Part shown: in pieces, positions 1 to 5,350 of the stretch
Numbering within the stretch: position 1 is the stretch's first letter
Layout of the letters: each line of letters opens with the position of its first letter
Source of the DNA: a virus
Lineage: Duplodnaviria; Heunggongvirae; Uroviricota; Caudoviricetes
Direction: 5' to 3' (one strand)
Virus record (IMG/VR): IMGVR_UViG_2734482540_000012
Length of the DNA: 5,350 bases
Program-made: the position numbers and the translations under genes
Notes under the pieces: model-generated
What the model saw: the letters and a program-made list of their open reading frames with translations, nothing else
The model's database searches: none
What the model was told of the DNA's origin: nothing

Positions 1-55
1 GTCTGGGGAATATCTCCCCGGCAGCCTTCAGGGAAAAATATCATCAGATGGCTGC

Positions 56-244
56 TTAAAAAAAGAACAAATGGTAGTGTCCGCTATTGCCAGTACACCT
101 CAGGGTATAAGGGGTTATGGCCACCGGACTACCAAACGGCTGCCAGCCCTCTTTCAGTTTATGTGTCAGCTTTTCCGCAAGATCTGACGGCGGCGCCGCC
201 CTGACAACATCATAGTGTTTAAATGCCATGGTTCTTTCCACCAT
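56..244 (-). CDS. small hypothetical protein, phage-associated (KEGWQPFG core; possibly DUF1737-like, family name from memory)
   Basis: Minus-strand ORF with in-frame ATGs at 244 and 229. The ATG at 229 (MAFKHYDVV...) follows GGTGGAAAGA, a possible weak SD, so the true start may be 229. Central motif ...KLKEGWQPFGSPVAI... resembles small prophage proteins I recall; no search possible. Confidence 0.4.
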   Translation of the reverse strand: MVERTMAFKHYDVVRAAPPSDLAEKLTHKLKEGWQPFGSPVAITPYTLRCTGNSGHYHLFFF

Positions 245-489
245 CTGAAAAATAATTCTTTAAAATACCTGACATGTAATACAGAAAAAACACAAAACCA
301 TACCTTAAATAAAAACCTGATTATCAAGCAGATATGCATGGATAAACTACAAGACGAGATATAAACCACCCTGCATTTAAATAAACAATAAACAACATCA
401 GAAAAATAATTCTGCTCTATGGTTTACATTCAAAAATATCATTTATACTTTTCAGAACATCACCAGCAAGGCATAAACAAGGAAACTAA

Positions 490-825
490 ATGAAGTGGAT
501 TGTGATTGATACAGTTATCCAGCCATCATGCGGAATATCTTTTTCAGTCATATGGAGTAAAATAAAATTAATAATCTGGTATCAATCGGATGCTTTCTTA
601 CCTCCTGAAAGTATATTTACACTGACTCACACAGGCATCATGCTCAATAACAAAGTGCTACCTGTAACCATTTACAACGTAGTACCATTCAATAAAACAT
701 TCTGGAATTCAATCAAAAATAGCCAGGAATGCCCTACAAATACAGATAACGTATTGAATGAATGCTTTAATAACCGTTGCACTCTGCAAATATGTCCTTA
801 TGGACTAAAACAACAAAGTCCATAA
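490..825 (+). CDS. hypothetical protein, AT-rich orphan, Cys-rich C-terminus
   Basis: ATG at 490 preceded by AAGGA (479-483) with a 6-nt spacer. 111 codons in visibly low-GC sequence, including 6 ATA codons. Four Cys in the last ~30 residues ([26 protein letters not shown]). Possible sigma70-like elements upstream (TTTACA at about 425-430). No family recognised. Confidence 0.4.
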
Positions 826-860
826 GGAGTTTACTCACATCTGACAAAATCAATATAAAC

Positions 861-880
861 AGCCCCTCCGGAGAGGGGCT
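861..880 (-). terminator. GC-rich hairpin (8-bp stem AGCCCCTC/GAGGGGCT, 4-nt loop); candidate minus-strand intrinsic terminator
   Basis: Perfect 8-bp stem seen directly. On the minus strand it is followed by GTTTATATTGATTTTG (T-rich). On the plus strand it is followed by GGAGAGTGGCGC (no T-tract), so termination is plausible only for leftward transcription. Confidence 0.3.
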
Positions 881-1272
881 GGAGAGTGGCGCTATGTGCC
901 ATTGCATGGTGCCGGGTGCCTCCCGGTGAATTCAGTACCAGCACCTGAATCCGCGATTATCCCATATACCTACTCGCTGATTGCCCCTCCGCACAGGGGG
1001 ATTCACCATGCCAGTTTCTTTTAACAAACTCCCCGCAAACCAGACAACAGTCAACCGCCTGAATTGTGAAGTATTTAAAAATTTCTCCCGCTAACTGATA
1101 CCCGGCTAACAGTCTGGCGTTTTCTTTTTCAGCAACGGGAAAGCAACAACCACCACACCCGCCACCAGCACACCGTCAGCCAGCACTGACATTATCCGGC
1201 TGCTGCAATGCCATTCACAAAAACAGTAAGCAATCACTTTTTACCGTAACAGGTGATAATCCAGATATGTAT

Positions 1273-1599
1273 CTACCCCAGATGAGTAATCCGAAGTTCA
1301 TCCATACCACAGGTCCTGGCTATTCTGTTGTACTCCTGAACAAGAGCAAATAATTCTGAATTAGCAACCATGAACTCATCGCAAACCCTCTGTATAGCAT
1401 CACTATTCAGAATAATAACGTCTCTTCCCGAAAGACGATCAGGAGTACAGAACAAAACTGTCAAACGGCTGAAGGCCTTTGCTCGTGCTGCATTGACTAT
1501 ATCAATACGCTGCCTAAGGATGAAACACCCCGACGCCTCATCAATATTCACTCTACCCACACCATATGAATGATAAATATTTAATGCTGAAAAAACCAT
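1273..1599 (-). CDS. hypothetical protein in the cargo position downstream of the phage tRNAs
   Basis: Minus-strand ORF; the track's longest form starts at a TTG (1626), first ATG is at 1599 (MVFSALNIYHSYG...). No convincing SD. 108 codons from the ATG include 3 AGA, 3 AGG and 3 ATA. Could be a remnant or non-coding; no family recognised. Confidence 0.35.
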   Translation of the reverse strand: MVFSALNIYHSYGVGRVNIDEASGCFILRQRIDIVNAARAKAFSRLTVLFCTPDRLSGRDVIILNSDAIQRVCDEFMVANSELFALVQEYNRIARTCGMDELRITHLG

Positions 1600-1736
1600 T
1601 AGACCGTATAACAAACACTCAATCAATACTTAACAGAACTTTTATTTTTGACAAACATAAAATATTTTCAACAATATCCTGAGCCAGGTATATTTCAGTA
1701 TAAGGCTCTGCCGGAAGGAATCTGGAAGAATGAATA

Positions 1737-1813
1737 TGGCGCGCTGTACTGGATTCGAACCAGTGACCGATTGCTTAGAAGGCAATTGCTCTGTCCGGCT
1801 GAGCTAACAACGC
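1737..1813 (-). tRNA. tRNA-Arg (anticodon UCU), CCA encoded
   Basis: Reverse complement reads GCGTTGT-TA-GCTC-AGCCGGACA-GAGC-A-ATTGC-CTTCTAA-GCAAT-CGGTC-ACTGG-TTCGAAT-CCAGT-ACAGCGC-G-CCA. 7-bp acceptor stem (one G.U), 4-bp D stem, 5-bp anticodon stem, loop CTTCTAA gives anticodon TCT, canonical TTCGAAT T-loop, encoded CCA. Resembles E. coli argU as I recall it; argN/argO-type phage tRNA. Confidence 0.9.
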
Positions 1814-1913
1814 TGAATACCGATAATGGACCGCCATCGGGGACCCGCCCCCGCACCAACAACCCTGTTATCGTGTCGTCTGCTCTTCCTGATAAGCTAA
1901 TGGCGGTTTGTGA

Positions 1914-1989
1914 TGGTGGCCCTTGCTGGATTTGAACCAGCGACCTGGCGATTATGAGTCGCTCGCTCTCACCACTGAGCTAAAGGGCC
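1914..1989 (-). tRNA. tRNA with CAU anticodon, most likely tRNA-Ile2 (lysidine, ileX/ileZ-like) rather than tRNA-Met
   Basis: Reverse complement reads GGCCCTT-TA-GCTC-AGTGGTGA-GAGC-G-AGCGA-CTCATAA-TCGCC-AGGTC-GCTGG-TTCAAAT-CCAGC-AAGGGCC-A-CCA. Full cloverleaf with one A.C mismatch at 27:43. Anticodon CAT. Very close to the E. coli ileX sequence as I recall it, and Stx-type lambdoid phages carry ileZ here. Ile versus Met cannot be settled from the anticodon alone. Confidence 0.85.
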
Positions 1990-2024
1990 GGGAGCAGAAT
2001 AATAACGGTCCGTAATTAATTCCG

Positions 2025-2052
2025 CAATAAAAAACCCGCTCGGCGGCGGGTT
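2025..2052 (-). terminator. rho-independent terminator downstream of the Q-like gene (tR'-like)
   Basis: Minus-strand RNA would be AACCCGC-CGCCGA-GCGGG followed by UUUUUUAUUG. GC stem pairs 2035-2039 with 2046-2050 (extendable by two A.U pairs), and a 6-U run is encoded by plus-strand A's 2029-2034. Lies about 40 nt after the Q stop and about 35 nt before the tRNA-Ile 5' end. Confidence 0.55.
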
Positions 2053-2091
2053 GTAGAAACTCTTCTAACGTCAGGCATAAAACGCCCATAG

Positions 2092-2946
2092 TTATGACGA
2101 ATTTACCACAGATTCCGGAAAAATCAACCTAGTTACCTTTTTTAACTGCCGCTCAGCCCATGCTTCTTCAATATCAAACCGAGTCACCAGCGCATCATAG
2201 AATTTCTTAACTGTTTTTTCCCATGACGCGCGTGTTATCTGGTTTGTCACCTCGCATATAGCATTAAATGCCTCCGTTGATGGTAGTCTTTCATAGCCAC
2301 GACCACCACAACGCTGGCAGTCTCTGATAACAGGCATACCACGTTTTACCGACTCTTCACGATGAATGGCGACACCACGCCCACGGCAATCCTTACAGGC
2401 GGTGGAAACCTCACCCTTTCCGCCACACTCCGGACAGGCAACTTTTACCACCTCCCTGACTTTTTTCCATTCTTCCCAGTAAGACGGATACACACCTTTC
2501 GTACACTTTGCCCATACCGGCGGCTTACCATCCGGATACTGGACCTTGTTTGTAAAAACTACGCTTTCAATAAATTTTTCCCCATAGCAACAAGGGCACT
2601 GCTTTTTACTCGCTGCGCTGCGGGCATAATCCTCAAAAGCGTACGAAGCCATAATGCGCATCACTACCGGTTTTATTTCTGCCGGAAGTTTTCTCAACGC
2701 CGCCACACGATCGCACCGACTGAGTGCATAATCTGCCAGTAATTCTGTTGCCCGCGCCCTGTCATTCATACTGATGCCCATTTTCCCCAGGAACGCAGAA
2801 AACCCCATCTCAGCCCGATTCTGTGTCATGCCCTGCGCGGCCATCACATCAGTGATACTCAGCGCATCTTTTGACGTTGAGGCCGATGCATCGGTCAGGC
2901 AAGGGGATTTTGGGGAGTAGTATTTCGGTAAATCTTCCAGTTTCAT
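2092..2946 (-). CDS. putative late antiterminator Q-family protein with DnaJ-type CxxCxGxG zinc-finger repeats
   Basis: 284-aa ORF. Its ATG overlaps the rusA stop (ATGA). It sits immediately downstream of rusA and upstream of terminator and phage tRNAs, the canonical Q position. Contains CPCCYGEK, CPECGGKG, CKDCRGRG and CQRCGGRG. Family assignment from context and memory, no search. Confidence 0.7.
   Translation of the reverse strand: MKLEDLPKYYSPKSPCLTDASASTSKDALSITDVMAAQGMTQNRAEMGFSAFLGKMGISMNDRARATELLADYALSRCDRVAALRKLPAEIKPVVMRIMASYAFEDYARSAASKKQCPCCYGEKFIESVVFTNKVQYPDGKPPVWAKCTKGVYPSYWEEWKKVREVVKVACPECGGKGEVSTACKDCRGRGVAIHREESVKRGMPVIRDCQRCGGRGYERLPSTEAFNAICEVTNQITRASWEKTVKKFYDALVTRFDIEEAWAERQLKKVTRLIFPESVVNSS
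2100..2127 (-). promoter_or_regulatory. candidate late promoter (pR'-like) overlapping the 3' end of the Q-like gene
   Basis: Minus-strand TTGATT (plus 2122-2127), 16-nt spacer, TAAATT (plus 2100-2105). A start near the Q stop codon would give a short roughly 50-60 nt transcript ending at the 2025-2052 terminator, analogous to lambdoid pR'-qut-tR'. Pattern match only. Confidence 0.2.
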
Positions 2947-3317
2947 TTTTTGACCTGCTCTTCATGCATTATGGGGTAAATCTTCACCCCCAGACGTCCA
3001 CCAGATACTGGCTGACCACGAACGATATTGATTTCATCAAACTGCTCATCGTCCATTAACACTCCCGCATGTGTCAGTGCATCCAGTGGTGCTTTCAGGA
3101 TATTGTCCAGGTCACGACGGCGCTTATCCGGTGGCTCTGCAATAATCTTTATCGCCAGTCTTCCGGACAGGCTTAATTTCAGTCGCTGCTGACGGACAAT
3201 AAGCGCCACATCCCGGCGATAACGCTCACCGGCTTTTGATACAAAATATGTGTTGTCACGACGTCGCCAGTAAGTATTCACCGTCGGCGGATAAGGTAAA
3301 ATAAACTCATGGCGCAT
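2943..3317 (-). CDS. rusA: RusA-family Holliday junction resolvase (crossover junction endodeoxyribonuclease)
   Basis: 124 aa. Shares the LPxPPxxNxYxR N-terminal motif, the PDxRRRDLDNxxKAxxDALTxAG catalytic core and the C-terminal GGRL motif with E. coli RusA as I recall it. Start overlaps the upstream ORF stop (ATGA) and its stop overlaps the Q-like start. Confidence 0.9.
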   Translation of the reverse strand: MRHEFILPYPPTVNTYWRRRDNTYFVSKAGERYRRDVALIVRQQRLKLSLSGRLAIKIIAEPPDKRRRDLDNILKAPLDALTHAGVLMDDEQFDEINIVRGQPVSGGRLGVKIYPIMHEEQVKK

Positions 3318-3559
3318 CAGCGCAGCACCTCCTGCACCAGTTTTTCAAACTTTCCGACTCTGGTTTCCAGCTCTGCCACACAGTCCACCAGCTCATCTAC
3401 TGCTTTCTGTGCGCGATGCTTCGCCTGCATCAGTTCCCGAAGCGCGGGTACCATATCTTTACGGATAGCGTCTTTTGTTATGCCCGTTTTTTCGAGTTGT
3501 TCAGCATGACGCAGCATTTCCTGCGCGTGTTTACGCAATTGTTCAGGGGTAAAAGTCAT
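3317..3559 (-). CDS. hypothetical nin-region protein, predicted coiled-coil, translationally coupled to rusA
   Basis: Minus ORF; first ATG at 3559 (MTFTPEQLRKHAQEML...), with an alternative TTG at 3574. Stop TGA overlaps the rusA ATG. Charged, helical-looking sequence. No family recognised. Confidence 0.5.
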   Translation of the reverse strand: MTFTPEQLRKHAQEMLRHAEQLEKTGITKDAIRKDMVPALRELMQAKHRAQKAVDELVDCVAELETRVGKFEKLVQEVLR

Positions 3560-3694
3560 TGTCTGGTTGTTCAAAAGAAACGCTCCATCTTACTGCTGTC
3601 AGTTCGTTTATTACTGTATCTGCGCGGATTGCCGGGCTTCATGGGAGTGGAAAGCACCCGTGCACTTTCCTGGTCCACAGGCAGAAAATGTCCG

Positions 3695-3850
3695 TAGACT
3701 GGCCCCCTGAATCTCCAGACAACCAGTATCACTTAAATAAGTGATAGTCTTAATACTAGTTTTTAGACTAGTCATTGGAGTACAGATGATTGATGTCTTA
3801 GGGCCGGAGAAACGCAGACGGCGTACCACACAGGAAAAGATCGCAATTGT
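3695..3850 (+). mobile_element. IS2 left-end fragment (positions 1-156 of IS2, including IRL and the first 21 codons of insC)
   Basis: Begins TAGACTGGCCCCCTGAATCTCC, the IS2 left terminus as I recall it. All 156 bp are identical to 4361..4516 in this window. Identity stops abruptly after GCAATTGT at 3850. Confidence 0.85.
3786..3850 (+). pseudogene. insC: insC remnant (first ~21 codons of IS2 OrfA, then read-through into IS21-family sequence)
   Basis: ATG at 3786 is at the same offset (+91) from the IS2 terminus as the insC ATG at 4452 in the second copy. Encodes [22 protein letters not shown], then diverges. Confidence 0.6.
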
Positions 3851-4394
<544 letters not shown>

Positions 4395-4451
4395 TCACTT
4401 AAATAAGTGATAGTCTTAATACTAGTTTTTAGACTAGTCATTGGAGTACAG

Positions 4452-4817
4452 ATGATTGATGTCTTAGGGCCGGAGAAACGCAGACGGCGTACCACACAGG
4501 AAAAGATCGCAATTGTTCAGCAGAGCTTTGAACCGGGGATGACGGTCTCCCTCGTTGCCCGGCAACATGGTGTAGCAGCCAGCCAGTTATTTCTCTGGCG
4601 TAAGCAATACCAGGAAGGAAGTCTTACTGCTGTCGCCGCCGGAGAACAGGTTGTTCCTGCCTCTGAACTTGCTGCCGCCATGAAGCAGATTAAAGAACTC
4701 CAGCGCCTGCTCGGCAAGAAAACGATGGAAAATGAACTCCTCAAAGAAGCCGTTGAATATGGACGGGCAAAAAAGTGGATAGCGCACGCGCCCTTATTGC
4801 CCGGGGATGGGGAGTAA
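4452..4817 (+). CDS. insC: IS2 transposase OrfA (InsC), helix-turn-helix DNA-binding component
   Basis: ATG at 4452 ([41 protein letters not shown]...), stop TAA at 4815-4817. Matches IS2 InsC from memory. The ORF track begins earlier at an in-frame GTG (4407). Confidence 0.9.
4769..4775 (+). other. A AAA AAG slippery heptamer: programmed -1 ribosomal frameshift site giving the OrfAB (InsCD) fusion transposase
   Basis: AAAAAAG at 4769-4775 near the end of insC, where the insD frame opens (GTG at 4775). A6G motifs are the established frameshift signal of IS3-family elements. Confidence 0.6.
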
Positions 4818-5289
4818 GCTTAGTCAGCCGTTGTCTCCGGGTGTCGCGTGCGCAGTTGCACGTCATTCTCAGACGAACCGATGACTGGATGGATGGCCGC
4901 CGCAGTCGTCACACTGATGATACGGATGTGCTTCTCCGTATACACCATGTTATCGGAGAGCTGCCCACGTATGGTTATCGTCGGGTATGGGCGCTGCTTC
5001 GCAGACAGGCAGAACTTGATGGTATGCCTGCGATCAATGCCAAACATGTTTACCGGATCATGCGCCAGAATGCGCTGTTGCTTGAGCGAAAACCTGCTGT
5101 ACCGCCATCGAAACGGGCACATACAGGCAGAGTGGCCGTGAAAGAAAGCAATCAGCGATGGTGCTCTGACGGGTTCGAGTTCTGCTGTGATAACGGAGAG
5201 AGACTGCGTGTCACGTTCGCGCTGGACTGCTGTGATCGTGAGGCACTGCACTGGGCGGTGACTATCGGCGGCTTCAACAGTGAAACAGT
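4775..5289 (+). pseudogene. insD: IS2 transposase OrfB (InsD), 3'-truncated (about 171 of about 301 codons retained)
   Basis: Frame encodes [21 protein letters not shown]...[22 protein letters not shown] (track shows M at the GTG), then leaves IS2 at 5289 and ends SAPVI-stop at 5308. The InsD region downstream of ...NSETV (in my recollection of IS2, continuing ...QDVMLGAVERRF... and the DDE catalytic region) is absent from the window. Confidence 0.85.
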
Positions 5290-5350
5290 GTCAGCGCCAG
5301 TGATATAAGACGGTAATTCGCCATTTGGATTGTCCGCTCCACCCAACATG

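Follow-up and report, generated by a model that had tools for sequence, protein, structure and literature searches.

The iraL locus of a lambda-like prophage, in the slot that stx holds in Stx phages

IraL entered the literature in 2014, when Hryckowian et al. characterised in Escherichia coli CFT073 a paralogue of IraM, 58.9% identical to it and encoded on the potB island (PMC4045071). In CFT073 and in Shigella sonnei, of which an iraL mutant was also tested, the protein binds the adaptor RssB and keeps sigma-S stable during log phase; its contact with RssB differs from that of IraM (PMC4045071). The CFT073 gene has a mapped sigma-70-type start that is active in uninduced log-phase cells. Stress is what induces the other characterised anti-adaptors; IraL works in log phase without it (PMC4045071). 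A second described system comes from the Stx phages, in which stx2 occupies the same slot position, directly upstream of a copy of the small RNA STnc100 (PMC12370729). This copy, 75 nt downstream of stx2B, overlaps the Hfq-binding sRNA EcOnc27/sRNA103, as reported (PMC12370729, PMC12711010). STnc100 itself is a multi-copy prophage sRNA family, with eleven transcribed copies in strain EDL933, one of them verified by Northern blot (PMC5331693). A 2026 preprint relates it to the PasD sRNAs and finds that STnc100 matches often flank Pas sRNA genes, in prophages as well as in sequenced phages (bioRxiv 10.64898/2026.05.13.724894).

The DNA considered here, called the window throughout, is a phage-derived stretch of 5,350 nucleotides. 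Its block 245-1736 belongs to a lambda-like prophage and is the iraL locus described earlier, ordinary rather than new. In all probability it represents the cargo (moron) segment of a prophage of the lambdoid phi-potB type, built from four elements in two transcriptional orientations, and nothing contradicts the identities of these elements. The block and its surroundings are made up as follows.

2092-2946, minus strand: Q-type late antiterminator of 284 aa (PF03589, E 7e-55; PHROG 127 and 25523, "anti-termination protein Q-like").
2033-2052, minus strand: tR'-like intrinsic terminator, located after Q and before the tRNAs; its 7-bp stem contains 5 GC pairs, and TTTTATTG follows.
1914-1989, minus strand: phage tRNA with anticodon CAT (ARAGORN; Rfam tRNA, 72.5 bits).
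1822-1906, minus strand: degenerate middle tRNA, argN-like (alignment to the middle tRNA-Arg of CFT073 and to the tRNA-Arg(TCG) of locus L002).
1737-1813, minus strand: phage tRNA-Arg (TCT) (ARAGORN; Rfam, 68 bits).
1273-1551, minus strand: orf92, 92 aa with a GTG start at 1551, PHROG 2873 (profile match, dN/dS, conserved start).
1106-1237, minus strand: DUF3927 small hydrophobic protein of 43 aa (PF13064, 95.6 bits; PHROG 1470 "TciB-like", E 8e-13).
851-1040, minus strand: prophage sRNA of the STnc100 family (RF02076, 132.4 bits, E 6e-30, model positions 1-206 of 206).
490-825, plus strand: iraL, an RssB anti-adaptor of the IraM family, 111 aa, convergent with STnc100 (NF007393; identity to CFT073).
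423-489, plus strand: putative iraL promoter and 5' UTR, with a -10-like hexamer TATACT at 444-449 and the published start at 457.
56-244, minus strand: remnant of a DUF1737 gene (PF08410, E 1.5e-15, residues 8-50).

Every phage gene in the left half of the window lies on the minus strand. The Q gene marks the start of the late region, and the hairpin that follows it would, from its position, play the part of tR'. The tRNA with anticodon CAT has an orthologue annotated as tRNA-Ile in the RefSeq records of E. coli 042 and CFT073. Its middle neighbour retains acceptor, D and T arms around a replaced anticodon arm, and is called neither by ARAGORN nor by Rfam. The block adjoins these tRNAs on one side, and on the other it is followed by DUF1737, normally the first gene ahead of the holin, which here has its C-terminal part swapped for IS600 sequence. 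In 042 and CFT073 the same order runs on past DUF1737 into holin, lysozyme and spanin genes; holin and endolysin come directly after DUF1737 in both strains, and neither is present within the window. The block therefore sits in the slot held by stx in Stx phages: like the place of a Q-dependent moron, it lies between Q, tR' and the tRNAs on one side and the lysis cassette on the other, and its content varies among relatives.

Much of this layout had been proposed in an earlier note drawn up from the letters of the window. The gene order that it gave, from Q and the terminator through the tRNAs to the block, is borne out on the minus strand by PF03589, ARAGORN, Rfam and the terminator hairpin. 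Its view of the block as a variable slot between Q/tRNAs and the lysis module agrees with the synteny of 042 and CFT073 and with the alternative cargo of relatives. It was also right to report no holin or endolysin in the block, and the two open reading frames that it listed do exist, one at 490-825 on the plus strand and the other on the minus strand, where it spans 1273-1599 from an ATG or 1273-1626 from the first TTG. The description of the block as AT-rich holds on average, with 39.3% GC against 47.2% for the window, but not evenly: GC content is 28.6-34.5% in 245-825 and 31.4% in 1552-1736, while it reaches 49% in the central part 826-1272.

The plus-strand frame is, judged by its sequence, iraL, the gene already characterised in 2014 (PMC4045071). 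With NCBIfam model NF007393 (IraM) it reaches 162 bits, above the cut-off of 121 and over residues 1-110 of 111, which places it in the family, and it matches the solved IraM chain (PDB 8TWD) at E 6e-31. Its product is 61% identical to K-12 IraM over 107 residues, and 110 of its 111 residues are identical to those of CFT073 IraL; a Shigella multispecies protein record carries exactly the sequence found here. iraL is told apart from iraM by at least 95% identity to the CFT073 gene (PMC4045071). [quoted passage not shown] The assignment of the promoter hexamers is our own reading of the letters and remains putative.

Convergent with iraL, the STnc100 gene covers its family model from end to end, at a score far above the gathering score of 47 bits. 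Its fold agrees with the family consensus (minimum free energy -74.6 kcal/mol, z -2.26), and the gene closes with an intrinsic terminator at 860-881, whose 9-bp stem includes 7 GC pairs and is followed by TTTATATT. Such a lambdoid late-region context recurs elsewhere, the RNA being found at the same position in CFT073, 042, mEp460 and JLK-2012. With this terminator the minus-strand unit ends 25 nt from the iraL stop codon. On the plus strand the hairpin on the iraL side lacks a U-tract, so that a bidirectional terminator common to the two genes is not established. The PGAP pseudo-CDS equal to window positions 896-1021 (plus strand), which overlaps STnc100 on the opposite strand, was treated as an annotation artefact. 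Some loci carry two STnc100 copies.

Directly upstream of the RNA lies the DUF3927 gene, which scores well above the Pfam cut-off of 25 bits. Its translation is 100% identical to the "DUF3927 family protein" WP_000562553.1 of CFT073 and 042. The two elements follow each other directly in the window as well as in CFT073, 042, mEp460 and JLK-2012. Each also occurs without the other, STnc100 for example after stx2B (PMC12370729) and DUF3927 at locus L014.

The remaining element, orf92, is a real gene, best read from its sequence as 92 codons beginning with the GTG at 1551. The longer frame 1273-1626 matches PHROG 2873, a family with no assigned function, at E 4e-70, and this profile match is joined by evidence from the coding frame. 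In other lambdoid prophages a second subtype, about 60-61% identical, is found with an AraC-like gene upstream of it. Compared with that subtype (locus L006), orf92 has a Nei-Gojobori dN/dS of 0.26 in its own frame, shifted frames give 1.19 and 0.86, and the differences at codon positions 1, 2 and 3 number 24, 22 and 44: the gene is under purifying selection. The GTG start is conserved in both subtypes, and the sequence upstream of it aligns poorly. Starts at the ATG 1599 or the TTG 1626 were rejected as unlikely, since the upstream alignment to the second subtype then needs indels that are not multiples of three. A longer N-terminus was likewise set aside, an IS2 inserted directly before the conserved GTG at locus L002 sparing the 92-aa frame.

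The orf92 family is a small one, with 23 clusters in a word-indexed search, and its distant relatives, at 21-43% identity, have the same length; conserved motifs are common to those at 21-40%. A profile search against 1.84 billion representative proteins returned only 21 matches, so there is no annotated distant relative from which a function could be borrowed. Pfam and NCBIfam gave nothing, and the one match among solved structures by sequence, at E 0.54, was discarded as chance. The structure predicted with AF2 is a two-helix hairpin (pLDDT 88.7). The earlier note had advised structure prediction and a fold search; the first yielded this hairpin, the second no informative match. Lambdoid late regions account for four of the eight contexts examined, namely the window type, the AraC-linked subtype, locus L011, with a tRNA and a Q gene of another family upstream of the relative, and loci L014 and L015, with TerB, DUF3927, holins and an endolysin downstream of it. 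Relatives outside lambdoid late regions are found at L012, L016, L019 and L017/L018. The gene is intact in CFT073, 042 and the phage mEp460_ev081, and is annotated neither in these three records nor in any of 12 sampled RefSeq genomes.

How widespread is this arrangement? The full block is present in 863 of 5426 complete E. coli genomes and some part of it in 2861, while the iraL segment is found in 1446 of the 5426 and orf92 DNA in 1187; conservation of the block reaches 95% or more in many hundreds of genomes. Around this common form the slot varies. In mEp460 and several E. coli genomes a TolA-like gene takes the place of iraL, and there the homology to the window begins at about 903, inside STnc100. 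The slot of JLK-2012 holds tciA (TerB-like), tciB and STnc100, then a long DUF1737 esterase-type gene; that of L006 and L007 holds an AraC-like regulator, and in Stx phages the STnc100 segment alone matches the block. These few cases fit a modular slot with STnc100 often at its joints. This recurrence at the junctions of alternative cargo agrees with recent proposals that the RNA family marks exchangeable prophage modules.

The following explanation very probably accounts for these elements. In the lysogen, iraL would be transcribed from its own sigma-70-type promoter, starting at 457. IraL would then bind RssB, which could no longer pass RpoS to ClpXP, and RpoS would accumulate during exponential growth, an effect amounting to lysogenic conversion of the host stress response. 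On the other strand, orf92, DUF3927 and STnc100 would form a unit downstream of the tRNAs, closed by the STnc100 terminator. We infer that this trio is read from pR' under Q antitermination on induction, because its members share one orientation and the stretch from 2033 to 881 has no strong terminator. A sequence scan gave no convincing sigma-70 promoter candidate for STnc100 or the trio: positions 1-2200 contain 6 promoter-like matches where 5.1 are expected from shuffled sequence, which is chance level. The letters by themselves thus lend no support to a promoter for the trio, nor do they offer a basis for judging expression in the lysogen. As there is no convincing promoter just upstream of it, STnc100 may mature from the 3' end of the DUF3927 transcript. 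More speculatively, Q-modified read-through of the STnc100 terminator might run antisense over iraL.

Could the whole block instead be stx-like cargo devoid of a promoter of its own, expressed solely from Q-antiterminated pR' on induction, and with an undescribed function? The trio lends itself to such a view, being oriented like Q and the tRNAs with no strong terminator in the way, and so does the position, which is that of stx2 upstream of an STnc100 copy and the lysis genes (PMC12370729). Yet a Q-dependent moron lies on the late-operon strand and has no promoter of its own, whereas the largest reading frame of the block, iraL, is on the opposite strand with a mapped sigma-70-type start active without induction (PMC4045071). 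Antisense to the late operon and furnished with its own promoter, iraL is therefore not expressed like stx, and the Q-driven expression put forward in the earlier note does not apply to it. With the function of iraL published and the remaining elements in catalogued families, we regard this reading as distinctly improbable. Even less probable is that the block is decaying, non-functional prophage debris, in which the reading frames are chance remnants hitch-hiking along. The prophage is certainly broken by IS600, IS2 and an IS21 fragment, its middle tRNA is degenerate, its DUF1737 gene is truncated, and orf92 goes without RefSeq annotation. But IraL is full length, one residue away from the functional CFT073 protein and behind an intact promoter region, STnc100 matches its full model with an intact terminator, and the block is conserved at 95% or more across many hundreds of genomes. 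Nor does orf92 behave as debris, with a dN/dS of 0.26 in its reading frame and of about 1 in the others, and with relatives of the same length.

A narrower alternative would make DUF3927 and STnc100 a pair resembling a type I toxin-antitoxin system, with a hydrophobic toxin under the control of the adjacent RNA. The hydrophobic 43-aa peptide and the RNA that directly follows it in all five loci named above invite the comparison. Their orientation led us to reject it: both are on the minus strand, STnc100 lying downstream of DUF3927 without overlap, hence in no antisense relation, and each of the two also exists without the other. This pairing is scarcely credible. A bolder idea, also unlikely though with somewhat more to be said for it, concerns orf92. 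With its family of some 20 clusters it might be an overlooked translated component of the late region, a dimerising helical-hairpin regulator acting on lysis timing or on a host-envelope or exclusion function, and Q read-through might moreover silence iraL on induction. orf92 is the first protein gene past the phage tRNAs, and copies in relatives precede TerB, DUF3927 and holin genes; what is shown of it is a real gene in a recurrent position. Were the idea true, read-through past the STnc100 terminator would couple RpoS stability to the state of the prophage.

The preferred account, that of a moron segment with iraL read in the lysogen and a minus-strand trio read on induction, leaves little of the novelty first suspected here. 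The earlier note had called both reading frames orphans; the matches to the IraM model and to PHROG 2873 show otherwise. Its 450-bp structured non-coding block turns out to contain the STnc100 gene and the 43-aa DUF3927 coding sequence. It expected an accessory function: one is present, that of lysogenic conversion, although iraL was published in 2014 (PMC4045071) and the function is hence not an undescribed one. Homology searches, which the note itself had named as able to undo its proposal, place the elements in known families, with orf92 alone lacking a function. As a discovery the locus thus carries little weight: the 2014 publication covered iraL together with its mechanism and this very locus, and STnc100 and DUF3927 belong to catalogued families. 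What it does illustrate is that the "stx slot" of a phi-potB-type prophage houses a gene that modulates the stress response of the host and is read against the late operon, that an apparently non-coding block can be an sRNA together with a small-protein gene, and that RefSeq leaves unannotated, in every record inspected, a 92-aa gene that is under purifying selection and occurs in about one fifth of the complete E. coli genomes.

The present copy has its own history. Positions 1 to about 100 are the end of an IS600 (1-110 match this element) that truncates DUF1737, homology to CFT073 ends at window position 100, and IS2/IS21 debris begins at 3695. The window as a whole occurs in no complete E. 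coli genome. Taken with the Shigella-type IraL, the IS debris and this absence suggest a Shigella prophage that is defective but has kept its iraL block intact. In a prophage so riddled with IS elements, Q-dependent expression of the minus-strand trio may have been lost.

Among known systems, the iraL locus of phi-potB in CFT073 shares with the window the order Q, tRNAs, unannotated orf92, DUF3927, STnc100, opposite-strand iraL and DUF1737. The two differ in that the middle tRNA-Arg and the lysis cassette of CFT073 are intact and an IS200 separates its Q gene from the tRNAs; in the window the middle tRNA has degenerated, IS600 interrupts DUF1737, and IS2/IS21 debris is found upstream of rusA. 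K-12 IraM (PDB 8TWD) belongs to the same protein family as IraL and, according to the literature, has the same target, RssB, but its gene stands in another context, beside e14 with ymgK, ymgL and ycgX. A link between K-12 iraM and the cassette was considered and dismissed, the K-12 locus being without STnc100, DUF3927 and orf92. The stx2 locus resembles the window in its succession of Q, tRNAs, cargo, an STnc100-family RNA (overlapping EcOnc27/sRNA103), nanS-p/DUF1737 and lysis genes (PMC12370729, PMC12711010); unlike it, the window has a non-toxin cargo, the main gene of which runs antisense to the late operon and does not depend on Q. In the tciA-tciB cassette of JLK-2012, DUF3927 (tciB-like) is likewise followed by STnc100 between the tRNAs and DUF1737/lysis, but TerB-like tciA stands where the window has orf92. 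The distant relative L014 brings an orf92-like gene, TerB and DUF3927 together.

Both ends of the window carry insertion sequences, which are listed here together with two further features of the stretch between them.

1-110: terminus of IS600 (IS3 family), forming the left end of the window
about 896-1021, plus strand: counterpart of a RefSeq pseudogene fragment
1822-1906, minus strand: degenerate third phage tRNA, flanked by two intact phage tRNAs
3695-5350: nested IS debris
3909-4388: C-terminal IstB (IS21) fragment, between the copies of a 156-nt direct repeat
4407-5308: IS2-like orfA/orfB, following the IstB fragment

Since homology to the CFT073 prophage ends at window position 100, the 62-aa “DUF1737” ORF is the N-terminus of DUF1737 joined to IS sequence. 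The lysis cassette of the window's prophage is displaced or lost. At the right end, the direct repeat is perfect (copies at 3695-3850 and 4361-4516) and overlaps the start of an IS2-type transposase ORF, and the integrase domain of the IS2-like pair is curtailed near 5285. In the related prophage of E. coli 042 (L001 1-4751), the large terminase gene is split by an integrase-bearing satellite-like element whose cargo comprises a DUF927 primase-type gene, DUF4222, an Icd-like gene and BRO-N.

Alignment of the degenerate tRNA shows that its acceptor, D and T arms match those of the middle tRNA-Arg of CFT073 and that its anticodon arm has been replaced; neither ARAGORN nor Rfam made a call at this position.

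Several related prophages contain two copies of STnc100, 0.3-3 kb apart and with small cargo genes between them, an arrangement suggestive of cassettes being duplicated or exchanged at this RNA. The paired loci are as follows.

L010: 4607-5264
L006: 5352-5718
L002: 2344-2556 and 5650-5839

The RefSeq records of 042 (L001 9652-9777) and CFT073 (L013 33270-33395) each list a pseudo “hypothetical protein” fragment antisense to STnc100; this is most likely an annotation artefact overlying the sRNA.

Distant members of the orf92 family also occur outside lambdoid late regions (L016, L019 and L017/L018): one is close to a pap-type fimbrial operon, another comes after type II secretion/type IV pilus genes, and a weak match (E 2e-4) lies upstream of Mu-like phage DNA-circulation and baseplate genes.

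The Q antiterminator (2092-2946, minus strand) matches a DnaJ-type CXXCXGXG zinc-finger (E 1e-6) and is 284 aa long, whereas Q of 042 and of CFT073 is shorter, at 273 aa. In CFT073, the phage tRNAs are separated from Q by an inserted IS200 with its STnc490 RNA (L013 31568-32159), which may disconnect the late region from Q; its insertion point is exactly the expected place of pR' and tR'.

Follow-up and report, generated by a model that had tools for sequence, protein, structure and literature searches.

The closest described relatives of the gene studied here are anti-adaptors of RssB, the response-regulator-type adaptor that delivers sigma-S (RpoS) to the ClpXP protease. IraM (YcgW) of Escherichia coli K-12 is induced by Mg2+ starvation. 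In its complex with RssB, IraM bridges the receiver and pseudophosphatase domains and occludes the sigma-S-binding alpha4-beta5-alpha5 face (Brugger et al., PMC10844676). In the same work, a relationship of the IraM fold to PmrD was reported, the crystallized construct was devoid of residues 79-107, and the tail of the protein was described as less conserved, flexible, and proteolytically unstable (PMC10844676).

The iraL gene was named and characterized in 2014 in strain CFT073, where it is located in the potB prophage. [quoted passage not shown] Deletion of iraL shortened the log-phase half-life of sigma-S in CFT073 from approximately 5 to approximately 2.5 min, and the respective deletion in Shigella sonnei lowered log-phase sigma-S (PMC4045071). 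In K-12, a fragment that extends from -100 to the last base of the coding sequence and includes the native promoter suffices to raise sigma-S (PMC4045071; equivalent to positions 357-825 of the DNA analyzed here). IraL protein is increased in a fur mutant, and iraL mRNA at 37 °C is up by 1.6 log2. RssC of Salmonella is an anti-adaptor similar to IraL and IraM, with approximately 47-49% identity according to the authors' ClustalW comparison of the genes (PMC4045071).

Two further relatives are relevant. PmrD, an 88-aa protein activated by PhoP, binds the receiver domain of phosphorylated PmrA, and thus shares with the IraM/IraL family the binding of a response-regulator receiver domain. In Stx2c/Stx2a-converting phages (for example, gp43 of phage 1717, and phage 2851), an IraM-like gene is placed directly downstream of stx2B and the small RNA STnc100, in the same slot, in the same antisense orientation, and with the same STnc100 pairing as the gene presented below. 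Its product keeps the four C-terminal cysteines and its promoter region can be aligned with that of our gene. Most phage records leave this gene unannotated, and no experimental work on it was found.

Identity and Prophage Setting of the iraL Gene

The window, that is, the whole stretch of 5,350 nucleotides that was analyzed, carries an ORF at 490..825 which, with a probability of about 95%, is iraL, acting as an RpoS-stabilizing lysogenic-conversion gene (moron) of a lambdoid prophage. The gene as such is already known from the work in CFT073. The coordinates of all features are given in table 1.

Table 1. Features of the window, in order of position
Feature	Position	Strand	Basis or remark
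DUF1737 gene	56-244	-	
iraL promoter	423..449	+	-10 TATACT 444-449; best -35-like TTTACA 423-428; positions inferred from the published TSS and the sequence
TSS A457 and 33-nt 5′ UTR	457..489	+	5′ RACE match; contains AAGGA 479-483
iraL coding sequence	490..825	+	111 aa, ATG start; RssB anti-adaptor, Shigella-type S74 allele
Residues 1-78, PmrD-like beta-barrel and helix, RssB-binding core	490..723	+	AF2, Foldseek, hhalign, contact residues
Cys4 tail, residues 81-105, CP-x9-C-x4-C-x4-CPYG	730..804	+	Alignment; AF2 pLDDT 56-71
Prophage sRNA STnc100	851..1040	-	Rfam RF02076, 132.4 bits against a gathering score of 47
9-bp GC-rich hairpin	860..881	.	35 nt past the iraL stop
DUF3927 gene, 43 aa	1106-1237	-	As annotated in relatives
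117-aa ORF	1273-1626	-	phrog_2873 (unknown function), E = 3.8e-70, residues 10-117
tRNA-Arg(TCT)	1737-1813	-	
tRNA(CAT)	1914-1989	-	ARAGORN: tRNA-Met
tR′-like canonical intrinsic terminator	2033-2052	-	Approximately 40 nt past the stop codon of Q
Antiterminator Q	2092-2946	-	
RusA	2943-3317	-	
IS21 istB fragment	3909-4388	-	Between the truncated first IS2 copy and the longer IS2 copy (to approximately 5290)

The deduced protein is identical to IraL of CFT073 (C_RS06710, c1429, WP_000871291.1) in 110 of 111 residues. In the published definition, a gene belongs to the iraL class if its nucleotide identity with CFT073 iraL is 95% or more across the complete coding region and 96% or more in the promoter (PMC4045071). 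The gene of the window falls within this class, with 334 of 336 coding nucleotides identical, three differing positions in the upstream region (245-489), and a match in 31 of 32 bases at the transcription start. Its nucleotide identity to genes of the iraM class is only approximately 70%. At the protein level, it shows 61% identity with K-12 IraM over 107 residues without gaps, shares all five of its cysteines, and carries four extra C-terminal residues; the sequence match to the crystallized IraM(1-78) chain of PDB 8TWD has E = 6e-31.

Family membership is also given by the curated model NCBIfam NF007393 ("anti-adapter protein IraM"), which covers residues 1-110 with 162 bits, above its cut-off of 121. 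The sequence-only reading had treated the ORF as an orphan of no recognizable family. This is corrected here, since the ORF encodes IraL, of the IraM/IraL/RssC anti-adaptor family, in which the structure of a homolog has been solved. In a Pfam-A scan, IraL had no family and only a sub-threshold match to Nairovirus NSm, and K-12 IraM had no match.

The single substitution of the protein relative to CFT073 IraL is L74S. It adjoins contact residue 75 and lies within the helix that carries it. Approximately 1000 contigs carry the exact S74 protein, which is recorded as "IraM [Shigella sonnei]" and "MULTISPECIES [Shigella]". This allele, taken with the IS2 and IS21 remains at 3695-5290, would point to Shigella as the probable source of the window.

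Homologs are widespread. In a megablast search with positions 200-1300, matches were found in 2860 of 5426 complete E. coli genomes, with the RefSeq label "anti-adapter protein IraM". Copies that span 80% or more of the ORF are present in 4749 of the 5426, and all 40 rows sampled evenly down the match ranking are annotated IraM. Loss of the reading frame in relatives, which had been named as an outcome that would speak against a true gene, is therefore not what was seen. Copies of the iraL type, at 90% nucleotide identity or more, occur in approximately 1440 of these genomes; in approximately 3330, the sole copy is in the band of 60-80% nucleotide identity, mostly of the iraM class at approximately 70%. 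A third class (approximately 77% nucleotide and 73% amino acid identity to iraL) is found in O157:H7 and in Stx2c/Stx2a-converting phages. The dN/dS between the paralog classes is approximately 0.10-0.15, with dS near saturation. A genome labeled E. coli ECGI0523 contains a relative (L011 3001-3318) with 32% identity to IraL, which may represent a further divergent paralog class within Escherichia. A search for related loci with the narrow family alignment yielded seven.

As to its setting, iraL occupies a cargo slot of lambdoid prophages between Q, the tRNAs, and the DUF3927 gene on one side and the DUF1737 and lysis genes on the other. RusA, Q, the two tRNAs, DUF3927, and DUF1737 are all on the minus strand, so the orientation antisense to the phage late genes noticed earlier is correct. 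The GC content is 28.6% in 245..489 and 34.5% in the ORF, against approximately 49% in both flanks and 47.2% in the window. Position between phage genes and deviating GC content both characterize iraL as a prophage moron. In relatives, the same slot holds genes with a TolA C-domain, and in Stx phages stx2 and a SASA esterase.

The arrangement agrees with that of CFT073, where the order is Q, tRNAs, DUF3927, iraL in antisense, DUF1737, and holin. The two prophages differ in that the one in the window is truncated by IS2 and IS21 and has two tRNAs where CFT073 has three. In detail, a 156-nt left end of IS2 type occurs twice with 100% identity (3695-3850 and 4361-4516), and, from approximately 3695, nested insertions of IS2 and IS21 stand in place of the prophage early genes. 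The window as a whole was absent from all complete E. coli genomes searched.

Several neighbors deserve comment. The equivalent of the tRNA(CAT) gene is annotated as tRNA-Ile in E. coli 042 and CFT073, and the gene is presumably of the lysidine-modified Ile2 type. The DUF3927 ORF, another small cargo gene in the slot of iraL, has a match (E = 8e-13) to phrog_1470, [quoted passage not shown]. At the place equivalent to the 117-aa ORF, between the DUF3927 gene and the tRNAs, neither E. coli 042 nor CFT073 has an annotated CDS; the ORF is probably a genuine gene of the late region, with its start at an internal Met. The terminator downstream of Q is at the position expected for the tR′ of a late operon. 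In lytic growth, the late transcripts that depend on Q and come from upstream of 2052 would be antisense to iraL.

Fold and RssB Contacts

Structure prediction with AF2 was poor with an alignment of 12 sequences (pLDDT 55) and reached a mean pLDDT of 83.8 with a family alignment of 48 sequences. In the latter model, the mean pLDDT per block is 87-96 within residues 1-80 and falls to 56-71 within residues 81-110. The structure search by Foldseek placed the model on IraM bound to RssB (8TWD_A; TMt 0.90, rmsd 1.2 Å, 77 columns), again at odds with the earlier impression that no family could be recognized. The next matches were PmrD entries (2JSO, 4HN7, and 2RQX; probability 1.00, TMt 0.71-0.75), and nothing else was significant. 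A comparison of PmrD with the IraL family profile by hhalign gave a probability of 85% and E = 6.6e-6. These results agree with the reported relationship of the IraM fold to PmrD.

At the sequence level, PmrD shows only 13-20% identity to IraL, and its profile match ends at residue 79, before the four-cysteine tail. The Pfam model of PmrD (PF11183.13; hmmscan, E <= 10) gave no match for either IraL or K-12 IraM, and E. coli PmrD itself scored 158.9 bits. Judged by this model, IraL appears as a remote relative of PmrD and not as a member of its family. Precomputed matches to PF11183.15 are listed for nearly all IraM/IraL homologs, and the model seems to have been widened between the two versions.

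Of the 15 published IraM residues in contact with RssB, 11 are identical in the protein of the window and the remaining four show conservative changes. In contact cluster I, which faces the RssB receiver domain, all five residues (I4, I6, W22, K26, and I42) are identical. Cluster II retains C14, F18, and W30 with the changes T13S and L75I, whereas cluster III retains I61 and Y62 with the changes H63N and I64V; P66 is identical. [quoted passage not shown]

A signal peptide had not been seen in the sequence-only reading, and this is consistent with the model, in which the first 11 residues make up one strand of a cytoplasmic beta-barrel and touch RssB. The same position of the N-terminus rules out a secreted Cys-rich peptide or toxin.

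Promoter, Mode of Action, and Alternatives

The ORF ends with a TAA stop codon (823-825). The Shine-Dalgarno sequence is separated from the ATG at 490 by the 6-nt spacer AACTAA, and, together with the GC values, this bears out the earlier description of an AT-rich ORF with its own ribosome-binding site. In log-phase CFT073 lysogens, the transcription start of iraL was mapped by 5′ RACE to an mRNA end reading ACATCACCAGCAAGGCATAAACAAGGAAACCA (Hryckowian et al. 2014, PMC4045071). This end matches positions 457-488 of the window, and the start is therefore placed at A457, with TATACT as the -10 element and a leader of 33 nt. The spacer between TTTACA and TATACT is 15 nt, which is non-canonical. 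The promoter region has the same sequence in CFT073 and E. coli 042.

The earlier claim of plausible promoter elements holds through these published data and not through the sequence scan that was performed. In detail, a consensus promoter scan returned six sites against 5.1 expected, that is, the chance level, and missed the true promoter, so that the sequence by itself does not suffice to define the elements. Folding of the 5′ leader gave no significant structure (z = +1.06). With its own sigma-70 promoter and ribosome-binding site, an AT-rich composition, and an orientation opposite to the late operon, iraL has the autonomous moron arrangement proposed previously.

According to the proposed mode of action, iraL mRNA would be made from this sigma-70 promoter, starting at A457, and the AAGGA Shine-Dalgarno sequence would direct its translation into a cytoplasmic protein of 111 aa, residues 1-78 of which are predicted to fold as a PmrD-like beta-barrel and a helix. 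This core would bind RssB, at least at the alpha4-beta5-alpha5 face of the receiver domain, and RssB would then no longer deliver sigma-S to ClpXP. As a result, sigma-S would be stabilized while the lysogen grows exponentially, and its general stress regulon would be raised. [quoted passage not shown] The copy in the window is probably active, because the gene is intact, because the promoter is approximately 98% identical to the tested one, and because the exact protein is a widespread Shigella allele in a genus where, in S. sonnei, deletion of iraL has a phenotype.

It is nevertheless conceivable that an intact-looking ORF in a degraded prophage ridden with insertion sequences is a silent or non-functional remnant, either unexpressed or unable to bind RssB. 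The interruption of the early region by IS2 and IS21 fragments means that phage-encoded regulators of iraL could be missing, the annotation of relatives has the DUF1737 neighbor as a truncated pseudogene, and L74S falls in the helix bearing contact residue 75. However, the ORF, the promoter, and the Shine-Dalgarno sequence are intact, with approximately 99% identity to the CFT073 locus that was tested, dN/dS is clearly less than 1, and the substituted protein is the very allele shared by the approximately 1000 contigs and the multispecies Shigella entry. Together with the sigma-S phenotype of the S. sonnei deletion (PMC4045071), this makes a remnant very improbable. Just as improbable is a behavior of the IraM type, that is, a gene that is not expressed in log phase and responds to Mg2+ starvation by way of PhoPQ. 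The name given by RefSeq and NCBIfam is that of IraM, and a GGTTTA hexamer, which we take to resemble a PhoP half-site, overlaps the -35 region of iraL. Against this, the 245 nt upstream of the ORF have no meaningful alignment to the region upstream of K-12 iraM and are near-identical to the CFT073 iraL promoter, and an iraM-type gene under PhoP control was rejected on account of this unrelated upstream region. The published transcription start was determined during log phase, and the sequences of iraL and iraM fall into separate classes without overlap (PMC4045071).

The least probable of the alternatives is that the main target is another response regulator, as PmrA is for PmrD, or that the protein has a phage-directed role apart from RssB. 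The relationship of the fold and the profile to PmrD could be read in this way, and so could the entry of the family in PHROGs (phrog_4407) as being of unknown function. The low identity to PmrD and the full conservation of the IraM residues contacting the RssB receiver domain argue for RssB, as do the published binding of IraL to RssB and the phenotypes in the RssB pathway (PMC4045071). The gene is accordingly retained as iraL, encoding an anti-adaptor of RssB.

The Cys4 Tail and the STnc100 Neighbor

The cluster of four cysteines noticed earlier at the C-terminus, for which disulfides or metal binding had been suggested, is present. They are residues 81, 92, 97, and 102, the peptide then quoted corresponds to residues 81-102, and a fifth cysteine is at position 14. 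In a family profile search against 1.84 billion representative proteins, 95 clusters were obtained at E <= 1e-3. All four tail cysteines are found in 49 of the 61 relatives of suitable length, down to 20% identity; the 12 relatives without the full set look like truncated or frameshifted gene calls for the most part. The motif of the family is C-x10-C-x4/5-C-x4-CP[YF]G, with C-x10-C-x5-C-x4-C as the commonest spacing. In the alignment of 48 sequences, the only invariant columns are W72, C81, C92, C97, and C102. On the other hand C14, a contact residue in IraM, is a cysteine in only four of 62 aligned sequences.

The tail is dispensable for a stable complex with RssB, since the IraM crystal construct was made without it. 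A profile of the tail alone, compared with PDB sequences, matched only CCCH fingers of the TIS11 type, with E = 0.96-3.7. A CCCH (C3H1) zinc finger was rejected on this ground, as there is no significant match and the likeness is one of spacing only. In the IraM and IraL papers, no statements on zinc or cysteine were found for the tail beyond the remark on its being less conserved, flexible, and unstable. That description, and the lack of the tail in the crystal construct, may be the reasons why it was overlooked. Tentatively, and with the odds rather against it, the four cysteines could form a metal-binding (Zn knuckle or Fe-S) or redox-sensing module that would set the stability or activity of the anti-adaptor.

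The gene downstream of iraL is STnc100, which is convergent with it and ends at the shared hairpin (860-881). In the terminator scan, this hairpin was an intrinsic terminator on the minus strand only, reading CAGCCCCTC-TCCG-GAGGGGCTG followed by TTTATATTGA. The tested segments fold on both strands (-25.6 and -24.7 kcal/mol); on the plus strand, there is an A-rich run before the hairpin and no T-run after it. The hairpin is a canonical intrinsic terminator of STnc100 on the minus strand, and a possible bidirectional stop that would serve iraL as well. In relatives, the RefSeq annotation of the stretch corresponding to STnc100 is instead a pseudo "hypothetical protein" on the plus strand (approximately 897-1022 of the window).

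The convergent pair of an iraL-type gene and STnc100 is also found in E. coli 042, E. albertii, and the Stx2-converting phage 1717. It is absent beside the Citrobacter homolog and beside K-12 iraM, which differs from iraL of the window in lying next to e14 and lacking the STnc100 neighbor. A 2026 preprint on Pas sRNAs discusses STnc100 and does not mention iraL. Both the convergence of iraL and STnc100 in prophages and the conservation of the tail in the family seem to be unreported. The two genes might form a co-inherited module with antisense interplay at their 3′ ends, although this is a smaller possibility than a functional module formed by the four cysteines. The pairing next to stx2 in Stx phages merits a short follow-up.

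For annotation, the value of the present result is that the ORF should be labeled iraL (RssB anti-adaptor) and not an orphan; PHROGs and many records of Stx2 phages leave the family unannotated. The Cys4 tail is the sole part with some potential for a new result and would merit follow-up by those who work on RpoS proteolysis. If the Cys4 module is true, the stabilization of RpoS would gain an extra post-translational input. In a broader sense, the iraL family lets temperate phages raise the general stress response of their hosts.

Follow-up and report, generated by a model that had tools for sequence, protein, structure and literature searches.

The window analysed here, a 5,350-nt stretch of viral DNA (Caudoviricetes; IMG/VR record IMGVR_UViG_2734482540_000012), corresponds to a lambdoid prophage late region that is read on the minus strand. 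Its genes and signals, given in the order in which the minus strand is read, are as follows.

3317..2943, minus strand: RusA gene, upstream of the sRNA.
2946..2092, minus strand: gene for a Q antiterminator of the PF03589 type (Pfam).
2052..2033, minus strand: terminator-like site right after Q, likely tR' (terminator scan).
1737-1813 and 1914-1989: two tRNA genes called by ARAGORN, in minus-strand order tRNA-Ile2 (anticodon CAT) and tRNA-Arg (anticodon TCT), upstream of the sRNA.
Between the tRNA genes and the DUF3927 gene: phrog_2873 ORF.
1237..1106, minus strand: DUF3927 gene (PF13064, E 1.7e-27), directly upstream of the sRNA.
1011..852, minus strand: STnc100-family sRNA transcript of ~160 nt, with its predicted 5' end at G1011 and its 3' end in the U-rich run 859..852 (Rfam and homology).
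490-825, opposite strand to the late genes: IraM-like gene, beyond the 3' end of the sRNA.
After the IraM-like gene, downstream of the sRNA: truncated DUF1737 gene.

The sRNA is transcribed in the same direction as the prophage late genes. At the identical locus of strain SK1144 (NZ_AP018784.2, 2897629-2897859), the holin, YdfR, lysozyme and other lysis genes come next.

The GC-rich block of hairpins beside the DUF3927 gene is one STnc100 sRNA gene on the minus strand, running from ~1011 to 852. A sequence-only reading of this DNA had described the block as richer in G+C than its flanks and free of ORFs of 60 aa or more, and both statements hold: G+C is 0.58 in 851-1000 against 0.34-0.40 in the flanks, and only ORFs of 40-50 aa overlap the block. 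The Rfam scan which that reading had proposed (cmscan, whole window against Rfam 15) places RF02076 (STnc100, 'Gammaproteobacterial sRNA STnc100') at 1040..851 of the minus strand; the hit scores 132.4 bits, against 47 bits as the gathering score of the family, has an E-value of 5.8e-30 and covers positions 1-206 of the 206 in the model. An E-value of this size lies far outside what chance would give. RF02076 is the sole strong non-tRNA Rfam match in the window; at E up to 1, STnc100 alone among 4227 Rfam families matches the block, and no riboswitch or ribozyme class does. In addition, the published STnc_100 qPCR primers match the window exactly at 1010..991 and 918-937. The window element is STnc100 proper, a member of a family that is already catalogued. 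Among the options listed in the sequence-only reading, the small RNA was the right one, as borne out by the full-length RF02076 match, by helices that covary across genera and by homologues that are expressed and Hfq-bound. The limits first given, 840-1010, do contain the hairpins, but the element reaches ~1011 and its putative promoter ~1054.

The elements of the RNA are listed here from 5' to 3'.

1011..1004, minus strand: 5' strand of helix P1, GCAUGGUG, which pairs with 911..904 and closes a four-way junction (MFE fold).
999..984, minus strand: P2 hairpin, CCCCU 999..995, loop GUGCGG 994..989, AGGGG 988..984 (Rfam and MFE fold).
981..976, minus strand: 5' strand of the pseudoknot, AUCAGC, which pairs with GCUGGU 942..937 in the P3 loop.
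952..928, minus strand: P3 hairpin, GGAUUCAG 952..945, 9-nt loop 944..936, CUGAAUUC 935..928 (inverted repeat and MFE fold).
926..912, minus strand: P4 hairpin, CCGGG 926..922, loop AGGCA 921..917, CCCGG 916..912 (Rfam and MFE fold).
911..904, minus strand: 3' strand of P1, CACCAUGC (MFE fold and pair counts), also a mosaic breakpoint.
903..882, minus strand: variable single-stranded linker of 22 nt, a candidate target-pairing (seed) region by analogy.
881..852, minus strand: intrinsic terminator, 9-bp stem 881..873/868..860 with loop 872..869, followed by UUUAUAUU (terminator scan, inverted repeat I3 and Rfam 3' hairpin).

The minimum free energy fold of the minus strand yields the four-way junction architecture of P1-P4. 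P1 is an 8-bp long-range helix, in which GCATGGTG at 904-911 pairs with CACCATGC at 1004-1011, and it encloses the second, third and fourth of the hairpins first noticed. All four of those hairpins are helices of the RF02076 model. They had been taken for consecutive and independent structures; instead, three of them are arms of one junction closed by P1. The individual stems were well placed. CCGGG 912-916 with CCCGG 922-926 can be read directly in the sequence, CCCCT 984-988 with AGGGG 995-999 is confirmed by sequence and fold, and ATTCAG 930-935 with CTGAAT 945-950 across a 9-nt gap is also present, with the RNA fold lengthening it to 8 bp (928-935/945-952). The stem described as a perfect 8-bp repeat at 861-880 exists, but the actual inverted repeat has 9 bp, 860-868/873-881, around a 4-nt loop. 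The long-range helix, the pseudoknot and the extent to ~1011 with the promoter did not figure in the sequence-only reading. The fold energy of the minus strand is modestly better than that of shuffled sequences (z -2.43). The plus strand folds about equally well, as expected for inverted repeats, and therefore fold energy alone cannot fix the strand.

The fold has a cloverleaf-like outline only, with the 8-bp closing helix, a 4-bp stem carrying an 8-nt loop with GG, and a 5-bp stem beside the 3' strand. A tRNA-like element was rejected, as ARAGORN sees only the two tRNAs at 1737-1813 and 1914-1989 and the Rfam tRNA model has no match in the block. A decoy for CsrA acting through GGA motifs was likewise discarded: the GGA of the P2 loop is not kept, its third base being A, U or C, and the P4 loop reads AGGCA.

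An exact-pattern search for the P2 motif, with each species represented by one genome, gave 32 loci, in the genera Escherichia, Citrobacter, Klebsiella, Enterobacter, Leclercia, Lelliottia, Superficieibacter, Trabulsiella, Atlantibacter, Phytobacter, Franconibacter, Erwinia and Rosenbergiella. Eighteen distant loci were re-scanned; each of them reaches the STnc100 threshold of Rfam, and some contain two to four copies in tandem. We gathered 41 distinct cores. Because the variable region was misaligned in the MAFFT alignment, a gapless registered alignment was built from fixed-length segments, and it comprises 36 sequences from ~15 genera of Enterobacterales. With the plain MAFFT alignment, RNAalifold gave P1, P2 and P4 and missed P3. 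In the 36 copies, standard pairs occupy 92.7% of the cells, compared with 42-50% when the partners are slid by 1-3 columns; the register of P3 was set from per-sequence folds, which somewhat inflates its paired percentage. Changes on both sides occur in 10 of the 25 pairs (99 cells), and none of 500 shuffles, which ignore relatedness, reaches the observed covariation score.

The compensatory base changes that the sequence-only reading had suggested looking for in homologous loci are present in P1 and P3 of these 36 distinct copies. In P1, the outer three of the 8 pairs have changed on both sides, with G-U/U-G variants specific to the minus strand, and in P3 six of the seven counted pairs have done so. 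P4 is paired in 100% of the 36 copies, with one double change, two U-G variants and an invariant loop. The four C-G pairs of P2 are invariant in the 41 distinct copies, so this helix provides no covariation evidence, and P4, itself nearly unchanged, is equally uninformative. G-U is the commonest pair at one position of P3, and U-G and G-U variants occur in P1 and P4. On the opposite strand such pairs would turn into A-C mismatches, so it is the minus-strand RNA whose structure is under selection.

Of 5426 complete E. coli genomes, 2860 carry the 231-bp block, in up to 12 places per genome and nearly always on the chromosome, and the window copy is 100% identical to copies in >2,000 of the complete E. 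coli genomes. Only 23 plasmid records carry it, and a plasmid feature was rejected on this count. The phage records with the block are mostly those of Stx-converting phages. From 903 to 5289, the window shows 96-98% identity to many E. coli prophages that are unrelated to it further left, which places a mosaic junction at 903/904; the 3' tail of these prophages is swapped precisely where P1 ends. This breakpoint, together with a core that barely changes between phages that are otherwise unrelated and might act as a crossover site, is what favours a feature acting at the DNA level, either a recombination or attachment remnant, as once suggested for the block, or a boundary that aids the exchange of lambdoid modules. 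We regard such a feature as very improbable. P1, P3 and the pseudoknot carry compensatory changes, and the G-U pairs are strand-specific; both point to selection on a single-stranded RNA of set polarity. The block also shows no integrase, att-like direct repeats or duplicated tRNA end, and crossovers within a conserved gene are an expected side effect.

The 5-8 nt right after P2 are, in almost all copies, complementary to the P3 loop. The pairs in other genera read ACUGGAUA/UAUCCAGU, CCAGUUA/UAACUGG, CUGGUGA/UCACCAG and AAGCCA/UGGCUU, and among family copies CCAG/CUGG is swapped to CUGG/CCAG. Each strand matches its own partner better than a partner taken from another copy, with Watson-Crick runs of 5.3 versus 3.9 on average and duplex energies of -9.65 versus -7.10 kcal/mol. 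None of 10000 permutations reaches the observed value, with 27 distinct pair types. In the plain MAFFT alignment, which was fitted to no structure, all six pseudoknot pairs have changed on both sides. The consensus structure line of cmscan draws small local hairpins at the two strands and no pseudoknot. Neither the pseudoknot nor leader-type members appear in the Rfam consensus printed by cmscan, and the papers on the family that were consulted do not mention them. The covarying pseudoknot and the modular 5' domain are modest additions to a known family.

RefSeq carries a pseudo, truncated 'hypothetical protein' antisense to the block and one of 132 aa antisense to PasD1. In addition, ribosome footprints have been seen on some STnc100 copies of EDL933, with ribosomal coverage values of 1.5-3.2 (PMC5331693). 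Both would fit a block that encodes a small protein, whether the 42-aa plus-strand ORF at 896-1024 (the RefSeq pseudo entry) or a 46-aa minus-strand ORF at 907..767. In the latter, the AUG lies inside P1, 11 nt after an SD-like GGGAGG. A small protein on either strand was rejected, and we hold it most improbable. The spacing of the conserved blocks falls in all three classes modulo 3 (19, 9 and 13 copies), and neither strand has a frame that stays open in more than 15 of the 41 copies. The 42-aa ORF has no match in Pfam or PHROGs, and the 46-aa ORF crosses the terminator; in genera other than Escherichia, P1 reads GUGGUG/CACCAC and this ORF has no AUG. The pseudo-CDS that RefSeq sets antisense to the block is probably spurious. 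Nor is the block a fragment of a gene known in relatives, a case that the sequence-only reading had named against a structured RNA; no reading frame is conserved across the family. For the window copy, family membership, fold with covariation, strand, the context of a prophage late region and non-coding status are established.

Two candidate promoter elements lie upstream of P1.

1047..1042, minus strand: putative -35, TTGTCT, with TTGACT at 1054..1049 as an alternative (sequence and promoter scan).
1026..1018, minus strand: candidate extended -10, TGtTAAAAG; TTTGTTAAAA is kept in all Escherichia copies.

Escherichia copies share TTGAC(a/t)GTTG(t/c)CT and TTTGTTAAAA upstream, with a spacing that fits a start at ~1011, and the TTGAC(a/t)GTTG(t/c)CT motif is also found in the VT2-Sakai, PhiR12_2 and PasD1 copies. 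In 20 of 40 family members, the best -10 of the promoter scan ends 7-10 nt before TGGTG. The promoter scores themselves are barely above those of shuffled sequences (7.99 versus 7.51, sd 0.77); the hexamers are weak, and a stricter consensus promoter scan of the window makes no call there. An own sigma-70 promoter probably precedes the sRNA, with only the positional clustering being suggestive. In Salmonella LT2, an RpoD ChIP-exo signal has been reported at STnc100 promoters (PMC10794520). RNA-seq places the 5' end of PasD1 (NC_011601:1060260) at the first G of GCAUGGUG, which corresponds to 1011 in the window. By homology with PasD1, the 5' end of the window sRNA is predicted at ~G1011, the first base of P1.

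At the other end, the first hairpin of the sequence-only reading was correctly taken for a minus-strand terminator, on the evidence of the terminator scan, the inverted repeat and the Rfam 3' hairpin, and the scan agrees that its T-tract exists on the minus strand only. Seven of the 9 bp in the stem are G-C. The U-tract is interrupted (UUUAUAUU) and weaker than the U7-8 of most relatives, and for this reason termination and Hfq binding may be less efficient. A riboswitch-like switch between terminator and antiterminator, formed by P2 and the terminator that looks like it (CCCCUCUCCGGAGGGG), was considered and dropped: the likeness is limited to Escherichia copies, and other genera use unrelated GCCUGC...GCAGGC terminators.

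Given this strong hairpin with its U-rich tail (881..852), the block could serve the late operon chiefly as a terminator or insulator, whose hairpins would stop read-through from the upstream moron genes in the lysogen and would be overridden by Q-modified polymerase on induction, any RNA being a by-product like lambda 6S or StxS. The position of the block between Q and the lysis genes, and in several genera directly upstream of the holin gene, would suit this role. Nevertheless, we consider it improbable. The last hairpin would suffice for termination, leaving ~110 nt of covarying junction and pseudoknot over; a separate terminator-like site already stands right after Q (2052..2033); and family members also occur outside late operons, beside dcp and beside an autotransporter gene. 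A pR' leader was rejected as a general account on similar grounds, as the window has the separate terminator after Q and the family occurs with three Q types as well as outside late regions. In some genera the element sits between Q and the holin gene.

Lambda 6S RNA and StxS (Sp5) do resemble the window element as abundant, short, constitutive lysogen RNAs from the late region whose intrinsic terminator is read through by Q-modified polymerase, and StxS is an Hfq-binding regulator too (PMC7873438). However, they start at pR' right after Q, whereas the window element lies ~1 kb further downstream, past the tRNAs and moron genes, with its own putative promoter. There is no similarity to them in sequence or structure, and no other Rfam match. 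AsxR and AgvB (RF02703, RF02702) come from the same lambdoid moron region as the window element and are convergent with STnc100-type sRNAs in EHEC (PMC4104026). These are opposite-strand sponges of 51-60 nt with a conserved 3' region of ~42 nt, whereas the plus strand of the window has no T-tract after the shared hairpin. Neither RF02702 nor RF02703 matches the window at E up to 1, and no plus-strand terminator is called at the block.

The closest characterised relatives are other STnc100 copies. STnc100 was first defined from Hfq-associated RNA in Salmonella (Sittka 2008, as cited in PMC9029176). EcOnc27, which is sRNA103, is the copy of an Stx2 phage and has been detected by Hfq crosslinking (Hfq-CRAC) and Northern blot (PMC4104026, PMC7873438); its overexpression leads to more fimZ and espA transcripts, with no mechanism assigned (PMC4104026, PMC7873438, PMC12711010). 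EDL933 has 11 STnc100 copies, most of them expressed, and STnc100_4 was confirmed by Northern blot (PMC5331693). STnc_100 was also found in outer-membrane vesicles of two STEC strains, with the primers that match the window exactly (PMC12370729). One machine-learning study counted variants of the Stx2-linked copy among its strongest genomic predictors for haemolytic uraemic syndrome (PMC12711010). In VT2-Sakai and phage F039, a family member lies 75 nt after stx2B, before an esterase gene, and one phage record annotates the stx2B-adjacent copy as STnc100 (also PMC12370729). Compared with the window copy, the Stx2-phage copy is alike base for base in the promoter motif, P1, P2 and P4, and the EcOnc27/sRNA103 type shares with it the helices, the orientation relative to the late genes and the setting in the moron region between Q and the lysis genes. 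The window copy adjoins the DUF3927 gene, whereas the Stx2-phage copy adjoins stx2B. Between the window and Sakai copies (72% identity, 63% of the query covered), the sequences of P3, linker, pseudoknot and terminator differ. Unlike the STnc100-type copies of EHEC, the window copy has no convergent partner of the AsxR/AgvB type, and its U-tail is interrupted.

PasD1 and PasD2 of EPEC E2348/69 (Pearl Mizrahi 2021) lie at the same site, directly after DUF3927 and before the lysis cassette, and have been described as sharing an ancestor with STnc100 (2026 preprint by Zhu, Shabalina and Storz, doi 10.64898/2026.05.13.724894). PasD stability is Hfq-dependent, and its RIL-seq targets and seed are known (PMC8550237). 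PasD and the window element agree in having the promoter motif, P1 (GCAUGGUG), P3, a hairpin like P2, a pseudoknot (7 bp in PasD, AAUGAUC/GAUCAUU) and a terminated 3' tail. They differ in P4, which PasD lacks (CACCGGGAGGCACCCGGCACC replaced by UAGCGGGAGGCGCC) and the window keeps intact; in P2, altered in PasD; and in linker and terminator, the PasD seed UGUGAG being absent from the window linker. The PasD loci score below the Rfam threshold for STnc100. An identity with PasD was rejected on this score and on a likeness confined to the promoter, P1, part of P2 and P3. PasD1 and PasD2 are degenerate relatives at the same position, and the window element is no member of PasD.

By analogy with these relatives, we take the block to be an independently transcribed, Hfq-associated, trans-acting prophage sRNA of ~160 nt made in the lysogen, with a probability of about 80%. 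Transcription would start at ~G1011 from an own sigma-70 promoter (-35 at 1047..1042, extended -10 at 1026..1018). The RNA would then fold so that P1 closes the junction of P2, P3 and P4 and the strand after P2 pairs with the P3 loop, followed by the linker and the terminator (881..860). The lysogen would make it constitutively, and Hfq may bind it, by homology with EcOnc27/sRNA103 and, more distantly, PasD1/PasD2. It would act in trans through limited base pairing with host and prophage mRNAs, most likely by its variable linker and 3' region. In PasD, the seed UGUGAG and the ends of RIL-seq chimeras map to the linker and 3' part just before the terminator; the window linker (903..882) is therefore a candidate pairing region. 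The linker sequence is entirely different between family members. The conserved 5' domain would have a separate role, with 5'-end protection and partner binding among the options. For the window copy, we infer promoter, start site, Hfq dependence, seed location and targets by analogy. To our knowledge, no direct target has been validated and no function established for any STnc100 copy.

Several features sit less easily with a trans-acting sRNA, including the interrupted U-tract and the weak promoter hexamers. In addition, conservation is reversed relative to a classical seed-type sRNA, with a near-invariant 5' domain and a hypervariable supposed seed. All 41 distinct copies have the same P2, P4, junction AAUC and P4 loop AGGCA, whereas P1, P3 and the pseudoknot show variation with compensation, a pattern seen in riboswitches, ribozymes and protein-binding RNAs. 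Furthermore, a hairpin with a T-run within 150 nt is present in 24 of 40 distinct tails and lacking in the other 16, so that ~40% of members resemble the 5' leader of a small ORF; several of the terminatorless members precede small ORFs of unrelated kinds with a Shine-Dalgarno sequence 30-200 nt downstream. Alternatively, then, the conserved 5' domain might be a portable cis-acting leader, that is, a promoter with a pseudoknotted four-way junction at +1, which would stabilise or regulate a fused short tail or small moron ORF through burial of the 5' end, binding of a protein or ligand, or another structure-dependent activity. The exchange of 3' tails exactly at the end of P1 in E. coli prophages, the tandem arrays of 2-4 copies that precede the holin gene in Superficieibacter and Leclercia, and the predicted start at the first base of P1 also point in this direction. 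We view this alternative as possible and clearly the less probable of the two. At E up to 1 the block has no match to a riboswitch, ribozyme or tRNA model, and no ligand, protein partner or cleavage site is known. The small ORFs downstream are mechanical calls only. Homologues show Hfq binding and chimeras with trans targets (PMC4104026, PMC8550237), and PasD, which lacks P4, is still abundant with many Hfq-dependent interactions.

The trans-acting sRNA remains our preferred reading, and it lets an intergenic GC-rich block, until now unexplained, be annotated as a named non-coding gene, in a family whose copies adjoin Shiga toxin genes. The pseudoknot, the junction with its invariant loops, the 5' end buried in P1 and the tail swaps at the end of P1 suggest treating the 5' domain and the 3' tail as separate functional modules. 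The conservation pattern, the tail swaps and the terminatorless members would be compatible with a portable 5' RNA domain that has a function of its own, a notion we put forward only tentatively. With similar reserve, STnc100 might be seen as a mobile expression cassette, in which a promoter and a 5' RNA domain are fused to interchangeable payloads. If this were true, the payloads would be sRNA seed-and-terminator tails in the prophages of E. coli and Salmonella and small moron ORFs elsewhere, and the activity of the 5' domain could be protein or ligand binding, 5'-end protection or catalysis.

A mosaic breakpoint falls within the sRNA gene itself, at window position 903/904, which is the 3' end of P1, the helix that closes the core of the STnc100 RNA (compare L039:4940-5230, one of the compared loci). 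From 903 to 5289, the window is 96-98% identical to many E. coli prophages. Left of the breakpoint, those prophages carry an unrelated 3' tail and genes for TolA-C-terminal-domain proteins. Relative to the window, the tail has been swapped and the conserved 5' domain of STnc100 has been kept intact.

In the RefSeq annotation, 'hypothetical protein' CDSs or pseudo-CDSs lie antisense to STnc100 and to its relative PasD. The antisense ORF or CDS sites are:
window 896-1024 (+)
L001:6067-6192, in the identical locus of strain SK1144
L034:2301-2699, in the PasD locus

None of the reading frames examined is conserved across the STnc100 family, so these CDSs were probably called in error across an RNA gene. 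On the sense strand, a 46-aa ORF (767-907, -) starts at an AUG inside the 3' strand of P1, 11 nt 3' of the invariant Shine-Dalgarno-like GGGAGG of hairpin P4, and extends through the sRNA terminator. This AUG is Escherichia-specific. Ribosome footprints have been reported on some STnc100 copies of E. coli EDL933 (PMC5331693).

Downstream, the stop codon (823-825) of the IraM-like ORF (490-825, +) falls inside an inverted repeat (795-806 / 817-828) whose 12-bp arms match perfectly on either side of a 10-nt loop. About 25 nt separate the repeat from the sRNA terminator, so that the convergent IraM-like and sRNA genes end almost back to back. Further along, the DUF1737 gene (56-244, -) has a truncated C-terminus, and in the identical locus RefSeq flags it as a pseudogene. 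Decay has thus reached part of the prophage late region.

Upstream of the sRNA gene, the following features accompany the Q module:
window 1737-1989 (-), a tRNA pair found by ARAGORN
window 3695-3850 and 4361-4516, the start of IS2, present in two copies
window 3909-4388 (-), an IS21 istB fragment between the two IS2 copies

The stop codon of Q lies 40 nt upstream of a terminator-like hairpin at 2033-2052 (-), AACCCGCCGCCGAGCGGGTT followed by TTTTTATT. This hairpin is a candidate tR', in which case the pR' transcript would be very short. The Trp_leader match over this hairpin is weak and at chance level. The tRNA at 1914-1989 (-) is called tRNA-Met (CAT) by ARAGORN, whereas RefSeq annotates the identical gene as an ileZ-like, lysidine-type tRNA-Ile. 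Between the two tRNAs is a gap of 100 nt; in SK1144, a relative, a second tRNA-Arg is found at this place. The initial 156 bp of IS2 occur at two sites 666 bp apart, with 100% identity between them; the first copy stops after these 156 bp, and the second appears truncated at about 5289. Upstream of the Q module, these IS2 and IS21 pieces form a set of nested IS insertions.

In Superficieibacter and Leclercia, STnc100 forms tandem arrays of 2-4 copies spaced 50-70 nt apart, at these compared loci:
L006:6323-7018
L012:2787-3238
L020:1903-2346
L028:5406-6576
L013:4286-4906

Most arrays have a Q-like gene on one side and holin/lysozyme/Rz genes on the other, and in Leclercia an isrI (RF01392) match adjoins the array.

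A hairpin plus T-run within 150 nt is lacking in about 40% of the distinct members of the STnc100 family. The sequences in question lie downstream of the cores in loci L003, L009, L013, L014, L026, L027, L031 and L033. In several terminator-less members, small predicted ORFs with a Shine-Dalgarno sequence come next. The ORFs predicted 3' of such cores encode:
a lipoprotein-like product, 69 aa
small membrane proteins, 40-56 aa
a shared protein, 62-63 aa
a shared protein, 152 aa

In such members, the STnc100 domain may be a 5' leader.

Follow-up and report, generated by a model that had tools for sequence, protein, structure and literature searches.

The match between the tRNA genes of this prophage region and the rare codons of the neighboring genes is most probably ordinary, as these codons occur at the level given by base composition and the tRNAs form a widespread cassette that is not tied to these genes. 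The window (the whole stretch of 5,350 nucleotides analyzed here) corresponds to the part of a decayed lambdoid prophage that runs from Q to lysis, with the prophage part bounded by IS600 on one side and by IS2/IS21 on the other. The first-pass annotation had proposed that tRNA-Arg(UCU) and tRNA-Ile(CAU) are kept to support the expression of AT-rich cargo, namely, the open reading frames called here ORF A (1273-1599, minus strand) and ORF B (490-825, plus strand). The evidence does not support the view that the tRNAs are kept for this cargo in particular. The features of the window are the following:

56..244, minus strand: DUF1737 gene (Pfam PF08410, E = 1.5e-15)
490..825, plus strand: ORF B, prophage-borne IraM homolog (NCBIfam NF007393)
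851..1040, minus strand: STnc100-family prophage sRNA (Rfam RF02076, E = 1.5e-30)
1106..1237, minus strand: small DUF3927/TciB-like membrane ORF, 43 aa (phrog_1470, E = 7.8e-13)
1273..1599, minus strand: ORF A, small phage protein (full-length match to phrog_2873, E = 2.8e-70)
1737..1813, minus strand: argO, tRNA-Arg(UCU), reading AGA and, by wobble, AGG (ARAGORN, Rfam)
1827..1906, minus strand: decayed argN, pseudogene of tRNA-Arg(UCG) (local alignment to Lahn2 argN)
1914..1989, minus strand: ileZ, CAU anticodon, predicted Ile2 (lysidine) type, reading AUA (ARAGORN, Rfam)
2033..2052, minus strand: tR'-like intrinsic-terminator-like hairpin and T run, between Q and the tRNAs (terminator scan)
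2092..2946, minus strand: late antiterminator Q gene, 284 aa (Pfam PF03589 Antiterm, E = 7e-55)
2100..2127, minus strand: putative late promoter, pR'-like, TTGATT, 16 nt, TAAATT (read from the sequence)

On a single strand, Q (2946-2092) is followed by the terminator (2052-2033), the tRNAs (1989-1737), and then the cargo and lysis genes, a layout also present in 042, mEp460, EDL933, and Lys12581Vzw. In the alignment with the 273-aa allele of Escherichia coli 042, an 8-nt indel close to the 3' end gives Q 11 additional codons. The extended end of Q overlaps the pR'-like site, which reaches 8/12, under the threshold of the promoter scan, and which we take to be a late promoter by analogy with lambda pR'. 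The tR'-like hairpin has 7 pairs, 5/7 of them GC, followed by TTTTTTATT (terminator scan). Farther downstream, the counterpart of the 43-aa ORF in E. coli 042 is labeled by RefSeq as a DUF3927 family protein, and the STnc100 sRNA, which matched the full model (1-206; 132.4 bits, gathering score 47), closes in a strong terminator (881-860, terminator scan). The 3' end of the DUF1737 gene is cut off by the IS600 end (window 1 to ~110); positions 1-110/120 are 96-99% identical to IS600 copies, and homology to other prophages starts at position 100.

The two tRNA genes are the remains of the standard lambdoid/Stx-phage ileZ-argN-argO cassette, in which argN has decayed. Their placement in the first-pass annotation, tRNA-Arg(UCU) at 1737-1813 and the CAU tRNA at 1914-1989, both on the minus strand, was accurate, as was the assignment of the pair to AUA and AGA; the reading of AGG is taken from established knowledge, since it goes through U34 wobble, as for E. 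coli argU. ARAGORN calls the CAU tRNA Met, and RefSeq mostly calls it tRNA-Ile. It is identical to K-12 ileX at 68/76 positions and carries C4:G69 and C5:G68, and the 4:69 and 5:68 pairs are identity pairs for E. coli TilS (PMC11947777). We thus assign it, from its base pairs, to the Ile2 (lysidine) identity. This ileZ is identical over the overlap to that of the Stx phage Lahn2 and also identical to the copies in two further loci (L002 and L004), and argO matches the annotated Lahn2 argO at 76/77 positions. No tRNA was detected in the 100-nt ileZ-argO spacer by ARAGORN or Rfam (E <= 1), and the argN remnant, recognized only by direct alignment, keeps both of its ends around a scrambled middle; argN is intact at the same position in L031 and L051. 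When argN is included, the full cassette spans the five rarest host codons (AGG, AGA, AUA, CGG, and CGA).

The ileZ-argN-argO cluster of Lahn2 (AM072972), also found in the Stx2 phage Lys12581Vzw, has the same tRNAs in the same order and on the same strand as here, and it likewise stands after Q and ahead of the lysis/cargo region. In contrast, the Stx-phage cluster retains the argN that is a decayed remnant in the window, and the cargo is stx or NanS-p in Stx-type phages but ORF A, DUF3927, STnc100, and iraM here. Likewise, Q is of the PF03589 type (284 aa) in the window, whereas 933W-type phages have a 144-aa Q. A full-text literature search returned no paper with ileZ, argN, and argO together, and "ileZ" alone retrieved unrelated papers.

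The codon counts on which the proposal was built are correct. ORF A has 3 AGA, 3 AGG, and 3 ATA in 108 sense codons, with AGR making up 6/11 Arg codons, and ORF B has 6 ATA in 111 codons (6/13 Ile codons); in the 39 core genes used as the host reference, no other sense codons are as rare as AGG, AGA, and ATA. Taking as the phage reference a phage carrying the same block, the frequency of AGA/AGG/ATA per 1000 codons is 83 in ORF A, 19.2 in the phage, and 3.8 in the host core genes, making ORF A enriched against both the host core (P = 5e-10) and the phage (P = 2.5e-4); these codons are ~20 times denser than in host core genes and 4 times denser than in the phage. Nevertheless, whether the enrichment exceeds chance depends on the null chosen, and compared with its own composition, ORF A is not enriched (dinucleotide shuffle mean 6.65, sd 2.2, P(>=9) = 0.20; mononucleotide shuffle P = 0.10), nor is ORF B (shuffle mean 6.4, P(>=6) = 0.65). 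The same ORF A stretch holds 8 such triplets in frame +2 and 13 in one antisense frame versus the 9 in frame. The AT-rich noncoding stretches of the window contain 5.3-10.2 such triplets per 100 positions, a range that includes ORF A (8.3 per 100 codons) and ORF B (5.4). Thus, the enrichment in cognate codons stands against the host core and the phage and disappears against local base composition, whether taken from shuffles, other frames, or spacers. A similar richness of AT-rich noncoding DNA is precisely the observation that the first-pass annotation had named as reducing the enrichment to a reflection of base composition.

A composition-normalized observed/expected ratio (O/E) places these genes on a common scale. 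The host core scores 0.08 and the phage 0.34, whereas ORF A scores 1.59 and the iraM-like ORF 0.82; the ratio reaches 1.11 in the tRNA-less K-12 iraM, 1.26-1.35 in Stx2A, and 1.06 in the ORF A homolog of L005. Two observations on this scale go against the composition view: among the 40 annotated mEp460_ev081 genes that reach 80 codons, none attains the value of ORF A (maximum, 0.85), and a second AT-rich gene placed immediately behind the cassette, Stx2A, behaves like ORF A.

These codons have a meaning only if ORF A is translated. The comparative evidence indicates that it is a real phage gene of 92 aa, under purifying selection and left unannotated by RefSeq in over a thousand complete E. 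coli genomes. The conserved core (1273-1551) encodes 92 aa from a GTG start at 1551, and distant homologs do not conserve the 16 codons added by the ATG start at 1599. Against two lineages with 67-72% nucleotide identity, dN/dS is 0.26-0.27, with no indels over the 92 codons, about two times as many differences at third positions as at positions 1 and 2, and 4-13 stops in the other frames of the region. The 83 near-identical copies, all free of stops and gaps, show 7 synonymous and 6 nonsynonymous variants, and ORF A varies less than any other segment of the block. The distant relatives are collinear, 91-95 aa long, and as low as 33% in identity, one of them in Citrobacter (the alignment of related loci has 5 members). 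ORF A also matches over its full length the phrog_2873 family, 92-aa proteins of the enterobacterial prophage Q-lysis region that occupy the same slot, before TerB, DUF3927, and holin; in its diverged lineages, the gene comes after a DNA methyltransferase and a YdeO/GadX-like AraC-family regulator, whereas ORF A lies directly after the tRNAs. The AlphaFold2 model is confident (pLDDT 84.8) and predicts a helix, beta-hairpin, helix fold.

It would be very surprising, in view of this evidence, if ORF A were a chance reading frame in an AT-rich spacer, with meaningless "codons." Such a reading would fit the lack of any RefSeq/PGAP annotation at the locus in E. coli 042 or in 36/36 of the near-identical matches listed, the absence of a significant Pfam or NCBIfam family, the weak Shine-Dalgarno sequences before both candidate starts, and a rare-codon content at the composition level, but not the constrained substitutions, the third-position bias, the polymorphism free of stops and gaps, the collinear homologs, the phrog_2873 match, or the confident model. 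An exhaustive profile search with ORF A recovered 19 representatives only, all of them small proteins, and a Foldseek search of the model against the PDB gave generic helical-hairpin matches only (best E = 0.26), among which prefoldin-beta-like and TraM-like topologies were not significant. A terminator-like hairpin lies inside ORF A (1437-1419) with only 3 GC pairs, in a scan that gave 4 sites versus 2.1 expected by chance. A programmed pause at conserved rare-codon positions of ORF A was also considered and rejected, as the positions differ among homologs.

ORF B is a predicted IraM-family anti-adaptor. Its residues 1-110 match NF007393 with 162 bits (cutoff, 121), and RefSeq labels it "anti-adapter protein IraM." IraM is an anti-adaptor that protects RpoS from RssB. 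K-12 IraM (YcgW) is encoded next to the end of the e14 prophage, whereas ORF B lies within the late region of a lambdoid prophage and is oriented convergently to the late operon. The two are otherwise alike in length (111 aa in ORF B versus 107 aa), GC content (0.35 versus 0.34), and ATA share of Ile codons (0.46 versus 0.44).

The distribution of the cassette bears on the claim that selection keeps the tRNA pair specifically for the translation of ORF A and the iraM homolog, which we regard as very unlikely. The anticodons do fit the codons, ORF A starts 138 nt downstream of the tRNAs on the same strand and has the highest rare-codon density of the genes compared, and ileZ/argO are nearly always followed by ORF A at a fixed distance in 80 near-identical viral contigs. 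However, the linked block is a single one, ~99% identical among carriers, so the linkage provides no independent evidence; ORF A is linked to the tRNAs because a block of ~1.9 kb is inherited as a unit. The tRNA block occurs at 7,597 places in 3,061/5,426 E. coli genomes and ORF A at 1,488 places in 1,315 genomes, making the cassette five times more widespread than the gene it was said to serve. Similarly, the same argO was found in 71 viral contigs with 14 different downstream contexts, ORF A being the neighbor in 17/71, and cargo O/E values across these contexts lie between 0.00 and about 1.5. In EDL933, this block is followed by a TerB-family gene in which only 1 of 143 codons is rare (O/E 0.11), and other cargo in the slot is also poor in these codons (TerB-family genes, 0.00-0.31; DUF1737-esterase, 0.24). 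Conversely, no tRNA lies between Q and the diverged ORF A homologs in four prophages (L005, L214, L216, and L217). Across independent prophages, no consistent co-occurrence of the tRNAs with rare-codon-rich neighbors was found. For ORF B, the proposal is also weakened by the strand, as iraM lies opposite to the tRNAs, and by its K-12 relative, which has more ATA (8 in 107 codons) and no linked tRNA. The share of the demand is likewise small, with ORF A holding 9/~251 of such codons of the phage (3.6%) and both ORFs together 15 of the ~260 cognate codons that such a phage has. With the enrichment itself within composition, the idea that the tRNAs are kept for this AT-rich cargo finds no support.

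The causality could also be reversed, with co-transcribed ileZ/argO relaxing selection on AGA/AGG/ATA just downstream and genes there drifting to, or tolerating, the composition level. This is an unlikely explanation, although it would account for the O/E of ORF A (1.59) and Stx2A (1.26-1.35) against 0.34 in the rest of the phage and for the homolog comparison, in which the ORF A core beside the tRNAs has 8/92 rare codons and three other lineages have 5, 3, and 1. Pooling the homologs without an adjacent argO/ileZ pair (9/279) gives a Fisher P of 0.04, uncorrected for kinship, and from this difference, a local effect of the tRNAs on ORF A codon choice may exist. Conditioned on amino acid, though, the difference is not significant (P = 0.22 and 0.65, four lineages only). 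The TerB-family and DUF1737-esterase genes avoid these codons in the same position, and AT-rich genes without the tRNAs, such as K-12 iraM and the L005 homolog, are equally nonavoiding. A further reading is a timing gate, in which the co-transcribed tRNAs would control translation of the AT-rich genes just after the cassette (ORF A; Stx2A). Such genes would have AGA/AGG/ATA at the composition level or higher; their translation would be poor in the lysogen and turn efficient only once Q read-through brings a burst of ileZ/argO. We find this scenario highly improbable; if true, it would make ORF A an unannotated late protein of 92 aa that is under selection and has its dosage controlled by the neighboring tRNAs.

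Composition-level codons beside a widespread cassette therefore remain our preferred reading of the pairing. The cassette, directly after Q, a pR'-like promoter, and a tR'-like terminator, would form the head of the late operon, and we infer both its co-transcription from pR' and any tRNA effect on the translation of its neighbors. The slot downstream would be variable and gather foreign AT-rich accessory genes, in the window ORF A, the DUF3927 peptide, and the STnc100 sRNA, plus the iraM homolog on the other strand. The AGA/AGG/ATA level of ORF A and iraM would then be that of AT-rich coding DNA without selection against these codons. If the tRNAs matter in translation, they would serve the whole phage, with its ~250 such codons at five times the host density.

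Both the compensation of codon usage by phage tRNAs and the ileZ-argN-argO cassette are already known. Stx-phage tRNAs were reportedly proposed earlier to support stx expression, and the Stx2A gene of that precedent shows the same lack of avoidance (O/E 1.26-1.35). General codon compensation, plausible here, is described in the model of Bailly-Bechet, Vergassola, and Rocha (2007; PMC1987346, as cited in PMC7946995), and the excess of cognate codons in the phage over the host core (19.2 versus 3.8 per 1000) agrees with it. This model, as presented in the citing source, concerns the whole phage genome and not a neighbor gene, and its neighbor-specific form fails the distribution tests made here. 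Moreover, lambdoid phages with 2-3 tRNA genes and those without showed no difference in codon adaptation (PMC4631060).

Were phage tRNAs tuned to particular cargo genes, the expression of virulence and stress genes carried by prophages, for example those for Stx and IraM-like RpoS stabilizers, could be approached through them. The evidence points in the opposite direction, toward a generic, widely shared cassette module whose neighbors carry rare codons as a by-product of base composition. The useful outcomes are a clean test of the cargo-tuning idea, by the refuting observation that the first reading had itself named, and the recognition of ORF A as a real phage gene under purifying selection missed by RefSeq annotation.

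The segment is a prophage remnant with insertion sequences at both boundaries, and its features are as follows.

1 to ~110: IS600 end
244-56, minus strand: DUF1737 gene, truncated by the IS600 end
490-825, plus strand: ORF B, 111 aa, convergent, the sole plus-strand gene
1040-851, minus strand: full-length STnc100-family prophage sRNA (Rfam RF02076, 132 bits), with a strong terminator at 881-860
1237-1106, minus strand: 43-aa DUF3927/TciB-like ORF
1599 or 1551 to 1273, minus strand: ORF A
1813-1737, minus strand: tRNA-Arg(UCU), argO
1906-1827, minus strand: decayed argN (tRNA-Arg UCG) within the 100-nt spacer between the tRNAs, by alignment to Stx phage Lahn2
1989-1914, minus strand: CAU-anticodon tRNA, ileZ
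2052-2033, minus strand: terminator-like hairpin and T run (tR'-like)
2946-2092, minus strand: late antiterminator Q (PF03589, E = 7e-55)
3317-2943, minus strand: RusA (PF05866)
3574-3317, minus strand: 85-aa ORF
3695-5350: IS2 sequence, one 156-nt end of which is duplicated, plus an IstB fragment of IS21 type

The two copies of the IS2 end (3695-3850 and 4361-4516, 100% identical) flank the IstB fragment (3909-4388), and IS2 insC/insD follow. The block at ~100-2100 is found at 99.3-99.5% identity in Escherichia coli 042, ST131 strains and many others, and positions 903-2100 at 99.2% in the functional phage mEp460_ev081. Records from Shigella sonnei and E. coli name the exact ORF A protein, so the source genome may be Shigella-like and IS-rich. 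A plus-strand ORF at 896-1024, a partial hypothetical protein in the RefSeq annotation of E. coli 042, overlaps the STnc100 sRNA and is probably spurious.

The tRNAs correspond to a cassette known from lambdoid and Stx phages, ileZ-argN-argO, but with argN decayed. The first-pass annotation had read the CAU tRNA as isoleucine-specific, and this assignment is confirmed by its identity to the annotated ileZ of Lahn2 and its agreement with K-12 ileX at 68/76 positions. ARAGORN labels it Met, and most RefSeq annotation gives tRNA-Ile. It carries C4:G69 and C5:G68, and the 4:69 and 5:68 pairs are identity elements used by E. coli TilS (PMC11947777). The UCU tRNA matches Lahn2 argO at 76/77 positions. 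In the decayed argN, the acceptor and T-arm ends are intact and the middle is scrambled; this decay is polymorphic, as viral contigs L031 and L051 hold an intact copy at the same spot. In two further contigs (L049 and L062), ARAGORN finds only the CAU tRNA, standing where argO normally lies relative to ORF A.

AGG, AGA and ATA had been called the rarest E. coli codons, and they do rank lowest among the sense codons of 39 core genes from host sample L009 (0.5, 0.8 and 2.4 per 1000, respectively), with CGG (2.6) and CGA (2.7) next. AGG would be read by tRNA-Arg(UCU) through wobble, as is established for E. coli argU. Thus, the intact three-tRNA cassette (CAU-Ile2, UCG and UCU; contigs L006 and L010) reads the five rarest host codons.

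The codon counts behind the proposal that the tRNA pair is kept for the adjoining ORFs were exact: ORF A has 3 AGA, 3 AGG and 3 ATA in 108 codons, with AGR at 6 of 11 Arg codons, and ORF B has ATA at 6 of 111 codons and 6 of 13 Ile. From its GTG start, ORF A holds 2 AGA, 3 AGG and 3 ATA in 92 codons. Together, the three codons reach 83 per 1000 in ORF A and 54 in ORF B, against 3.8 in host core genes and 19.2 in mEp460_ev081 (52 CDS; structural genes 10.6, early and lysis regions ~31). The enrichment in ORF A (9/108) exceeds chance against the gene-level baselines, with binomial P values of 5e-10 for the host rate and 2.5e-4 for the phage rate; against the most AT-rich phage genes, P is 0.18.

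Beyond base composition, there is no enrichment. Dinucleotide-preserving shuffles of ORF A gave 6.65 +/- 2.2 rare codons (P(>=9) = 0.20) and mononucleotide shuffles gave P = 0.10, with no excess in either; nor was there one in ORF B (shuffle mean 6.4, P(>=6) = 0.65). Conditioned on the amino acid, AGR among the Arg codons of ORF A (6/11) did not depart from the composition expectation of 0.44 (P = 0.34), nor did ATA among Ile codons in ORF A (3/10 versus 0.33) or ORF B (6/13 versus 0.43). Read in other frames, the ORF A stretch contains 8 and 13 such triplets, and AT-rich intergenic stretches contain 5.3 to 10.2 per 100 positions. Taken together, this is the result that the first-pass annotation had itself said would refute its proposal. 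It is important to consider that genes normally use these codons less than composition would predict, with observed/expected (O/E) ratios of 0.08 for host genes and 0.34 for the phage. ORF A (1.59), Stx2A (1.26-1.35), K-12 iraM (1.11) and ORF B (0.82) show no such avoidance. Because none of 40 phage genes with 80 codons or more exceeds 0.85, ORF A is extreme for a gene, yet in a manner general to AT-rich accessory genes.

The distribution of the cassette also argues against its retention for these neighbours. The tRNA block (1737-1989) occurs at 7,597 places in 3,061 of 5,426 complete E. coli genomes, and the ORF A region at 1,488 places in 1,315 of them. In 71 IMG/VR contigs that share this argO and extend far enough downstream, 14 distinct contexts follow argO, and ORF A follows directly in 17. 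The varied cargo includes a DUF1737-esterase fusion (O/E 0.24), Stx2A (1.35), TerB-family genes (0.31 and 0.00) and a holin-like ORF (0.60). In EDL933, the tRNA block is 97.6% identical, and the TerB-family gene after it has a single rare codon among 143. The tight linkage of ORF A to the tRNAs in 80 viral contigs is not a repeated independent association, since these represent one block at ~99% identity. ORF A supplies 9 of the ~251 cognate codons in a block-carrying phage.

Diverged homologues of ORF A also occur away from the tRNAs. Four loci (L005, L214, L216 and L217) carry one in a prophage without any tRNA between Q and the gene, L004 has ileZ and argN(UCG) 2.2 kb upstream, and the only tRNA near the Citrobacter homologue is a tRNA-Thr at a distance of 2.2 kb. 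Between homologues, the positions of the rare codons are not conserved. Counts in four related lineages are 8, 5, 3 and 1, with the most in the window's lineage, beside argO and ileZ (Fisher P = 0.04 versus the pooled others), a difference that vanishes once Arg and Ile content is taken into account (P = 0.22 and 0.65). Throughout the diverged lineages, the 92-aa gene is found directly downstream of a 241-242-aa YdeO/GadX-like AraC-family regulator (L004, 4323-5048; L214, 3969-4694; L216, 5142-5870), itself preceded by a DNA methyltransferase. This constant adjacency suggests that the two genes form a functional pair, and the regulator is absent from the window's lineage. TerB and DUF3927 genes lie downstream in L216 and L217, with a holin too in L216.

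ORF A itself behaves, on sequence comparison, as a coding sequence under purifying selection. Two diverged lineages (67-72% nucleotide and 60-65% protein identity) keep exactly 92 codons without indels, with a dN/dS of 0.26-0.27 and twice as many changes at third positions as at first or second ones; the other frames contain 4-13 stops. Across 83 near-identical copies, ORF A varies less than any other segment of the block, with 13 haplotypes, 7 synonymous and 6 nonsynonymous variants, no stops and no gaps (pN/pS of ~0.25, by our arithmetic from roughly 62 synonymous and 214 nonsynonymous sites). The conserved gene is 1273-1551, since complete distant relatives of 91-95 aa are collinear with the version starting at the GTG at 1551; the 16-codon extension up to the ATG at 1599 lacks conservation. 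ORF A matches phrog_2873 (E = 2.8e-70), and an exhaustive profile search of 1.84 billion proteins recovered only 19 representatives. Its AlphaFold2 model (pLDDT 84.8) predicts two long helices with a short beta-hairpin between them, for which a PDB search gave nothing significant (best E = 0.26). No RefSeq/PGAP annotation of ORF A was found in E. coli 042 or the 36 near-identical matches listed.

ORF B scores above the cutoff of the curated IraM model NF007393 (162 versus 121 bits) and is annotated as IraM in RefSeq. Its convergent transcription means that it and the tRNAs cannot be on one transcript. K-12 iraM uses ATA at 8 of 107 codons without any linked tRNA. It directly adjoins the e14 prophage end, a position consistent with a phage origin of the IraM family.

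In its neighbour-specific form, the tRNA-codon pairing fails on both composition and distribution. Phage tRNAs match codons that phages use more often than their hosts do (Bailly-Bechet et al. 2007, as related in PMC7946995), and this general idea applies to the cassette here. A putative pR'-like promoter (TTGATT, 16 nt, TAAATT at 2127-2100, assigned by analogy and scoring under the scan threshold) lies upstream of the tRNAs, the tR'-like terminator at 2052-2033 separates the two, and cargo and lysis genes lie downstream. Q has lost the stop codon of its 273-aa E. coli 042 counterpart through an 8-nt indel, so it is 11 codons longer and runs across the putative -35 and -10 (2092-2127, minus strand). 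The tRNAs could possibly have a promoter of their own, for which TTGCGG, 17 nt, TATTAT at 2027-1999 is a weak candidate. In the simplest reading, Q-dependent read-through would produce the tRNAs together with all late messages, and they would help the whole phage to decode the codons that are rarest in the host. The adjoining ORFs are AT-rich accessory genes occupying a variable slot, their rare codons most likely reflecting composition without codon selection. A weak and unproven hint is that ORF A and Stx2A, the genes directly following the cassette, show the least avoidance of rare codons. As a finding, this pairing is ordinary and of a kind already known, and the remaining interest lies in ORF A as a conserved small phage gene without RefSeq annotation.
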